From contig JBHLOC010000014.1 of the NCBI GenBank assembly GCA_048940925.1, positions 34,371 to 98,370 of the forward strand: a stretch of 64,000 nucleotides of DNA, written 5' to 3'. This DNA is from Promethearchaeota archaeon. Lineage in GTDB: Archaea > Asgardarchaeota > Lokiarchaeia > Sigyniarchaeales > SOKP01. The notes below the pieces were generated by a model, which was not told where the DNA came from, made no database searches, and saw only the letters and a list, made by a program, of their open reading frames with translations. Of this stretch, positions 1 through 64,000 are shown in pieces. Each line of letters opens with the position of its first letter. Positions within the stretch are counted from its first letter, which is position 1. The position numbers were made by a program, and so were the translations under genes.

Positions 1-2
1 TT

Positions 3-704
3 ACTAGGCATTCTGATCAGGTAATAATTACTCAAGCAGGTCCAGAAATAGGAGTTGCTGCAACTAAAACATATGTAACTCAAGTTTTAACTCTTGCTTT
101 AATTGCTTTAGAGATAGCAAAATTAAGAAATTTATTAATGGAAGAAGATATAAATAAATATCATAAAGCTTTAAATTCCACTCCTCAAATCATTGAAAGA
201 TTTTTGGAGAAAAACATTGAATTAATTAAATATATTGTAGCTAGTTTAGAACAAAATCTAAATTTTTTCTTTTTAGCGAGAGGAATTTCAATAGCAACAG
301 CCAAGGAGGGTGGATTGAAATTGAAAGAAGTTGCATGTCGCTTTATTGAAGGTTACTCCGCAGCACACGCAAAACATGGACCAATTTCTTTAGTAAGAGA
401 AGGTTATCCTATAATCTTTATTGCTCCACCTGATGAGACTTATGAACGGCTAATTAATAACGTGATGGAATTTAAAGCAAGAGGAGGTAAAATTATATCA
501 TTAGTAGTAGATGAAGATACAAAAATTACTGAATTGAGTGATATTACTATTCGAATTCCTCAACCCGGAGATAAATATCACAATATTTTTAGCCCTATAA
601 CTTTTATTCCTGCTCTTCAATTGTTGGCTTATTATGCTGCTTTAGAACATAATTTAGATCCTGATAAACCATTGAATTTAGCAAAAACTGTTACAGTACA
701 TTAG
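3..704 (+). CDS. glmS: Glutamine--fructose-6-phosphate aminotransferase, C-terminal SIS domains (5' part lies outside the window)
   Basis: Frame is open from base 3 (…QAGPEIGVAATKTY…). Contains EGGLKLKEV, KHGP and the terminal P.NLAKTVTV motif. Confidence 0.93.
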   Translation, partial: TRHSDQVIITQAGPEIGVAATKTYVTQVLTLALIALEIAKLRNLLMEEDINKYHKALNSTPQIIERFLEKNIELIKYIVASLEQNLNFFFLARGISIATAKEGGLKLKEVACRFIEGYSAAHAKHGPISLVREGYPIIFIAPPDETYERLINNVMEFKARGGKIISLVVDEDTKITELSDITIRIPQPGDKYHNIFSPITFIPALQLLAYYAALEHNLDPDKPLNLAKTVTVH

Positions 705-707
705 TTT

Positions 708-2003
708 TTAATAAAATGGATTAACTTTCTTTTTAATTCCGTCATGTGGATCGTAATAATAAAGAGTATTGGGAGAAATATCTTCTGCAACTAATGTATG
801 TGCTCCTATTATGGAATTTTCACCAATCTTCTTTCCACACATTACACTAACATTAATTCCAGTCTGCACATTAGGACCAATAAAAGCACCTAATTTTCTT
901 CTGCCTGTATCAATTAATTTCCCCTCTATGGTAACTTTAACATTCTTATTATCGAACCTTAAATTGGATATTTTTGAGCCAGCACCAAGATTTACATTTT
1001 CACATATAATTGAATCTCCAACATAATTAAAATGAGGAATATTTGAATTCGAAAAAATTAGAGAATTTTTAACTTCGGATATACCAATATGACAATAATT
1101 TCCAACAGAAGTATAGGGTCTTATAAAGGCGTTAGGTCCAATTAATGTATTTTCCCCAATATAACATGGTCCTTGGATATAACTTCCGGATTTAACATTT
1201 GTATTCTCCCCTATATAAACATTTCCGATGATATGAACATTTTTTTCAATATCACCCAATATTTTCCTTTCTATTCTATCTAAAAAATAGGAATTCGCCT
1301 CAAATAGTTGCCATGGTAATCCAATATCGCTCCAAAAATAATCTTTAATAGTATAACCTAAAATCCTTCCCTTTAATTCATTTATTAAAATCTGCATAGA
1401 ATCTGTAAATTCATATTCCCCTCGGATTGATTTTTCAGTTTTTTCAATTGCTTGAAAGATTTTAGAATTGAATATAAAAACACCTGCGTTTGCTAGATTC
1501 CCCGCATTCATCTCTGGTGAGGGTTTTTCAATAATTTTTTCAACAAAACTGTTAGAATTTAGCGAGATAATCCCGAATTCTTCAGGATTTTTCACTTCCA
1601 TTAATAAAATTATACCTTCTACCTTATTTTCACTATATTTTTGTACAAGTTTTTGATATACTATAGGTTCTACTAATAAATCTCCATACATAAATAATAC
1701 AGATTCATCATTCGCAAAATTTTTACTATAATTAAAAGCATGAGCTGTTCCCAATTGCTCCTCTTGTGTGATATATTCAATTTTCACATTAAATTTATCT
1801 TGACCATTACCGAAATAGTCTCTTATAATATTTTTCTTATACCCAACTATTAATAAAATTTCATCAACTCCCGCATCTTTTAATCCTAAGATGGTATGTT
1901 CCAATAAAGGCTTTCCAGCGAGAGGGATCATAGGTTTTGGGCGAGAAGAAGTTATAGGCATCAATCTCTTTCCCTTTCCCGCAGCAATGATAACAGCTTT
2001 CAT
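708..2003 (-). CDS. glmU: Archaeal bifunctional sugar-1-phosphate nucleotidylyltransferase/acetyltransferase (GlmU-type)
   Basis: AAGKGKRL.P…RPKPM motif, QEEQLGTAHA, C-terminal hexapeptide repeats, HFNYVGDS, GRRKLGAFIG; adjacent to glmS. Confidence 0.9.
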   Translation of the reverse strand: MKAVIIAAGKGKRLMPITSSRPKPMIPLAGKPLLEHTILGLKDAGVDEILLIVGYKKNIIRDYFGNGQDKFNVKIEYITQEEQLGTAHAFNYSKNFANDESVLFMYGDLLVEPIVYQKLVQKYSENKVEGIILLMEVKNPEEFGIISLNSNSFVEKIIEKPSPEMNAGNLANAGVFIFNSKIFQAIEKTEKSIRGEYEFTDSMQILINELKGRILGYTIKDYFWSDIGLPWQLFEANSYFLDRIERKILGDIEKNVHIIGNVYIGENTNVKSGSYIQGPCYIGENTLIGPNAFIRPYTSVGNYCHIGISEVKNSLIFSNSNIPHFNYVGDSIICENVNLGAGSKISNLRFDNKNVKVTIEGKLIDTGRRKLGAFIGPNVQTGINVSVMCGKKIGENSIIGAHTLVAEDISPNTLYYYDPHDGIKKKVNPFY

Positions 2004-2098
2004 ATAAAACTTAATCGACTATTTAATTAAAAATTTCCTAAGATTTCTAACTAGTTTAATATAAATTAAAGTTGTATATAATAAGATTAATTCATATG

Positions 2099-3589
2099 TT
2101 ATAACATTCTTTTAATCTCAAATATGTGTCCGTTCCACGCAGATAAATCAACATATAATCCATATTTATTAAGGTCATTTCCTTTGTAAACATATTCTTT
2201 CTGTGTAAGCAAATCACTAAATTTCCAATTATTAGATCCATAATTTAACTTGTTTATTTTAATATGCGCTTTTGCAGGATTAGGACTATAATTCACTACT
2301 ATTGCTATATTTAGAGAATTATTCCCCCAATAGTAAGATATAATGTTATTAAAAGAGTGATCACTGATTTCTATTGGTTTAACTTCACATATCTCCCAAT
2401 TTTCTTTTCTAAATCCTTTAGAAGGTACGATTTTTAATAAATTTCTATAAAAATCAAGTAAAGATTTATTGATTTCTTCACTTTCTCTTCTTCCTAATTG
2501 AACAGGTAATTTTATTTTATACCCACACATTTGTCCCTCATGAATTAATTTAGCTCCAGGCAATGTCAATGTTATAATAGCTGCAGCACGGCTTCGCTCT
2601 TCCCCAAAGAGAGAAATTGCTCTTTGTTCATCATGATTTTCCATAAATCTAACAAGTTTACTTTGATAATCCCATTCAGCATTAAGATGAGCTTTAATAC
2701 TTTGAACATTTCCATGAAGTAGGCGTTCATATAACCTTTTATCATAACAAAAATCAAATCCCTGCTGTTGAAGTGCCCATTCCATATCCCAATAGACTTC
2801 CGCAATAAAAATGAAGTGGGGAAACTCTTTTTTGACTTTAGGAATTATTTCCTCCCAAAATTCTTTTTCTGGTTTTGGTCCTGCCTTTTCACCCCATGTA
2901 TTCTCAAACACATCATTCGTAGTTAACATTGCCATATCACACCGAACTCCATCGCATAACATTGCTATTTGTAGTAATGTTTTTACAGTTTTTTCTCGTG
3001 CTTCTTTTGAGAAAGCATTAATCTGGATAGTGTCAGTCCAAGCGGGGAAATTTGGATCTTTACCATGTGCATATACATTATCTGAAATACTAAAAAAATC
3101 ATTCGCATGAGAAATTAAATCTTCTACGGTCCCTTTTATAAATAGATTTTTTTCTAAAGTCCAGAGTGAATCGATAGAAACATGATTGGGAACATAATCG
3201 AGCATCAATCTAATCCCCCTTTCGAATAATTGCTTCCGGATCTCTGTTAAACCCTCAATTCCACCAATATGCTTATCCACATGATAATAATAAACAGAAT
3301 ATGGTGATCCGATTACATCCTCATCTCTGAAATCAGAAAGAGCCCTATGATATTCAGTTTGTAAATCGGGATGTTCAAATGCAATTCTTTTACTCGCTGG
3401 GCTTCTTTCCCATACACCCATTAACCACACAGCATCAAATAAGGATAGTTCTTGATCAAAAACCTCTTCTGGGATATTTTTGAGAGTTATAGAGTAATTG
3501 TAATGTTCGGATAAGGAATGGAGCCAAGGCCATGTATTAATTTCATAAATCTTAGGATTTCTAGGCCATTTTATATCTTTAAATGGCAT
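2099..3589 (-). CDS. GH13 alpha-amylase family glycoside hydrolase
   Basis: GH13 conserved regions DYVPNH, DGVRCDMA, FIAEVYW and FMENHDE. Confidence 0.88.
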   Translation of the reverse strand: MPFKDIKWPRNPKIYEINTWPWLHSLSEHYNYSITLKNIPEEVFDQELSLFDAVWLMGVWERSPASKRIAFEHPDLQTEYHRALSDFRDEDVIGSPYSVYYYHVDKHIGGIEGLTEIRKQLFERGIRLMLDYVPNHVSIDSLWTLEKNLFIKGTVEDLISHANDFFSISDNVYAHGKDPNFPAWTDTIQINAFSKEAREKTVKTLLQIAMLCDGVRCDMAMLTTNDVFENTWGEKAGPKPEKEFWEEIIPKVKKEFPHFIFIAEVYWDMEWALQQQGFDFCYDKRLYERLLHGNVQSIKAHLNAEWDYQSKLVRFMENHDEQRAISLFGEERSRAAAIITLTLPGAKLIHEGQMCGYKIKLPVQLGRRESEEINKSLLDFYRNLLKIVPSKGFRKENWEICEVKPIEISDHSFNNIISYYWGNNSLNIAIVVNYSPNPAKAHIKINKLNYGSNNWKFSDLLTQKEYVYKGNDLNKYGLYVDLSAWNGHIFEIKRML

Positions 3590-3751
3590 TCTACTATACT
3601 TTTATTTAAATTATAATCAAATTAATGATTATGATTTAGATTTCATTGTTTATAAAATAATACTTTAGAAAAACATACTTACAAAATAAATACATATAAA
3701 TTTCTTTATAATCATAATAATAATAGAAAAAGTAAAAAAAAATAAATAAAA

Positions 3752-4318
3752 ATGAGTGAAGAAAAAGAAGCATTAAAGCAATTAATAATGCTTATCTCTG
3801 ATTTACGAGCAAAAGATGAAGAAAGATATGCTTCACATGTGGAATTTATGAATGAAACAATTAGAATGATTAGTGCTATTGAATCTCAGATGAATAAACA
3901 CTGGAAAACTGTGTTGGATTCTTTAAGTGAATTAAATGAAAGTATCAAAGCAAATTTAGACTCCTTACTTACAGGCATTAATCCAAAAGGATTAAGAGAA
4001 ACTTCAAAATCTTTAAAAGAAATAATGGATACAATGAATAAGAGTGTGCAAACTATGAATCTGGAAAAGGTTTTAAGTGAATTAAAAGTCCTTAAATCTG
4101 GAGAGGTTTCTTATGTGCCTGCACCTCAACCAGTTGCAGTTGGTCAACAACCAGAACCTATTACTTCTAGTATGAGTTTAAAACCTTCTGGTTTGGCAGT
4201 TCCAGGAGGCGCAAGTGCTCCCAGTAGTGAACCAGAATGGGTTGATCCGCATGAAAAAAAGAAAAAGGAAGAAGAAGATCAACATTTGCTAAAACCATCT
4301 GATTTCTTTGGAAGTTAA
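3752..4318 (+). CDS. Hypothetical protein: helical N-terminus, Pro/Ser-rich linker, short C-terminal motif
   Basis: 188-aa ORF with coding-like composition; no family recognised. Confidence 0.7.
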   Translation: MSEEKEALKQLIMLISDLRAKDEERYASHVEFMNETIRMISAIESQMNKHWKTVLDSLSELNESIKANLDSLLTGINPKGLRETSKSLKEIMDTMNKSVQTMNLEKVLSELKVLKSGEVSYVPAPQPVAVGQQPEPITSSMSLKPSGLAVPGGASAPSSEPEWVDPHEKKKKEEEDQHLLKPSDFFGS

Positions 4319-4331
4319 ATATGACTTACCT

Positions 4332-5690
4332 CTATTTAAATAATTCCATAAAGGATTCTAGCTTAACTTTCACTTCCCTAATACCCTCCCCAATTTTGTT
4401 GAAATTAATTAAGGTTGTAGGGATTTTTAATTCAGTTCTAATTTTATTTTTCAGTAATTCATAACAATTTGAATAATTAGGATAGCATTCAAAAACTTGA
4501 TTAAGTATTAAGCCATTAAATCCACATTTTTTAGTAAAACTTAAATAAGAATTCAGTAATGCATTACAATCCGATAAACAGAGAATTCCTTTAAAAGCTG
4601 CATTTAAAAGAAAACGAGAATAATCTTCAATTGGATCAGAATCTTTTGAGACAGGTACTTCTTCTAATAGACCTAATATGTCCCAATCTGCATATATAAC
4701 TCTCCCTCCTAAATTATAAATAATCTCCTGAATTTCTGGTTCCCAACCATTGAAAATAGGGGAGTAAAGTAGTTTAGGTCTATTTGAAACATCCATTCCT
4801 ATTCCCTTCTTTATACGCTCGCGCATTTCTTTCACCAAATGACTCAAATTTTCTAAGTAGCGCTGAGCATTTGAGTTATAGTCTTGAAATGATATTGTTA
4901 ATAATGCTAAAATTTCTGAAAATGTAGCAGGATTACACGGATAAAAATCTGAATCGCTTATCTCATATAAAATGGTTTTATAATATCTTTTCACCTGATT
5001 TCCAATACGAAATTGCTTTTTTAAACTGTTATCAGTAACTATATTACCAGTTATAGATTCTATTTTTTTTATCGCATTTTCCACATTTCGTTTCATGATA
5101 TTTAAGGATTCATTCTTATTCTCAAGATTCTTTGGGGGAAAATCAATCTTAATTTGATTTGAAAGAAGAGGTTTTAATGATTCGGAATATTTATTCCACT
5201 CTTCACACCTTATCGCAAATTTCAAGTTTGCGTCCAATTTTTCGTAGTGGGATCGATGCATTCCATAAATAGCATTTAAACCATAACATAACTTAGATGA
5301 GTTTCCCTCTTTCACCCCTATGTCATACATTTCATTATATTTATTATTTATAGTGCCTATAACATCGTTGATTATATTATCGACAAGTTTTAAAAAATCT
5401 AGTTGTCTTGCTATACCTAGTAGGTTTGTAGTAAGATCCCATCCAAATAAACTTTTAGCGGTATTGAGGGCAAGTAAATACAGGTTAATTCTGAATTTTT
5501 CCATGCGAATAGGAAACACAGGAATAGAATCAGCAGCAAAAATTAAATCTGGAAATCCTAACGCAACTGAAATCAATTTCTTTTTTTCCTTATTTTTCTT
5601 TTTATTTAAATAATCCCTCCCAGTTAAGAAATTATAAGCTATTTTCAAAACCGAAGTAAAACTTACAACATCATCAGCGTATACACTCAT
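4332..5690 (-). CDS. 2-hydroxyacyl-CoA dehydratase subunit family protein (paralog of 16210..17568)
   Basis: Same length (452 aa) as the 16210 ORF and shares blocks with it (LTGRDYL, SDFYPCNPATFSEIL, FQDYNSNA.RY, YADWD, F.KIGE). Confidence 0.75.
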   Translation of the reverse strand: MSVYADDVVSFTSVLKIAYNFLTGRDYLNKKKNKEKKKLISVALGFPDLIFAADSIPVFPIRMEKFRINLYLLALNTAKSLFGWDLTTNLLGIARQLDFLKLVDNIINDVIGTINNKYNEMYDIGVKEGNSSKLCYGLNAIYGMHRSHYEKLDANLKFAIRCEEWNKYSESLKPLLSNQIKIDFPPKNLENKNESLNIMKRNVENAIKKIESITGNIVTDNSLKKQFRIGNQVKRYYKTILYEISDSDFYPCNPATFSEILALLTISFQDYNSNAQRYLENLSHLVKEMRERIKKGIGMDVSNRPKLLYSPIFNGWEPEIQEIIYNLGGRVIYADWDILGLLEEVPVSKDSDPIEDYSRFLLNAAFKGILCLSDCNALLNSYLSFTKKCGFNGLILNQVFECYPNYSNCYELLKNKIRTELKIPTTLINFNKIGEGIREVKVKLESFMELFK

Positions 5691-6169
5691 TTTCTTATGT
5701 GCCGCAATAATTTCTTATTACAATATGATATTAGAGAATCCACATTTTAAAATTAATCATAAAGTTGTAATAAAATTTATGAGATTTAATATATATACCC
5801 AAATTTTTACATAGTTATCTTGAATAGAATATATTCATTGTTTAAAAGTGTCAATTTAAAGAAATATTAAAATTTTAAAATTATTATTCGAAAAAATTAA
5901 ATATTATAATTTTTATTTGTGAAATAGATATAAAAATGATTTGATATCTATTTACCGGAATTTTTCCTTTAAATTAATTTGAATATAAAATATAGTATTC
6001 AAATGGAACCAAAATATAAAATTCCATGGTACTATTATAAGAATTTTATACTTTTATTAAACAAATTGGTCAACGTAAAGGTTTTTTTTAAAGTAAATCC
6101 AAAAAGTTCTACGATGGATGTCATAAAATTATTTAAATAAAAATATAATAAAAGATTATTGGTGATGGA

Positions 6170-6436
6170 ATAGATAAAGACGAAATTTTTATGAAAAGAT
6201 TATACGAGCTTGTTTCAAATATGAAACTTCCCTTAATAGATGAAAAAATCCATGACAATGTTAAATTTAAATCAAATAATACAATTACTATGATTAAATT
6301 TGTTTTTGATGAAACTGAATTAATTTTACGAGGATTTCTAGGATTAGCAGAATACTTTCATTCAGTAATTACTGAGTCAAAAAATAAATTTTACATTCCT
6401 CCTGACCATAAGATGTTTATTTTAGAAAGTGCCTAA
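6170..6436 (+). CDS. Small hypothetical protein (first ATG at 6191; possible ATA start at 6170)
   Basis: 81-aa ORF. The frame is open upstream as IDKDEIF, behind GGTGA at 6161-6165. Confidence 0.55.
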   Translation: MDKDEIFMKRLYELVSNMKLPLIDEKIHDNVKFKSNNTITMIKFVFDETELILRGFLGLAEYFHSVITESKNKFYIPPDHKMFILESA

Positions 6437-6546
6437 TAGTACTTATGATTTGTACTAAATTTTTTCGAATTTGAATGATTTAGGAAGAAGCGCTTTTCTA
6501 CTTCAATATTATATAATTAAAAATGAATAAAGGAATAAGGTTTGAT

Positions 6547-6804
6547 ATGAAAAAATATTTTTGTTCTAAGTGTAAAAAACAACATCATAGAGGAAAGATC
6601 TATAGAGAACATTTGAAATTTAAACAAGAAATGAAAAGTTTAAAGCCTCCTGATAAGGGGAATTTAAAGGTTAGTCTCGAATCTTTTAGATCAATTGCTA
6701 AACGTCAGCTTAATAGATTGCTTAAAAAAATGGATGAAACAGGGAATCATCAGCTTTATAAAAATGAAATTATTAAGTTAATAAAAAAAGAAAATAGGAG
6801 ATAA
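6547..6804 (+). CDS. Small basic protein with a CxxC…H…H zinc-finger-like N-terminus
   Basis: YFCSKCKKQHHRGKIYREH; ends 2 nt before the TBP gene. Start is 6523 or 6547. Confidence 0.6.
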   Translation: MKKYFCSKCKKQHHRGKIYREHLKFKQEMKSLKPPDKGNLKVSLESFRSIAKRQLNRLLKKMDETGNHQLYKNEIIKLIKKENRR

Positions 6805-6806
6805 AT

Positions 6807-7439
6807 GTGGCAGATCTAAAAAGAATTTATGAATCTAATGATGAGAATAAAGAATTGGATTACAAAATAAATAATATTGTAGCAACTGTATATATCGAGC
6901 TTGAAGAAAAGATAAATCTTGTTAAAATCGCTCGAAAATTTTATGGTGCTGAATACTATCCAGAACGATTTCCTGGTTTAATTTTTAGACAGGATAATCC
7001 TCGAGCTACCTTCTTAATCTTTTCAACAGGAAAAATGGTGATTACTGGATTAGAATTCATTCATGATGCTGAGAAAGCAGTTAGTATTTTAGTAAAAAAG
7101 TTTAAAAAAATTGGGATTAAATTACCTGATCCTAAAATAATTATCCAAAATATTGTAGCAAACGGAAATTTACACACATTAATAGATTTGAATAAAGCAG
7201 CTATTCTATTAGACTATGCAATGTATGAACCTGAAATCTTTCCAGGATTAATTTACAATATGAAAGATCCCCGTGCTGTATTTCTACTATTTTCAACTGG
7301 TAAATTTGTGTGCACTGGGATTAAAAATGAAGAAATCATAGAAGAAGCAATATTAAAGTTGAGACGAGTTCTTAATAATTTGGAGATTACGAGTGAAAAA
7401 CTGATCGGACATGAAGAGGAAGAACTGTTATTTTTATAA
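6807..7439 (+). CDS. tbp: TATA-box binding protein (probably a paralog)
   Basis: Two TBP repeats: NIVA…Y.PERFPGLIFR…LIFSTGKMV.TG and NIVA…YEPEIFPGLIY…LLFSTGKFVCTG; acidic tail. Confidence 0.92.
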   Translation: MADLKRIYESNDENKELDYKINNIVATVYIELEEKINLVKIARKFYGAEYYPERFPGLIFRQDNPRATFLIFSTGKMVITGLEFIHDAEKAVSILVKKFKKIGIKLPDPKIIIQNIVANGNLHTLIDLNKAAILLDYAMYEPEIFPGLIYNMKDPRAVFLLFSTGKFVCTGIKNEEIIEEAILKLRRVLNNLEITSEKLIGHEEEELLFL

Positions 7440-7479
7440 ATTAATCTAAATTTATTTTAAAGTGAATTTTTGATTCAAA

Positions 7480-7704
7480 ATGGTTGAATTTTGTGAAAAT
7501 TGTAATGGAATGATGCTTCCATCTAAAGATAAAACTAAAAAAGTACTTATATGTAATCTTTGTGGTAAAAGTAAGCCTTTAGAAGCTGATATAATAGAAT
7601 CTTATGTATATATAAAAGAAATAGATCATCACCCTGGAGAAGAATTTAAAAACTTAGAAAAAATGAAAAATTGGAGAAATTCTAAAAAAAATAATTTATC
7701 TTAA
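7480..7704 (+). CDS. TFS/RpoM-like N-terminal zinc ribbon protein lacking the C-terminal ribbon
   Basis: MVEFCENCNGMMLP…LICNLCG matches the RNA polymerase M/TFS N-terminal ribbon; only 74 aa. Confidence 0.7.
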   Translation: MVEFCENCNGMMLPSKDKTKKVLICNLCGKSKPLEADIIESYVYIKEIDHHPGEEFKNLEKMKNWRNSKKNNLS

Positions 7705-7929
7705 GAGAGATAATACTAGTTTATCTTAAATTAATAATTGAAAAGTTAAAATTAAGAATAATTTCAAGAATAAAAATAGCATTAGAAAATTTCTAAATTA
7801 ACTCTTTTTTTTTCCAAAAAATTTCATTTGTAGAATGAAAATACACTTAATTTTAATAATAACAATTATTAGTTTAATATTTAGAAATTATCTAAATTCA
7901 ATAATAATTATTTTCCTTGAAAATCGAAA

Positions 7930-8385
7930 ATGAAGTTAAAAGAAATTAAGTGGAAAGAAAGTATAGTAAAAAGTATAATTTATAGGGCATTAGCTTTAGT
8001 ATTAGGTACTCTTACAGTGTATATTTTCACAGGTAGTATTGCATTAGCTACTGGAGTAGCAATTCTAACCGAAGCAGTCCAAGCCGTAAATTACTTCATA
8101 TATGAGTTAATATGGAGTAATATTGCAAGAAAAAAGCTTGAAAGAGAACTGCTGGAAAGATTAAAAAGAAGAGAAATTAATTTAAAAATTAATTTTGAGC
8201 CAATAAGAGAAATATCTTACGAATTATCTCAAATTGATACATTTGTTCCGAAATTATATTTGTCAGTATTGCATTTTTTTGAGAGTATGTTGAAAAATGA
8301 AGAATTAAAAGATATACATGAAGAAATAGAAAAATATAAAGAAAATTTTGAAAGAGTCCATTCAGCGAGAAAAATGTTTTTTTAA
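7930..8385 (+). CDS. DUF2061-like small membrane protein with a soluble C-terminal extension
   Basis: ESIVKSIIYR…two hydrophobic helices…YFIYELIW pattern. Confidence 0.6.
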   Translation: MKLKEIKWKESIVKSIIYRALALVLGTLTVYIFTGSIALATGVAILTEAVQAVNYFIYELIWSNIARKKLERELLERLKRREINLKINFEPIREISYELSQIDTFVPKLYLSVLHFFESMLKNEELKDIHEEIEKYKENFERVHSARKMFF

Positions 8386-8447
8386 AAAAGAATGATCCTA
8401 AATCTTTAAAAAAACAAGGAAATATTTTTGATATTGAACTGGATAAT

Positions 8448-8777
8448 TTAATCTTGGATTAAAATATTTTCCTTAGGGAATCCCTCTTTTATAAGAAATT
8501 TCTTTAATTTAAAACGATGATCTCCTTGTAGTTCAATATAATTGTCTCCATATGTACCACCAGATGCACATTTTTTTTTCGCTTTAGTGATGAGGTTATC
8601 TAAATCTATATTTAAGTCGCCACTAAACTTAACAATAGAGACAATTTTCCCCCATCTTCTTTTTTCGTTGTAAATCTTTATTCGTTGTTCTTCAGCTTCT
8701 AATTTCTCACATATACATAACACCTTAGGAAAACTACATAAAGGGCAAATACTCTCCTCTTTAATTTCAATAATCAC
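8448..8777 (-). CDS. Translation initiation factor aIF1 (SUI1 family)
   Basis: ICPLC..P..LCIC zinc knuckle, KRRWGK.V, KKKCASGGT and IELQGDHR. Confidence 0.92.
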   Translation of the reverse strand: MIIEIKEESICPLCSFPKVLCICEKLEAEEQRIKIYNEKRRWGKIVSIVKFSGDLNIDLDNLITKAKKKCASGGTYGDNYIELQGDHRFKLKKFLIKEGFPKENILIQD

Positions 8778-9041
8778 CTCTTTAATAATCTTATATTTTT
8801 AATCTTCAAATAGTTAATTGGAAGGAAATTTATTTCTCCTTTAAAAGTTAAAAACTTTAGATTAATTTCTTTGGCCATAAGACTTTCTATATAACATAAA
8901 TAATCATATTTTAAAACTAAATAAATCGCAACTCTTTTCCTATTCATATGATATGTTCTACTTTAGTAATGAATAATGTTTTCTGGGAATTTCGAAATAA
9001 CATAATTAATAGTATGAGATTCCTTTTGAAATCTATAAATA

Positions 9042-9266
9042 CTACTTTTTTCTTACTAAGATTTGTTTTGATGCGTGGATAATATCAATTTCAGGTAATT
9101 CCTGAATCCTTATAATAAGTTCAATTTGATTTTTAATAGTACTCCAATTCGAATTAGCCTTTTCAGAAATTTCACTTATTGTATGAAATTTTCCATCGTC
9201 TAAGGCATTATAAATATTTTCTACTATTTGCAAAGTGGTTTTTCTGTGTGACTGATTTATAGAAAT
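9042..9266 (-). CDS. Small winged-helix DNA-binding protein, divergent from the B12 operon
   Basis: HTISEISEKANSNWSTIKNQIE helix-turn-helix pattern. Start is TTG 9233 or ATT 9266, the latter behind GGTGA. Confidence 0.6.
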   Translation of the reverse strand: MSINQSHRKTTLQIVENIYNALDDGKFHTISEISEKANSNWSTIKNQIELIIRIQELPEIDIIHASKQILVRKK

Positions 9267-9483
9267 ATCTTTTCACCAGTTAATTTTTTTTTAATTTATA
9301 AAAAGATAAAAAAATTCATTAATCATTTGTATTTATTTATATATTGTATATAAAAGTATATAAGTTTACTTAATTTGCAAATAGATGCCTTTAATTAAAA
9401 AGTTGTTTATTTAAATAAATAATAGATTCTCTCTTTTTTAAATTATCATTATATTTAAATATAAAATGTCCTTATAATAATAT

Positions 9484-9626
9484 AGTGTTTCCCATGTCTA
9501 TTTGTAATATTTCTCATAAAGTAGCAAAAATGCCTAATTTTAATTTACAACAATCGACTTGTGGAAGGATTGCAAGTCGATTTTGTGAATAATTGCGAAA
9601 TAACACTTTTTAAACTCCGAAAGGAG
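9484..9626 (+). promoter_or_regulatory. Candidate structured 5' leader of the B12-protein operon
   Basis: Perfect inverted repeat AATCGACTTG 9552-9561 / CAAGTCGATT 9573-9582, extendable to 9543-9590. AGTGTT 9484-9489 pairs with AACACT 9602-9607. CTCC-GAAA-GGAG hairpin 9615-9626 covers the SD. Confidence 0.5.
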
Positions 9627-9634
9627 ATGATTTT

Positions 9635-11380
9635 ATGATAAAAATAGATAATAATAGTATAAAAAAGAAAAAAAGAAAAAAAATTTTAACCGCATGTATT
9701 GGTCAATGTGTTCATGTGGCTGGAGCCCATAATTTTATGAATATAGCAACCCAATTGGGATTTGAGTGTTTGTTTTTAGGACCTGCAACATCAAATTCAG
9801 TAATTATTGATAAACTAAAAATCTTAAAACCAGATATATTAGGGCTTAGTTATAGGCTAACACCTTCTACTCTTAGACCAATACTTCAACAATTTAAAGA
9901 AAAATATGAAAAATTGAAAGAACAACCTCAACAACTATTTTTTGCTGGTACTCCTGAAGTAGTTAAAGTTGCAAAAGAATTTAGCTTTTTCCATCAATAT
10001 TTTATTGGTGGAGAATCAAAATATAAAATAATCTCTATTTTAAGAAAAGAGTTAGTACCTTCTGAAGAAAAATTAAAAGTTCCAATGAATTTAATTTTCC
10101 GGATAAAATGGAAGAAACCATATCCTGTAATAAGGGCTCATTTTGGATTACCAAGTATGAAAGCTACATTAAAAGGGATACAAAAAATTGCAAATGCAGA
10201 GATTTTAGACATAATCTCAATTGCTCCCGATCAGAATACTCAGGCAAACTATTTTCATCCCAAAGACCAAGTCAGAGATCTATCTGGTGCAGGAGGGGTC
10301 CCTATCAAGACTAAAAAAGATTTTTTAAATTTACATAAATCTAGATTAACAGGAAATTATCCTCTGCTACGAATCTATGCTGGTACTCGTGATTTTATAA
10401 AGTTAGCTGAATTATACAGAGAGACTATCCATAATGCTTGGGGTGCTATTCCGATCTTTTGGTTTAATCAAATGGATGGAAGAGGTCCATTAACATTAAA
10501 AGAATCAATAAAGCAACATTTAAAGGCTATAAAATGGCATGGTGATAATGACATTCCCGTTGAAATCAATGATCCTCACCATTGGAGTTTAAGAGATGCC
10601 CCAGATGCTATTGCAGTTGCTGATATGTATCTATGTGGGATAATAGCTAAAAGATTAGGGGTAAAACATTTCATTGCACAATATATGTTTAATACACCTC
10701 CTTCAAGCTCATTAGATATGGATTTAGCCAAGATTTTAGCAAAAGATGAATTACTTCACACTTTAACAGATAAAACTTTTTCTGTAATTAAACAGGTAAG
10801 AAGTGGATTAGCCAGTTTTCCACTGGATTTAGATAAGGCAAAGGGGCAATTAGCAGCAGCAACTATGGTTCAATTAGCAATAAAACCAGATATAGTTCAT
10901 GTAGTTAGTTATTCAGAAGCTATTCATGCTGCTCTTCCTGAAGATGTAATCGAAAGCTGTAAAATAGTGGATCAAGTTATAAATAGAGTTTATTCAAGTG
11001 AAATTAACATTATTGATAATAAAATAAAAAAAAGGAAAGAAGAATTAATTAAACATGCAAAATGGATAATTAATTTAATACCTCATATGGCTAAAGATAA
11101 AAATGAACTTAAAAATCCATATACTAATTATAAAGTTTTAAATCGTCTAGTGAAATATGGAATATTTGATGCCCCGCATCTAAGAAACAACAAATATGCG
11201 TTAGGGAAAATTACTACCAAAATAATTAATGGGGCATGTTTTTCTTGGGATGATTCAAGGCAGAAAAAATATGATGAAATCGAAAGAATTAAAAACATTA
11301 TCTTTGATCTCCCTGATACTAAATTATCTAAATTGTTAAAACATAAGGAAAAATCTATCTCGGGGGTGATGGATGAATGA
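9635..11380 (+). CDS. Cobalamin-binding domain protein with an uncharacterised C-terminal catalytic domain (mutase-like)
   Basis: N-terminal B12-binding fold with CVHVAG (variant of DxHxxG), FLG, PDILGLSYRL and FAGT; about 430-aa C-terminal domain. Confidence 0.78.
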   Translation: MIKIDNNSIKKKKRKKILTACIGQCVHVAGAHNFMNIATQLGFECLFLGPATSNSVIIDKLKILKPDILGLSYRLTPSTLRPILQQFKEKYEKLKEQPQQLFFAGTPEVVKVAKEFSFFHQYFIGGESKYKIISILRKELVPSEEKLKVPMNLIFRIKWKKPYPVIRAHFGLPSMKATLKGIQKIANAEILDIISIAPDQNTQANYFHPKDQVRDLSGAGGVPIKTKKDFLNLHKSRLTGNYPLLRIYAGTRDFIKLAELYRETIHNAWGAIPIFWFNQMDGRGPLTLKESIKQHLKAIKWHGDNDIPVEINDPHHWSLRDAPDAIAVADMYLCGIIAKRLGVKHFIAQYMFNTPPSSSLDMDLAKILAKDELLHTLTDKTFSVIKQVRSGLASFPLDLDKAKGQLAAATMVQLAIKPDIVHVVSYSEAIHAALPEDVIESCKIVDQVINRVYSSEINIIDNKIKKRKEELIKHAKWIINLIPHMAKDKNELKNPYTNYKVLNRLVKYGIFDAPHLRNNKYALGKITTKIINGACFSWDDSRQKKYDEIERIKNIIFDLPDTKLSKLLKHKEKSISGVMDE

Positions 11381-12483
11381 AATTCTGTGTAATTGGAGCT
11401 GGAAATGGTGGTCGTGCATTTGCAGCCTATATTTCTTCCATGGGACATCCTGTAAACCTATATAATCGTTCATTTTCAAGAATTGCAGATATAAAAAAGA
11501 AAGGTGGTATTAAAGCATTAGGAGAGATAAAAGGATATTTTCCATGTAGTTTAATTACCCTGGATTTAGAGTTAGCAGTAAGAGATGTTGATGTCATATT
11601 AATAGTAGTCCCAGCTTCAGCACATAAAGATATCGCTGAAAAAATTGTACATTATCTCTCTCAAGATCAAATAATACTGCTAAATCCTGGACGAACTTTT
11701 GGTGCTGTTGAATTTCGACGAATAATTGAAAAGAAAGGAATATCATTTCCTATTTTCATTGCTGAAACTCAAACACTACTTTTTACTTCAAGACAATTAA
11801 AAAAGAATGGAGTAAAAATCCTAAAAATTAAAGAACTTGTCGATTTTGCAGCTTTTCCTAATAAAGATACTTTTTTTGTGTATGATACTTTAAAAGATAT
11901 AATTCCTCAATTAAATCCCGTGGATGATTATCTTGAAATGACATTAAATAATATTGGAATGTTGTTGCATCCAACTGTTTCACTACTTAATGCAGGTGCT
12001 ATGGATTGTGGGAAAGAATTTAAATTTTATGCAGAAGGTGCAACTTCTCAAATTTGTGAGATCCTTGAAATAATTCAAGATGAATTCAATAGAATCTTTG
12101 AAATTTTAGGATTAAAACAATTTAGATTTTGTAAGTGGGTAAATAAATCTTATGGAGTCAAACAGAAATGCATATATGATGCTATTCAGAATATAAATGC
12201 ATATGATAATATCAATGCACCAAAACAGTTAATCACAAGATATTTCACTGAAGATGTACCGACAGGATTGGTGCCAATTTCGTCTTTAGCTAAGCTTTTA
12301 GAAGTTGAAACACCCCTAATAGATTCTGTAATAAATCTTTCTTCAATATTATGTGGAATTGATTTCAGGAGTGAAGGTAGGACTATTGAAGAATTAGAAA
12401 TTATAGATTATATTAAGAAGAGAGCAGTAAGTAAACAAGAAATATGTAACTTAGAACAATCCTCAATTAAAACTAAAATTTGA
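11377..12483 (+). CDS. NAD/NADP octopine/nopaline (opine) dehydrogenase family protein
   Basis: GAGNGG Rossmann motif, LNPGRTFG, AETQTL, NNIGMLLHP, RYFTEDVPTGLVP; ATGA overlap with the upstream gene. Confidence 0.88.
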   Translation: MKFCVIGAGNGGRAFAAYISSMGHPVNLYNRSFSRIADIKKKGGIKALGEIKGYFPCSLITLDLELAVRDVDVILIVVPASAHKDIAEKIVHYLSQDQIILLNPGRTFGAVEFRRIIEKKGISFPIFIAETQTLLFTSRQLKKNGVKILKIKELVDFAAFPNKDTFFVYDTLKDIIPQLNPVDDYLEMTLNNIGMLLHPTVSLLNAGAMDCGKEFKFYAEGATSQICEILEIIQDEFNRIFEILGLKQFRFCKWVNKSYGVKQKCIYDAIQNINAYDNINAPKQLITRYFTEDVPTGLVPISSLAKLLEVETPLIDSVINLSSILCGIDFRSEGRTIEELEIIDYIKKRAVSKQEICNLEQSSIKTKI

Positions 12484-13384
12484 ATTTACGAAGATTCTCT
12501 ATAATATTAAAATGTAAATTAGAATTAGACGCAACTAATCCAGGCGCGTCACAAATCAGTTTATCCCTTAAGAAGCGGACTGGTGCTCCATTTAAATCCG
12601 ATATTTTTCCTCCTGCTTCTTTTACAATCAAGACTCCAGGAGAGAAATCCCAAGAGTATGAATGAATCTCATCGATAGGTTTTAAGTATATATCTGCGCT
12701 TCCATCAGCAACTTTACAAAATTTAGACATACTATCGATTTGAATCTTTTTTTTTATGCCAACTAATTTAGCAAATTCCTCAACCCAGGGTTTATCATAA
12801 TGTAGTGAACGACATAATGTAGATTCTTCAAGGTTATCTTGATTGCTAACTTTTATCGATTTGAACTCATTTTTGCCATACGCCGCCTTTGCTCCCTTTC
12901 CTTTTTCAGCTATGAAAATTGCCTTTCTTTTTTTATTGTAATTTGGTATTCCTATTACTGCAATTTTTTGATCTGATTCTTTGAGAAAACTAATACCTAC
13001 AGCATAAACTAAACCTTCGAGAAATCCCTGAGTACCATCAATAGGATCTATAGTCCATTGACGATCAGTATTTGATCCTTTATAATTTAATACTTCTTTA
13101 AAATCAAAATTATCTTCAAGATGTAATTCATTGAAGCAGTTTAGAATTACTTTGCTTGTCTGATTATCAATAAAAGTATCACCCTCTTCTGCTATAATTA
13201 GATCTTCAGGAAAAGTCTTCTTGATATTCGAAACAATTAAAATTTGTGAAGCAATATCTGCCGTTGTCACAGGAGATTCATCTAATTTTTGAAATGATCT
13301 AAAGCCATTAATTCTAAACCAATTTATTACTTTAAGGGCATCTTTTACAATTTTAATTGCTAACTTTAATTCTGTTTGATACAT
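12473..13384 (-). CDS. Inositol monophosphatase / 3'(2'),5'-bisphosphate nucleotidase family
   Basis: SPVTTAD, IIAEE, IDPIDGT and WD..PG motifs. Confidence 0.88.
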   Translation of the reverse strand: MYQTELKLAIKIVKDALKVINWFRINGFRSFQKLDESPVTTADIASQILIVSNIKKTFPEDLIIAEEGDTFIDNQTSKVILNCFNELHLEDNFDFKEVLNYKGSNTDRQWTIDPIDGTQGFLEGLVYAVGISFLKESDQKIAVIGIPNYNKKRKAIFIAEKGKGAKAAYGKNEFKSIKVSNQDNLEESTLCRSLHYDKPWVEEFAKLVGIKKKIQIDSMSKFCKVADGSADIYLKPIDEIHSYSWDFSPGVLIVKEAGGKISDLNGAPVRFLRDKLICDAPGLVASNSNLHFNIIENLRKFKF

Positions 13385-13479
13385 CGATATTTATCTGATA
13401 GTTTATTGAAATATTAAATAATGAATAGATAATGGAATAAAAAGCACATTCTTTATAATTTATATATAAATAATAATAG

Positions 13480-14232
13480 TTATTCTTTCTTTAGATTTTT
13501 TGAATTTTGTTTGTATAGACAAAGCCATACGAAATTATTAAGAATTTCTTCCCCAGTCTCTCTCATTTTAGCAATAATTCTTTCATCATAAATACTTGAA
13601 CGAAAATGATAAGCTTCATGAGTCTCAGGATGAAATTGGAGTCCAAATACCGTCTTATTTCTATGGCGGATATATTGTATTAATTTATATCTTTTTATTC
13701 TGGTTATAGAATTTATTTCAAAAGTATTTTGAATTTTTGAATCATTAGGTGAGATAAAATCTCTGTGAAATACATCAACGGGTATATTTTTTTTTGTTAT
13801 AAGATCATCAGTTTTTTTCATTAGAATAAATATAATCCTCCCCCCTAATAAACCAGGAATTCGCATTCTACATACTTGACCATCAAATGCGTATGCAATT
13901 ATGTGAAATCCAAAACATATACCTAAAATTGGGATATTATTAAATGATCTTATTAATTCTATTTCTTGATCAAAGTATTTTATCAATTTATCATTATAAT
14001 AAAAATCAGAAACATTTAAGCTAGAACCAGATAAAATGATACCAATACTATCCTCCAAATCTCTTAAATCTAATTTTGAAAAATGAATGGTCTTAATCTC
14101 AACATTAGCTAAACTTTCATTCACAATTGATTCAATTCTCGATATTCTGTCTGTTGGAAAGCCAAGAGGATAATTATCAATAAGGAAAATCCTTTTTTTA
14201 TCTTCTTCAATAAAATCACTACGTTCTTCCAT
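13480..14232 (-). CDS. Class I glutamine amidotransferase / gamma-glutamyl hydrolase-like protein
   Basis: IILSGS, PILGICFG (catalytic Cys) and GLQFHPE (His-Glu). Likely ATG at 14232, behind GAGGGG. Confidence 0.85.
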   Translation of the reverse strand: MEERSDFIEEDKKRIFLIDNYPLGFPTDRISRIESIVNESLANVEIKTIHFSKLDLRDLEDSIGIILSGSSLNVSDFYYNDKLIKYFDQEIELIRSFNNIPILGICFGFHIIAYAFDGQVCRMRIPGLLGGRIIFILMKKTDDLITKKNIPVDVFHRDFISPNDSKIQNTFEINSITRIKRYKLIQYIRHRNKTVFGLQFHPETHEAYHFRSSIYDERIIAKMRETGEEILNNFVWLCLYKQNSKNLKKE

Positions 14233-14245
14233 AATAAATCCCCTC

Positions 14246-14623
14246 TTATGAATAACTATTAATAAGTCTTTTATCAGGATAATAAACAAAGCATTCTATT
14301 TCACTTCCTTTTTGAGTGATCACTTTCACTAAAATTCTGTGATATAAAGAACCTTCTCCTTCAATAAGATCTAATGAATTAAATAATTCATTATCTATTC
14401 CATAGTAAATTTCTCCACTTACTTTTGAGTCTTGATCACGAATGATGAAAGGAAATCCCAATGAAGGTGGGGAAACTTTCCTGTGCTTTGGTAATACTGC
14501 TTTCTCAAATTTTAAATGCTGGAGAATATAATGTCTACTCTGACCTTGCTGCAATGTGCCATAAACAAAAAGCTTATCACAAATTAATTTAATATCTTCC
14601 TTATCTTTCATTTTTTTATGCAT
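14246..14623 (-). CDS. Gamma-glutamylcyclotransferase (AIG2-like)
   Basis: LFVYGTL, V.GEIY and LDLIEG..Y.R motifs. Confidence 0.88.
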   Translation of the reverse strand: MHKKMKDKEDIKLICDKLFVYGTLQQGQSRHYILQHLKFEKAVLPKHRKVSPPSLGFPFIIRDQDSKVSGEIYYGIDNELFNSLDLIEGEGSLYHRILVKVITQKGSEIECFVYYPDKRLINSYS

Positions 14624-14647
14624 AAAATATATTAAAAATATATACTA

Positions 14648-16108
14648 TTAGAAAAAATCCCCAAATAATCTATCAAGTAATGATTCAGAATCTGACTGCA
14701 CCCTAAGTATTCTATCATTCTCATTCAATGGTATTTTAAGATTTTGAACAATAAGATTATTTACTACTTTTATACCCTTAAAATTAGTGACTAATCCATC
14801 GATCTCATCGTAAGAGAAATTATACTTAGCTGATAAAGTTCCTCGAACTTGAGCACCACTCGTAATTTTATATTTATTTCCTTTTCGATCACTTACGATT
14901 CTTGGATCTACTAATTCAACAATCGCCTGAGTTCTTCCTTGTTGTCTCAATTTTTCAATCTTTCTCGATTTGTATTCGATATCAAGGCTTTTTTGAAGCA
15001 ACTCAGCTTTAAATTTTTCATTTGATAAATTCTTTATAGAAATTCCTAAATAATCTTGATATTTCATTGTTTCTTCCAACCATCTTGAGACACTAGTTTC
15101 CAGAGACTCCCTAGTTCCATTGTTCCTCTGAAAAATAGATTTAAATCCATTTGCAATTGCATTTTCTACATTCATTTTATGATAAGAATCTTCAACGATC
15201 TCTCCAGTTGAATGAAGATAAACAGCATGAAGTGCAGAAACGCAGCAGAGGTATGCTAAATCTAATAAGTCATTAACGTTATGTTGTACATCGATAATGC
15301 GAACCTCTACACGATTTCTACTTGGTAACTCATCATTATCTTCACTAATATTTGTAAATGGTCCTCTTGGTGTTATATCTACAAGACGTTCTCCTCGGCT
15401 ATTTGTAATAATTTTTTTTGAGAATTCATCTTCTTCATAACCTATTTTAAGTGTGTATCTCATACGGCCATAATAACGCATTGGAACTAAAGCTGGGCGA
15501 TTTTCAGGGACTTCAATCACAGCAAAGCCATTTCTTTTTAGGACACTACTATTAGCACATCGATTACTAGCAATATTCGTAATATTACCTCTAAAAATAG
15601 GAGAATTAGCCGAAATTGAAATTAATTCGGGAAGATAATTCCAGAGATAGTTATAAACGGTTTTTAATTCCTCAGGGGTCATCAAACTACCTTTTCTTTG
15701 AACTGATACATTAATATGTGTTCCAGAAATGGGATTAGGATCACTTTGTATTGGGTGAAGACTTTGAGCTAATATTTTTACACCTATTTGTTTTGCTGCC
15801 TCTGTTACCAATTTTCTACCCTCTAATATTGCTTGTTGTAAGGATGCTGGTGGTAATGGTAATGTAACGTATTCTATTTGTGATGGAGACGGTTCAGCAT
15901 CTAATCCTCGTATTTTGACTTGGAGTGAATTCAAAAATTTTGTATCTTTTTCAAGAATCTCAGCAGATTTTACCATTATATCATCTGCTGCTTTTGCTAA
16001 CGTTCCATTTTTATTAATAATAAGGAATTCTTCCTCAATTCCACATAAAACTTGATATTCTGTATATAAATCTTGCTCTAGTTCTTTTTTTTTTTCATGG
16101 AATAACAT
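14648..16108 (-). CDS. Glutamate--cysteine ligase family 2 (GCS2) carboxylate-amine ligase
   Basis: GIEEEFLI, E….QIEYVT, GTHINVS, SANSP and RVEVRIID motifs. Confidence 0.82.
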   Translation of the reverse strand: MLFHEKKKELEQDLYTEYQVLCGIEEEFLIINKNGTLAKAADDIMVKSAEILEKDTKFLNSLQVKIRGLDAEPSPSQIEYVTLPLPPASLQQAILEGRKLVTEAAKQIGVKILAQSLHPIQSDPNPISGTHINVSVQRKGSLMTPEELKTVYNYLWNYLPELISISANSPIFRGNITNIASNRCANSSVLKRNGFAVIEVPENRPALVPMRYYGRMRYTLKIGYEEDEFSKKIITNSRGERLVDITPRGPFTNISEDNDELPSRNRVEVRIIDVQHNVNDLLDLAYLCCVSALHAVYLHSTGEIVEDSYHKMNVENAIANGFKSIFQRNNGTRESLETSVSRWLEETMKYQDYLGISIKNLSNEKFKAELLQKSLDIEYKSRKIEKLRQQGRTQAIVELVDPRIVSDRKGNKYKITSGAQVRGTLSAKYNFSYDEIDGLVTNFKGIKVVNNLIVQNLKIPLNENDRILRVQSDSESLLDRLFGDFF

Positions 16109-16209
16109 AACATCCCAACCTTATTCCCATATTTAATTTCTTGTGATATTAAATAAAAATAATCTTAAAAAATTATTAATTGATTAATTTTTAAGATAAT
16201 TAAGAATTT

Positions 16210-17568
16210 TTATTTGAACATCTCCATAAAAGCTCCAAGACGGGTTTTTACTTGTTCAACATTTTCCCCTATCTTATTAAAAGTGATAGCTATACTTGGG
16301 ATTTCAAGTTCCTTTCGAATTTTTTCCTTTAACATAGTAAAACAGTTCGATATAGAATGGCAACCAAAAAGCTGGATAAAGACAAGTCCTTCTGCGTTTA
16401 ATTTTTCTGCCGTCCTTAAATAAGAGTCTGTTAATACATCATTATCACATCCTATACCATTAGTAGTAGCATTCATCAAATAATGAGCATATGCCTCAAC
16501 AGGGTCTGTTATTTTTCTAATAGGAATTTCCTCTAACATTAATAGCATATCCCAATCCGCGTACAACGCCCGGCCACCGAGTTCATAAATAATTTCATGA
16601 CTTTTTGGTTCCCATCCTCCAAACATAGGAGTAACTAAGATTCGTGGCATTTTACTGACATCCATTCCTATTTTATTTCTGATTCTCGCTTTCATTTCAT
16701 TTACTAATGATGCTAAATTATTTCGATATCTAATCGCATTAGAATTGTAATCCTGAAAACTGTTATTTAAAATTACTAATATTTCACTAAATGTTGCAGG
16801 ATTACATGGATAAAAATCAGAAGGACTTATATCGTACAGGATTGTTTTATAATAATTTCTAATATCATTAGCAATTTCAAAATGATTTTTTAAAATGCGT
16901 CTATCGTAAGTATTTCCACTTATTTTCTCTAATTCTTTAATCCCGCTATATATATTTTCTGTTAATAGTTCTACAGCATTACCAATATTCCTCGGAGGGA
17001 TATCAATCCAAATTTGTTTGGAAGGATTATCAATTGTTTTTAAGGATTCTAAGTATTTATTCCAGGCACTACATCTTATAGTGTAATTTAAATTAGCATC
17101 GTAATTTTTTCCTTTTGAAACATGCATTCCATAAAGTGATTTTATTCCATAACAAAAATCGGTAGGAATACCATTTTCAATTCCAATATCATACATTTCA
17201 TTGTATTTATCATTTACAGTATCAATTACATTATCAATAATTTCATCAACTATTTTGTTTATATCCCCAATACCAAGATTTTTTATAAAACCTAAGAAAT
17301 TGGCGACATTTTTCCAACCAAAAATGTTTGAAGCAGAACCTAAATATGTTAGATATTTATGTATTTTGAAGTTATGTGTCCTAATCGGGAATACAGGAAC
17401 TAAATCAGGAAAACCATAAATTAAATCTGAAAGAGGTAATGCCACAGAAATTAATTTCTTTTTTTCTCGGAACTTCTTTCTTTTTAAATAATCTCTCCCT
17501 GTTAAAAGGTTGTACGCTATTCTCAGTACAGAACTAAATCGAACAATATCATCAGCAATAAGACTCAT
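16210..17568 (-). CDS. 2-hydroxyacyl-CoA dehydratase subunit (HgdA/FldB-like)
   Basis: Cys motifs FCYG, RCSAW and FGCHS; C-terminal QVKTRLGAFMEM; in an operon with the second subunit and the activator. Confidence 0.8.
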   Translation of the reverse strand: MSLIADDIVRFSSVLRIAYNLLTGRDYLKRKKFREKKKLISVALPLSDLIYGFPDLVPVFPIRTHNFKIHKYLTYLGSASNIFGWKNVANFLGFIKNLGIGDINKIVDEIIDNVIDTVNDKYNEMYDIGIENGIPTDFCYGIKSLYGMHVSKGKNYDANLNYTIRCSAWNKYLESLKTIDNPSKQIWIDIPPRNIGNAVELLTENIYSGIKELEKISGNTYDRRILKNHFEIANDIRNYYKTILYDISPSDFYPCNPATFSEILVILNNSFQDYNSNAIRYRNNLASLVNEMKARIRNKIGMDVSKMPRILVTPMFGGWEPKSHEIIYELGGRALYADWDMLLMLEEIPIRKITDPVEAYAHYLMNATTNGIGCDNDVLTDSYLRTAEKLNAEGLVFIQLFGCHSISNCFTMLKEKIRKELEIPSIAITFNKIGENVEQVKTRLGAFMEMFK

Positions 17569-17571
17569 ATT

Positions 17572-18708
17572 TTATATCATCTCCAAAAAAGCTTCTATTC
17601 TTGTTGAGAGTTGTCCGCGATTTGCTTTGGAATAATCTCTTTCGAGATTTAATACTTGTATTCCTTTTTTTTGTAAAATATCTTTAAAATGCACAGACAT
17701 AATAGAGAAATGATCGCAAAATTTTATAATGTGATTAATAACTCCCAATTTTCTTCCTGTTTTTTCTAAATGCTCATTGTAAATTAACTCAATTTGCTTA
17801 ATTTTATTCTCTAAAAAATTAGGAACAGAATGATCTCCAAAATCGTTTTCCTTAAAACGTTGAACTAATAAATCATATGGGTCCTCACTAGATTCTAAGC
17901 TTTTATTATTGAAAATTTGTGAATAATAAGTATTTCCTATCCATGTGTCAAAAAAAATTATATTTCCTCCTCCTTCTTCAACTAAATCAATAAGATAATC
18001 ATTTATAAAGACAGAACCTCCAGTCAATAAAATATCCTTAGAATCATTAGAATTTAAAAATTGATTCTCATTTAGCTTATGAATTTCTGATTCTAATTCT
18101 GATAAAAAATGTGGACCATAAAGCATTGCCTTTTGAATGATTTTTAACTTGTCTGAACCCTTTATCCTTAAATTACTAAAATCTAACAATTTTTGTTTAA
18201 AATCATTATATCTTTTAATGCTCTCCAATATGTCTTCATTCTTTATTTTATTTCTAATAATTTTCTCTAATTGTTTTTTAAAATCCAGTAATTCTAACTT
18301 AAAATATGTCAAGCTGTTCTTATTTTTAGTATATGATATATAGAAATTCAAACGAGGAATTTGAAAATACTTAGAAATTATCTCTGAAGCACATATATCA
18401 CTTACACAATGATTTGACACAATAAAATAATCGACTAAATCTAAGAACTCATAGTGACTAGGTTTTAATATAAATAATCCAATGCAAGATTGGGCAAATG
18501 AACACGTTGATGGAGGGAGAAAATCATGACTAGCATCCATTAAATCGTCAGTACCAGCAAATATTAATCTAAGAGGGAAAAATCCTGCTGCGTCTATTAA
18601 TTCTTCAGGAATATTATCGTGCGATATAAACGCGATGATTTTTTTTCCTTCTGCTTTTCTTTCTTTAAGAAATAATGTGAATTCAGATAATAGGTTTAAA
18701 TCATCCAT
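17572..18708 (-). CDS. 2-hydroxyacyl-CoA dehydratase subunit (HgdB/FldC-like)
   Basis: PEELIDAAGFFP, TCSFAQSC, IKFCD and GQLSTRIEAFLEMI motifs. Confidence 0.87.
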   Translation of the reverse strand: MDDLNLLSEFTLFLKERKAEGKKIIAFISHDNIPEELIDAAGFFPLRLIFAGTDDLMDASHDFLPPSTCSFAQSCIGLFILKPSHYEFLDLVDYFIVSNHCVSDICASEIISKYFQIPRLNFYISYTKNKNSLTYFKLELLDFKKQLEKIIRNKIKNEDILESIKRYNDFKQKLLDFSNLRIKGSDKLKIIQKAMLYGPHFLSELESEIHKLNENQFLNSNDSKDILLTGGSVFINDYLIDLVEEGGGNIIFFDTWIGNTYYSQIFNNKSLESSEDPYDLLVQRFKENDFGDHSVPNFLENKIKQIELIYNEHLEKTGRKLGVINHIIKFCDHFSIMSVHFKDILQKKGIQVLNLERDYSKANRGQLSTRIEAFLEMI

Positions 18709-18821
18709 TTTTTAAATTTTGATTTTATGAATTATTTATCAAAAAAGAGTGAATTCCTCATAAAACTTTTCTGTAAAAATAATAAATAGTTCTTTTATTA
18801 ATTTAAGATTAAATAATTTAG

Positions 18822-19598
18822 TTATTTACTTTGTTCTTGAGCAATTAAAGCAGCTCCAATTGCTCCAGTTAATTGAGGATATTGTGGTTTCACTATTTCG
18901 AATCCAAATTCTTCTTCTAGATATTTCTTGACTGCTACATTTTTTGCCACACCACCGCAAAAAACTAATAGGGGGCAAACACCTATCCGTTTTGCCATAC
19001 CTGAGACTCTTTTTGCGATGGATTTATGGATTCCTGCTGCAATATCTTGTTTTGAAGTTCCCCTTGCAAATAATGATATTACCTCACTTTCAGCAAAAAC
19101 CGTACAAGTTGAACTTATTGATGCTGGATTAGTTGATTGTAAGGCTAATTCACCAATCTGCTCAATTGGGACCTCTAAAGCACTAGACATCACCTCAATA
19201 AAGCGACCTGTTCCTGCTGCACACTTATCATTCATCTGAAAATCAATAACATTTCTAGTTTTATTAGACATTAAGATAGCTTTACTGTCTTGCCCTCCAA
19301 TATCTATCACCGAACGGGCTTCCGGAAAGAAAAATTGTGCTCCGCGTGCATGTGCCGTGATTTCTGTAATACGATCATCAGCAATATCAATTGTATTTCG
19401 TCCATATCCAGTACTCATGACATATACTTCATTTTTATTTAAATTATTCTTTTGCATGATGTCATTGAATAAATTATGACCGATCCTCTTAAAATCGAAA
19501 GTTGATCGTTCTGTTCGATGATCGATTAACTTATCTTCATTGATTAACACTATTTTAGTCGCTAAAGATCCTATATCAATTCCTACAAATGTCTTCAA
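18822..19598 (-). CDS. 2-hydroxyacyl-CoA dehydratase activator (HgdC/BadF-type ASKHA ATPase, [4Fe-4S])
   Basis: GIDIGS..TK, TGYGR, IDIGGQDSK, MNDKCAAGTGRF, STCTVFAESEV and GGVAKN. Confidence 0.93.
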   Translation of the reverse strand: MKTFVGIDIGSLATKIVLINEDKLIDHRTERSTFDFKRIGHNLFNDIMQKNNLNKNEVYVMSTGYGRNTIDIADDRITEITAHARGAQFFFPEARSVIDIGGQDSKAILMSNKTRNVIDFQMNDKCAAGTGRFIEVMSSALEVPIEQIGELALQSTNPASISSTCTVFAESEVISLFARGTSKQDIAAGIHKSIAKRVSGMAKRIGVCPLLVFCGGVAKNVAVKKYLEEEFGFEIVKPQYPQLTGAIGAALIAQEQSK

Positions 19599-19678
19599 GA
19601 TTCATCTTTTCTAAAAAGTTGTTATGTAGGAAAATGTTAATTAAAAATTAAAATCTTTGCCTAGATTCCTTATAAAAT

Positions 19679-20386
19679 TTATTGAAGTAAGAAAATTGAG
19701 ATAAGGAGGGTTATAAAAAATGCAAATGCCATCTGTAGGATATTTTTTATTATAGATTCCCTTGATACAATTCCTAGAAAGATCCCAAGTAAAATTATAC
19801 ATATTAAAATGATGAAAAATGAAATAATAAAAGTTGATAAACTTGCTGACGAGACTAAGAAAAAAGGAATTAATGGTACCACACCTCCTAAAAACGGAGA
19901 ACCACCATTAATAAATGAAACAACTATACTAGCAAAATTTTCGGCTTTTTCTCGAAGTTTTCTGATCCGTCTCTTCTTTCTTTTCAATTGAATCTTTTTT
20001 TTTTGACCGATATTATGATTTATTTTCATAAGCATTGCTTTTTCAATTTCGTTTATCTCTAATTCTCCTTTTTTAAGTAGCTCATCCTCTTCATTTATTA
20101 CCATAGCTTTATTTAATTCTTCCTTTATTTTTTTTTGTTCTGCTTTTTCGGAAAGATATGAGCCAGTTATGCCTGAAATCAACATAGATATTGAGGAACC
20201 TAGCCCTGTTAAAATGACAATATGACTTTCTATAGTAGCTTGCCCTCCCTTTAAGACTAATACAAAAAATCCCAATAATATGCCTAAAACTGTTAACATA
20301 CCATCATAAAAATTATTTACAAAATAACGTCGAGCAATTGCCCATAAATTCGTTATTTTTGCGTATATTCTAATTCTTTTAAACAT
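19679..20386 (-). CDS. VIT1/CCC1 family transporter
   Basis: RRYFVNNFYDG.LT.LG, GSYLSEKAE and GGVVPLIPF; several TM segments. Confidence 0.8.
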   Translation of the reverse strand: MFKRIRIYAKITNLWAIARRYFVNNFYDGMLTVLGILLGFFVLVLKGGQATIESHIVILTGLGSSISMLISGITGSYLSEKAEQKKIKEELNKAMVINEEDELLKKGELEINEIEKAMLMKINHNIGQKKKIQLKRKKRRIRKLREKAENFASIVVSFINGGSPFLGGVVPLIPFFLVSSASLSTFIISFFIILICIILLGIFLGIVSRESIIKNILQMAFAFFITLLISIFLLQ

Positions 20387-20454
20387 TCTTTTTAAAACAT
20401 TAATTGTTTATTTCAAAATAAAAATAGATTTTTTTTTATTCACATCCACAACTT

Positions 20455-21099
20455 TTAAATCCCGAGGATTATAGAAATGATAAGTGTAACAACACCTGCA
20501 GTAACTAAATGTAGAGCGTATCTAACTCGTCCTCCCCCAGAGATCTTACCTAAAAATATGCCTAGATATACAAGTAAAACAGCAAGTATAATATAAGAAA
20601 ATATAAAATGAGTTATTGCTAGCGTTGTCCCAAAGAAGAAAGGAATCAAAGGTAGAGAACTTCCTAAAACAGGGGCGCCTCCATCTACTAGTGAAGCAAC
20701 AACAGTTGCAAAATTCTCGGCCTTCTCTAATAAAGTTTTCTTCTTCTTTTGTTTAATTTCTTTATTGATTTTTATATCATCATCAACATCTGCCATTTCT
20801 TTTTTCATGTCTGTTACTTTTTTCTTACGTTCAGCTTCCTCAGATAGGAAAGCTCCCCATAACCCACTTACTCCAATAGCTAGTGCTGTTGCAAAACCAG
20901 TAATAATAACATTTTCGGGAATAAACCGTGATGGATCTTTGAGAAATATAATAAATATTCCGCTTACAATGCCAGCACATGTTAATGCACCATCAAAACA
21001 ATTATTGAAAAATTTACGTCGAGCAATTTCACCCAAATCAGCCATTTTTCCATATTGTTTCCATAGCTTAAGTTTTTCTTTAATTTCCATTGGTTTCAC
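20455..21099 (-). CDS. VIT1/CCC1 family transporter (tandem paralog)
   Basis: RRKFFNNCFDG.LT..G, GAFLSEEAER and GSSLPLIPF. Confidence 0.8.
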   Translation of the reverse strand: MKPMEIKEKLKLWKQYGKMADLGEIARRKFFNNCFDGALTCAGIVSGIFIIFLKDPSRFIPENVIITGFATALAIGVSGLWGAFLSEEAERKKKVTDMKKEMADVDDDIKINKEIKQKKKKTLLEKAENFATVVASLVDGGAPVLGSSLPLIPFFFGTTLAITHFIFSYIILAVLLVYLGIFLGKISGGGRVRYALHLVTAGVVTLIISIILGI

Positions 21100-21305
21100 T
21101 TGACACTTTTTTATAGACTATGAATCTAAAATAGACGATTCTTCTTAAAACATTTATTAGAAAAGATTTATTCGGTTTTATTAGTTTTTTATTAATTGAA
21201 GAATAAATTAAATAAAAAATATATTAAATTTCCTAAATACTAAATTTTTTTTTATCTAATAATTTATATTTATAAGAGGTAATTAAATATTTAAAGGAGA
21301 ATCAA

Positions 21306-21944
21306 ATGAACAAAATTAAAGAAGAAATCATATCAATGCTCATAGAGCATTCCAGAATCATCTATTCAGTTATAAGTGATATGGCAACTTATTATTCTAT
21401 GTGGAGCAAGGGTTTTGAATCCAACAAAGATAGTTTAGAAAAGAAGAAAAACAAAATACAATTATCCGAAGAAGATGCTGACGGTATTAAAATTCAAATG
21501 ATACAAAACTATGCTGAAGCAGGAACTCAAGGTTTGGGTAATTATGTATCTCTTATTTTAAAAATGGATAATGTAATTAACTACCCTTTGGAATTTGTTG
21601 ATATGCTTCCTAAAATTAAATTAGATAGTAAAAATGAGATTGAAATAAAAAAACAGTATGATAAATTAATAAATAAGATTATTAAGATGGCTGATGTCTT
21701 AAAGTCAGCAATTAAAGGTTTAAGAGATAAGCCAGATATCGTATTTAAAAACACTACAGCAATTCATGAGATAGAAAATGAGATTGATACAATATATAGA
21801 CAATTCCTTGAATATATATATTCTAGTGAAGATTTAGACATGCGAGTTTTATTAAGAATTAGAGACAGTATTGTATTATTAGAACAAATGGCTGATAGAA
21901 TTCATGATATAGCCGATGAACTAAGAATTCTGCTTTATCAATAG
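21306..21944 (+). CDS. DUF47 / PhoU-like helical protein
   Basis: EEDADGIK, IENEIDTIYR and LEQMADRIHDIAD repeats. Confidence 0.8.
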   Translation: MNKIKEEIISMLIEHSRIIYSVISDMATYYSMWSKGFESNKDSLEKKKNKIQLSEEDADGIKIQMIQNYAEAGTQGLGNYVSLILKMDNVINYPLEFVDMLPKIKLDSKNEIEIKKQYDKLINKIIKMADVLKSAIKGLRDKPDIVFKNTTAIHEIENEIDTIYRQFLEYIYSSEDLDMRVLLRIRDSIVLLEQMADRIHDIADELRILLYQ

Positions 21945-22173
21945 ATTTATATTACCATCTTGCTAAATTCTTAACATATTCTAACTAAAGTATATTATCT
22001 TTTATTTGGTTATTAGTTACATACAAAAGAGTTTATTTAATAGTCTAAAATAAATATTAACAAGCCAAAAGAATTGAATTTTTTAATAAGATTATTTCTT
22101 AATTTTAACTTTCCCTACTAATTACATCTAATCAATTCACTATGAAAATATGATTAAACTTAAGTATCCAATA

Positions 22174-23652
22174 TTAATAAATAGTTTCTCCAGTTATTCT
22201 ATTTACTTTCAAATGCCTTAATCTTAAATTTATTCGAGGAATTTCTTCACTTTTTAATATGCTATTTACACATTCTTCTGGAAACAAATAATTTGCGAGA
22301 TGGATAATCATTTGTTTGTTTTCAACACAATTATATAATTTTAAGCTTTCACAGGAGTAAAATAATTCACTTATCAAGTCATAATTTGTATCTTTTGAAA
22401 AGTCAAGTAATTCCAAATTTCTGTAAATCCTTGAAATTATTTTTTCTAAAAGGTTATAATCTTTAAATTTTTCAAGAGTATTTCTCATATAATTACAAAA
22501 TAAAACATAATAAGTAGCTTCTGATGAAATAAATCCGTCTCGGTATTGTTTTATGCCTTCTGGTGTTATTCGAAACTCAATCTCTTCAATAATGGCGTTA
22601 ATTTCTTGCTCTGATGTTTTTTTTCTTAGATAACTATAGATCTTTAATATTACTACTAACTGAGATGTTTCTAGATTTCTTAAGTAATAATTTTCAAAAA
22701 ACCGTTTATCTGCTCTAGTTAAATTATCAACTTTTTCATTATCTAACCATAATCCCATCATTTCTGTTGCTTTTATAAAATAATAGGCACCATCGGTTGC
22801 CTCAATAATAGGAGATTCAAATTCATCAATAGCTTCTTCATATAAATTGAGTAAAAATTGCTTAACTTTTTCTTTATCCACTTTAATATCTAAATTCTTG
22901 ATTAAATAGATCCCGCAAAAATAAATATCAGGATTTTTTAAGGTAATTAATGGAATATCTATTAACCATTCATCTACATTGCTTTTGAGAAATGATCTAA
23001 GATGAGAAAAATCAAATCTTTTTTGTAAATGAAAAAAGTCAATTATTCTATAAATTAAATATGTCAGTTGAAGTTTATCTTGAGGATTTTTTAAATCTTC
23101 TAAACTTTCAATCTCTTTTTTATCTTGAATAAATTTATTCACAATTTTTTCTTGAATCTGAATATATTTTCTAAGATTTGCTTTCTTTTCTGGTTGTTTA
23201 TCAAAAAGATTTTTTAAATTTCTTAATTCAATAATAAGTTCAATTGTTAGAAAACCCTGCTTTCTAAGTTTTAACATTAACTCTTCAACGTCAATATCGA
23301 CAAAATAATCAATAAATTTTTTTAAAAAGAGTTCATAGATTAATGGAGCAATTTTTTTTTCAAAAATATCTTTTGTTGTATATATAATCTCGTAATCTTT
23401 CTTTTTTATTTCTAAAAACGGATCTAAAAATGTATTTTCAATTTCACTTTGTTCAAATCCTAATTCTAATAACTCTTTTTGCAGATGAGGAATAATTTTA
23501 TCTGTAATTTGGTTTAAATTTTCTTTTTTTATTGTATCGTTTTTAATATTAGTGATAATTTTTTTTCCAAAATAGTCATCGATATAATCATAAAAAGCGT
23601 CAATATTGCCCAAATAGAAGTCTAGAATGTTAAGTATTCCTTGAAAAATCAT
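22174..23652 (-). CDS. Hypothetical all-helical protein
   Basis: 492-aa ORF with repeated TYY/AYY helix motifs; no confident family. Confidence 0.65.
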   Translation of the reverse strand: MIFQGILNILDFYLGNIDAFYDYIDDYFGKKIITNIKNDTIKKENLNQITDKIIPHLQKELLELGFEQSEIENTFLDPFLEIKKKDYEIIYTTKDIFEKKIAPLIYELFLKKFIDYFVDIDVEELMLKLRKQGFLTIELIIELRNLKNLFDKQPEKKANLRKYIQIQEKIVNKFIQDKKEIESLEDLKNPQDKLQLTYLIYRIIDFFHLQKRFDFSHLRSFLKSNVDEWLIDIPLITLKNPDIYFCGIYLIKNLDIKVDKEKVKQFLLNLYEEAIDEFESPIIEATDGAYYFIKATEMMGLWLDNEKVDNLTRADKRFFENYYLRNLETSQLVVILKIYSYLRKKTSEQEINAIIEEIEFRITPEGIKQYRDGFISSEATYYVLFCNYMRNTLEKFKDYNLLEKIISRIYRNLELLDFSKDTNYDLISELFYSCESLKLYNCVENKQMIIHLANYLFPEECVNSILKSEEIPRINLRLRHLKVNRITGETIY

Positions 23653-24164
23653 TTTAGAACAGGAAAAAAATTCTGATTTTATTTTCTTATTATATAAAAA
23701 ATAGTGTTATTAAAATTAATATTTTACTTTTATTTATGATAAATTTGAATAAACTTTACATTAAAATTTTTTAAATGGAATTAATTTATTTAAACTTACT
23801 AATAATTGAAGCTAATCAATGGATTACTAAAGAAACTAAATGATTTTTTTATTGTAAATTATATAATACATTAAAATATAAAATTTATAAAAATATTAAA
23901 AATCTTCAGAGTTGAAGAAATAGAAAACCTTTTTCAAAATTTAGAATTATTTTAATCTCATCAATTTTTGATAAAAGTCTAAAATAACCAATGGCTTTTT
24001 GTAAATATAATTTAAAGTAATCGCATATCAAGAGATTTTAATATAGTCTTATATATAGATATAACTATTACAAGAATATGGTTAATCCCTTTTCGAAACA
24101 TTTTTACGCAAAGATTATTTCTTAAATAATAATATATAATTAATTTAATCAAAATGAGATAAAG

Positions 24165-24530
24165 ATGAATGGCAAACAAAAATTTTATCTACTACTCGGA
24201 TTATTTCAAATTATTCTAGTTATGACTGTATTTTTCAGTATAAATGGAATTATTTCTTTTGCTGCTGCTCAAGCCCCAACCACCAGTGATTCTTATAATT
24301 CTTCTACAGCAGGGATGTTAGGAATAGCTGCAGGGATCGCAGTGGGAGCAGCCGTCATAGGAAGCGGTATGGCTATAAAAACAGTTGGTACTTCTGCAAT
24401 TGCTGCATTAACCGAGAGAGAAGAATATTTTTTTAAGGCCTTCTTAGTTGTAGCTTTAGGAGAAGCTTTGGCCATATATGGTCTTATCGTAGCAATATTA
24501 TTATGGACAAAGATCCCAAACCCAGCTTAG
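24165..24530 (+). CDS. atpK: A/V-type ATP synthase proteolipid subunit K (c), with an N-terminal signal-like extension
   Basis: Gly/Ala-rich hairpin, AIAALTERE loop, and ALGEALAIYGL with the ion-binding Glu. Confidence 0.92.
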   Translation: MNGKQKFYLLLGLFQIILVMTVFFSINGIISFAAAQAPTTSDSYNSSTAGMLGIAAGIAVGAAVIGSGMAIKTVGTSAIAALTEREEYFFKAFLVVALGEALAIYGLIVAILLWTKIPNPA

Positions 24531-24609
24531 ACCTTTTTAAAGAAATATCCATATTCAATTAAGATTTTATGACATAAACATATAGTATTATAATTATGGT
24601 GATATTTAA

Positions 24610-25650
24610 ACGAGTGTTCCTGTTCCTGCATATGAATATACCTTTATAAAAATTGGATTTTTAAAGCAATTAGTATTAGATGATATTGCCTTACAACACT
24701 TAAAAGTACTTAGGGATATACAAGAATTTATTGGATTTATTGAGCCTTATTATCCAGATCTAAAAGTTAATGATTATACTATCGAAGAAATTGAGATGGC
24801 TTTATATCATATTTTTTTTAAACTAATTGGAAAAATAATCTCCTTTTCGCCATTAAATATGCGGCGTTTTCTAAAAGATTATTTACTCAAATACGAAATA
24901 ATGAATATCAAGCAAATCATTTTAGGCTTAATAATAGGCATGACAAATGAAGAAAAATCAAAAAATGTAAATTTTCTAATAGAGGAATATTTAGAAAATA
25001 CTGATTTTATAAAAAAATTGATTGAAATATCTTCCTTAGAAGAAATTCAATTATATATGAAAAAAACTATTTACAATAAGGCAATTAGAGAGGGTATTCT
25101 TTATTTTAAGAATAATAATGAAATATTTGTGCTTGAGGCATTTTTAGATCAATTATATTATTTTATCTTGTTGAGAAGAGAAAACATGTATAATAAAAAA
25201 GAAAAAAATATGATATCTTTATTTAATTCCTTTAAAACAGAAATATATAATATTAATTTGATGTATCGTGGTATTATAAATGGAATTGATAAAAATCTTC
25301 TCTCTCAATTCATAGTAAACAATTACTTATTTTTAGATGAAAATAAAATTAATGTTCTTCTGGATCAAAAAAATTTAAATGATTTTTTTTTGGAACTTGA
25401 TATAATTTTACGAAAAATAATTGAACTGAAGTATTTTATAAATATTTCTGAGGAAGAGCATCCGATGTGGGAACTCGAAAGGTTATATGAGCAATATTAT
25501 TTTAAAAAAGTTAAAATTACATTTGAAGATATTGAACATTTAACAATTTATCGTATTTTGGAATTGATTATAAAGAAAGAAAAAGAAATTAACCTAGAAA
25601 TTATACCAAATGTAGTGAGGATTATTAATAGGAAGTTTAAGTCATTATAA
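24610..25650 (+). CDS. atpC: A/V-type ATP synthase subunit C (d); probable ACG start at 24610
   Basis: Position in the operon; KYEIMNIK, LEAFLDQLYY and EIYNI…RG. Frame is open from 24610 (SVPVPAYEYTFIKIG…). Confidence 0.8.
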   Translation, partial: TSVPVPAYEYTFIKIGFLKQLVLDDIALQHLKVLRDIQEFIGFIEPYYPDLKVNDYTIEEIEMALYHIFFKLIGKIISFSPLNMRRFLKDYLLKYEIMNIKQIILGLIIGMTNEEKSKNVNFLIEEYLENTDFIKKLIEISSLEEIQLYMKKTIYNKAIREGILYFKNNNEIFVLEAFLDQLYYFILLRRENMYNKKEKNMISLFNSFKTEIYNINLMYRGIINGIDKNLLSQFIVNNYLFLDENKINVLLDQKNLNDFFLELDIILRKIIELKYFINISEEEHPMWELERLYEQYYFKKVKITFEDIEHLTIYRILELIIKKEKEINLEIIPNVVRIINRKFKSL

Positions 25651-25702
25651 ACTGAAAATTAATCTATTAGTTAAAAAAAATAAAGATAAATGCATTAAAA
25701 TT

Positions 25703-26014
25703 ATGGAGCTTTTTAATTGGTTAAAAGATATAGAAAAAATTTATGAAGATTTAATTGATAAAGAAAAAAAAGAAAGTGCAGATAAAATTCAATTATTAGA
25801 AGAACAATATAAAAAAGATCTTGAAGAAATTTTAGAAAAAAAGAGAAATTTTGTTAAATCAACTCAAGAAAATCTTTCAAAAGAAGTTTTAGATTATATT
25901 GAAGATTTTGAAAAAAAATCTAACGACGTAATTGATAGAATTAGGAAAAATTATCAAAATGATAAGAGTAAATTGATGCAAACAATTTTAGAAAAATTGG
26001 GGTTAAAATTTTAA
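25703..26014 (+). CDS. A/V-type ATP synthase subunit H/G (peripheral stalk)
   Basis: 103-aa charged coiled coil within the ATPase operon. Confidence 0.65.
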   Translation: MELFNWLKDIEKIYEDLIDKEKKESADKIQLLEEQYKKDLEEILEKKRNFVKSTQENLSKEVLDYIEDFEKKSNDVIDRIRKNYQNDKSKLMQTILEKLGLKF

Positions 26015-26334
26015 TGCCTGAGCAAAAAATATATGTATTAGGAAAAGACGAGATCGTTACAATGTTAGGATTATTAGGAATAGAAGGTAAAGTTATTAAT
26101 GAGAATGATGATTTTTTAAAAGAATTTAACAATCTAGTAAGCAATCCCTCGATTATAATGATAATCATAGCATTAGATTTAGCAGATGATACTATTGATT
26201 TCTTAATTGATTTCAAACTTAATATAAGAAAACCATTTATATTTTATCTGCCAAATATTTTTCAATTAGATGATGATTCTAAGGATCTTTTTTTAACGAA
26301 AATTAATGAATCTATTAGAGGCATCTTAACATAA
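26014..26334 (+). CDS. atpF: A/V-type ATP synthase subunit F
   Basis: KIYVLGKDEIVTMLGLLGIEG N-terminal signature; size and operon position fit. Confidence 0.85.
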   Translation: MPEQKIYVLGKDEIVTMLGLLGIEGKVINENDDFLKEFNNLVSNPSIIMIIIALDLADDTIDFLIDFKLNIRKPFIFYLPNIFQLDDDSKDLFLTKINESIRGILT

Positions 26335-26343
26335 AGGAGGTGA

Positions 26344-27075
26344 ATAAATTTTTCAGATGAGAGCAATTTAAAGAAGTCTGTAGGGGCTTTAGGATTATAT
26401 TTAATAAATAAAGCGCTACAAGAAATCAAGGAATCTCATAGACAAATGTTATTTCAAAAAGCAGAAATGAAAAATAATTATAATGAAATGATAGACGAAG
26501 CTTCTTTAAAAGTAAAAAACAAATTTCTTGAAGATTATGATCAATTTTTAAATGAACATTTAACATCGAGCTTATTAAAATTGAAAGAAACAATTCTGAA
26601 TCTTAAGAATCAATTAAAAGAAGATTTAAGAATATCACTTTTTGAGTTAATTAAAACTAAATTAGATAAAAATTATTCAACATATATTGAATATATTTTA
26701 AATTTTATTAAACTAGTAAGTGAGAATATAGGTGGTCATGGAAAAATTAACTTTTTTTTTAATTTAAGAGATTTTAATTACTTTAATAAAAATTCCAATA
26801 AAATTAAAAGTATATTCAGAGATTCAATCACTATTGAGCAATCTTCTCGTAAGTTTTTAGGAGGATTTGAAGTGACAATGCCTCAAGCATCCATTTCTTA
26901 TGATTATTCGTTTGATACCCTTATAAATAGAAATTATACTCAAATTGAGTTGGAGTTTTCAAAAATTATTTCGGATGTTGAATACAAAAAATTATATGAT
27001 GAATTTGAAGAATTTATTCAAGAAAAAAAAAAAGATATAGAGGGAATTTTAAGTAAATATGACCAAATCAATTAG
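26344..27075 (+). CDS. atpE: A/V-type ATP synthase subunit E; true start probably upstream of ATG 26446
   Basis: Coiled N-half and FLGGF…YDYSFDTLI motif. Frame is open from 26344, directly after GGAGGTGA. Confidence 0.8.
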   Translation: MNFSDESNLKKSVGALGLYLINKALQEIKESHRQMLFQKAEMKNNYNEMIDEASLKVKNKFLEDYDQFLNEHLTSSLLKLKETILNLKNQLKEDLRISLFELIKTKLDKNYSTYIEYILNFIKLVSENIGGHGKINFFFNLRDFNYFNKNSNKIKSIFRDSITIEQSSRKFLGGFEVTMPQASISYDYSFDTLINRNYTQIELEFSKIISDVEYKKLYDEFEEFIQEKKKDIEGILSKYDQIN

Positions 27076-28894
27076 ACAAGTTAATTCTGGACAGATTTCT
27101 GCGATTAATGGTTCTTTGATCGAAATAAAGGGTTTAGAGCATCAAATTCGACTTCATGACTTAATTGAAGTATCTAAACATAGTGTTTTGGGAGAAGTTA
27201 TTCAAATATATTCAGATAAGGTGATTGCTCAATGTTTTGAAGATACAAGTAATATGAGATTGCATGAAAAAGTAATTGATTTAAAGGAACCTTTATCTAT
27301 GGAATTAGCTCCAGGATTGTTATCAAGTATTTTTGATGGAATTCAACGACCCTTAGAAAATTTTTTTACACAATTCAAAGATACTGGATTTTTAGAAAAA
27401 GGTATTACGTTACCTCCGTTATCCAGAACTAAAAAATGGCACTTTATTCCTCAAAAAGAGGTAAATAATAAGGTAAGTGGTGGTGATGTAATTGGAACAG
27501 TACAAGAAACTACTTCTATAATACATTATATACTATTACCTCCAGAGGAATTTGGAATTTTAACTTACATTGCAGAAGAAGGGGATTATACTATAACTGA
27601 TGAAATTTACAAATTAAAAAACGGTAAAGAAGAAAAAAATTTTAATATGATCCAAAAATGGCCTGTTACACGATCTAGGCCCTTTTTTAAAAAAATAAGC
27701 CCTTTAGAACCATTAAATACAGGAATGCGGGTTATCGATTTACTATTCCCTGTCGCGAAAGGTGGCACTGTGGCAGTTCCGGGGGGATTTGGTACCGGTA
27801 AAACAGTTATTCAACAATCCCTAGCTAAATGGTGCGATGCTGATATAATAATTTTTGTAGGATGTGGTGAAAGAGGCAATGAAGTCGCTGATAGTTTAAA
27901 GGAATTCTCTAGACTCATTGATCCGGTGACTGGACGACCTTTATTAGAGAGAGTAGTTGTTATTGCAAATACTTCTAATATGCCCGTATCAGCTCGTGAA
28001 GCGAGCATTTTTTCAGGAATAACTATTGGAGAATATTATAGAGATATGGGATATGATGTTGCTCTTATGGCAGATAGTACCTCAAGATGGGCAGAATCTC
28101 TAAGAGAAATTTCAGGATTATTAGAAGAAATGCCTGCTGAGGAAGGATATCCAGCTTATTTACCCTCAAAACTTTCAAGTTTTTACGAAAGAGCAGGTGT
28201 TATTGAAACTTTAGGAAATAATGAATTAAATGATAACAAAATGGGTTCTTTAACGATTATTGGTTCTGTATCACCCCCTTCTGGCGATTTTAGCGAGCCT
28301 GTGACAGCAACAACTAAGCGTTTTGTTCAAGTTTTCTGGGCATTAGATGCAAGACTCGCATATGCCAAACATTATCCCGCTTTAAATTGGCTTGATTCAT
28401 ATTCAAATTACCCTGAATATATTGCTGATTGGTGGCTTAAAAAAGATATTAATTGGTCAGAGTTGGATCTCGATTGGTTTGATTGTCGAACTCAAGTTAA
28501 TGAAATTTTATCGATAGAAAATAATTTAAAAAATATTACTCAATTAATTGGAGAAGAAAATCTGCCAGAAGATCAGCAATTAATTCTCTTTATTGCAAAA
28601 ATAATTAAAGAAGGTTTTCTAATTCAAAATGCATTTGATGATATTGATAATTATACTTCTGCTGAAAAGTTATTGCGACAAATAAAAATTGTCCTTTTAT
28701 TAAATAAAGAGGCTAAAGAACTTTTGGATAAAGGGATTATTATTGAAGAGATTAAAGATCTTGAGATTGTGAATGACATTTTAAGAATTAGTAGTTCCAT
28801 TCCTAATGACGAGTCCTATAAAATTGATGAATTAAAAAATGAAATGATTAAAAAAACTAAATCCATGAAAACAACTTATCGATTTATGAGATAA
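27059..28894 (+). CDS. atpA: A/V-type ATP synthase catalytic subunit A
   Basis: GGFGTGKT P-loop, [26 protein letters not shown] and [12 protein letters not shown]. Confidence 0.97.
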
Positions 28895-28896
28895 AA

Positions 28897-30288
28897 ATGA
28901 GTGTAAGATATAAAAATATAAAACAGATCATAGGTCCGCTTATCTTTTTAGAAAATAACCATAATGTGCAATATGGAGAAATTGTTGAAGTTAATACCAT
29001 CGAACAAAAAAACCGTATTGGCCAAGTAATAAAAATTGATGAAGAATTAATCGTTGTTGAAGTATTTGAAGATACTAAAGGAATGTCTTCAGAAAATTCA
29101 ACACTTATTTTTACTGGAGAACCGTTTAAATTGAAAATTTCAAATGATATGTTGGGAGGTATTTTTAATTCCTTAGGAAAACCTATTGATATTTTCACAA
29201 AAAAAGTTTTGAATTCTGATATTATAACTAATGTAGAACGAGATATTAATGGTGCGCCCATAAATCCATTTGCAAGGCAGTATCCTTCTCAAGTAATACA
29301 GACTGGGATTTCTACTATAGATGGTCTATTTACCTTAATTAGAGGTCAAAAGCTTCCTATTTTTAGTGGGCAAGGACTTTCACACAATAAAATTGCAGCC
29401 CAAATTGTGACACAAGCTAAAGTTTTGACAGAGGAACCTTTTCTAATAATCTTTTGTGGAATTGGAATTACTCAAGATGAAGCAATTTTTTTTGTAGATC
29501 GCTTTCAAAAAAGTGGGAATATTCAAAATATAATATCATTTATTAATTTTGCAGACGATCCAGTAATGGAGCGATTAATAATTCCTCGAGTTGCCTTAAC
29601 AACCGCGGAATATTTTGCTTTTGATAAAGAAATGCATGTTCTTGTTATCCTAATTGATATGACAAATTATGCTGAAGCTTTGAGGGAGCTTAGTTCAGCA
29701 AAAGAAGAAATACCTAGTAGAAAAGGGTATCCTGGATATTTATATTCAGATTTTGCCTCCATTTATGAAAGAACAGGGCTAATAAAAGATAAGAAGGGGT
29801 CAATTACTCAAATTCCGATATTAACAATGCCTAATGATGATATTTCTCATCCTATTCCAGATACTTCGGGATATATCACTGAAGGACAATTAGTATTGAA
29901 TCGAACTTTGGAAAAAAAGGGGATTTACCCCCCCATTGAAGTTTTAGCTTCTATCTCGCGACTTATGAAAGATGCTATAGGTGATGGAACTACTAGAGAG
30001 GATCATGCCGATATTAGTTCTCAATTATTAGCTTCTTATTCCACTGCTCTTGAAGTTAGAGATTTGATTTCAGTTGTAGGAGAAGATAGTTTAAATTTAG
30101 AACAAAAAGCATTATTAAAATTTGCAGATGATTTTGAATTATTATTTATGAATCAGAAATTTAATGAAAATCGTGATTTTTCAAAATCATTTTCAATTGC
30201 ATGGAAAGTATTAGCGAATCTTCCAAGGAATCAGTTATATAGAATTCATCAAAATTTTATCAATAAATATTATCCATCAGAGGTGTAA
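28897..30288 (+). CDS. atpB: A/V-type ATP synthase subunit B
   Basis: [43 protein letters not shown] and SRLMK. Confidence 0.96.
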
Positions 30289-30924
30289 ATAATAAGTTTT
30301 AGAAAGATACAACCAACAAAAACTAATGTTATTAATCTAACGAAGAAGTTAGATTTTGTTACAAAAGGAGAAAGTTTTTTAGAATATAAAGAAGAACAAT
30401 TAATGCAACAAATTAAAACTCTATGGTCAGACTTTAAATTATCTCAAAAAAATTTTTTTGTATTATATAAAAAGGCTCTTTCAAAATTATATGAAACTTA
30501 TCAAGAGATGGGAAAACGGCAAGTAGTTATGATTAATAACATCAATATTATCCAATTTAAACCGTTTATAGATATAAATTATAGGAAAAAAATAGGAATT
30601 TTATTACCATATATTAATTTCGAATTAAAACAAGAAGAGCAGCTTCCAGCTTACTCATTTGAAAATACAAGTCATCATCTTGATGAGTTAATAGTTATTT
30701 TAAAAGAATTCTTTGAAAGCTTAATTGTATTTGCTGAAAAAGAAGATATTTTATTAAAATTGACTTTAAATTTAAAAAAAATAAGCCGTAGAATAAGTGG
30801 ATTAAAAAATGTAATTAAACCTCAATTAATATCAGATATCAAAACAATAAAAGAAATTTTAGAAGAACTTGAAAGAGAAAGTTTTGTCCGATTAAAAAAA
30901 ACAAAAAGTTTAATTAAAGAATAA
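30289..30924 (+). CDS. atpD: A/V-type ATP synthase subunit D; probable ATA start at 30289/30292
   Basis: N-terminal PTK..(V)..L.KKL….KG..FL..K motif lies upstream of the first ATG (30403). C-terminal RRI..LKNVI.P and LEELERESFVRLK. Confidence 0.9.
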   Translation: MISFRKIQPTKTNVINLTKKLDFVTKGESFLEYKEEQLMQQIKTLWSDFKLSQKNFFVLYKKALSKLYETYQEMGKRQVVMINNINIIQFKPFIDINYRKKIGILLPYINFELKQEEQLPAYSFENTSHHLDELIVILKEFFESLIVFAEKEDILLKLTLNLKKISRRISGLKNVIKPQLISDIKTIKEILEELERESFVRLKKTKSLIKE

Positions 30925-30944
30925 ATATCGAGAGTACGATAAAT

Positions 30945-33215
30945 ATGAAATTTGACAATAAAATGAGTTTATTTAAAGTCACATTAGATAGGGAATACAA
31001 GGACATGTTTTTAACAACTCTTGCTGAAGCCAAGGTTACCCATATAAAAGCAAGAAGTGAATATCAAGTGAAAAAAAGTAAAGAAGAAGAAGACATATTT
31101 AAAGAAAAAGTCAAAAACTTAAGGCTTAACCTAGATGTTTTATTTAAAAAATTAGAAATTGATGAACTTGACTTTCAAGGAATAAAAGTGAAATCCAAAG
31201 AAAAAGTAATATATAATTCTAAAGACTCACATGAGTTAATAAATGATCTTTTAGAAGAAATTAATTATTATACAAATCGATTCGACGAATTAGAAAGATA
31301 TATTACAAATTCAAAAATAGAATTAGAAAAAATCACTAGTTTAAAATTTACCTATCACTTTCTTGAACAATTTAACTTAAATCGTAGTAATCTAGCTAGT
31401 TTAACTCAATTTTCTTTTAGAGCTTATACTACTTTTTCAAAGAATTTAGGAATAATAAATTCTCTGTTTGATTTTTCTGAATTTCCTCATATCATTCAAA
31501 CTGAACCTATAACGAGTGAGAGATCTGCAATTTTTATAATTTATCTAAAAGAACAAGAAAGTGATTTGAGAGAGAAACTTAGCATTATTCATGCTGAAGA
31601 AGTACCTATAATAAAGAAATACTTGACTCCAGATGGAATTAACTTTGAGAGAATAGATAAGGAAGTTGAACTTATGGTGAATTATCTATCAAAATATGAA
31701 AAAGAAATAAATAGAATTAGAGAGGCAAATTTATTAAAATTTGCGGCGATGAATGAAGTTATATCTAATCTTGAAGAATATAATTGGGCAGAAAATCAGT
31801 TTGAAGAGTTATCATTAAATCGATTAAGTTATAAATTTTTTACACTTCAAGTAAAAAAAGAAGATATAGCACAGAAATTAACTGATCTTTTTCATGATAA
31901 AATAGATATTGAAATATTTGATATTGGAAAAAGGGGCGAAATATTAAAAAATGAAAAAATAAAAGAAGAAGGAGTTAACCATATAACAAAAGAAAATATT
32001 ATTGATAAAAAAGAAGACTCAAAAGAAATAAAAGAAGATATAGAAAAGGGGACTCCTACTATGATGACTCATAATCGTATAATAAGACCTTTTGAAACAT
32101 TAACAAGAATGTATGGTACACCCTCCTACTCTGAAATTGACCCTACTCCTTTTTTATTCATTACATTTCCTTTACTATTTGGATTTATGTTTGGAGATAT
32201 AGGACATGGACTAGTCTTAATAATTTCTGGAATTGTTGGTTCTATAGTATTTAAAAAGCGAGGAGGAGATCTCTATAATTTTTGTTGGATAATTTTCTGG
32301 TGCGGTATATGGGCTGTTTTAGGTGGTTTTCTCTACGGTGAATTTTTTGGATCTGAAGATATACTAGGATACCGTCTTAAATCCATTCCAATTCCACTTC
32401 CTTTCATAGGAGTAACAACTTTCCATGATCCCTTACACAATATAATACCAATCTTAATGTTAACATTAGCCATTGGAGTTATTCAAATTAATTTAGGGTG
32501 GACACTTCAATTTATAAATTATTGGAAGGAATCCAAAAAATATCTTGCTTTTAGTGAATCTTTGATAAAAATTTTATTTTTAGATGGTTTCATATTATTA
32601 CTTGTTCTATGGGGATTTAATCTTAATGCATGGTTTTCTGCACCATTCCCTCCTATTTTATTACCTTTAATACCAGGTCTTTTATTGGTAATTCTTAAAC
32701 CACTTGGAAAAGTCTTTGGAATATCGTATTTAAAAGCATCTTCAGTTGCTGCACTATTAGGAGAAGGATCAATTGATACATTTGAAACTGTTTTATCAGT
32801 GCCGAGTAATGTTTTATCATATATAAGGATACTAGCCTTAGCCTTAGCGCATGTAGCATTGATGCTTGCAATTACAGCGATGATTGAAACAATTCCAGGA
32901 TCAGGTATATTTATCCAAATAATAATTGTAATAGCATTGATATTTGGGAATATTGTAGTAATTGTTTTGGAGGGAATTCTTGTATTTTTAAATGCTCTTA
33001 GGTTACACTTTTATGAATTCTTTTTCAAGTTTTTTCATGGCTCTGGCTCTGAATTCATTCCTTTTATTTTGAAGGATGATTATTCAGTCATGAATTTTAA
33101 TGTAGATGAGAAAGGTGATATAATTTCAACAGAAATAGAAAAAGAGATAGAAACCGAGAAAACTAAAGAAGAAATTGAAGATGCGCGGAAATATATCTAC
33201 AATCAATTTTTTTAA
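30945..33215 (+). CDS. atpI: A/V-type ATP synthase subunit I (a)
   Basis: YG.P.YSEIDPTP, FGFMFGDIGHG, SYIRILAL (essential Arg) and LRLHFYEFF.KF. Confidence 0.95.
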   Translation: MKFDNKMSLFKVTLDREYKDMFLTTLAEAKVTHIKARSEYQVKKSKEEEDIFKEKVKNLRLNLDVLFKKLEIDELDFQGIKVKSKEKVIYNSKDSHELINDLLEEINYYTNRFDELERYITNSKIELEKITSLKFTYHFLEQFNLNRSNLASLTQFSFRAYTTFSKNLGIINSLFDFSEFPHIIQTEPITSERSAIFIIYLKEQESDLREKLSIIHAEEVPIIKKYLTPDGINFERIDKEVELMVNYLSKYEKEINRIREANLLKFAAMNEVISNLEEYNWAENQFEELSLNRLSYKFFTLQVKKEDIAQKLTDLFHDKIDIEIFDIGKRGEILKNEKIKEEGVNHITKENIIDKKEDSKEIKEDIEKGTPTMMTHNRIIRPFETLTRMYGTPSYSEIDPTPFLFITFPLLFGFMFGDIGHGLVLIISGIVGSIVFKKRGGDLYNFCWIIFWCGIWAVLGGFLYGEFFGSEDILGYRLKSIPIPLPFIGVTTFHDPLHNIIPILMLTLAIGVIQINLGWTLQFINYWKESKKYLAFSESLIKILFLDGFILLLVLWGFNLNAWFSAPFPPILLPLIPGLLLVILKPLGKVFGISYLKASSVAALLGEGSIDTFETVLSVPSNVLSYIRILALALAHVALMLAITAMIETIPGSGIFIQIIIVIALIFGNIVVIVLEGILVFLNALRLHFYEFFFKFFHGSGSEFIPFILKDDYSVMNFNVDEKGDIISTEIEKEIETEKTKEEIEDARKYIYNQFF

Positions 33216-33323
33216 TATACCAAAAAATAATTTTTTACCGATTATTGATATGTTAATTATTATTTCACAAAATTTAGTCAGCAATAATATATAGATTACA
33301 CAATGTTCTTAATTAAATGAATA

Positions 33324-33743
33324 ATGACTCTTGAGAAACAAAATAGCATTAGAAAACATTCAAAAAAATTTTACATTTTTAGAATAATATTATTGACAAT
33401 ATATGTAGGTTTTCTGATCCTCCTATATAGAATTCTACTTGATTTTGGTAGTTCTCATCTAATAGCTATTTTAATTTTCACTTTTGCTTTTTTAGTTTTT
33501 TTAGGATTATTAGTTAAAAGTAAAGATCTATCTCTCCTTTCATTATTCAAACGAAAAAAAATAAAAAAAGAGAATTATATAAAAGATTATGAAAAATACC
33601 ACCCACATTTAAGAAGGGTTGATTATGTTAATCTTAATTTAAAATATCGTAAACCAATTGTACGTAAATGCAGTAATTGTGGAATTGTTTTAGCAGGATT
33701 CGTAAAGAGATGCCCTAATTGTGGTGAAAAGATCGCTCAATAA
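33324..33743 (+). CDS. Two-TM membrane protein with a C-terminal zinc ribbon
   Basis: Two hydrophobic segments followed by CSNC-x10-CPNCG. Confidence 0.7.
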   Translation: MTLEKQNSIRKHSKKFYIFRIILLTIYVGFLILLYRILLDFGSSHLIAILIFTFAFLVFLGLLVKSKDLSLLSLFKRKKIKKENYIKDYEKYHPHLRRVDYVNLNLKYRKPIVRKCSNCGIVLAGFVKRCPNCGEKIAQ

Positions 33744-33796
33744 TGAAATGAGAGTATTTTTATTTTATATATATTATCAGAAAAATTTAAAAAAAA

Positions 33797-35614
33797 ATGT
33801 CAGAAATAAAACGGGGATATATTTCAGCAATTTATGGTTCTTTAATTGAAGTGAAGGGATTAGGAAATAGAACACGACTTTTTGACTTGATTAAAGTCAC
33901 TAACAGCAACATTTTAAGTGAGATAATTCAAATTCATAAAGATTATGTAATCGCCCAAAGTTTTGAGAGTACCATTAATTTGAGATTAAAGGATGAAGTT
34001 ATAAATTTGCAACAACCATTATCTATGGAATTAGCTCCAGGTCTTTTATCTCATGTATTTGATGGACTCCAAAGACCTTTAGAAATCTCATTTCAAAAGT
34101 TTAAAGGAGGTGAATTAAGACCAGGTATTGATTTTAATTCTTTATCAAGAACAAAAAAATGGCATTTTATACCCCAAAAAAGAGTAAATGATAAGATAAA
34201 TGGTGGTGAAATAATCGGGATTGTTCCAGAAACTCCGGTTTTAGACCATAAAATCTTAATACCTCATGAGATATCTGGTAAATTATCGTTTGTGGCAGAA
34301 GAGGGAGATTATAACATTACTAACGAAATTTACAGAATAAAAAGTAATGGGGAAGAATTAGCTTTTTGTATGTTGGAAACATGCCCAATTAATGTCCAAA
34401 GACCCTTTAAAAAAAAAATACAACCAACAAAACCACTCCTAACAGGTATCAGAACAATTGATTTATTATTTCCTATCGCAAAAGGTGGAACTTTTGCAAT
34501 TCCTGGAGGTTTTGGAACAGGTAAGACTGTTATTCAAGAATCCATCGCGAAATACTGCAATGCTGATGTGATTGTCTTTATAGGGTGTGGAGAACCTGGC
34601 AATGAAATTGCTCATATAATGAAAGAATTTTCAGAAAATTTTGACTCAAATGGATATCCATTATTAGATCATATAATTCTTGTTGTCAACACTTCAAATA
34701 TGCCTGTGTCAGCACGAGAAGCAAGTCTTTTTTCAGGAATAACAATAGCAGAATACTATAGGGATATGGGATATGATGTTGCTGTAATTGCTGATAGTAT
34801 TTCAAGGTGGGCAGAAGCTTTAAGAGAAATCTCAAGCTTATTGGAAGAAATGCCTGCGGAAGAGGGATATCCAGCATATTTACCATCAAAACTTTCAAGT
34901 TTTTATGAACGAGCTGGTTCTGTAATAAACTATGGGCAAAATCTTTCTGGTAATGAAAGATTTGGATCTCTAACTGTTATTGGTTCAATATCACCTCCAG
35001 CAGGTGATTTTAACGAACCAGTTACCGCTGCCACAAAACGTATCGTTCAAGGCGTATGGGCATTAGATCCAAAGTTAGCTTATTTAAAACATTATCCTGC
35101 TATTGATTGGCTTAATTCTTATTCAAACTATCCTGAATATATTTTAAACTGGTGGAAAGAAAATGATATTATTTGGGATGAAGCAACTCTTGATTGGTAT
35201 GAATGTCGTGAATTAATAAATGAAATTTTATCGAAAGAGAATGATTTTAAATTAGCTGTACAATTAACAGGAGAATTAGACCTAACAGAAACTCAGAAAT
35301 TCGATCTTCTTACAGCAAAGTTAATTAGAAATAGTTTTCTCATCCAAAATGCATATGATAACATTGATAATTTTACTGATTATAAGAAATTATTAGTGTT
35401 GATTAAGTTAATCCTCTTAATTTACAAGGAGGGAAAAACCCTCTTGAAAACAGGATTCTCATTTGAAGAAAGTCAATTTGATCAGGTAATAAATAGTATT
35501 AAAAATATAAATAATTCAATCTCTAATGAAAATTATAATCAAATTGAAAAATTAAAAAACAAAATTTTAGATGAGTCTTTAAGTTTAATATTTCCCTCTC
35601 GAAAAATGAAATAA
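33797..35614 (+). CDS. atpA: Second A/V-type ATPase subunit A, divergent (GCGEPGNE)
   Basis: Full-length paralog of 27059..28894; P-loop GGFGTGKT retained; the GER Arg is replaced by Pro. Confidence 0.92.
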   Translation: MSEIKRGYISAIYGSLIEVKGLGNRTRLFDLIKVTNSNILSEIIQIHKDYVIAQSFESTINLRLKDEVINLQQPLSMELAPGLLSHVFDGLQRPLEISFQKFKGGELRPGIDFNSLSRTKKWHFIPQKRVNDKINGGEIIGIVPETPVLDHKILIPHEISGKLSFVAEEGDYNITNEIYRIKSNGEELAFCMLETCPINVQRPFKKKIQPTKPLLTGIRTIDLLFPIAKGGTFAIPGGFGTGKTVIQESIAKYCNADVIVFIGCGEPGNEIAHIMKEFSENFDSNGYPLLDHIILVVNTSNMPVSAREASLFSGITIAEYYRDMGYDVAVIADSISRWAEALREISSLLEEMPAEEGYPAYLPSKLSSFYERAGSVINYGQNLSGNERFGSLTVIGSISPPAGDFNEPVTAATKRIVQGVWALDPKLAYLKHYPAIDWLNSYSNYPEYILNWWKENDIIWDEATLDWYECRELINEILSKENDFKLAVQLTGELDLTETQKFDLLTAKLIRNSFLIQNAYDNIDNFTDYKKLLVLIKLILLIYKEGKTLLKTGFSFEESQFDQVINSIKNINNSISNENYNQIEKLKNKILDESLSLIFPSRKMK

Positions 35615-35821
35615 ACTTATTATACTGACAAAATTCCTTACTTTGAAAAGTGCTAAAGTATAGATTTTGTTATTTTTAAATTGTAAATTAAAAAATGAAA
35701 TAATATAACGCATTTTCTAAAAATTTCTGAGTATTAAACAGTAAATCGCTTAAATAAGAAAAGTTATAAAAGGTAAAAATAAATAAACAATATTGTGTGA
35801 AAATTATCTATTTTTTAAATC

Positions 35822-36274
35822 ATGATTGAAGAAATAAGATATAATTCAATTTTAGTTCCAATTGATGGTTCTAATCGAAGTTTTAATGCAGTTAGATATG
35901 CTCTAAAACTAGCAATGTTTTTTAGAGATAGTTTAGTTACAATTTGTCATGTAGTAAATAAAGATAAAATAAAACAAATATCATCATACCAAGGAGAAAA
36001 TAGAGACCAGCTTGAACAAAAATTTATTGGACAAGGGGAGAAATATTGCAAAAGGGCAGAAGAGGAAGCAAAACTGATAGGATTTAACGATAATAACCTA
36101 GAAAGTAAAATTCTCCTTGGTGAACCAGTAGAAGAAATTATTAATATTGCTAAAAATTACGATCTAATTATAATGGCAGCACGAGGTAAAGAACATATTA
36201 GAGAATTTGTGATTGGTCATGTTACAGATCGCATTATTCGATTATCAGACATCCCTGTTCTTATTGTCCCATAA
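35822..36274 (+). CDS. Universal stress protein (UspA family)
   Basis: ILVPIDGS, G.P.EEII, DLIIMAARG, IGHVT and PVLIV. Confidence 0.92.
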   Translation: MIEEIRYNSILVPIDGSNRSFNAVRYALKLAMFFRDSLVTICHVVNKDKIKQISSYQGENRDQLEQKFIGQGEKYCKRAEEEAKLIGFNDNNLESKILLGEPVEEIINIAKNYDLIIMAARGKEHIREFVIGHVTDRIIRLSDIPVLIVP

Positions 36275-36717
36275 TTTTTATGTTTATTTTTTAATTTTTT
36301 GATTTCAAGTCAATGTTAAGGGTTTCTAAATTCAGGTTATTTTAAAGATCTTAGCAGAACCTCATATATAACGGAGTTTTTCACAAATTTTGTTAGTAGA
36401 TTTTAAATTGAATAAGTTAATTTAGCAAACATAATTTATAAAAAAGATATTAACAGTGGGTTTTATTAGATAGATAAAATACTTTTATTGGAAATAAATT
36501 TTTTACTTTTCATATCATTTGTAATGATTATTTTCATCGAAAAGAGAAAATTCCTCCTAAATGGAATAACTGATAATAACATCATTTTTTTTTAAAAAAT
36601 CAATAATTCTTAAACACAAGTTTAATTTAAGAATTAGATGCTATTTTTCTTAAACATTAAAATTATTGTATCAAAAAAAATTAATTAATAATCATTTTTA
36701 AAATTGGGAAAAATTAA

Positions 36718-36996
36718 ATGAAAATAGATATAAAAGAATCAATTATAAAAAAGTGTGTTAATGAAATTTCAAATCTAATTAAAATGCAAATAGAAAAAGG
36801 GATTCAAGTTTTTCAAGCAATTGATAATGCATTACAGGAATTTGAGCTTGAAGATGAGATTATGATAAAATATGAAGTTGAAATGGTAAAAAGAGGTAAT
36901 ACTAAGAATCTAGATATAAAACCAGCGCAAATTGATAAATTAAAGGATGAAATAATAAAATTGGTATATAATAAATATCTTAATAAAACAGATTAA
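36718..36996 (+). CDS. Hypothetical protein
   Basis: 92-aa ORF with coding-like composition in an otherwise empty gap. Confidence 0.55.
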   Translation: MKIDIKESIIKKCVNEISNLIKMQIEKGIQVFQAIDNALQEFELEDEIMIKYEVEMVKRGNTKNLDIKPAQIDKLKDEIIKLVYNKYLNKTD

Positions 36997-37017
36997 TAAT
37001 ATTTTTGAGTATAGGAA

Positions 37018-38757
37018 CTATTTAACATGAATTAAACGGACTAGTGATCCAAATCCCAATATACTTGAAACAACTGATCCAAAAAATATTTGAATTATTA
37101 TGAAAGAACTTATCATAACTGAACTAAATTTGTTAGTTCTTTCATATATAATTGAGTTCATAACCATAACAGTTAAAAAAATTAAATAAGTAGCTAACAT
37201 CGCACTTATAAGAAATAATTCACGAGAAAAATATACCAAGATAAAAATATTAATTGATTCCATTAATGCCGTAATTATTGTTTTATATTTTGGAGATGCT
37301 ATGAAATTAAGCTTTGGATATATAATTTTTCTATAAAAGATTTCCATAGATAAATAAAAAGGATAAATTTCAAACGTCAAAATATATGACAACAAATTTA
37401 CCGGAGAAAAAAATGCAAATGGATATAAAAGTGAAAAAATAATATAGAACGATAAAAAGATACTAGTAGAAAAAAGAGAATATAATAACACATTTTTATG
37501 GAATTGAGACTTTATTTCATCTACTAGTCTTAATTTAACATATATGCTAAATTTTTCTCCTTTTATTTCAGCACTTATTAAATACTTTATAAATATCGAT
37601 ATAAAATATATTGAAAGAATGATAATAGGTATAAAGAAGAGACTAGTTATTCCTATATATTTTAAAGGAAGAGCCCACAAAATTAGAAAACCTGAATAAA
37701 ATAATATAATAATAAAAGTATTCTGTATATTTGTAGATTTTTGGCTTTGATGATCTTCTTCCAATTTGATGATTTCTTTTGAGTAATCTTTAACTGAAAA
37801 GTATTTAAAGAAATATTTCATAATTGCAATCGTTGTTAGGACTAATCCAAATAAACTTAAACCTAACAAAATATATGTATTGAGATAGGAGAGTTCAATA
37901 GGACCATTTTTTGTTTCAGACCCAAATAAATGCAATTCAAACCAGTTAATAGTTTCAATAATTACTTTATCAGTAAAAAGATAATGAGGTCCCCCAAATA
38001 TATGGTGATCAATCGTGATTAACTTGCAATTCGTTAAATTTTTTGCCACTAAAGCATTTTTGCTATATGGAACGGTTGAATCATAAATAGATTGAATAAC
38101 CATTAAATTACTTGGAGAACTCTCATTTATAATTTTAGATGGAATAAATTTCATAAAAGTATTATCTTTTTCTATTCCAAAATAACTGGCAGAAAAGTTA
38201 ACTAATCCAGCCCATGTCACGGTTACTTTAAAACGCTTATCTAGAGCTGCATTCATTAAGGCTACCATCCCTCCTACTGAGTGTCCTACAAGTCCTATTT
38301 GAGATGAATTTATTTTAGCAAATATTGGCATAGTAGTTAATTTATCTAATAATTTTGAGCAATCTTGAGCAATTGCTGGAACATTTGTTCGATTCATATA
38401 AGATTGAGAATTAATATCTAAAAGACGACCTTCACTCTCTCCATTTCCTCTATAATCTATGGCAGCTACATAGAAACCTCTTTTAGTAAATTCATTTGGA
38501 ATTCTTGGATCTAAGTCTTTTTGACTTCCTAACCCATGTGCAAAAATAATTAATGGGGCTTTATCTTGAAATTGCAGTTTTTTGATCGGATGAAAAAGAT
38601 TTGCATAAAGTCTTGCTCCAGATGATTTAAAAAGAACTCTTTCATAAATCAAATAACTTTCAAATCTAAATGCATATAACGAACTCACAGAACCTATAAA
38701 AAATACTATCGAAAACAGGAAAAATTTATTAATTCTTCTTTTCTTTTTATTTTTCAT
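37018..38757 (-). CDS. Membrane-anchored alpha/beta hydrolase with a multi-TM C-terminal domain
   Basis: N-terminal TM, HGLG, DYRGNGES, GHSVGG nucleophile elbow, D.TVP and a His; many C-terminal TM helices. Confidence 0.85.
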   Translation of the reverse strand: MKNKKKRRINKFFLFSIVFFIGSVSSLYAFRFESYLIYERVLFKSSGARLYANLFHPIKKLQFQDKAPLIIFAHGLGSQKDLDPRIPNEFTKRGFYVAAIDYRGNGESEGRLLDINSQSYMNRTNVPAIAQDCSKLLDKLTTMPIFAKINSSQIGLVGHSVGGMVALMNAALDKRFKVTVTWAGLVNFSASYFGIEKDNTFMKFIPSKIINESSPSNLMVIQSIYDSTVPYSKNALVAKNLTNCKLITIDHHIFGGPHYLFTDKVIIETINWFELHLFGSETKNGPIELSYLNTYILLGLSLFGLVLTTIAIMKYFFKYFSVKDYSKEIIKLEEDHQSQKSTNIQNTFIIILFYSGFLILWALPLKYIGITSLFFIPIIILSIYFISIFIKYLISAEIKGEKFSIYVKLRLVDEIKSQFHKNVLLYSLFSTSIFLSFYIIFSLLYPFAFFSPVNLLSYILTFEIYPFYLSMEIFYRKIIYPKLNFIASPKYKTIITALMESINIFILVYFSRELFLISAMLATYLIFLTVMVMNSIIYERTNKFSSVMISSFIIIQIFFGSVVSSILGFGSLVRLIHVK

Positions 38758-39266
38758 ACTTCTATGCTGATTATATTTTTAAGTTTCATCTTTTGGGTAT
38801 TTAAAATTATTGATTTATGAAAAAAATCTCTACTATTAAATTTTTTTCAATATCATATTATTAAATCATCACGAATTTTTAAGTTAAAATTTGAAAATTT
38901 ACACAGAATAATTATTCATTTACTATTTCTTAATAATTCATTTATTATTATTTTTAGAATAAACCTTCTGTCTAAATTTCACCCTTATTTTCTTACACCA
39001 TTCAAACTTAAAAAAAAAATATTTCAATTCCTCATGAAATTATTGAAAAAATGTAATTCAAAAAAGGACCGAAAAATTATCCTAAAAAATTTGCATTTTT
39101 TGTTCCCTTTCCTTTATATCTCTTGAATTTCAAAAGTAAATAAAATTCTTCATGTAGACATATAATCTAAATTTTTAGTTTTAGTTATTTTATAATTTGT
39201 AAAGAATATCTTTTTCAAATCTTTTTGTTATTTAATAATTAAGAAAATCTATTGAGGTGAATAATT

Positions 39267-39722
39267 TTGTATAAAAAAATATTAGTTGGTATTGATGATT
39301 CCCAGGATGCGATGGATGCTGTGAAAAAAGCATTAGAATTCAAAAAAAGTGAAAATAGTGAAGTCATTGTATTTCATTCTGTAATTCATCACATATCTGA
39401 ACTTATTCCTAATCTATCATTTACTGCAACTTCAACTACATCAGTTTCATTTTCAGTTCATGAAGACTATATTAATCTTGGAAGAAAAATATTAAAAACT
39501 GTTAAAAAACTGTTTGCTGATGATAATCAGCAAGTCGAAACTAGATTAATTTTTGATATATCTCCTGAAAACTATATCATAAAAAAAGTAGAAGAAGAAA
39601 ACTTTGATTTGGTTATTTTAGGATGCAAGGGAAAACATTCAAAAATAAAGAGAACTTTTTTAGGTACAATACCAAATAGAGTGATTAATAATGCAGCTTG
39701 TGATGTCTTAATTGTTAGATAA
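39267..39722 (+). CDS. Universal stress protein (UspA family)
   Basis: KKILVGIDDS, FDLVILGCKG, LGTIP and CDVLIVR; TTG start 6 nt after GAGGTGA. Confidence 0.92.
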   Translation: MYKKILVGIDDSQDAMDAVKKALEFKKSENSEVIVFHSVIHHISELIPNLSFTATSTTSVSFSVHEDYINLGRKILKTVKKLFADDNQQVETRLIFDISPENYIIKKVEEENFDLVILGCKGKHSKIKRTFLGTIPNRVINNAACDVLIVR

Positions 39723-39822
39723 GGTTAACGATTTTTGAGATGTTGAAAGTTAATAAAACAAATCAATTAAATAAATAAGACTTTAAACCGTTTAAATTTT
39801 GTTTTTTCTGTTCCAATTTATA

Positions 39823-40419
39823 TTATGGTTTAAACCATTCGAAGAAATAATACGATTTTGTTAATGGATTTGCAATAACAAATTTTTTCCTCACAGAGGT
39901 TGCTAACCTTCCTGCCCTTACCATATCTATAGCCGTAATTTCTGAATTGTGAGGTAACACATGAACCATAAAAAGTGAATGCTCAAGTCCTGGTCCTTTT
40001 TTATAGACTACAAAATCCGCTCCAAATTTAAGACCTGGTCGTGGAACATATTTCTTGTCTCTTAAATCTTTATATATAACATATTTATCTTCGAACTTGC
40101 TATGGACTTTTTTAGCTTTACTAAAAAACTCCTGGGCATTTAAATTTTGTTGCGTTTTAACATCAAAAACTGTAATTTCATTATGCTCTAATAAATAATA
40201 TGCTTCTATTAATGATAACTCACTAGGCTTTGAAAAATATTCTAATCGAGGTTTACTAATTCCAAGCGGACTTCCAAAAAAGTTTTTTTTCACATAGAGA
40301 TAAGAAGCGTATAAAGGATTAAATACAATAACTCGATCATTTATAAATTTTGTAGGGATTCTATCTGGTATTTCAACGTCATCCAGAGAGATTTGTTCTT
40401 CCTTTCCTTCTTTCATCAA
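39823..40419 (-). CDS. endA: tRNA-splicing endonuclease, catalytic subunit
   Basis: LSLIEAYYL, YKDLR.K.Y, GLKFGADFVVY..GP..EHS (Tyr, His) and R.A.SVRKK (Lys). Confidence 0.93.
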   Translation of the reverse strand: MMKEGKEEQISLDDVEIPDRIPTKFINDRVIVFNPLYASYLYVKKNFFGSPLGISKPRLEYFSKPSELSLIEAYYLLEHNEITVFDVKTQQNLNAQEFFSKAKKVHSKFEDKYVIYKDLRDKKYVPRPGLKFGADFVVYKKGPGLEHSLFMVHVLPHNSEITAIDMVRAGRLATSVRKKFVIANPLTKSYYFFEWFKP

Positions 40420-40539
40420 TGAAGAGTTATTTACTATAACTTAATAAATCTTACAATTTCTCAATGACTAGATTAAATTATTAAAGTTGTAAAAATAATA
40501 TTTTTAATATTGGAATAATAATTATCGGTGATTGATAGA

Positions 40540-41427
40540 ATGGTAATAAGAAAAGCAACTCACGCTGGAAGTTGGTATCCAGGATCAAAAAAAAGTTTGT
40601 CTGAAGCCTTAAGAGAATACTTTAAAGATGAAAAATTTGGCCCTAATGAAGATTTCTCATCAATGAATAAAGCTGAGAGAAGTATTATAGGGGGAGTTTC
40701 ACCCCATGCTGGAATGGCTTATTCTGGACCCTGTGCTGCATTTACTTACTTAAATCTATTTAAAGAAAAAATACCTGATACAGTTATAATTTTAGGTACC
40801 GATCACATAGGATATCATAAAATAGCAATGATGAGAAAAGGAGAATGGGAAACTCCATTAGGAAACTTGAAGATAGATGAAAAATTATCAGAAGCAATTA
40901 TCGAAAATACCAAAATAATTAAAGAAGATAATTCTCTTTTCATGGGTTTTCAAGCAGAGCAAGAACATAATATAGAAATTCAGTTGCCATTCATAAAATA
41001 TTGCTCTCAAGATAAAGATGTGAATATAGTTCCTATTAAAATAGCTGGTACGAGAGATTTTAAAACGTTGAACGAAATTTCCAATGATATTGCTAAAGGA
41101 ATAATATCAATTGATAAAGATGTTGTCATTGTAGCTTCTTCTGATATGTCACATAAATCGGTAAGTAATTTAGACGAATTAGATGAATTTAAAAAGATTG
41201 ATAGAGCTATGATTGATGAATTTGAAAATCTAAACCCTGAAAAAACCCTTGAAGCTGCTTTAAAAACTTCAATATGTGGTCCACAAACAATTACTAGTAT
41301 GATGTTGATTTGTAAAAATCTAAATGCAACTAAAGGGAAGTTATTGAAATATTACACAAGTTCTGAAAGAACTGGAAGTATTGGCGGCTATTGTGTAGGA
41401 TACTTTTCAGGAATATTAATTAAATAA
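40540..41427 (+). CDS. MEMO1 family protein (AmmeMemoRadiSam protein B)
   Basis: R.ATHAGSWYP, PHAG..YSG, EH.IEIQLPF, ASSDMSH, ICG and VGY. Confidence 0.92.
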   Translation: MVIRKATHAGSWYPGSKKSLSEALREYFKDEKFGPNEDFSSMNKAERSIIGGVSPHAGMAYSGPCAAFTYLNLFKEKIPDTVIILGTDHIGYHKIAMMRKGEWETPLGNLKIDEKLSEAIIENTKIIKEDNSLFMGFQAEQEHNIEIQLPFIKYCSQDKDVNIVPIKIAGTRDFKTLNEISNDIAKGIISIDKDVVIVASSDMSHKSVSNLDELDEFKKIDRAMIDEFENLNPEKTLEAALKTSICGPQTITSMMLICKNLNATKGKLLKYYTSSERTGSIGGYCVGYFSGILIK

Positions 41428-41478
41428 TATTTTATTAGAGATTAAAATTTAATATTAATAAATATTTCCATAAGAAAG

Positions 41479-42606
41479 ATGCCCGAAGATAAAGAAAAAG
41501 TGGAAGACTTTATTAGTCTCTGGAGAAAAAAAATGGAGACTGAAATAAAAAAACCAAGTGCTATTGCAGAAACTTTAGATAGAATGAAAGAAGTAGAGAA
41601 AGAAAATGAAGATTTAAGAAGTAAAATTAAACAGAACATAGAATTAATTACTAAAACGGAACAAGTTGTAAAACAAACTCTTGAAGAAAACGAGAGACTA
41701 AAGGAAGAAGTAAATAAAGCAGAGACAGTTAGTAAAAAAGATGTACGTAAAATTCAGCAAGAAAATTTAGAGCTTAATAACAAAATAAAAAGCATAACAA
41801 ATAGTTTAATCGAAAAAGATGTACAAATAAAAACAAAAGATAAAGAATTAGAATTATTACAGAATAATATAAGTGATCTTTCAAAGCAACTCGAATCAAT
41901 AACTAGCTCTATTCCTGAAAAAGAAGAAGGTGAAAACCAAGCATTAATAGAAGAATTAAAATCTGAACTTACAAAAAGAAAGTCTCAGATTAATGAGCTC
42001 ATGCAAAAAATTGAAAATCTAACTACAGAGAATGAGTCTTTAAATGAAATGTTAATTGAAAAAGAAAAAACACAACAGGTAGATTATGTGGTTCCTGTTG
42101 ATACCTCAAAAACTGCTGTGATAAAGCCTATACCTTCACAGACTTCTTCACAAACATTAGAAATACTCTGCCAAGACCTTCAAGCAGATTTAAATAAATA
42201 TAAGAGAATTATTGATAAAATGACTCGAGAAAAAACTGAACTTCAAGAGACAATTGAGAGTGGCGGCTTTCAGTTGGAACCTGCGGAATTTAAAGAGTTA
42301 AAAAAAGAAAATGAGGAGCTAAAATCAGAGCTTTCAAATTTACAAGCAAGTATTCAAACTACAATTGAGAAAACCCAACCACCATTTTCAGTTGAAATAT
42401 ATGAAGATCAAATTAAAGAACTTCAAGAGCAAATAAAGGAAAGAGATCTCTTAATAACTGAATTAAGGTCATCTCAATCATCTCAAATTAAGGTCCCTTC
42501 TGGTCCAGTGTCTAATTTAGTTGAAGAATTGCAAAGCAGGATAAATAAATTAAAAATTTCACTAGATGAAAAGAATAAAATTATTGAAGACTTAAAATCA
42601 TCCTAA
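41479..42606 (+). CDS. Long coiled-coil protein
   Basis: 375 aa, E/K/L/Q-rich heptads broken by Pro-rich linkers. Confidence 0.75.
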   Translation: MPEDKEKVEDFISLWRKKMETEIKKPSAIAETLDRMKEVEKENEDLRSKIKQNIELITKTEQVVKQTLEENERLKEEVNKAETVSKKDVRKIQQENLELNNKIKSITNSLIEKDVQIKTKDKELELLQNNISDLSKQLESITSSIPEKEEGENQALIEELKSELTKRKSQINELMQKIENLTTENESLNEMLIEKEKTQQVDYVVPVDTSKTAVIKPIPSQTSSQTLEILCQDLQADLNKYKRIIDKMTREKTELQETIESGGFQLEPAEFKELKKENEELKSELSNLQASIQTTIEKTQPPFSVEIYEDQIKELQEQIKERDLLITELRSSQSSQIKVPSGPVSNLVEELQSRINKLKISLDEKNKIIEDLKSS

Positions 42607-43581
42607 ATGAATAAACAAAAAATAAACTTATTTTTCGCTGGACATTTTGCAGTGGATAATATAATACGATTTAAACGAATACACAAACCTAGTTTAGGTG
42701 GTAGTGTATCATATTGTTCATTAGCATTAAGTAAATACACTCAAGATGCTAAAATTAGCATAATTTCACATATAGGTAAACAAAATTTTAATCACAATTT
42801 ATTAAATAAAATTAAAACCAAAAAAATCGATTTAAAAGGAATAAAATATTCTAATGTAAAGAATACGAATTTTGTATTAGATTATTTTGATCATGGAAGA
42901 ATTTTAACTCTTAAATCAAGGAGCCCTAATCTACAATTTGATGATATTCCGTCAGAATATTTTAATCATCCTCCAGACGTATTTGTACTTGTTCCTTTAT
43001 GTAATGAAATTTCTCTCGAATATATATCTCAAATTTTGAAAAATTTCCCTGAAGTATATATTGCTATAGATTTACAAGGCTTTATTAGAAAAATTGATGA
43101 TCTTGGAAAAGTATCGTATATTTATGATGAAGAGATTATCTCGAATATAAAAAAAATTGTTACTTTAATTGGAGATAGAGTAATATTAAAAGGTTCAGAG
43201 GAAGAAATGAAATTACTTGCGGAAGAAAGTGATAATTATGAAAAAGTTATGACATATTTTAAGCAATATGATAATAATGGAATATATATTATGACTATGG
43301 GAGAAAAAGGGTCTATGCTTATTAAAAAAGGAAATTTGATTTTAAAAATACCTGCTTTTAAAGCAAGAAGGGTAGTAGATGAAACTGGGGCTGGGGATGT
43401 ATACTTCTCTATATTTTTGTATGAATTTATTCAATCCGACAAATCATGGAAATCCATTGAACATGCTGCTTATTTAGCCTCATCAGCTGCCTCTTTCTTA
43501 GTGGAAAAAAAAGGACCAGCAGGCTTCGAAGCTAAAAATAAAGTTGTAAAAAGAATGAAAAAACAAAAATATATTAATTAA
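42607..43581 (+). CDS. PfkB family carbohydrate kinase
   Basis: GGSV.Y, D.QG, T.GEKGS and DETGAGD signature. Confidence 0.88.
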   Translation: MNKQKINLFFAGHFAVDNIIRFKRIHKPSLGGSVSYCSLALSKYTQDAKISIISHIGKQNFNHNLLNKIKTKKIDLKGIKYSNVKNTNFVLDYFDHGRILTLKSRSPNLQFDDIPSEYFNHPPDVFVLVPLCNEISLEYISQILKNFPEVYIAIDLQGFIRKIDDLGKVSYIYDEEIISNIKKIVTLIGDRVILKGSEEEMKLLAEESDNYEKVMTYFKQYDNNGIYIMTMGEKGSMLIKKGNLILKIPAFKARRVVDETGAGDVYFSIFLYEFIQSDKSWKSIEHAAYLASSAASFLVEKKGPAGFEAKNKVVKRMKKQKYIN

Positions 43582-43604
43582 TCCCTGTTTTCAAACGATA
43601 TAAT

Positions 43605-44195
43605 ATGCACATAAATAGTCATTTTGCTATTGGAGTTATTTTCACTTCAATATTAAACTATTTTTTTGAATTTAATTTTTTTGAATTTTCGTTTATCATT
43701 TTATTCTCATTTATTTGTGATTTTGATGTATTCCTTTCTAAATTTGCAAAAGATCATAATCATAGGATGTTAATTACTCACTCAGTAATTCCAAGCTTAT
43801 TACTCTTAATTCTAGGCATTCTAATCAATTGGATACCATTAATTTTAGGAGGGATCTCATATCTAATTCACATATTTATTGATGCTTTGGATTGGGGTAC
43901 AAATATTTTTTATTTCCAAAAGAAACAGGTGGGATTTAAACTTCTAATTTCTAAGGAAGAATTTGAAAATCTTCCTGAATATTTATCAAACTACAAGAAT
44001 CCCAATTCGTTTTTTGATGAGAAATATTATAAGAATAAAGTCTGTATAGGAATTGAAATCACCCTTTTTATTCTTATGATATTAATTGGAATGATTTTTG
44101 CATTTCAATATATACTTATAACTCTTTTATATATTCCATTTGCTTGGCTACACATATCTCGACATTATCAACTGAAAAAACTTGAAGCGAGATAA
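43605..44195 (+). CDS. Membrane-bound metal-dependent hydrolase (YdjM-like)
   Basis: SH…D.D…HR..ITHS…HIFID motif set with TM helices. Confidence 0.75.
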   Translation: MHINSHFAIGVIFTSILNYFFEFNFFEFSFIILFSFICDFDVFLSKFAKDHNHRMLITHSVIPSLLLLILGILINWIPLILGGISYLIHIFIDALDWGTNIFYFQKKQVGFKLLISKEEFENLPEYLSNYKNPNSFFDEKYYKNKVCIGIEITLFILMILIGMIFAFQYILITLLYIPFAWLHISRHYQLKKLEAR

Positions 44196-44213
44196 AAAAA
44201 AAAAATTAGAATT

Positions 44214-45251
44214 CTAACTTCTATATTTATATTTTTTTTGTAAAACAATTAAAGAGGTTAGAAATATTATTCCAATAATTATGTAGATATAGTATCCAGA
44301 AATAGTGGTGCTAGAGCCTTTTTTACATACATTATCTTCAAAAATATTTCCCTCACAATTGTATTCATAAATGCACTTCCCATTTCCTAATAAATTATTA
44401 TCCTTGATTAAAGTATAATTAGCTCCTGATAAATATATCCCGTATTGATTGTTACTATTAATTATATTCTCTGAAATAGTATTGTTAATACTAGAGCTTA
44501 AACGAATCCCCCATACATTTTCGTTTATTGCATTTTCTAAGATTTCAGTTTGATTACATTCAAGTGCATAGATTCCCTCATTTGTGTTATTCTTCATTGT
44601 ATTTTGAATTATTTTGGTAGTATTAATCTTTTGAATGTCAAAACCCTTAACATTGTTACTAGCAGTATTATTCTTGCAAAGAATATTACTACTAGAGCTT
44701 ATTTGCAAGCCACCATACCCATTATTGTTTAAAACATTATCAGATAAAGTGATATTTGTGCTATAACTTATCTCTATTCCTAGATGTCCACTATTAGTAA
44801 TAGTATTTTCAGATATTACAAAATTACTGCTATATGATAAATCAAAACCATTATATTGGTCATCAGATATAACGTTATTAATCAACTTACCATTCTGGAT
44901 TCTTCTTAAGGAAACAGCATCATGACCATTAGAATTGATAAACTCACAATTTCTAATTATAAAATAAACTGTAGTTTCCCAAATAAGAAGGCAAAGATAA
45001 GAATTTCCGTCAAAAACTTCATCTTCAATAATGTATGGATCATCTTTTGTTCCATTCCCGAGCCATCCTAAATATGTCGCCCAACCCTCAAACTCATCAT
45101 TATTTTTAATCTGAAGTGGCCCTATAGCCTGCATTTTTGGCATTAATTCGATTTTCTTGAAAGAAACGTTTCCTTGTATAGAAATTAAACCTAATGTTAT
45201 CAAACTTAATATACAGAAGGAAAAAAGTATTTTTTTCAAATTAAAATTCAA
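44214..45251 (-). CDS. Secreted right-handed beta-helix (NosD/CASH-like) protein with a C-terminal anchor
   Basis: Signal peptide, G.GT..DPYIIE, N-rich GI.L..S.N..I..N repeats, then ISGY + TM + basic tail. Confidence 0.85.
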   Translation of the reverse strand: MNFNLKKILFSFCILSLITLGLISIQGNVSFKKIELMPKMQAIGPLQIKNNDEFEGWATYLGWLGNGTKDDPYIIEDEVFDGNSYLCLLIWETTVYFIIRNCEFINSNGHDAVSLRRIQNGKLINNVISDDQYNGFDLSYSSNFVISENTITNSGHLGIEISYSTNITLSDNVLNNNGYGGLQISSSSNILCKNNTASNNVKGFDIQKINTTKIIQNTMKNNTNEGIYALECNQTEILENAINENVWGIRLSSSINNTISENIINSNNQYGIYLSGANYTLIKDNNLLGNGKCIYEYNCEGNIFEDNVCKKGSSTTISGYYIYIIIGIIFLTSLIVLQKKYKYRS

Positions 45252-45435
45252 TTTAAATCCCCTAACTTATATTGTATTACATTTTTAAATAAATTATTTT
45301 TAAAAATAAATACGATTACTTAGTTTTTAAATAATACTAATAAATTATTCTCAGTATTTAATTAAAAAGCTAAAGATATTATTAAAGCTTTAAATTATTT
45401 AAAATAGCTAAAATCAGTTTTTAAGAGTAAATTAA

Positions 45436-45951
45436 ATGAATCAAAATGAAGAAAAAATATTTGTATGCAATTTAGATGATACAAATTTATTTAATTGCAT
45501 TCTTAATGAAGTAGGAGAAAAAGACCTTGACATCATTTCACAAGATCTTCCTGTAAAACATGATGAAACCATAATAAATTGTGTAAGCGCAAGTTTAGTT
45601 GTCTGTCTAAGAAATCTAAAAGACAAATTAGAAACTCTTGAAGTTCAAGTAAAACTCTCAAAATATGAAAATGGAAATTGGATAATCAATCATATAAATG
45701 TAATTGTAAGCGAAGATGTTAGCGATGATTTAATAAATTCTAGAATTAATCAATGCCTTAAATTTATAAAAAGAGGATGTGCAACTGATGAATCTATTAA
45801 TTTCTCAATAATAAAATCAGAAAGTAAAGAGAATCTTAACAATTATGAAATCAAATTACTGGAATTAAATAAGTGGCTTGATAATCTTAGAGATGATAAA
45901 AAAAAAAAAGAAAGATTATTTACATTATTTAAAAATATTAAGTCTGATTAG
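45436..45951 (+). CDS. Divergent OsmC-like protein
   Basis: CVSASLVVCL aligns with CLSASFIFCL of the neighbours; W.I..I.V; QCLKF….C. Confidence 0.6.
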   Translation: MNQNEEKIFVCNLDDTNLFNCILNEVGEKDLDIISQDLPVKHDETIINCVSASLVVCLRNLKDKLETLEVQVKLSKYENGNWIINHINVIVSEDVSDDLINSRINQCLKFIKRGCATDESINFSIIKSESKENLNNYEIKLLELNKWLDNLRDDKKKKERLFTLFKNIKSD

Positions 45952-45981
45952 TTAAATTCTATTTGTAATAAGGGGATAATT

Positions 45982-46449
45982 ATATTAAATGAAATAAAAA
46001 CTAAAGTTGGGATAAAATTAGATGAATCCGAATCACAAATGATATTTAAATGCGATTTAGGAAACATGAGGGTTAAAGATTGTTATATCGATGAGGAACA
46101 TCATGATGAGGTTAATATGTTGGGACCTAATCCATCTAGGATGCTCGCTTTAGGTGTTTTAGGATGTTTAAGCGCAAGTTTTATTTTTTGTTTGAAAAAA
46201 AAAAATTTTAAAGTTGATAATCTTACCAGTGAAGCAGAAGTTACCATCGTTAGAAATAAAAAAGGTTTTTGGAGAGTTAAAAAAATTGATGTTAATCTCA
46301 CTCCTATAATTAATGATCCAGATACACTTAAAAGAGCACAACAATGTTTAAAACCCATGAAAGATGGTCTTAGTTTTTTTGAACAGTATTGTATTGTAAC
46401 ACAATCTGTCAGAAATGGTATCGAGGTAAATGTTAATTTAGATTTGTGA
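45982..46449 (+). CDS. OsmC/Ohr family protein (N-terminus extends upstream of ATG 46039)
   Basis: GPNPS.ML…LGCLSAS and FEQYCIVTQS. Upstream KTKVGIKLDE matches RVKVGIKLEE of the next paralog. Confidence 0.85.
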   Translation: MLNEIKTKVGIKLDESESQMIFKCDLGNMRVKDCYIDEEHHDEVNMLGPNPSRMLALGVLGCLSASFIFCLKKKNFKVDNLTSEAEVTIVRNKKGFWRVKKIDVNLTPIINDPDTLKRAQQCLKPMKDGLSFFEQYCIVTQSVRNGIEVNVNLDL

Positions 46450-46499
46450 TTCTAGTTTTTTATAATTTTATTTTTAACTTAAATTAAGGTATTATTTTC

Positions 46500-46937
46500 A
46501 TGTCAAAAGAATCTAGAGTTAAAGTTGGTATTAAATTAGAAGAAGAAATGACATATAGATGTGATCTTGGTAAAATAAAAATGGAAGATTTATTTATTGA
46601 TGAAACACATGATACCTACACTGATAAGATAGGTCCTCATCCTTCAAGTTTATTGGCTTTATCTGTTTTAGGTTGTTTAGCTGCAAGTTTTACATTCTGT
46701 TTAAAAAAGAAAGGTTTTACCTTAAAAGAACTTACTGGAAAAGCTGAAGTAATTACAAGGAGGAATGAGAGGGGATTTTGGAGAGTTAAGGCAATAAATA
46801 TTGATATTATCCCTAAAATTGATAATCTTAATATGCGTAAAAGAGCTGATATATGTATGAAATTCTTTGAGCAATATTGTATAATTTCAGAATCATTACG
46901 AGCCGGGATGGAAGTGAATGTAAATATTAATTACTAA
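46500..46937 (+). CDS. OsmC/Ohr family protein
   Basis: GPHPS.LL…LGCLAAS and FEQYCIISES; two conserved Cys. Confidence 0.87.
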   Translation: MSKESRVKVGIKLEEEMTYRCDLGKIKMEDLFIDETHDTYTDKIGPHPSSLLALSVLGCLAASFTFCLKKKGFTLKELTGKAEVITRRNERGFWRVKAINIDIIPKIDNLNMRKRADICMKFFEQYCIISESLRAGMEVNVNINY

Positions 46938-46981
46938 TTTTTTAACCTTAAAAATTATTAATTATTTTTACTTTGGTTTTT

Positions 46982-47971
46982 TTAATCTTTTATACCATCT
47001 TCAGTGATAGAAAACACAATATCACTCTCAGGTATGTTAGGTGCATCAACCACCTTAGCGATCCTTTGTTCTCCCTTTCCTTTCCTTAAAAATATGCGTA
47101 TTGTTGCTCCATGAGCGACTATGTGACCCCCTGTATGTATTAAAGGATTTCCATAAAATACGTCCGGTCTAGATGACACTTGATTTGTAAAAACGACTGC
47201 TAATTCATCATAAAGTTCTGATAACCGTAATAAATCATGAATATGACTATTTAAAATTTGTTGACGTTCTGATAAAGTCCCTCTTCCGATATATTCACTT
47301 CGAAAATGACCTATTAACGAATCCACAATAATTAATTTAATATTTTTCTCTTTTATGATTTTAGAAGCTTCTCTTACTAAGAGGATTTGATGATCACTAT
47401 TATAAGCACGTCCTATAATAATATTTCTTAACACTTCATTATAGTCTAAATCTATGGCTGTAGCCATTTGAATTATCCTTTCAGGACGGAACGTTCCTTC
47501 TGAATCTATATAAAGAGCCCCTCCTTCAAGACCTCCCTGTTCGTAAGGTAATTGAACACTTACACAGAGTTGATGCGCAAGTTGAGTTTTTCCTGTCCTA
47601 TATTCTCCAAAAACCTCTGTTACTGAACCCGGTTCAATACCACCTCCCAACAAATCATCAAAATTCTGGCTGCCAGTTGTTAGTCGATTTAATCTTTTCC
47701 GTTTCTCCCATATCTTATCTGCTGATTTAAATCCCATTTTTTCAATATCTTGAGCAGCTCTAACTAGTTTTTCAGCAGTTTTTTCGCCAATCCCTGCCGC
47801 TTCAGTTAATTTATTTAAGGGGTACATAGCAAGTGTTCTTATCGATAAGACTCCCGCATCTTTCAACTTATTTAATGTAGCATCTCCCACACCTGGTAAA
47901 TCCTTCAAAGTATAACTCGATTTCGATATAGAATCCTCTTCATTCTTCTTCTGACTTTTTTTCTTAGCCAT
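46982..47971 (-). CDS. radA: DNA repair and recombination protein RadA
   Basis: N-terminal HhH domain, F.SA polymerisation motif, [30 protein letters not shown] and GGHIVAH. Confidence 0.96.
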
Positions 47972-48090
47972 ATTAAAATAATAGTTATTAATTCATATTT
48001 GAATTCGCATTAATTTTGATAATCTATCAAGAAATAAATATAAAAATATTAATAAAAAAATTAATTGGAAAATAAAGAATTTTTATACTT

Positions 48091-48765
48091 TTATTTTGTT
48101 TCTTTTCCACTCCGAGTTATAATCAACAAAACAATGAATAGTATGACTGACATCAAGAAAGTTAGCACTGCCATTGCCTCAGGAAGCCAAATATAACTTA
48201 AATAAAGAAACGGAGGCACAAATATGGCGATAATAATAATAAACACAGGGAATGGGATTTCTTCATCCTTAATATCAATTATTAGCGGAATAATAACCAA
48301 AAGCACTAACAATGTAGCTGCAAGTTTAAATGCTGTTGCAATAGAAGAACTAAAAATTGCTGAGTGAACATTAGGTAACCAGAAAAATAATAATTTTTCT
48401 GTGCCAGTTTCCATATTAGCATCAATTTCTGGCAAAATAGCACTAACAATCAACTGTACAAGTATTCCTAAACTGAGATAGAGTAATATTTCATTAATCT
48501 CTTTATTCTTTTTAAGATATACTCCAATTGTATCTCGTAGTAATGTTATAATCCATAAGGCAAAAAGCACTAAATAAGCACCTAGTACGTCAAAATTATC
48601 AATTTCTAAGCTAAGATACCACAAATAATTACTCGGAATCACCGCTACTATATAAGCAAGGTAACCGTATTTCTCCTCCCGTTTAAATAGATCAAATCCT
48701 AAAAATACACCATAAATAATGAATAAGGTTATTAAAATTATTATTGAACTTATGTCTACCGCCAT
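48091..48765 (-). CDS. Hypothetical polytopic membrane protein
   Basis: 224 aa with about 7 hydrophobic segments. Confidence 0.7.
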   Translation of the reverse strand: MAVDISSIIILITLFIIYGVFLGFDLFKREEKYGYLAYIVAVIPSNYLWYLSLEIDNFDVLGAYLVLFALWIITLLRDTIGVYLKKNKEINEILLYLSLGILVQLIVSAILPEIDANMETGTEKLLFFWLPNVHSAIFSSSIATAFKLAATLLVLLVIIPLIIDIKDEEIPFPVFIIIIAIFVPPFLYLSYIWLPEAMAVLTFLMSVILFIVLLIITRSGKETK

Positions 48766-48916
48766 GATTAAATCATCCTTTTATTAAATTCTTAAGTTAG
48801 TATTATATTATAATATAATTGATTCTATTTTTTTTAAATTTTAATCCTATTTTATAGAATAAAATAAGTTCTCAAATATTAAACTTAAAATGCCATAAAT
48901 TAAATTTATTTGCGTT

Positions 48917-50305
48917 TTAGAGTTCAGAAATTACCTTTTCCATGGTTTTAATCATTGCTTGTGCTTTATCTTTATCTTCTGACTCTGCTGATAAAAGTAT
49001 TGCATTTCTGTGCAACGCAACTTTTATAACGATATATGAATCATTTTCAATTATTTTTAATTCATTTATAATATCATGGTATCTATAGCCATTTTCCTCT
49101 ACTATTTCTCTTAACCGATTATGAATATTACTAATTAACTCAGAGGATACAGCTAAAGTCTTATTAATTTTTATACCTTTAGGAAAACCTCTAGTCAATG
49201 AACTAAGAAGATCATTTTGAGCAGTCATAATTTCAAGAATTTTTAATAATATAAAGTTGCCATCACTGAAGGGAGCAAACTCTGGGAAATAAAATTTAAG
49301 AGTATCTGCTGCGGCAAAACAAGCCCTTTCCTCTCTAATTTGTCTTGAAATCTCTCCGGGGAGATTCTCGACTTGTTTAACAGGAAAACCGCCATCTTCT
49401 ATAAAATTTCGCACGATAGGTGAAATAGAGGGAGTAGTAATTATTGTGTTTCCCTTTGATTTTTGTATTCTTTTATCAAATGACATGAATAACATTAATA
49501 AATCTTCAAAATTAATTTCTAATCCATTCTCATCTATCACCAATATTCTTGATCCATCGACATCAAAACAGACACCAAGATGACTGTTCGATGCTTTTAC
49601 TATATCTGCTGTATTTCTAATAGTATTGATACTAGGAACAGGGTTTGAAGCCCTTTCGCGATAATGTGTATTTAGGGCGATAACTTCAACACCGATATCA
49701 TTAATCAACAATGGTGTAATTTTTCCTGTTGGGCCATAGGAACAATCAACTACTATCTTTAAATTTGCTTTTTTTATTTTTGTTTTATCAACAAATTGCT
49801 GTAGCGATTTAATATATATATCAGCTGTTTGTGGTATAGCTGTGATTTGACCAATTTCATTAGGTGCAACTCTTCTTACATCGGTTGGGTATATATTATA
49901 TAATTCAATTATCCTTTGAATTTCGGACTGTGTCAATTCAATACCTCCAGCATCTAAGAACCTTATTCCGACATCTTCACTATAAAGATGTCCTGCTGAA
50001 AAATATACACCTGCACTCGCTCCAAATCGTCGTATTGTAAATTGTAAAAGAGGGAAGGTACAATCTGACAAATTTAAAAGATTTATACCTGTAGACATCA
50101 ATCCAGAAGTATAAGCTCTTTTTAACATACGACTATCATTATGATAATCTCTGCCCATAACAAGAGATTCATTTTGCTTTAATAAGCTGCCGTGAATCGA
50201 TCCAATTGAGCTTGAAATCTCTGGGGTGAATACATAATTCGCTTTTCCTACAATCCTTCCATTCTTTTTTAATTCATTCAGGTTTTTAATTGGAATCTGA
50301 GCCAT
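48917..50305 (-). CDS. Phosphoglucomutase/phosphomannomutase-fold protein with a degenerate active site
   Basis: I.G.AN, GRD…SRML and VVDC.YG present. SAGH replaces TASHN, and FDVDGSR replaces DxDxDR. Confidence 0.82.
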   Translation of the reverse strand: MAQIPIKNLNELKKNGRIVGKANYVFTPEISSSIGSIHGSLLKQNESLVMGRDYHNDSRMLKRAYTSGLMSTGINLLNLSDCTFPLLQFTIRRFGASAGVYFSAGHLYSEDVGIRFLDAGGIELTQSEIQRIIELYNIYPTDVRRVAPNEIGQITAIPQTADIYIKSLQQFVDKTKIKKANLKIVVDCSYGPTGKITPLLINDIGVEVIALNTHYRERASNPVPSINTIRNTADIVKASNSHLGVCFDVDGSRILVIDENGLEINFEDLLMLFMSFDKRIQKSKGNTIITTPSISPIVRNFIEDGGFPVKQVENLPGEISRQIREERACFAAADTLKFYFPEFAPFSDGNFILLKILEIMTAQNDLLSSLTRGFPKGIKINKTLAVSSELISNIHNRLREIVEENGYRYHDIINELKIIENDSYIVIKVALHRNAILLSAESEDKDKAQAMIKTMEKVISEL

Positions 50306-50641
50306 TTATAACTACTTTTTTGAATTTACGATAAATTTTATGTTGGAACTAATATATGTTAAAAAGCTAAATAAAAATATATAACTTTAACGTTTTTAAA
50401 AATTATATGAAGACACTTTATTTTAAATATTATTTACTCAATTTGGTAAAAAAAACTTATAAATTGCTTACACTCGAGTTTCAATCTTAGATAATTAAAT
50501 CAGTATTAGTCTTTGCATTTCTTTATCGAATTCATAAAATTTTCTTAAAATTTTTGAATGCTTTTTAATATTTTTAAGGTGAAATATTAAATATTATTGT
50601 TTGATTCCTATCTATAATTAAATTATTTAAAAATTTTAATA

Positions 50642-52387
50642 ATGCCTAAAGAATTAGGATCATTTTGTTTAGTACTTCACGCCCACCTACCATGGGTAAT
50701 CGGCCACGGAAAATAATTTGAATTTATCTTATTATACGAAATATGGCCCCATGGAATGGACTGGGTGAATGAAGCAGCAGCAGAAACCTATATACCTCTT
50801 CTTATAGAATTATATAAATTAGTAGATGATGGGTACCATCCAAAATTTACTATTGGGCTTACTCCTGTTCTGTGTGAAATGCTTCGACACCCTAGATTTA
50901 TTGATGGTTTCTTAGGGTATCTTGATGAAAAATATAATGCTGCTGTTCACGATTTTGAGAATTTTACAGAAAGTAAATATGAAGAAGGTAGAATTAAATT
51001 AACTCTATGGTGGCAAGAGTTTTATCAGCGTGTAAAGGAAAATTTCATTCACAGATATAATAAAGATATTATAGGAGCTTTTAAAAATCTCCAAGATATG
51101 GGACTTTTAGATATTATTACCTGCGGCGCTACTCATGGATATGCTCCACTACTATCTAAAGATACATCGATTGATGCTCAATTTAAAACGGCTGTGGATA
51201 ATTATAAGCGACATTTTGGAAGAAATCCCACAGGCGCGTGGTTACCTGAATGTGCTTATCGACCGGGATACAGATGGAAAAATCCAATCTCTGGAGAGGA
51301 ATATCAAAGACCTGGAGTGGAATATTTCCTTGCTAAAAATGGTTTAAAGTATTTTTTTATAGATACTACTTTATTATTGGGAGGAAAATCTCAAGGGGTA
51401 TATGCGGCTCGATTTCCATTACTTGCAGAACTCTGGAAACAATTTGAATCTCAATATGAAGAAATTCCAACTTCTTTTGAAAAATCGCAATATGAACCCT
51501 ATTTAGTATCGACTGATCCATCAACTCCGGGACCTGTAGGATTTTTTACAAGAGATGAAAAAACAGGTATAGTTGTATGGAGTGGAGAACATGGCTATCC
51601 AGGTTGTGCTGAATATCTTGATTTTCATAAAAAGCACTATCCTGGAGGTTTGCGATATTGGAAAGTAACCGAAGCCAAATTGGATTTAGGAAAAAAAATG
51701 TTGTATTGGCCTGATGATGTTCCAGGTAAATTAGATGAAAATGCTGGTCATTATATAAATCTTATTAAAGATATTTTACGTGATTTTAAAGGCAAGTTTG
51801 GAAGAAATGGAATTGTTGTAGCTCCTTATGATGCAGAATTATTTGGACATTGGTGGTTTGAGGGAAATTGGTGGCTATCGAGAGTATTTAGATGGGCAGA
51901 AGATGATCCTGAAATAGATCTAACTAATACAAGATTATATCTTGAAAATAATCCCCCAAATAAGGTAGTGAGCGTAATAGAGGGTTCTTGGGGGCAAGCT
52001 TCATCTCACTGGGTGTGGTTTAACGAGTGGACAACTTGGACATGGGAGAGGATATACGAATGCGAAGCTAAAAGTGAAATAATTACTGCAAAATACAAAG
52101 ATTCTCATGATCCACATCTAATCAGAATTCTTAAACAAATGGCGCGAGAACTTCTATTATTAGAAAGTAGCGATTGGCAATTTCTAATGACGACTTGGAC
52201 CGCAAGAGATTATGCAGAAAATAGAATTGCGTTGCATTATGACAATTTTAATAGACTTTATAATATGGCGAACCTTTATGGAACGGGACAATATGTTGAA
52301 GAGGGCGAGTGGCACTTTCTAGGTTTGATTGAAGATAATGATGGATTATTTGAAGCAATAGACCTTGAACCATTTGCTAAAAAGTAG
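50642..52387 (+). CDS. GH57 1,4-alpha-glucan branching enzyme, interrupted by a 30-nt insertion with an in-frame TAA (50714-50716)
   Basis: ATG 50642 gives MPKELGSFCLVLHAHLPWVIGHGK*, in the same frame as WPHGMDW..EA.AETYIPLL. Downstream motifs GATHG, WLPECAYRP, PYDAELFGHWWFEG and ESSDWQF are intact. Confidence 0.88.
50713..50742 (+). other. Candidate 30-nt archaeal (EndA-type) mRNA intron
   Basis: Removal restores GHGKWPHG with the same spacing as the paralog (KSGTWPAG). Flanked by paired exon segments GGCCA/TGGCC and CCATGG/CCATGG. Confidence 0.5.
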
Positions 52388-52569
52388 ATATTCTATTAAT
52401 TTAGAGAAACAAGAATTACTTTAAGTTTTTTAAAATTATTTTTCTTTTCCTATTGTTGTCATAAATATGTGTAACAATTTTCGATAAGTGTAAATTTATA
52501 TAAAATTTGTGATATAATGTAAATAAAGATACAAAAAACTATGTTTGGTGAAAGATTATAGCTTATATA

Positions 52570-53364
52570 ATGTCCACAGAGACAATTTTTTTAATGATTG
52601 CAGTGATTATTCCAGGGCTACTTATTTTCTTTCAGAGAAAATTCAAGTTAAAAAGGAAAACGATTGGTTTTAAGGTTTTATTACATATAATGTTTTCCAC
52701 ATCAATTACAATTGCATGTACGGCATTTGCCTACAGAATATTTAATGATTCAATTCCAAGAGTGATAATGATTTTGAGTGCGTTTTCTTATGTAGCTTTC
52801 GCTATTTATTATCTACTTAGTATTATTCAGAAACAAGAATTGAAAATATTTACTCTATTAAAAGATAGTTCGGATGCGTCTGTAAACGTTTCAAATATTG
52901 CTACTGAATTGGCTGCAAGTGCTAGTGAAGTGAATGCCGCCTCAGAAGAAATCGCAAACTCTACTCAAATTATAACACAAGAGGCGCAAGAGGCTATAAT
53001 AGCTACTAACAATATAAGAAATGTTGTTGGGCTGGTTACTAATATTGCAGATCAAACAAATTTATTAGCGCTAAATGCCAGTATTGAAGCCGGTAGAGCA
53101 GGTGAACATGGTAGAGGGTTCGCGGTTGTTGCAGATGAGGTTCGAAAATTGGCTGAAGAATCAAAAACAGCTGTTCTTGAAACAAATAAAGATATCATTG
53201 ATGTAGTGAATAAAATAAATTCGACATTTAGTTCTATGGAAGGAATAAGTGCATCGGCGGAACAACAAACAGCTTCTATGGAAGAAATTTCTTCAACAGC
53301 AAATAAACTTGGCAATTTGGCTGAAAATTTAAAAAATAAATTATCAGGTAAATCCATGAAATAA
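52570..53364 (+). CDS. Short methyl-accepting chemotaxis-like protein (3 TM + signalling hairpin)
   Basis: [40 protein letters not shown]. Confidence 0.9.
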
Positions 53365-53766
53365 AAGGGATTTTTAATTTAATTCAAATCTTAGATTTTG
53401 CATTTTTTTTAAAGGAACTTTTTTACTCCCTTTTTTAATAGAATTGAATATTTTCAAATAGAAAAGTTATTAATAACTAAGATGTTAAACAAGAAAAAGT
53501 ACTAGTCTTCTGCTAAATGAAATCCTTTCTTTCTGAATATATTCTTTCAATAGCATTTTCTAAATATGATTGAAGATATTGATGGATTATTCGTTGCATT
53601 AGACTTAGAATCTTTCGCAAAAAAAAAATAATTGTAAATTCACAACTTTTCGAAAATATCCAATATCCTACCAAAAGATTTATATACATTTTACCCATAA
53701 AAGTCCTTTAATAATTTTCTTACTCATTTATTTAATATTTAAGAATGACATAGAACTTAAGGTAGG

Positions 53767-54103
53767 TTGAAATTCCCGTTAAGAAAAAAAAAGAGGTTTA
53801 ATCCTTTTAGTATTATTTATAATATCAGGGGAACTTTTATTTTTTATATTCAATATTTATGACATATTTGGGGGATTCCAATTTAAGGCTAAGAGAAATT
53901 TTACTTTTGATTATAATCAAGGATCTGGTAGCATTAAAATTAATTTTCGACTTACTCATATAATGAACGACCAATTTTATAGCAATATTATTTTTCAGAC
54001 AACATCCAAGGGCGATGTAAAACACCTAGGGATACCTTACTTAAACTTAACTATTTGTAAAGATAACGACAATTCATTTCAATATAGATATCATGATTAT
54101 TAA
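53767..54103 (+). pseudogene. Probable frameshifted remnant of a membrane-anchored protein gene
   Basis: TTG 53767 (MKFPLRKK) needs a shift in the A9 run 53784-53792 to enter an open frame reading KRGLILLVLFIISGELLFFIF…, which ends at TAA 54101-54103. Confidence 0.35.
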
Positions 54104-54321
54104 GAATTTTGTTGAATTGAGATATAATAAGGGTATAGCTTTACTACGGGTTCAAGTTTTCTTAGTTTTCACTTTATTATTAGACATTGGTTTCATATTA
54201 AGAATTTTTGCAAGAATAAATCACGAAGGAAGATTTAGAGAGAATGATAAAAAAGAGATAAGCAATTCTGGGATTATATCGGTAAAAGGCAGAAGAACAA
54301 AAAGAACCTTAAATATAAATT

Positions 54322-55902
54322 TTATTCAATTCTTTTAAAATATTCGAGATTTAATTCTTGAAAACAAGAATCAATATCTTCAATTTCTTTTAATTCCCTT
54401 AAATTAATTCTAGCTTTATCTTCAAAATTCTTCGCAGCCCATATTAATTTAAGAAGTCTCTGATGATGATGATGGAACCTTTGATTTGCATAATCCTTAG
54501 CTTGTTCTGTATAAAGTAAAAACGGCCAATCACTTCCCTCCATCAAAAGAAGTTCTCTAGCAATTTGTTTTAGAATCTGTTTTTCCCAATTATTTGGATC
54601 TGGATTAATTTCTAATACATCTTCTAATTCTTTGATTGATTGATTTATATATGGCCATATCCAACCATGTTCTGGATTTTTCCAAACCCTAAAATCACCA
54701 CCTTCTCCCCAACTGCTTTCTCTCATTTTTATTATCGAGAAGTTTTCTCTATTAGAAGAAGTAAAATCAGAAATAGTTATCATATTGATATCATCTTTAT
54801 TATTAATTAACTCGAATACTCTTTTTAACCAATTAATTCCCTCTCCCCACCAATGACCATAAAGTTCAAAGTCATAAGGCGAGATTATGATGCCTTTTTC
54901 TTTATAAGTTTCATAAAATTCTCGAGCTTCTAATTCAAGTAGATTTATAAAATCATTTGCATGAGAGGCAACCATCTCTTCTGCTTTTTCAATATTATAT
55001 AATTTTTTCTCTACTTTTCCAGTAATTCTCCAATAACGTAATCCAGATTCATGATCTTTTTTATGAAATTCTCTGTAATATTTATTTCCAGGATATCCTA
55101 TTTTAGCATCCCATACTTGTCTACTAGTATTATTATTTCTCCCAAATACCGAAATATCAGTTTCTAATTTATGTCCATAATTTACATTTAAACCAAAATC
55201 ATTTTTTTGATCAATAATTTCTGCTGTAAGGATCCCATGAGAATCAACAAAAAAATATTTAATCCCAGAATTGTTCAACCAATAATCTATGCTTTCTCTC
55301 AATTTACCTCGAAAATCCTGTTTAGGACGATATGCACATTCTGGAAGCCAAAAACCTTTTGGAGCTTTACCAAAATATTTTTTATGAGTATCTACAGCTA
55401 GCTGAATTTGAGAAAAAATTCCAGAATCGCGTTCAAAAAGAGGTAAAAACCCATGTGTTGCACCACATGTTATTAATTCAATCATCCCTTCATCTTGGAG
55501 CCATTTAAAACTCCCTAAAATGTCTCGATAATAATTATGATAAAAAGTATCTAATGTATGTTCAAAAGTTCTTAAATGATATTCAGCAATTCCTTTTCTC
55601 TCTTGGTGATTTTCAAATCTTCTGATATCATTTTTTGCTCTTGAGATTAAGTTTTCCATATATTCTGTGAATCTCTGAGTCATATACTCATCCGCAAGTT
55701 GCTCGGCTAAAATTGGCGTGATATTTATTGTAATAGCTGATTTTAATCCTTCTTCTTTCAACTCCCTTAAAATATTTAACATTGGGATATATGTCTCGTT
55801 CATGGCTTCCATTAACCATTCTTCACCAGCTGGCCAAGTTCCCGATTTTTTACACCATGGAATGTGTCCATGTAATATTAAACCAAAATAACCTAGAAGC
55901 AT
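54322..55902 (-). CDS. GH57 1,4-alpha-glucan branching enzyme (intact paralog)
   Basis: LHGHIPW, WPAGEEWL.EA..ETYIP, GATHG, WLPECAYRP, PYDFELYGHWW.EG and EGSDWPF. Confidence 0.92.
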   Translation of the reverse strand: MLLGYFGLILHGHIPWCKKSGTWPAGEEWLMEAMNETYIPMLNILRELKEEGLKSAITINITPILAEQLADEYMTQRFTEYMENLISRAKNDIRRFENHQERKGIAEYHLRTFEHTLDTFYHNYYRDILGSFKWLQDEGMIELITCGATHGFLPLFERDSGIFSQIQLAVDTHKKYFGKAPKGFWLPECAYRPKQDFRGKLRESIDYWLNNSGIKYFFVDSHGILTAEIIDQKNDFGLNVNYGHKLETDISVFGRNNNTSRQVWDAKIGYPGNKYYREFHKKDHESGLRYWRITGKVEKKLYNIEKAEEMVASHANDFINLLELEAREFYETYKEKGIIISPYDFELYGHWWGEGINWLKRVFELINNKDDINMITISDFTSSNRENFSIIKMRESSWGEGGDFRVWKNPEHGWIWPYINQSIKELEDVLEINPDPNNWEKQILKQIARELLLMEGSDWPFLLYTEQAKDYANQRFHHHHQRLLKLIWAAKNFEDKARINLRELKEIEDIDSCFQELNLEYFKRIE

Positions 55903-56018
55903 AGCAAATAAAAAAATATAAAATGTTTATTATTAATAACTATTTTCAAATATTTTCAAGACTATTGATCCTAAGCATTTAGAAAAAAAATAAAAAGTTA
56001 TTTTAAATTGCTTTTATT

Positions 56019-56816
56019 TCAATTTTTCTCATATAAAAATTCTTTTATCAGTTTAACTACTCTTTGGGGTTCTGGCTGAAAGAACAAATGAGCAGCATTC
56101 TCTAACATAATCAGTTTTGCACCAGATATACCTTTTGCTAAAATTTCAGCATTTCCGGGTGGTATTAAAATATCTTCTTTACCTTGAAGTATTAATGTTG
56201 GTTTTTCAATTTCTTTAAGTCTCCTAGCTGCATTGAAACTCATTGCTTGTAATTGACGATGATGCGAGCTTAGTTGAATAGGTATTTTAAGCATTTGTTG
56301 TTTATATGATTCTATGAATTCAGGACTATTTTCAATAAAAGTTTTAGTAAATAATAGTGGTATAAAACCATTAATAAGATCTATATTATCTTCCGGAGGA
56401 TTTATGAGGAAATTCATTACTTCATTTGAAGGTGGTAAGCTTTTACTTCCTCCACAATGTGTACTACAAAGAATTAAATTCGCAACTCTCTCAGGATAAT
56501 TGAGCGTTATCTCTTGTGCAATAAATCCACCCATCGAAAATCCAAGTATATGTGCCTTTTGAATATTTAAAACATCCATTAACCCTATTGTATCATCAGC
56601 AAACATTTTGATGGAATAAGCAATCTCAGGTTTATCGGTTCTTCCTACTCCTCTATTATCGAAGACAATGGTTTTAAAACTTTGTGCTATTGCTTTTATT
56701 ACTTCTGGACTCCACCAATTAACATCACAAGATAATCCCAAAATCATAATAAACGGGAAACCCTCTCCATGGATTTCATAATATATATTAATGTCATTTA
56801 CTCTTATTGTAGGCAA
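56019..56816 (-). CDS. Alpha/beta fold hydrolase
   Basis: FDNRGVGRT, GFSMGG, G.EDILIP and AAH catalytic triad; TTG start behind GAGGTG. Confidence 0.9.
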   Translation of the reverse strand: MPTIRVNDINIYYEIHGEGFPFIMILGLSCDVNWWSPEVIKAIAQSFKTIVFDNRGVGRTDKPEIAYSIKMFADDTIGLMDVLNIQKAHILGFSMGGFIAQEITLNYPERVANLILCSTHCGGSKSLPPSNEVMNFLINPPEDNIDLINGFIPLLFTKTFIENSPEFIESYKQQMLKIPIQLSSHHRQLQAMSFNAARRLKEIEKPTLILQGKEDILIPPGNAEILAKGISGAKLIMLENAAHLFFQPEPQRVVKLIKEFLYEKN

Positions 56817-57199
56817 GTAGAGAGCACCTCAATTAAAAATTAGATTTCTATTTGCTAATTTTAGTAGAACTTTTTTTCCTTAATATAATTTGTTATCTAA
56901 TTTTTTATATTAAAGATTTACTTTTGAGTAATAGAATTAAACTACCCAAGAGCGATAAAAATGTGAGTGTGGTGTTAGTTTGGGATTTATATCAGCTAAA
57001 AAAAGTAGGTTTTTCAATGGTTAGGTTTTGTCCTGAATCAATAATACCCATAATTTATCCTAAATTCATTTTTGAGGAATAAAAGTGTAAAATTATAATC
57101 ATTATTTCTTAAAGTCCAAAAAGAGAACATAATAAAAAAAATCAACAAAAATCAAAAATATAGCTACAAATTTTTAAGGATTAGAAAATAAATTAGGAA

Positions 57200-58063
57200 A
57201 TGATAATGAAAATACCATTTAAAATTGATTTGAAAAGTAAAACAGCTGTGGTTACTGGGGGAGCAGGTGAATTATGTGGGCGATTTTCTGAAGCTCTGGC
57301 AATATGTGGAGCAAATGTTGCAATACTTGATTTGCGAAAAGAGGATGCTGATAATTTAGCAAAAAAGATTAATGAAAATGGGGGAACTGCCATAGGAGTT
57401 AAAGCAAATGTGCTAGATCTTAAGAGTTTATTGAATGCTGAAAATATAATAAAACAAGAATTTGGTTTATGTACCATACTCATAAATGGAGCAGGTGGAA
57501 ATCATCCAAAAGGAACGACATCAAAAGAGTTTCTCATAAGGGATGATATAGAAATTGAAGAAAAAGACCTTATTACTTTTTTTGATTTAGACCAAAAAGG
57601 ATTCGAATTTGTATTTAATCTAAATTTGATCGGCACTTTACTTCCTACTCAAGTGTTTGCTAAGCATATGATAAATCAGAAGGATTCTATTATTATTAAT
57701 ATTTCTTCTATGAATGCATTTAAACCATTAACTAGAATACCGGCATATAGTGGAGCTAAAGCTGCTGTTAGTAATTTCACTCAATGGCTTGCGGTTCACT
57801 TTTCAAAAGTAGGTATACGCGTAAATGCAATTGCTCCTGGATTTTTCTTGACAGAACAGAATCGCGTTCTTTTGACCAATAAGGATGGTTCATTTACTAA
57901 GCGAGCTGAAAAAATTCTGGATCATACACCAGCAGGACGATTTGGAAAACCAACGGAGCTAATAGGTACACTTCTTTGGCTTGTTAATGAAGAAGCGTCT
58001 GGTTTCGTCAATGGAGTCATTATTCCAGTTGATGGTGGATTTTCTGCCTATTCAGGAATATAA
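57200..58063 (+). CDS. uxuB: SDR family D-mannonate oxidoreductase (fructuronate reductase)
   Basis: TGG.G, INGAGGNHP, SSMNAFKPLTRIPAYSGAK and NAIAPGFF; first gene of the uxuA operon. Confidence 0.85.
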   Translation: MIMKIPFKIDLKSKTAVVTGGAGELCGRFSEALAICGANVAILDLRKEDADNLAKKINENGGTAIGVKANVLDLKSLLNAENIIKQEFGLCTILINGAGGNHPKGTTSKEFLIRDDIEIEEKDLITFFDLDQKGFEFVFNLNLIGTLLPTQVFAKHMINQKDSIIINISSMNAFKPLTRIPAYSGAKAAVSNFTQWLAVHFSKVGIRVNAIAPGFFLTEQNRVLLTNKDGSFTKRAEKILDHTPAGRFGKPTELIGTLLWLVNEEASGFVNGVIIPVDGGFSAYSGI

Positions 58064-58116
58064 GAGTTCAAAGAAATTATTAAAAATAAATTAAGAATAA
58101 ATAAGGTTATGTAAAA

Positions 58117-59187
58117 ATGGAAATGACATTTAGGTGGTTTGGAGAAAATGATCCTATTCCTCTTCAATATATTAGACAAATCCCAAAAGTGACAGGAATC
58201 GTTTCAGCTTTATATGATGTTCCTGTTGGAGATATATGGCCTCGTGCTAAAATTAGTAAACTTAAGAGAATTATTGAAGCAGCAGGATTGAATTTTTCTG
58301 TAATTGAAAGTATACCTATTCATGAAGATATTAAACTTGGACGGTCCAATCGCGATGAATTAATAGATAATTATTGCCAGAGTATAATAAATATGGGAAC
58401 TCTTGGGATAAAGACACTCTGCTATAATTTCATGCCTGTGTTTGATTGGTTTCGCACTAATTTAGCATTGGAAAACCCTGATGGTTCTAATTCTTTAGGT
58501 TATTTAAATAAAGAAGTGATAAAAATAAATCCGAAGAAAAATTCTTTAGAACTCCCTGGATGGACTACCCCCTATACCAAAAAAGAACTGAATAATCTTT
58601 TGGATGCTTATTCTGAGATTAATGAAGATGACTTATGGTCCAATTTAGAATACTTCTTAAAAAGAGTTGTTCCAATAGCAGAAGAATTTGGAGTAAAAAT
58701 GGGAATTCATCCAGATGATCCTCCATGGTCAATTTTTGGTCTCCCTCGCATAATTACTAATGAAAAGGCATTAGATCGTGTAATTAAAATTGTAAAGAGC
58801 ACCTCAAACGGGATTACCTTCTGTTCTGCCTCTCTTGGTTTAAATCCAAATATAGATTTAGCCAGATGTATCCAAAAGTTTGGAAAGATAGATCGGATCC
58901 CCTTTGTTCATTGTAGAAATCTTAAAAAAACTGGAAAATTCGACTTTCATGAAAGTAAACATCCTACCGAGTTTGGCGATATTGATATGTATGAAGTAAT
59001 CAAAGCATATGTTGAAATTGAATTTAAAGGAGCAGTGCGTCCTGATCATGGAAGGATGATATGGGGTGAATCTGGGCGTCCGGGTTATGGGTTATATGAT
59101 CGCGCATTAGGAGCTATATATATTATAGGTCTTTGGGAGGGAATTGAAAAAAGTATTAATACTACAATAGTAAAAAATGGAGGTTAG
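58117..59187 (+). CDS. uxuA: Mannonate dehydratase
   Basis: MTFRWFG, IES.PIHEDIKLG, CYNFMPVFDW.RT, HPDDPP, RPDHGR and PGYGLYDRALG. Confidence 0.96.
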   Translation: MEMTFRWFGENDPIPLQYIRQIPKVTGIVSALYDVPVGDIWPRAKISKLKRIIEAAGLNFSVIESIPIHEDIKLGRSNRDELIDNYCQSIINMGTLGIKTLCYNFMPVFDWFRTNLALENPDGSNSLGYLNKEVIKINPKKNSLELPGWTTPYTKKELNNLLDAYSEINEDDLWSNLEYFLKRVVPIAEEFGVKMGIHPDDPPWSIFGLPRIITNEKALDRVIKIVKSTSNGITFCSASLGLNPNIDLARCIQKFGKIDRIPFVHCRNLKKTGKFDFHESKHPTEFGDIDMYEVIKAYVEIEFKGAVRPDHGRMIWGESGRPGYGLYDRALGAIYIIGLWEGIEKSINTTIVKNGG

Positions 59188-59191
59188 ACAC

Positions 59192-60592
59192 TTGAAAAAA
59201 TTTATGGGTGAAAATTTTCTTTTACAAACAAAAACAGCAGAATATCTTTATCATGAGCATGCGAAAAACATGCCAATATTTGATTACCATTGCCATTTGC
59301 CAGTAGAAGATATTGCTAAAGATATTTGCTTTAATAACTTAGGGCAAGTGTGGCTAGCAGGGGATCACTACAAATGGCGTTTAATGCGCAATAACGGTAT
59401 AACTGAGAAATATTGCACTGGTAATGCCTCTGATTATGAAAAGTTTGAAAAATGGGCAGAAACAGTTCCAATGACTATTCGAAATCCTCTATACCATTGG
59501 ACTCATTTAGAGTTAAATAGATATTTCAACATTACTGAATTATTAAATCCCACAACCTGTAAGAAAATTTATGATCATTGCTCCGCATTATTAAAAACAC
59601 CAGAATTCTCTGTACGTAACCTACTCATTAAAATGAATGTAAATGTAATATGCACTACAAATGATCCTATAGATTCACTTGAATTTCATAAAAGAATCAA
59701 AAATGATGGATTCAAAATTAAAGTATTTCCTGCATTCAGACCAGATAAAGCAATGCATATAAATAATAAAATAGAATACAAAAAATATATCCACAAATTA
59801 AGTGATGTCGCAAATATTGAAATAGAGGATTTCACAAGTTTAATGAAGGCTATTGATATACGTCATAACTATTTTCATACTAATGGATGTCGAATTGCTG
59901 ATCACGGGATTGAATTTTTCCATATTCAAAATTATACAGATGGAGAAATCGAAAATATAATGGTTAAAGCTCTTTCAGAACAAAAATTGACTAAAACTGA
60001 AATATCTAAATTTAAATCAGCATTCCTTTATGAAGTTGCAAGATTAAATCATAAATGTGGATGGGTACAACAATTCCATGTTGGAGCTATTCGTAATACC
60101 AACACTCGGATGTATAATCAACTTGGATCTGATATAGGATGCGATTCAATAGGGGACTTTGCTCATGGAGAAAATATAGCTAAGTTTCTAGATCGTCTTG
60201 ATCAATCAAATGAACTCACAAAAACAATTCTTTATAGTATAAATCCACGAGATAATGAATTATTTGCATCAATAATTGGAAATTTCCAAGATAGTTCTTT
60301 TCCTGGGAAATTGCAGTTTGGTCCAGCTTGGTGGTTTTTAGATCAAATAGATGGAATGACAAAACAACTTAACACACTGTCTAATATGGGATTATTAAGT
60401 CGCTTTATTGGAATGACTACTGATTCTCGAAGCTTTTTATCATTTCCAAGACATGAATATTTTCGTCGAATACTCTGCAATTTAATTGGAATAGATGTTG
60501 AAAATGGAGAAATTCCCTCTGATACGGATTTGCTTGGAAAAATTGTTGAAAATATTTGTTATAATAATGCAATTAAGTATTTTGGGATATAA
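59192..60592 (+). CDS. uxaC: Uronate (glucuronate/galacturonate) isomerase
   Basis: PIFDYHCHL, GDHYKWRLMR, NPLYHWTHLEL, WWFLD and TDSRSFLS.PRHEYFRR. Likely TTG start at 59192, behind GGAGG. Confidence 0.96.
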   Translation: MKKFMGENFLLQTKTAEYLYHEHAKNMPIFDYHCHLPVEDIAKDICFNNLGQVWLAGDHYKWRLMRNNGITEKYCTGNASDYEKFEKWAETVPMTIRNPLYHWTHLELNRYFNITELLNPTTCKKIYDHCSALLKTPEFSVRNLLIKMNVNVICTTNDPIDSLEFHKRIKNDGFKIKVFPAFRPDKAMHINNKIEYKKYIHKLSDVANIEIEDFTSLMKAIDIRHNYFHTNGCRIADHGIEFFHIQNYTDGEIENIMVKALSEQKLTKTEISKFKSAFLYEVARLNHKCGWVQQFHVGAIRNTNTRMYNQLGSDIGCDSIGDFAHGENIAKFLDRLDQSNELTKTILYSINPRDNELFASIIGNFQDSSFPGKLQFGPAWWFLDQIDGMTKQLNTLSNMGLLSRFIGMTTDSRSFLSFPRHEYFRRILCNLIGIDVENGEIPSDTDLLGKIVENICYNNAIKYFGI

Positions 60593-60627
60593 TTATTCAA
60601 TTTTTTCAAAGTTTAAGGAATAGTAGA

Positions 60628-61881
60628 TTGAATCTAATGAAATTACAAAAATATTCAATAGGAACTGGAGATCGGTTTGGTCAGCAGGGGAAAGCTCTGC
60701 TTAAAGCAATAATAAAAGCACAACAAGCTGGTATAGATATTGCAATTGTTTGGAATAAATCTCACAGAGAACATATTATTACTAAATCTAGTCCTAATGA
60801 TGTTTTAAGAGAAGCTAAAAATGCAGTGAGAGAATTAGGTTGGAAAGGTAATTATTACATTGACGCAGATCATATAGGACTTTCAAATGTAGATCTATTT
60901 GTTGATTCATGCAATTTTTTTACCATTGATGTCGCAGATTTCATCGGAAGAAAAGCCACTGATACCCAAATAAACACATTTATCAAAAAATATGGAAAAT
61001 ATTCTGGAAGATTATCAATTCCACATATTAAAGAACCTTTAAATATTACTAAGATAAATTTAAAAAAGATAGCTGAAATGTATCTTTTAGCCATTAAAGA
61101 AGCAACTAAAATATATCACAGAATTGAGGAACAGAAAGGAAAAGGAAATTTTATAGTAGAAATCTCAATGGATGAATCTGAATTACCTCAAACACCAATT
61201 GAAGTATTATTTATTCTAATAATTATTGCAGATGAAAATATCCCTATTCAAACGTTTGCTCCAAGATTTTCTGGAAAATTTTATAAAGGTATTGATTATA
61301 TAGGGGATATTGATCAATTTGCAAAAGAGTTTGAGCTCCTTTTAGCTATAATTCAATTCTCAATAAAAGAATTCTCTTTACCTGATAACTTAAAACTAAG
61401 TATTCATTCTGGAAGTGATAAATTTGCGATTTATCCTGCTATTAATAACCTTATTAAGAAATTTGATAAAGGAATACATTTAAAAACATCAGGAACAACA
61501 TGGTTGGAAGAAATAATAGGTTTAGCTATGGCTGGAGCTGATGGATTAAAAATGGTTAAAGAGATATATAGTAAAGCATACAAACGATTTGATGAGCTAT
61601 GTGTACCTTATGAAAAAGTAATTAATATCAATAAAGATAAGTTAATTAAACCCAAAATAGTAAATAATTGGACTAATGAAAAATTTGTAAAAACCTTGCG
61701 TCATGATTTATCCTGCAACGATTATAATCCACATTTTCGACAATTATTTCATATAGCATATAAGATTGCTGCAGAAATGGATTCACGTTATTTGAAAGTT
61801 TTAAATAAATACAAAAGGTTAATTGAAAAATGTGTAACCAATAATATTTATGAAAAACATCTTAAAAAGCTATTTTTGTAA
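60628..61881 (+). CDS. uxaE: Tagaturonate/fructuronate epimerase family protein
   Basis: S.G.GDRFG, DADH, EISMDE, APRF.G.F.KGIDY, SIHSGSDKF and HLKT.GTTWLEE. Confidence 0.88.
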   Translation: MNLMKLQKYSIGTGDRFGQQGKALLKAIIKAQQAGIDIAIVWNKSHREHIITKSSPNDVLREAKNAVRELGWKGNYYIDADHIGLSNVDLFVDSCNFFTIDVADFIGRKATDTQINTFIKKYGKYSGRLSIPHIKEPLNITKINLKKIAEMYLLAIKEATKIYHRIEEQKGKGNFIVEISMDESELPQTPIEVLFILIIIADENIPIQTFAPRFSGKFYKGIDYIGDIDQFAKEFELLLAIIQFSIKEFSLPDNLKLSIHSGSDKFAIYPAINNLIKKFDKGIHLKTSGTTWLEEIIGLAMAGADGLKMVKEIYSKAYKRFDELCVPYEKVININKDKLIKPKIVNNWTNEKFVKTLRHDLSCNDYNPHFRQLFHIAYKIAAEMDSRYLKVLNKYKRLIEKCVTNNIYEKHLKKLFL

Positions 61882-62056
61882 AATTCTATAAGAAATAATG
61901 CGTAGGAGTTAATTGAATTAAGTCATGCATTAAATATAGTCCACAACAACGTCTTATAAAAAGAATTATCTAACAATAAGTTATAAATATTAAAAAAAAT
62001 ACATTTTTGATTAAATCAATATTATAAATTAGAAATCTTATACAAATGTGTGAAAT

Positions 62057-63913
62057 ATGAAGAGAAATACAACATTGTCTTTTTTTGTCTTGATTCTTTT
62101 AAGTTCTATTGGAATTCTTAGTATCAATTCTATTGGAAATACTGCATTAAAAAGAAATTCTTACATGATACCTAAAATCAATTTAAAAGATGCATTATTT
62201 ACATCATTGGGGACTAGTTGGGATGAAAATGGGATCGCAGTGACAACCGCTAATGAAGATCAATTTGAACACCAAGTCATTAGTGATGGATCAGGAGGAG
62301 TTATTATTGTTTGGAAAGATGACAGATCTGAAACTAATGATGATATATATACTCAACGTATTGATTCAGATGGTAATGTATTATGGACATTGAATGGTAC
62401 TGCAATTTGTACAGAAGGTTCTAATCAATATCCGCCTGTATTATGTAGCGATGGTGCTGGTGGTGCTATTATTGCTTGGCACGATTCGAGAAATGGTAAT
62501 AGTGACATTTTTGCTCAAAGAATAAAGTCGAATGGAGTTATTCAATGGACTGTCAATGGAGTGCCAGTATGTGTAGAAAGCAATGATCAAATAGATCAAC
62601 AAATATGCAGTGATGGAGCTGGAGGCGCAATTATTACTTGGGTAGATTATAGACCTGCTAGTGGTAATGCAATTTATGCACAACGCATTGATTCAAATGG
62701 GGACGCTAAATGGACCGTTAATGGTATTCCATTAACTAATGAGATAGTAATTGTTGAATACCCCCAGATTTGTAGCGATGGAGCTGGAGGAGCTATTATA
62801 GCTTGGACAAAAAATCTTGGAAGTGGTAACTATGATGTCTATGCTCAAAGGATTAATTTTAATGGGGTAGATCAATGGACAACCAATGGAGAAGCAATTA
62901 GCACTGCACCTGGAAGCCAAAGATCTATTAAAATAATAAATAATAAGAACGGAGGAGCTGTTATGGTGTGGGATGATTATAGATCTTTAACTTTCCACGA
63001 TATTTATGCTCAAAGTATAGATGCTAATGGCATAGTCCAATGGACTGTGAATGGAACCCCTATTTGTGTATCTGGTCTATCTAGTTTTTATCCAGAATTT
63101 ATTGTAGATGAGGATGGGGGATCTATAATTACTTGGCAAGATGTTAGAAATCTTAACTTTGATGTATATGCACAATATATAGACTCGAATGGAAGTATAC
63201 AATGGAAAGTTAATGGTATAGCAATATGTGCTACAAATGAAAATGAAGAAACTCCTCAAATCTGTAGCGATGGTGGTGGAGGAGCGATTATAAGTTGGAT
63301 AGATACAAGAGAAATAGGCTATAATGTTTATGCACAACGAGTTACTCCTGAGGGAGATTTGAAATGGGCTACTAATGGCATTATGATTACTAATGTTACA
63401 GATATGGATAATACTGAAAAGCATTTGATAGTTAGTGATGGCTTAGGTGGTGCTATTTTTACCTGGGAGAGGGGATATTTTTTTGGTGATGCAGATATAT
63501 ATGCACAACGGTTAGAAAATGATGCTCCCACTTCAAGTCATCCTGAAGATATTAAAACTTCTACTGAGGGCTCTGAAGAGATAAATTGGACGTTATCTGA
63601 TGATACTGCTGGTGGTAAATATCGCGTATTGGCAAATGACACAAATGGAGATTATCATATTACTGTAAATTGGACTTCTTGGACAAGTGGTAATGAACTT
63701 CTTGTATCTATTGACAATGAAAATGTTGGTGAGTTTAATTATACTATCCAATATTATGACGATCAAAATCGATTTGGTATTCCCGACACAATCATCGTAA
63801 TAATCACTAAAGCTGGCTTTAAAATCGGTGGATATAATTTGATTTTCCTTATAATATCATTTTTTGCTATTGCTTTCGTATTAACAAAAAAATCCAAAAT
63901 CCTTTTGAATTGA
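62057..63913 (+). CDS. Secreted, membrane-anchored repeat protein (probable 8-bladed beta-propeller)
   Basis: Signal peptide; eight ~55-aa repeats W..NG…SDG.GGAII.W.D.R…DIYAQRI; Ig-like tail; IGGY + TM + basic end. Confidence 0.85.
   Translation: MKRNTTLSFFVLILLSSIGILSINSIGNTALKRNSYMIPKINLKDALFTSLGTSWDENGIAVTTANEDQFEHQVISDGSGGVIIVWKDDRSETNDDIYTQRIDSDGNVLWTLNGTAICTEGSNQYPPVLCSDGAGGAIIAWHDSRNGNSDIFAQRIKSNGVIQWTVNGVPVCVESNDQIDQQICSDGAGGAIITWVDYRPASGNAIYAQRIDSNGDAKWTVNGIPLTNEIVIVEYPQICSDGAGGAIIAWTKNLGSGNYDVYAQRINFNGVDQWTTNGEAISTAPGSQRSIKIINNKNGGAVMVWDDYRSLTFHDIYAQSIDANGIVQWTVNGTPICVSGLSSFYPEFIVDEDGGSIITWQDVRNLNFDVYAQYIDSNGSIQWKVNGIAICATNENEETPQICSDGGGGAIISWIDTREIGYNVYAQRVTPEGDLKWATNGIMITNVTDMDNTEKHLIVSDGLGGAIFTWERGYFFGDADIYAQRLENDAPTSSHPEDIKTSTEGSEEINWTLSDDTAGGKYRVLANDTNGDYHITVNWTSWTSGNELLVSIDNENVGEFNYTIQYYDDQNRFGIPDTIIVIITKAGFKIGGYNLIFLIISFFAIAFVLTKKSKILLN
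62219..63520 (+). repeat. Eight tandem ~165-nt coding repeats
   Basis: Recurrent TGTAG(C/T)GATGG(A/T)GCTGG..G and TATGC(A/T)CAA blocks at DNA level; boundaries are approximate. Confidence 0.75.
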
Positions 63914-64000
63914 ATAAAAATATAGGTTTAAATCTATCTTTTTTTTTCTCTTTTTAATGTTCTTTTTTCTAAAATCTTGATTGAAAAATTCTCAAGGTCT

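Follow-up and report, generated by a model that had tools for sequence, protein, structure and literature searches.

The genome of an uncultured Promethearchaeota archaeon (Lokiarchaeia, Asgard) carries a V/A-type ATPase operon in the order K-C-H-F-E-A-B-D-I. Its genes for subunits C, E and D each have an open extension upstream of the first canonical start codon, which raises the question of where, and on which codon, translation of these subunits begins. We analyzed a window of 64,000 nt containing the operon. The results indicated, with a probability of about 0.78, that C, E and D are intact genes that start at near-cognate codons led by a Shine-Dalgarno (SD) sequence, namely ACG for C, AUA for D, and AUU, AUA or AUC for E in relatives. 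Standard gene finders miss translation starts of this sort. Asgard proteomes are searched for eukaryote-like proteins, and callers restricted to ATG/GTG/TTG truncate such genes. Among the public subunit-D entries of the clade (n = 115), roughly half cover at most 93% of the protein, and the source genome's own subunit-D calls have 205 and 173 aa, compared with 210 in full. Near-cognate starts also bear on the evolution of start-codon stringency and of translational set-points. The features of the operon are as follows.

24165..24530, forward strand: atpK (proteolipid c subunit), ATG start; PF00137, E = 7.6e-15
24598..24602, forward strand: SD GGTGA of atpC, 7 nt 5' of the ACG
24610..25650, forward strand: atpC (V/A-ATPase subunit C/d), putative start ACG 24610-24612; PF01992, E = 2.6e-22; AhaC TIGR02923
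25703..26014, forward strand: 103-aa coiled-coil ORF between C and F, probable peripheral-stalk H/G subunit, ATG start
26014..26334, forward strand: atpF, ATG start overlapping the preceding stop (TAATG); PF01990, E = 1.3e-7
26334..26343, forward strand: SD AAGGAGGTGA 5' of atpE, 10 nt, the longest among the compared relatives
26344..27075, forward strand: atpE open frame, homologous start position TTT 26350-26352 at an SD spacing of 6
27059..28894, forward strand: atpA, ATG start
28897..30288, forward strand: atpB, ATG start; its final codons GAG GTG and stop TAA carry the atpD SD
30280..30285, forward strand: SD GAGGTG of atpD, with GGTG kept in 20 of 21 genus members
30292..30924, forward strand: atpD (central-stalk subunit D), putative start ATA 30292-30294; PF01813, E = 9.4e-32; TIGR00309 above cut-off
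30945..33215, forward strand: atpI (a subunit), ATG start; NCBIfam subunit I, E = 1.6e-57

Profile matches and gene order placed C, E and D in their subunit families and in the operon; the 103-aa H/G-like ORF had no family match in profile searches (Pfam, NCBIfam). The other six genes (K, H, F, A, B and I) have ATG in nearly all genomes compared. It was found in 16 of 17 relatives for atpK (TTG in one), in all 16 relatives with a match for the H/G-like ORF, in relatives for atpF with one exception (ACG in L045), and in most relatives for atpI.

In the ORF list used here, each ORF was opened at the first ATG, GTG or TTG after a stop. The listed ORFs open at 24796 (atpC), 26446 (atpE) and 30403 (atpD); thus the three extensions contain no in-frame ATG, GTG or TTG in the window, as the initial annotation had stated, and its coordinates for the features of these genes all held on recheck. 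In atpC, GGTGA (24598-24602) is followed by an in-frame TAA (24607-24609) and ACG at 24610, and the first ATG comes after 62 codons. In atpE, GGAGGTGA (26336-26343), which includes an in-frame TGA (26341-26343), is followed by ATA AAT TTT TCA, and the ATG comes after 34 codons of extension. In atpD, GAGGTG (30280-30285) and the atpB stop TAA (30286-30288) are followed by ATA ATA AGT, with the ATG 38 codons further on.

The extensions were compared with family profiles using stop-to-stop translations. Positions 10-318 of vATP-synt_AC39 (PF01992; 80.1 bits against a cut-off of 29) matched atpC residues 20-328, and NCBIfam AhaC positions 4-330 corresponded to residues 7-332. For atpD, positions 1-195 of ATP-synt_D (PF01813; 110.9 bits against 25.7) matched residues 13-206, V_ATPase_subD (TIGR00309; 80.2 against 72.25) positions 2-206 corresponded to residues 5-209, and solved D subunits aligned with their residue 9-11 onward from query residue 6-7. 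As a single sequence, atpE had no Pfam match; a profile built from 15 orthologues matched solved V-type subunit E (E = 1e-4), and PF01991 is recorded for the orthologues in L237 and L242. By profiles and orthologues, each intact protein has its conserved N-terminus 5' of the first canonical start, and these comparisons indicated that the extensions are part of the proteins. It is highly improbable that the proteins begin at the downstream ATGs and that the extensions are untranslated chance or relic sequence. Callers limited to ATG/GTG/TTG do yield such models, for example the 173-aa D protein P0005. However, the protein sequence of the extensions is conserved among orthologues up to the proposed start and not past it, the profiles and solved D subunits align from the first residues, and a start at ATG 30403 would cost D about 37 residues of its N-terminal stalk helix.

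The start position was further defined by comparing orthologues from 17-21 same-genus genomes and outgroups (8 for atpD). The codon of atpC aligned with outgroup Met1 (ATG) was ACG in 15 of 17 genus members and TTG in two, with GGTGA or GGTGG 5-7 nt upstream. The aligned codon of atpD was ATA in 11, ATT in 6 and ATC in 4 of the 21 genus representatives; the outgroups, whose N-terminus reads M-S-F..KPTK, had ATG (seven) or a GVG-type GTG (one). In the source genome, the codons one base off AUG that align with Met1 were thus ACG 24610 and ATA 30292. The ATA start claimed for atpD therefore stood, and the codon itself could be narrowed to the second ATA, by homology and an SD spacing of 5. In two related metagenome-assembled genomes (MAGs), NCBI annotation already opens atpD at ATA or ATT. 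Closer public relatives L236 and L237 had ACG, ATT and ATA for C, E and D, and L241 had ATT for D. Exceptions were L239 and L240, in which D has ATG and C has TTG, and L242, in which all three have ATG; across these relatives, start-codon identity is not immutable. Since the relatives keep the same arrangement, the three non-AUG starts appear to be real.

At seven further conserved Thr columns, about 9% of the codons are ACG, and genome-wide ACG accounts for 7.1% of Thr codons. Its fixation at the atpC start, compared with a share of only about 7-9% elsewhere, indicates that the position is under nucleotide constraint. By itself, an invariant Ile column at the starts of D and E is not unusual, because 7 of 24 Ile-rich D columns are invariant. 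A conversion of these codons to AUG by mRNA editing is most improbable. A single C-to-U change would make ACG AUG, and ACG-to-AUG editing is established in plant organelles; but AUA, AUU and AUC would each require another change, to G, and TTG stands in place of ACG in three lineages. We know of no mRNA editing of this kind in archaea.

Recoding from an upstream start, with ribosomes either reading through the stop of atpB or atpF or shifting frame from the out-of-frame ATG 24596, was judged very unlikely. About 16 of 21 genomes have the atpB stop in the reading frame of atpD, an in-frame ATG-AGT-TGA precedes atpE in several relatives, and ATG 24596 overlaps the atpC SD. Nevertheless, four genomes with an out-of-frame atpB stop (L006, L012, L018 and L019) still keep ATH-AGT-TTT, ATG 24596 and the ATG-AGT-TGA motif are missing in many relatives, no conserved slippery site was found, and the genome-wide pattern described below requires no upstream ORF. 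With a variable atpB-atpD frame relation and non-conserved upstream ATGs, programmed readthrough or frameshifting was not supported. About 15 genus members have an in-frame stop one codon 5' of the atpD start, and the position of GGTG is kept though the amino acid before Val varies in atpB.

Three odd starts in one operon, in a MAG with 8.4% estimated contamination, could also reflect consensus or assembly errors or decaying genes. This was scarcely credible given that the same codon classes recur in 17-21 genomes that were assembled independently. Over 4.4-4.8 kb covering all three starts, Logan assemblies from SRR30758823 and ERR15824517 matched the window with 100.000% identity. As for decay, the frames are intact, atpE is single-copy in the genome, and one atpD match was found.

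For atpE, the codon homologous to the relatives' start was TTT 26350, not ATA 26344. The aligned codon was ATT in 12, ATA in 4 and TTT in the source genome among 17, and a wider set of 19 relatives all had a codon one base off AUG (ATT in 14, ATA in 4, ATC in 1) behind GAGGTGA, GAGTTGA or AAGGTGA. The TTT was unique to the source genome among 21 relatives, was confirmed in the independent assembly L245, and is two mismatches from AUG. It was also not enriched after SDs genome-wide (3.0% against 4.6% in the internal control). The only near-cognate codon 5' of the conserved part is ATA 26344-26346, which abuts the SD at spacing 0; genome-wide, two ATG starts have this spacing, compared with 42 at the peak. 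In the source genome this position has thus become UUU, and the SD ahead of it is unusually long at 10 nt; either UUU or the abutting AUA would initiate.

We then tallied the codons behind strong SDs genome-wide, at the 5' end of every ORF with 150 or more codons, with internal SD-like motifs as the control. The SD register was GGTGA with its A at -7, and ATG starts peaked at a spacing of 5-7 nt; the spacing after the A of GGTGA was 7 for C, 6 for E (at TTT) and 5 for D. ATG, TTG or GTG followed 423 strong SDs, and 234 had none of these codons behind them. Of the latter, ATT (54), ATA (40), ATC (14) and ACG (7) at a spacing of 5-7 made up about 115 genes, compared with 419-423 genes with canonical starts. 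Their share was 49%, compared with 9.9% in the internal control, a roughly five-fold enrichment, and AAA, AAT and TTT showed no enrichment in the same tally. The initial annotation had proposed SD-guided initiation at ACG or ATA (or TTT). For ACG in atpC and ATA in atpD, this is strongly supported by the Met1 alignment, conservation in the genus, the spacing of 5-7 nt, the codon enrichment and the identical assemblies; for atpE, either ATA or TTT may serve as the start. Viewed against the tally, the atpC, atpE and atpD starts are a local expression of a genome-wide habit of the lineage. We found no paper describing this habit in the literature, and it is absent from the recent reviews of archaeal and Asgard translation that we consulted.

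In the proposed mechanism, the 3' end of 16S rRNA would pair with the GGTGA-type SD 5-7 nt upstream and position the small ribosomal subunit, and initiator Met-tRNA (anticodon CAU) would take the near-cognate codon in the P site and yield an N-terminal Met. ARAGORN detected an initiator-type tRNA with an ordinary CAT anticodon. We infer that the codons are decoded as Met by this tRNA and initiate with lower efficiency. At D and E, where the stop codon of atpB or atpF lies 3-15 nt upstream, ribosomes completing those genes may add re-initiation; atpC, 79 nt 3' of atpK, would have to start de novo. In a stronger form of this idea, D and E are made mainly by ribosomes finishing atpB or atpF, codon identity matters less, and the SD-led de novo route is secondary. 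We regard this as unlikely, although the D start of genus members comes 3 nt (most), 6 or 7 nt after the atpB stop, the E start comes 6-15 nt after the atpF stop, which is often a TGA inside an SD-like motif, and the H-F and E-A overlaps indicate coupling in use within the operon. Against it, atpC uses ACG despite its distance from atpK, and genome-wide an upstream same-strand gene ends within 120 nt of only 39% of non-canonical starts, compared with 55% of canonical ones. Furthermore, the enrichment is specific to near-cognate codons, and therefore codon identity still matters.

SD-led near-cognate initiation was compared with known systems. According to 10.1101/063800, E. coli has just two confirmed non-canonical starts, those of AUU-initiated infC (IF3) and pcnB. 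These two genes share with the Asgard genes an intact frame, a near-cognate start behind an SD and reading by initiator tRNA, and their weak codon limits or regulates synthesis. In contrast, the Asgard genome starts three or more genes of a single operon, and about a hundred genome-wide, in this way, uses ACG besides AUH, and is that of an archaeon with aIF1/aIF2-type factors. In a study of initiation from all 64 codons in E. coli, ACG and AUC reporters gave full-length protein with an N-terminal Met (10.1101/063800). This is the decoding assumed here, although those were artificial low-yield reporters and the Asgard codons are conserved native starts of essential subunits. In another archaeon, Haloferax volcanii, near-cognate codons made up about 30% of the putative initiation sites that ribosome profiling newly detected (PMC7261190). 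These were alternative or minor sites set aside by the authors, whereas the Asgard codons are the main, conserved starts of core genes. Animal mitochondria (NCBI table 2) share this codon set, with AUA, AUU and AUC as regular starts in an A+T-rich genome; however, mitochondria work without an SD, with one modified tRNA-Met and with AUA reassigned to Met, and the Asgard genome uses the standard code.

Across a deep genus, each gene retains the identity of its start codon, implying that a weak start for these three stalk subunits is favored by selection, or at the least tolerated. The near-cognate starts probably limit the expression of C, E and D. These are stalk subunits at 1-2 copies, and a tuning of stoichiometry by lower synthesis of low-copy subunits is plausible. 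It fits only loosely, since F, I and the H/G-like subunit have just as few copies yet carry ATG in nearly all relatives. A random pick of three of the nine operon genes misses A, B and K with a probability of about 0.24.

The window also contains an initiation-factor gene.

8448..8767, reverse strand: aIF1/SUI1 paralogue, probable start ATT 8767-8765; PF01253, 59.9 bits

Both aIF1/SUI1 genes of the genome begin ATT AAA, one with an in-frame GTG alternative, and both appear to start at AUU. Eukaryotic eIF1 sets start stringency and is autoregulated via its own poor start context. AUU-started aIF1 genes could give comparable feedback on the weak atpC, atpE and atpD starts, a likeness that is entirely inferred; in the Asgard genome, site selection is by SD, not scanning. 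A doubtful further reading is that start-codon identity is a heritable gene-specific setting for certain subunits of multi-protein machines, with C, D and E of the ATPase kept low under AUU-initiated aIF1, as an archaeal forerunner of eIF1-controlled stringency. If it were true, the atpE UUU behind its 10-nt SD would show that strong SD anchoring can support even a double-mismatch start. In the paralogue in the window, the in-frame GTG lies four codons upstream, inside an SD-like GAGGTGA, and may be the start instead; the second aIF1 gene, on contig C31, lacks a canonical start and likewise opens with ATT AAA.

The window belongs to a MAG of 4.8 Mb (90 contigs, 29.6% G+C) whose nearest named relatives are Promethearchaeota/Promethearchaeia MAGs, i.e., Loki-type Asgard archaea. 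The V/A-type ATPase operon in the window was found to comprise nine genes on the + strand, as follows.

24165-24530, + strand, K
24610-25650, + strand, C
25703-26014, + strand, 103-aa H/G-like ORF
26014-26334, + strand, F
26344/26350-27075, + strand, E (two start candidates)
27059-28894, + strand, A
28897-30288, + strand, B
30292-30924, + strand, D
30945-33215, + strand, I

In the K (c) subunit, PF00137 covered one hairpin (residues 54-113), and an additional hydrophobic helix at the N-terminus and a Ser/Thr-rich linker lay ahead of it. The initial annotation proposed that atpC, atpE and atpD start at non-canonical codons, and every coordinate claimed for these starts proved correct when the sequence was re-read. 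An ORF listing with ATG, GTG and TTG as starts opened the three genes only at 24796, 26446 and 30403; thus upstream stretches of 62, 34 and 38 codons, respectively, contained no canonical start, as had been claimed. For C and D, the alignments confirmed that these extensions are part of the proteins. Position 1 of the Pfam subunit-D profile matched residue 13 of the atpD stop-to-stop translation, position 10 of the Pfam subunit-C profile matched residue 20 of that of atpC, and positions 2-4 of the NCBIfam models for C and D matched residues 5-7. In addition, solved D subunits matched residue 6-7 of the atpD translation from their residue 9-11 onward. Single-sequence searches of atpC against solved structures and of atpE against Pfam and NCBIfam returned nothing useful; a profile built from 15 orthologues matched solved V-type subunit E (E=1e-4). 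From the proposed starts, the predicted N-terminal peptides would be (M)SVPVPAYEYTFIK for C, (M)SFRK/IQPTK for D and (M/I/F)..SDESNLK for E.

The possibility that the odd codons were sequence errors was not borne out. Three Logan contigs, which are independent assemblies from public runs SRR30758823 and ERR15824517, matched the window without a single difference (100.000% identity) across 4.4-4.8 kb and spanned ACG 24610, ATA-AAT-TTT 26344-52 and ATA-ATA 30289-94. A homopolymer error at atpE was considered and rejected: with one T taken out of the T5 run, TTT would still precede TCA, ATT would require the loss of two bases, and the independent public assembly L245 has the same sequence. The whole genome contained only one atpE, and no more than one atpD match was found, which means that these two genes must be expressed.

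We compared the operon across 17-21 genomes that share the window's GTDB genus and across outgroup families from the same order. The extensions were conserved, and the near-cognate codon was aligned with Met1 for atpC and atpD and, in the relatives, for atpE. In all 21 genus members, atpD read GGTG, the atpB stop, usually one variable codon, ATH (ATA 11, ATT 6, ATC 4) and then AGT TTT. The eight outgroups had ATG (GTG once) followed by TCA/AGT TTT, giving M-S-F..KPTK; the ATH codon thus falls at Met1. An in-frame stop one codon upstream in about 15 genomes left no space for another atpD start. At atpC, the Met1-aligned codon was ACG in 15/17 genus members and TTG in 2/17, with GGTGA or GGTGG 5-7 nt upstream, and the outgroups had ATG. 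In the genus, atpE showed a Shine-Dalgarno site (SD), six bases, ATT (12) or ATA (4), and then TCA GAA GAA. K, H, F, A, B and I kept ATG in almost all of the same genomes, indicating that the odd starts are gene-specific and inherited. Departures among the relatives included ACG at atpF of L045 (genome G017), where all others have ATG, and atpI of L043 (G020), which had no ATG at the aligned position. A search of metagenome contigs with the E protein for close relatives found none.

The nucleotide constraint at atpC was informative. ACG made up 7.1% of Thr codons genome-wide, and in the atpC alignment seven further conserved Thr columns, mostly ACA/ACT, had it in about 9% of cells; because it is otherwise rare and is fixed at the start column, it behaves as a start codon rather than an internal Thr codon. 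The invariant Ile in the start columns of D and E was dropped as evidence, as several internal Ile columns were also invariant. On the subunit-B tree, the window formed a group with L236, L237 and L239 (support 94/90), nested in a clade (100/99) that contained every genus member. The changes seen were ACG to TTG twice at atpC (L041/L045; L239), ATH to ATG once at atpD (L239), and ATT to TTT once at atpE (the window's genome). Two loci sat on long branches of uncertain placement: L048, and L242, which carries ATG at C, E and D alike. The near-cognate state is thus old and stable without being frozen.

The atpE start in the window's genome was less clear, and this genome was the only genus member compared that had TTT at the start position. 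TTT 26350 occupies the position homologous to the relatives' start, at SD spacing 6 (nt between the A of GGTGA and the start codon), and is two mismatches from AUG. The alternative is ATA 26344, since no other near-cognate codon lies 5' of the conserved part; it directly adjoins GGTGA (spacing 0), a distance at which ATG starts hardly occur genome-wide, and no long-ORF start at spacing 0 after GGAGGTGA was found in the genome. On contig C43, in the identical context GGAGGTGA ATA AAT TTG, the spacing-6 codon was used. ATA appears disfavoured on these grounds. We put the probability of TTT at roughly 45%; ATA seems a somewhat weaker candidate, and a start at some other codon is rather improbable.

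The genome-wide codon tally covered strong SD 5-mers located where an ORF begins, for ORFs of 150 codons or more whose upstream in-frame stop lies within 10 codons. The signal upstream of ATG starts was GGTGA with its A at -7; the 16S rRNA gene was not found in this assembly. Strong SDs led to a canonical codon in 423 cases (ATG 295, TTG 101, GTG 27). For the 234 without one, the in-frame codon at spacing 5-7 was ATT (54), ATA (40), ATC (14) or ACG (7) in 49%, versus 9.9% after SD-like motifs inside genes, and AAA, AAT and TTT showed no enrichment. This excess implies that about 90 of the 115 near-cognate starts are genuine, or at the least about 18% of the genes led by a strong SD and 2-3% of long ORFs. 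ATG was dominant despite A+T-rich mutation pressure, which indicates that AUH (AUA, AUC or AUU) and ACG are less favoured, so their retention at particular genes needs explaining. Non-canonical starts were not concentrated behind upstream genes (one within 120 nt for 39%, versus 55% of canonical starts), and SD strength did not differ between the two classes, for both of which a 5-mer SD was required. Between-lineage samples of 400-800 kb, with small counts, gave 9/21 in G006, 2/9 in G023 and 4/17 in outgroup G032; G033 was left out as unusable (54% GC). At window 52558 (+), an SD-supported ATA (GGTGA, spacing 6) opens a 268-codon membrane-protein frame with an ATG four codons downstream, and the start of this frame is ambiguous.

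These starts are most simply read as ordinary initiation guided by the SD, with the initiator Met-tRNA tolerating one mismatch. The initiator-type tRNA found in the genome had the usual CAT anticodon. In E. coli, the protein made from reporters with an ACG or AUC start carries Met at its N-terminus, and AUU is the native start of infC and pcnB (10.1101/063800); the atpC, atpD and atpE starts would work alike. Of the putative initiation sites newly detected in Haloferax, about 30% were near-cognate (PMC7261190). Ribosomes that finish atpB, whose stop is 3-7 nt before D, and atpF, whose stop is 6-15 nt before E, may add to D and E synthesis by re-initiation, but this offers no basis for the C start, 79 nt after atpK. 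Both aIF1/SUI1 genes of the genome lacked an ATG and began ATT AAA.

8448-8767, - strand, aIF1/SUI1 gene; probable start ATT 8767-8765, 8 nt after GAGGTGA; alternatively the in-frame GTG inside this motif
C31:2287-2502 (another contig), other aIF1 copy; no canonical start, begins ATT AAA

Given these shared starts, a feedback of aIF1 on start stringency is conceivable.

A/V-ATPases have the composition A3B3DF(EG)2 d a c-ring, with C and D in single copy and E in two copies. This low copy number fits weak starts, yet F, I and H/G are equally scarce and have ATG starts, and the probability that three of nine genes miss A, B and K by chance is about 0.24. That weak starts tune C, D and E synthesis to subunit ratios is a plausible proposal. 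An anecdotal observation fits compensation between SD and codon strength: L239, alone in the window's own subclade in having ATG at atpD, carries AAGTG, which is weaker than AGGTG, and the window's genome combines the worst atpE codon with the longest SD, AAGGAGGTGA.

Further observations concerned ATPase genes in the window and in other genomes. The best non-Promethearchaeota matches of atpA (window 27059-28894; loci L058-L133), at 44-51% identity, were mostly bacterial V-type ATPases (Spirochaetota, Clostridia, Planctomycetota, Poribacteria), with few other archaea, which suggests that this operon type is shared with bacteria through transfer. Close relatives carried a solitary second A-subunit-like gene of about 610 aa after the operon and a small ORF (L237:9954-11789, L238:3591-5426, L239:10415-12247). 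In the outgroup locus L049 (G034), the P-loop region of atpA was split by a long in-frame, intein-like insert with a homing-endonuclease part; the window atpA had no such insert. G031 (family f4) had two subunit-D genes, on contigs C121 and C112, and the B subunit that neighbours the C121 gene formed a long branch inside the window-genus clade. G031 could hold a second, transferred ATPase operon.

Our literature searches found no report of non-canonical start codons in Asgard archaea or Lokiarchaeia, and two recent reviews of archaeal/Asgard translation go no further than noting that SD sites are scarce in Lokiarchaea. Mitochondrial starts use the same codon set, but the present case is in an archaeon, involves many genes and ACG too, and is conserved gene by gene. 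Among the clade's public subunit-D entries, about half are N-terminally cut, and a few NCBI subunit-D models already start at ATA or ATT.

What the first reader, a model, noticed from the sequence alone, without database searches (positions are those of the whole stretch)
50642..50760. Candidate spliced mRNA intron (tRNA-intron-like geometry) in a glycogen branching enzyme gene
Seen in sequence: the GH57 gene starts at ATG 50642 (…LHAHLPWVIGHGK), meets TAA at 50714, and resumes in the same frame at WPHGMDW. Against the intact paralog at 54322-55902 (LHGHIPWCKKSGTWPAG), exactly 10 codons (30 nt) are extra. The insert is very AT-rich, while the flanks use GC-rich codons that are unusual here and pair with each other: GGCCA 50702-06 with TGGCC 50744-48, and CCATGG 50690-95 with 50749-54. 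Removing 50713-50742 leaves a 5-bp stem with a 7-nt loop (CGGAAA^A) joined between loop bases 6 and 7. That is the geometry of an anticodon arm with a 37/38 intron, and it encodes G-H-G-K-W-P. Inside are CGGA/TACG (3 of 4 pairs), an AAA bulge and a TAAT/ATTA helix, i.e. a relaxed bulge-helix-bulge whose 3' bulge is 5 nt rather than 3. The remaining 543 codons show no decay. Established: archaeal EndA splices BHB/BHL introns, including the cbf5 pre-mRNA intron of crenarchaea, and an endA gene lies 10 kb away. Inference: a spliced, possibly regulatory, intron in a metabolic gene of an Asgard-like archaeon. Caveat: a strict 3-nt-bulge cut on the CGGA/TACG register would remove 28 nt and shift the frame. 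Alternatives are ribosomal bypass or readthrough, a recent inactivating insertion, or an assembly artefact.
Basis: partly seen in the sequence, partly recalled or inferred. Interest (0 to 1): 0.92.

Follow-up and report, generated by a model that had tools for sequence, protein, structure and literature searches.

The report
tRNA-type mini-intron in Asgard GH57 gene
A 30-base hairpin insert carrying a stop codon splits an otherwise healthy glycogen-branching-enzyme gene of an Asgard archaeon; it resembles the introns this organism cuts out of its tRNAs and recurs in six related genomes, so the mRNA is very probably spliced, which papers document inside only one archaeal protein gene (cbf5).

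Summary
The GH57 branching-enzyme gene (ATG 50642) hits TAA at 50714 and resumes in the same frame. Exactly 30 nt are extra relative to about 45 intact orthologs.

An independent metagenome sample also contains the insert. A 30-nt insert sits at the same codon in five other Promethearchaeota (Asgard) genomes, and 12 nt downstream in a seventh.

- Both exons are under strong purifying selection (dN/dS 0.03-0.07).
- The hairpin and the exon-intron helix show compensatory changes.
- The insert resembles the 29-30-nt tRNA T-loop introns of this genus.
- The genome encodes a two-subunit (alpha-beta)2 EndA and RtcB.

I conclude it is an EndA-type mRNA intron. There is no RNA evidence.

- The closest analogue is a T-loop intron, not an anticodon-arm intron.

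[quoted passage not shown] The most stable fold, cut canonically, would remove 28 nt and shift the frame.

The intron-bearing genes do not form a clade (AU test p 7e-15), so the intron was gained or lost repeatedly.

This scan has already reported similar mini-introns in this genome and in other Asgard genomes.

The parts
50642..50711 (+). Exon 1 of the GH57 branching-enzyme gene: 23 codons plus the first base of the Ile codon (a phase-1 junction). It carries the LHxHLPW motif.
   Evidence: Exon 1 is under purifying selection in intron-bearing genomes (dN 0.02-0.09 against dS 0.4-1.4 among five of the copies; G000 pairs dN 0.16-0.22).
50712..50741 (+). The 30-nt intron in the preferred register. 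Windows 50710-50739 and 50711-50740 give the identical mRNA in this genome because of the A runs. The in-frame TAA lies at 50714-16.
   Evidence: The insert is absent from about 45 orthologs at exactly this point. Removing it gives a complete 571-codon CDS. This register restores I or V (site 1) and M (site 2) in 7 of 7 copies.
50713..50735 (+). Intron hairpin (h'): 50713-17 pairs with 50731-35, 50720-21 pairs with 50727-28, the loop AUUUA is 50722-26, and 50718-19 with 50729-30 form a U.U/U.U internal loop.
   Evidence: 90% of cells are paired across 7 copies. Three pairs have changes on both sides: the U.U mismatches here are A-U/U-A in G014 and G-C/C-G in G017.
50706..50709 (+). 5' strand of the central helix H in the in-frame register (ACGG). 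C50707-G50738 and G50708-C50737 pair. G50709.A50736 and A50706.A50739 are mismatches in this genome. In the alternative register, CGGA 50707-10 pairs with UACG 50735-38.
   Evidence: the C-G pair becomes U-A in two copies (LW60_4 and G069), the G-C pair is kept in 7 of 7, and the third pair forms in 3 of 7. The outermost position never pairs.
50736..50739 (+). 3' strand of the central helix H (ACGA), followed by the 3' bulge A50740 A50741 | U50742.
50702..50705 (+). Exon-exon outer helix: GGCC pairs with GGCC 50745-48 (plus A50706-U50744 in the alternative fold). Two extra unpaired nucleotides lie between the 3' bulge and this helix.
   Evidence: The Gly codon here is GGY in 5 of 5 site-1 copies in the genus against 12 of 41 intron-less orthologs. 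The helix is not formed in LW60_4 or at site 2.
50742..52387 (+). Exon 2 (UA of the Ile codon, then WPHG... through the stop): GH57 catalytic domain and branching-enzyme C-terminal domain.
   Evidence: PF03065 (7.8e-25) and PF09210 (6.9e-23); dN/dS 0.03-0.065.
39823..40419 (-). Catalytic alpha subunit of the splicing endonuclease EndA. The second, non-catalytic paralog is on another contig (G000:C18, locus L034:1210-1812).
   Evidence: The best PDB matches are the catalytic subunits of the crenarchaeal heterotetramers (3p1z_B, 4e-33), and Tyr/His/Lys are kept. In the paralog, aligned to 1a79, the Tyr is Phe and the His is Thr.

Best explanation
The 30 nt at 50712-50741 are a tRNA-type (bulge-helix-bulge) mini-intron in the coding region of a functional GH57 glycogen-branching-enzyme gene of a Promethearchaeota (Asgard) archaeon.

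Proposed mechanism. The pre-mRNA folds so that the last exon-1 bases (ACGG, then the bulge A-A|A) pair with the intron's 3' end (ACGA, then the bulge A-A|U) around a 9-position intron hairpin. [quoted passage not shown] RtcB joins the exons, giving ...GHG-I-WPHG... and a 571-aa enzyme. Unspliced mRNA terminates at TAA after 24 codons.

Origin. The intron belongs to the same sequence and structure class as the 29-30-nt T-loop (59/60) introns of tRNA-Gln, tRNA-Ser and tRNA-Leu in this genus. It has been gained or lost repeatedly at one BHB-compatible hot spot after a CAY-GGA-R motif, and once at a second such motif 12 nt downstream.

Shown: the insert, its recurrence, the covariation, the selection on both exons, and the presence of the enzymes. 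Inferred: the splicing itself, the exact cut positions, and the tRNA-intron origin.
For: (1) The insert is real. An independent-sample contig carries it with no differences.

(2) It recurs. Five of 54 genus genomes have a 30-nt insert at the identical codon and one has it 12 nt downstream. A seventh copy with a different hairpin is in MAG LW60_4. All other orthologs are uninterrupted.

(3) The gene is alive. All seven CDS are complete after removal (six at 571 codons). dN/dS is 0.03-0.065 against intron-less sisters, the same as controls (0.035-0.12), and exon 1 alone has dN far below dS. Exon 1 holds the GH57 LHxHxP motif, which aligns to solved branching enzymes.

(4) RNA structure is conserved rather than the peptide. 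Five pairs change on both sides, and the covariation score is reached by 1 of 500 shuffles and exceeds all slid controls. The exon C pairs with an intron G in five copies and is replaced by U-A in two. LW60_4 keeps the length, position and helices but has a different hairpin sequence and a stop at a different place.

(5) Exon synonymous sites are tied to the intron. GGY-CAC-GGA occurs in 5 of 5 site-1 copies against 0 of 41 intron-less orthologs (Fisher 7e-7). Extra similarity between intron-bearing genes is confined to the 30-60 nt upstream.

(6) It is kin to tRNA introns. A covariance model built from the mRNA copies retrieves tRNA T-loop introns as 4 of its 9 weak hits across 54 genomes. 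Six of seven copies align to T-loop introns better than their shuffles do (p <= 0.003). The length (29-30 nt), the loop AYUUA, the hairpin core at nt 8-18 and the bulges AA|A and AA|U are shared.

(7) The machinery is present: an EndA catalytic alpha subunit with the crenarchaeal-type loop region plus a degenerate beta paralog, and RtcB. The (alpha-beta)2 type is the one reported to cut relaxed motifs (PMC5829648 abstract; PMC2738675).

(8) Other genes of this genome have clean BHB mini-introns that I checked myself: purA (GGGG/CCCC), gyrB (GGCG/CGCU) and mvk ([GGCG]AA|A...[CGCA]AA|C).
Against: No RNA data exist for this organism (see Tried and rejected), so splicing is inferred.

The motif is not a strict hBHBh'. 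In the in-frame register the central helix has only 2 Watson-Crick pairs in G000 (3 in three of the other copies), and its outermost position never pairs. The 3' bulge is followed by 2 extra unpaired nucleotides. This is weaker than the purA, gyrB and tRNA introns of the same genome.

A competing fold with a 4-bp helix (CGGA/UNCG) is more stable, and is the MFE in G014 and LW60_4. Cut canonically, that fold would remove 28 nt and shift the frame.

The fold energy of the G000 region is not significant on its own (z -1.29).

A length of 30, a multiple of 3, is not required by splicing, and it is what readthrough would need.

Confidence: 0.72

Rival explanations
1. It is a spliced EndA intron, but with the first reader's junction (50713-50742). 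The 5' cut is canonical on the strong CGGA/UACG helix. The 3' cut is one nucleotide before the exon stem, inside a 5-nt bulge. The product is G-K-W.
For: The 4-bp helix CGGA/UNCG is the more stable fold. Its 5' bulge is a clean 3 nt. The 3' cut would lie 1 nt from the outer helix, as in canonical motifs. K at this residue occurs in solved GH57 branching enzymes (3n8t, 5wu7).
Against: The products would be K, D, K, N, E, K at site 1 and K at site 2. All 41 intron-less genus orthologs have I or V at site 1, and M or T at site 2. Each insertion would then have had to change the residue as well. Under the canonical ruler this register has no complementary helix positions (worked out from alignment A3). 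At site 2 there is no nearby exon stem to set the cut. The hairpin core would lie 1 nt out of register with the tRNA-Gln introns.
Confidence: 0.1
2. Programmed translational bypass (hopping), as in phage T4 gene 60 or the mitochondrial 'byp' elements. The mRNA keeps the 30 nt and the ribosome takes off before the stop and lands just before the Ile/Trp codons.
For: It is a short insert with a hairpin and an in-frame stop. Some copies have matching codons at both ends: GAA...GAA in G014, AAA...AAA in G069, and GGA...GGA in G017, G042 and G055.
Against: No single take-off/landing rule fits all copies. G000 and LW60_4 have no matched pair. In LW60_4 the stop is 8 codons into the insert, not next to a take-off codon. 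Where GGA would be the take-off codon, it is followed by a sense codon. The covarying exon-intron helix, the tie to upstream synonymous sites, and the likeness to tRNA introns are not expected for bypassing.
Confidence: 0.05
3. Stop-codon readthrough or recoding. The insert is translated as a 10-residue loop.
For: The insert length is a multiple of 3 in all seven copies, and each has only one in-frame stop.
Against: The encoded peptides are not conserved, whereas the RNA pairs are kept by compensatory changes. The stop position differs in LW60_4. The site lies inside the conserved GHG-x-WPHG block, which is uninterrupted in all solved homologs. TAA is used as an ordinary stop here.
Confidence: 0.04
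4. The insert inactivates the gene. Either it is a pseudogene, or only an N-terminally truncated protein is made from ATG 50756. The paralog at 54322-55902 would supply the activity.
For: An intact GH57 paralog lies 2 kb away. The BHB in G000 is the weakest of the set, and there is no RNA evidence.
Against: Seven species keep both exons complete, in frame and with a start codon. dN/dS is 0.03-0.065, and exon 1 has dN far below dS. Decay or relaxed selection is not seen. Exon 1 carries the conserved GH57 region I.
Confidence: 0.06
5. Assembly or sequencing artefact.
For: The genome is a MAG (100% complete, 8.4% contamination).
Against: An independent-sample contig carries the insert. Six other assemblies from different studies carry diverged, compensated versions.
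Confidence: 0.01

Closest known systems
BHB intron in the cbf5 (pseudouridine synthase) pre-mRNA of Crenarchaeota (Watanabe 2002; Yokobori 2009, PMC2738675)
   Same: It is a short intron in the coding region of a protein gene. Its BHB is unconventional or relaxed and is attributed to a hetero-oligomeric EndA. The predicted cuts fall between the 2nd and 3rd bulge nucleotides. It is a phase-1 junction. It is present or absent among close relatives, interpreted as gain and loss.
   Different: The gene (a metabolic GH57 enzyme), the phylum (Asgard) and the intron sequence all differ. Here there are two insertion sites 12 nt apart, clear sequence likeness to tRNA T-loop introns of the same genus, and a weaker central helix. 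cbf5 splicing is shown by cDNA and in vitro cleavage, whereas this case has no RNA evidence.
Non-canonical tRNA introns at position 59/60 (T-loop) in Asgard and Thermoproteales tRNAs (Marck and Grosjean 2003; bioRxiv 10.64898/2026.10.13.758758)
   Same: Length of 29-30 nt. The same layout: a 4-nt helix strand, AA|N, a hairpin with loop AYUUA and core CGAAYUUAUCG at nt 8-18, a 4-nt helix strand, then AN|U. The same genus and the same presumed enzyme.
   Different: The host is an mRNA. The exon cannot supply UUCG, so the helix is weaker. The outer helix is built from Gly/His and Trp/Pro codons instead of the T stem, with 2 extra unpaired nucleotides.
BHB intron in the 5' UTR of Haloferax volcanii HVO_1309 (PMC7714728)
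   Same: An mRNA substrate of the tRNA splicing endonuclease.
   Different: That intron lies in the untranslated leader and the enzyme is a homodimeric EndA. Here the intron interrupts the reading frame.
Translational bypass elements (T4 gene 60; mitochondrial 'byps' of Magnusiomyces; from my own knowledge)
   Same: Short hairpin inserts with in-frame stops in intact genes, with a patchy distribution.
   Different: Matched take-off and landing codons are not consistently present. The insert shows exon-intron covariation and likeness to tRNA introns.

Membership tests
Archaeal BHB (EndA/RtcB-spliced) intron | [quoted passage not shown] | tested here: not met
   In the in-frame register: a 3-nt 5' bulge next to a 9-position hairpin. 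The central helix has 2 pairs (G000, G017, G042, G055) or 3 pairs (G014, LW60_4, G069) of 4. The 3' bulge is followed by 2 extra unpaired nucleotides. This fits only the relaxed HBh'-type class.
Archaeal BHB (EndA/RtcB-spliced) intron | Cuts after the 2nd nucleotide of each bulge give the correct mature sequence | tested here: inconclusive
   This holds for the register with cuts after 50711 and 50741, which restores I/V/M in 7 of 7 copies. It fails for the more stable 4-bp register, which removes 28 nt and shifts the frame.
Archaeal BHB (EndA/RtcB-spliced) intron | Helices supported by compensatory change across homologous copies | tested here: met
   5 pairs with changes on both sides, covariation score reached by 1 of 500 shuffles, all slid controls lower.
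Archaeal BHB (EndA/RtcB-spliced) intron | Precise absence from orthologs, and an intact host gene under selection | tested here: met
Archaeal BHB (EndA/RtcB-spliced) intron | Host encodes a broad-specificity EndA ((alpha-beta)2 or epsilon2) and the RtcB ligase | tested here: met
   a catalytic alpha subunit and a beta paralog lacking Tyr and His. RtcB. Subunit assembly itself was not tested.
Archaeal BHB (EndA/RtcB-spliced) intron | Spliced RNA and/or a circular intron observed; cleavage by EndA in vitro | not testable with these tools
   No RNA holder was listed. This needs wet-lab work or a metatranscriptome.
GH57 glycogen branching enzyme | GH57 catalytic domain plus the BE_C domain, and an N-terminal LHxHxP region | tested here: met
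   (PF03065, PF09210); alignment of an intact ortholog to 1ufa, 3n8t and 5wu7. Enzyme activity was not tested.
Programmed translational bypass element | Matched take-off and landing codons, with a stop directly after the take-off codon | tested here: not met
   No consistent pair across the 7 copies. The stop is displaced in LW60_4.

The most novel reading that the evidence does not exclude
A family of tRNA-derived 30-nt mini-introns is currently mobile in Promethearchaeota (Asgard). It moves from tRNA T-loops into BHB-compatible sites of protein-coding genes, and it re-invades or is exchanged at the same CAY-GGA-R hot spot in different species. This would amount to ongoing intron gain in mRNAs of the closest archaeal relatives of eukaryotes, using the tRNA-splicing machinery.
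Probability: 0.35. Interest if true: 0.85.

Novelty: new member of a known kind. Interest (0 to 1): 0.62.

Why it matters
In the papers I could search, EndA-type splicing inside a coding region is documented for one gene only: cbf5, in Crenarchaeota (PMC2738675; PMC7714728 states this as of 2020). A second case, in a metabolic gene of an Asgard archaeon, would show that mRNA splicing by the tRNA machinery is not a crenarchaeal oddity.

This locus is informative because it offers three things together:
- seven diverged copies;
- two insertion sites 12 nt apart;
- clear kinship with tRNA T-loop introns.

Together these make two questions directly testable: how archaeal introns arrive at new sites, which a 2026 preprint on Asgard tRNA introns calls open, and how relaxed a motif the Asgard EndA accepts.

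The value of this single locus is tempered, because this scan has already reported similar mini-introns in this genome and in other Asgard genomes.

Tried and rejected
RNA evidence. The look-up of sequencing runs listed no RNA holder. Only DNA contigs could be laid, and they cannot show splicing.

Repeat family. blastn-short of the insert against the whole genome found only chance AT-rich matches. The covariance model R1 found no further strong copy in 54 genus genomes or in the window's own genome. This particular intron family is therefore confined to the GH57 gene plus tRNA-like weak hits.

Fold energy alone is not significant.

ARAGORN:
- In intron mode on the genome it gave noisy calls.
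- It found no tRNA in the four loci that by eye are T-loop-interrupted tRNAs.

Registers considered and rejected as canonical BHBs:
- Cuts after 50709 or 50710 have no helix pairs in register.
- The 4-bp register removes 28 nt.

G006 looked like a truncated ortholog, but the stretch holds 100 N.

Literature searches for Asgard mRNA BHB introns found none.
Full report
**What is there.** The + strand ORF starting at ATG 50642 reads 24 codons (…LHAHLPWVIGHGK) and meets TAA at 50714-16. The same frame then continues from WPHGMDW to the stop at 52385-87. Exon 2 matches Pfam GH57 and the branching-enzyme C-terminal domain. An intact paralog lies at 54322-55902. The minimum-free-energy fold of 50686-50758 is not better than shuffles (z -1.29), so the single sequence proves nothing.

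**Is the insert real?** Contigs of an independent sample (X6) cover 50502-51066 without a difference. Contigs of related organisms in the same metagenomes break off at 50740/50741 and continue upstream with an uninterrupted …GGNCATGG(T). No RNA run was available.

**Comparison with relatives.** Relatives carry titles such as Promethearchaeota and Promethearchaeia MAGs, so this is an Asgard archaeon. I read the N-terminal region of orthologs from 54 same-genus genomes and several other genera.
- About 45 are uninterrupted and read GHG-(I/V)-WPHG-(M/T)-DW.
- Five genus genomes (G000, G014, G017, G042, G055) have a 30-nt insert at the same codon.
- G069 has a near-identical 30-nt insert 12 nt downstream, after the second CAT-GGA (WPHG|…|DW).
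- MAG LW60_4 has a 30-nt insert at the first site, with a different hairpin sequence and its stop codon elsewhere.
- After removal of 30 nt, the six genus CDS are complete at 571 codons.

**The gene is functional.**
- dN/dS between intron-bearing genes and their intron-less sisters is 0.03-0.065, the same as intron-less control pairs (0.035-0.12).
- In exon 1 alone, dN is far below dS.
- Exon 1 supplies the conserved LHxHxP block, which aligns with solved GH57 branching enzymes.
- A pseudogene, or a protein starting at Met 50756, is therefore unlikely. The insert must be removed or skipped.

**Which 30 nt?** Because of the A runs, windows 50710-39, 50711-40 and 50712-41 give the same mRNA in G000 (GGA-AUA-UGG, G-I-W). 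The other copies discriminate between registers.
- Cuts one base after the GGA codon and two bases before TGG (50712-41 in G000) give AUA, GUU, AUA, AUC, GUA, AUA at site 1 and AUG at site 2. These encode I or V, and M, which is the ortholog consensus in 7 of 7.
That window would, however, require every insertion to have changed the residue as well.
- Under the canonical ruler, the cut falls after the 2nd bulge nucleotide with 4 helix positions before it (as stated for cbf5 in PMC2738675). Only 50712-41 places real complementary bases in the central helix: C-G and G-C always, a third pair in 3 of 7 copies, and an outermost position that never pairs. This was worked out on alignment A3.

**Structure and covariation.** On the seven copies the model comprises the outer helix, the central helix, the 3-nt 5' bulge, a 9-position hairpin and the 3' bulge.
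- 81.5% of cells are paired.
- Five pairs have changes on both sides.
- The covariation score is reached by 1 of 500 shuffles and is well above all slid controls.
- The exon C that pairs with an intron G in five copies is U paired with A in LW60_4 and at site 2.
- The U.U/U.U mismatches in the G000 hairpin are A-U/U-A in G014 and G-C/C-G in G017.
- The insert-encoded peptides are not conserved.

**Exon constraint.** The synonymous combination GGY-CAC-GGA upstream of site 1 occurs in 5 of 5 genus copies and in 0 of 41 intron-less orthologs (Fisher 7e-7; not corrected for relatedness). Extra similarity among intron-bearing genes is limited to the 30-60 nt upstream of the site. Either the exon is selected to pair, or flanks travel with the intron.

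**Distribution.**
- On the gene tree the intron-bearing rows are scattered: 6 changes, at least 5 of them forced by supported branches. G014 is sister to intron-less G016 at 100% support.
- With the flanking columns removed, a tree that holds the five site-1 genus copies together is rejected (delta lnL 223, p-AU 7e-15). The group was named after the tree was seen.
- This means repeated gain, repeated precise loss, or lateral exchange. Direct repeats such as ACGGAA flanking the insert in G017, G042 and G055 would allow loss by slippage.

**Kinship with tRNA introns.**
- A covariance model built from the mRNA copies finds no other strong copy in 54 genomes. Four of its nine weak hits are T-loop-interrupted tRNA genes.
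- These tRNA introns, and those of G000's own tRNA-Gln genes, are 29-30 nt long and sit at 59/60. They form canonical motifs: [UUCG]AA|N, hairpin, [YGAA or CGGA]AN|U, T stem.
- Six of seven mRNA copies align to them better than their own shuffles do (p <= 0.003).
- In the preferred register the hairpin core lies at nt 8-18 from the 5' cut in both classes, and the bulges read AA|A and AA|U in both.

**Machinery.**
- The window's EndA (39823-40419) is most like the catalytic subunits of the crenarchaeal heterotetramers, and it keeps Tyr, His and Lys.
- A second ~200-aa paralog has Phe and Thr at the Tyr and His positions.
- This is the (alpha-beta)2 architecture, the type reported to cut relaxed motifs (PMC5829648). 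The 2026 preprint on Asgard tRNA introns found it in most Asgard genomes.
- RtcB is present.

**Other introns of the same genome.** Following leads from earlier notes of this scan, I read three genes myself.
- purA and gyrB have textbook motifs (GGGG/CCCC and GGCG/CGCU).
- mvk has [GGCG]AA|A…[CGCA]AA|C, with a mismatch at the outermost helix position and no exon stem. That is the same relaxed pattern as here.

**Open problem.** The more stable local fold pairs exon CGGA with intron UNCG (4 bp). It is the MFE in G014 and LW60_4. Canonical cuts on that fold would remove 28 nt and shift the frame. G000 has the weakest in-frame helix of the set. Which conformer the enzyme uses can only be settled with RNA.

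**Rivals.**
- Bypassing lacks a consistent take-off/landing pair.
- Readthrough conflicts with RNA-level rather than peptide-level conservation.
- Inactivation conflicts with the selection data.
- An artefact is excluded.

**Verdict.** This is very probably an EndA-type mRNA mini-intron: a new member of the kind known from cbf5, with a relaxed motif and signs of mobility.

Noticed in passing
G000:C86:29753-29890 (-), G000:C89:2886-2983 (+), G000:C31:16179-16260 (+); loci L077, L078, L081, L082: tRNA-Gln, tRNA-Ser(GCU) and tRNA-Leu genes of this genus carry 29-30-nt introns in the T-loop (59/60) with canonical BHBs. ARAGORN does not call these genes at all. In the G000 tRNA-Leu (C31) the canonical cuts would leave U instead of A at position 58.
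   Followed up: partly
G000:C41 about 44560-44660 (-) purA; G000:C83 about 10700-10770 (+) gyrB; G000:C43 about 58470-58505 (+) mvk: Three more protein genes of the same genome are split by 31-, 53- and 31-nt inserts with BHB geometry. Removing each restores SWG-D-EGKGK, LEGV-RRRPAMYIG and ILFGE-HFVVYG respectively. Earlier notes of this scan pointed to them, and I confirmed the junctions by eye.
   Followed up: partly
L133:359-406 (JAHPZI010000001.1, MAG LW60_4): Same site, same 30-nt length, but an unrelated hairpin (8 perfect pairs, loop UUUUUCU) and Asn-His instead of Gly-His upstream, so the exon stem is lost. This is either a very old copy or a separate intron inserted at the same hot spot.
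   Followed up: partly
L061:1921-1968 (-) and downstream (G069): At the second insertion site the exon bases GGCCUCA just upstream of the junction are exactly complementary to UGAGGCC 14 nt downstream of the intron (Asn-Glu-Ala codons). This may be a site-specific exon stem. I did not check whether intron-less relatives also have GAG-GCC there.
   Followed up: no
G000:C43:75345-76133 (-): The GH38-family match contains one in-frame TGA. I did not examine it.
   Followed up: no
window 48917-50305 (-): A 462-aa ORF lies head-to-head with the GH57 gene. Earlier notes on relatives call it a phosphohexomutase homologue with degenerate catalytic loops. I did not check this.
   Followed up: no
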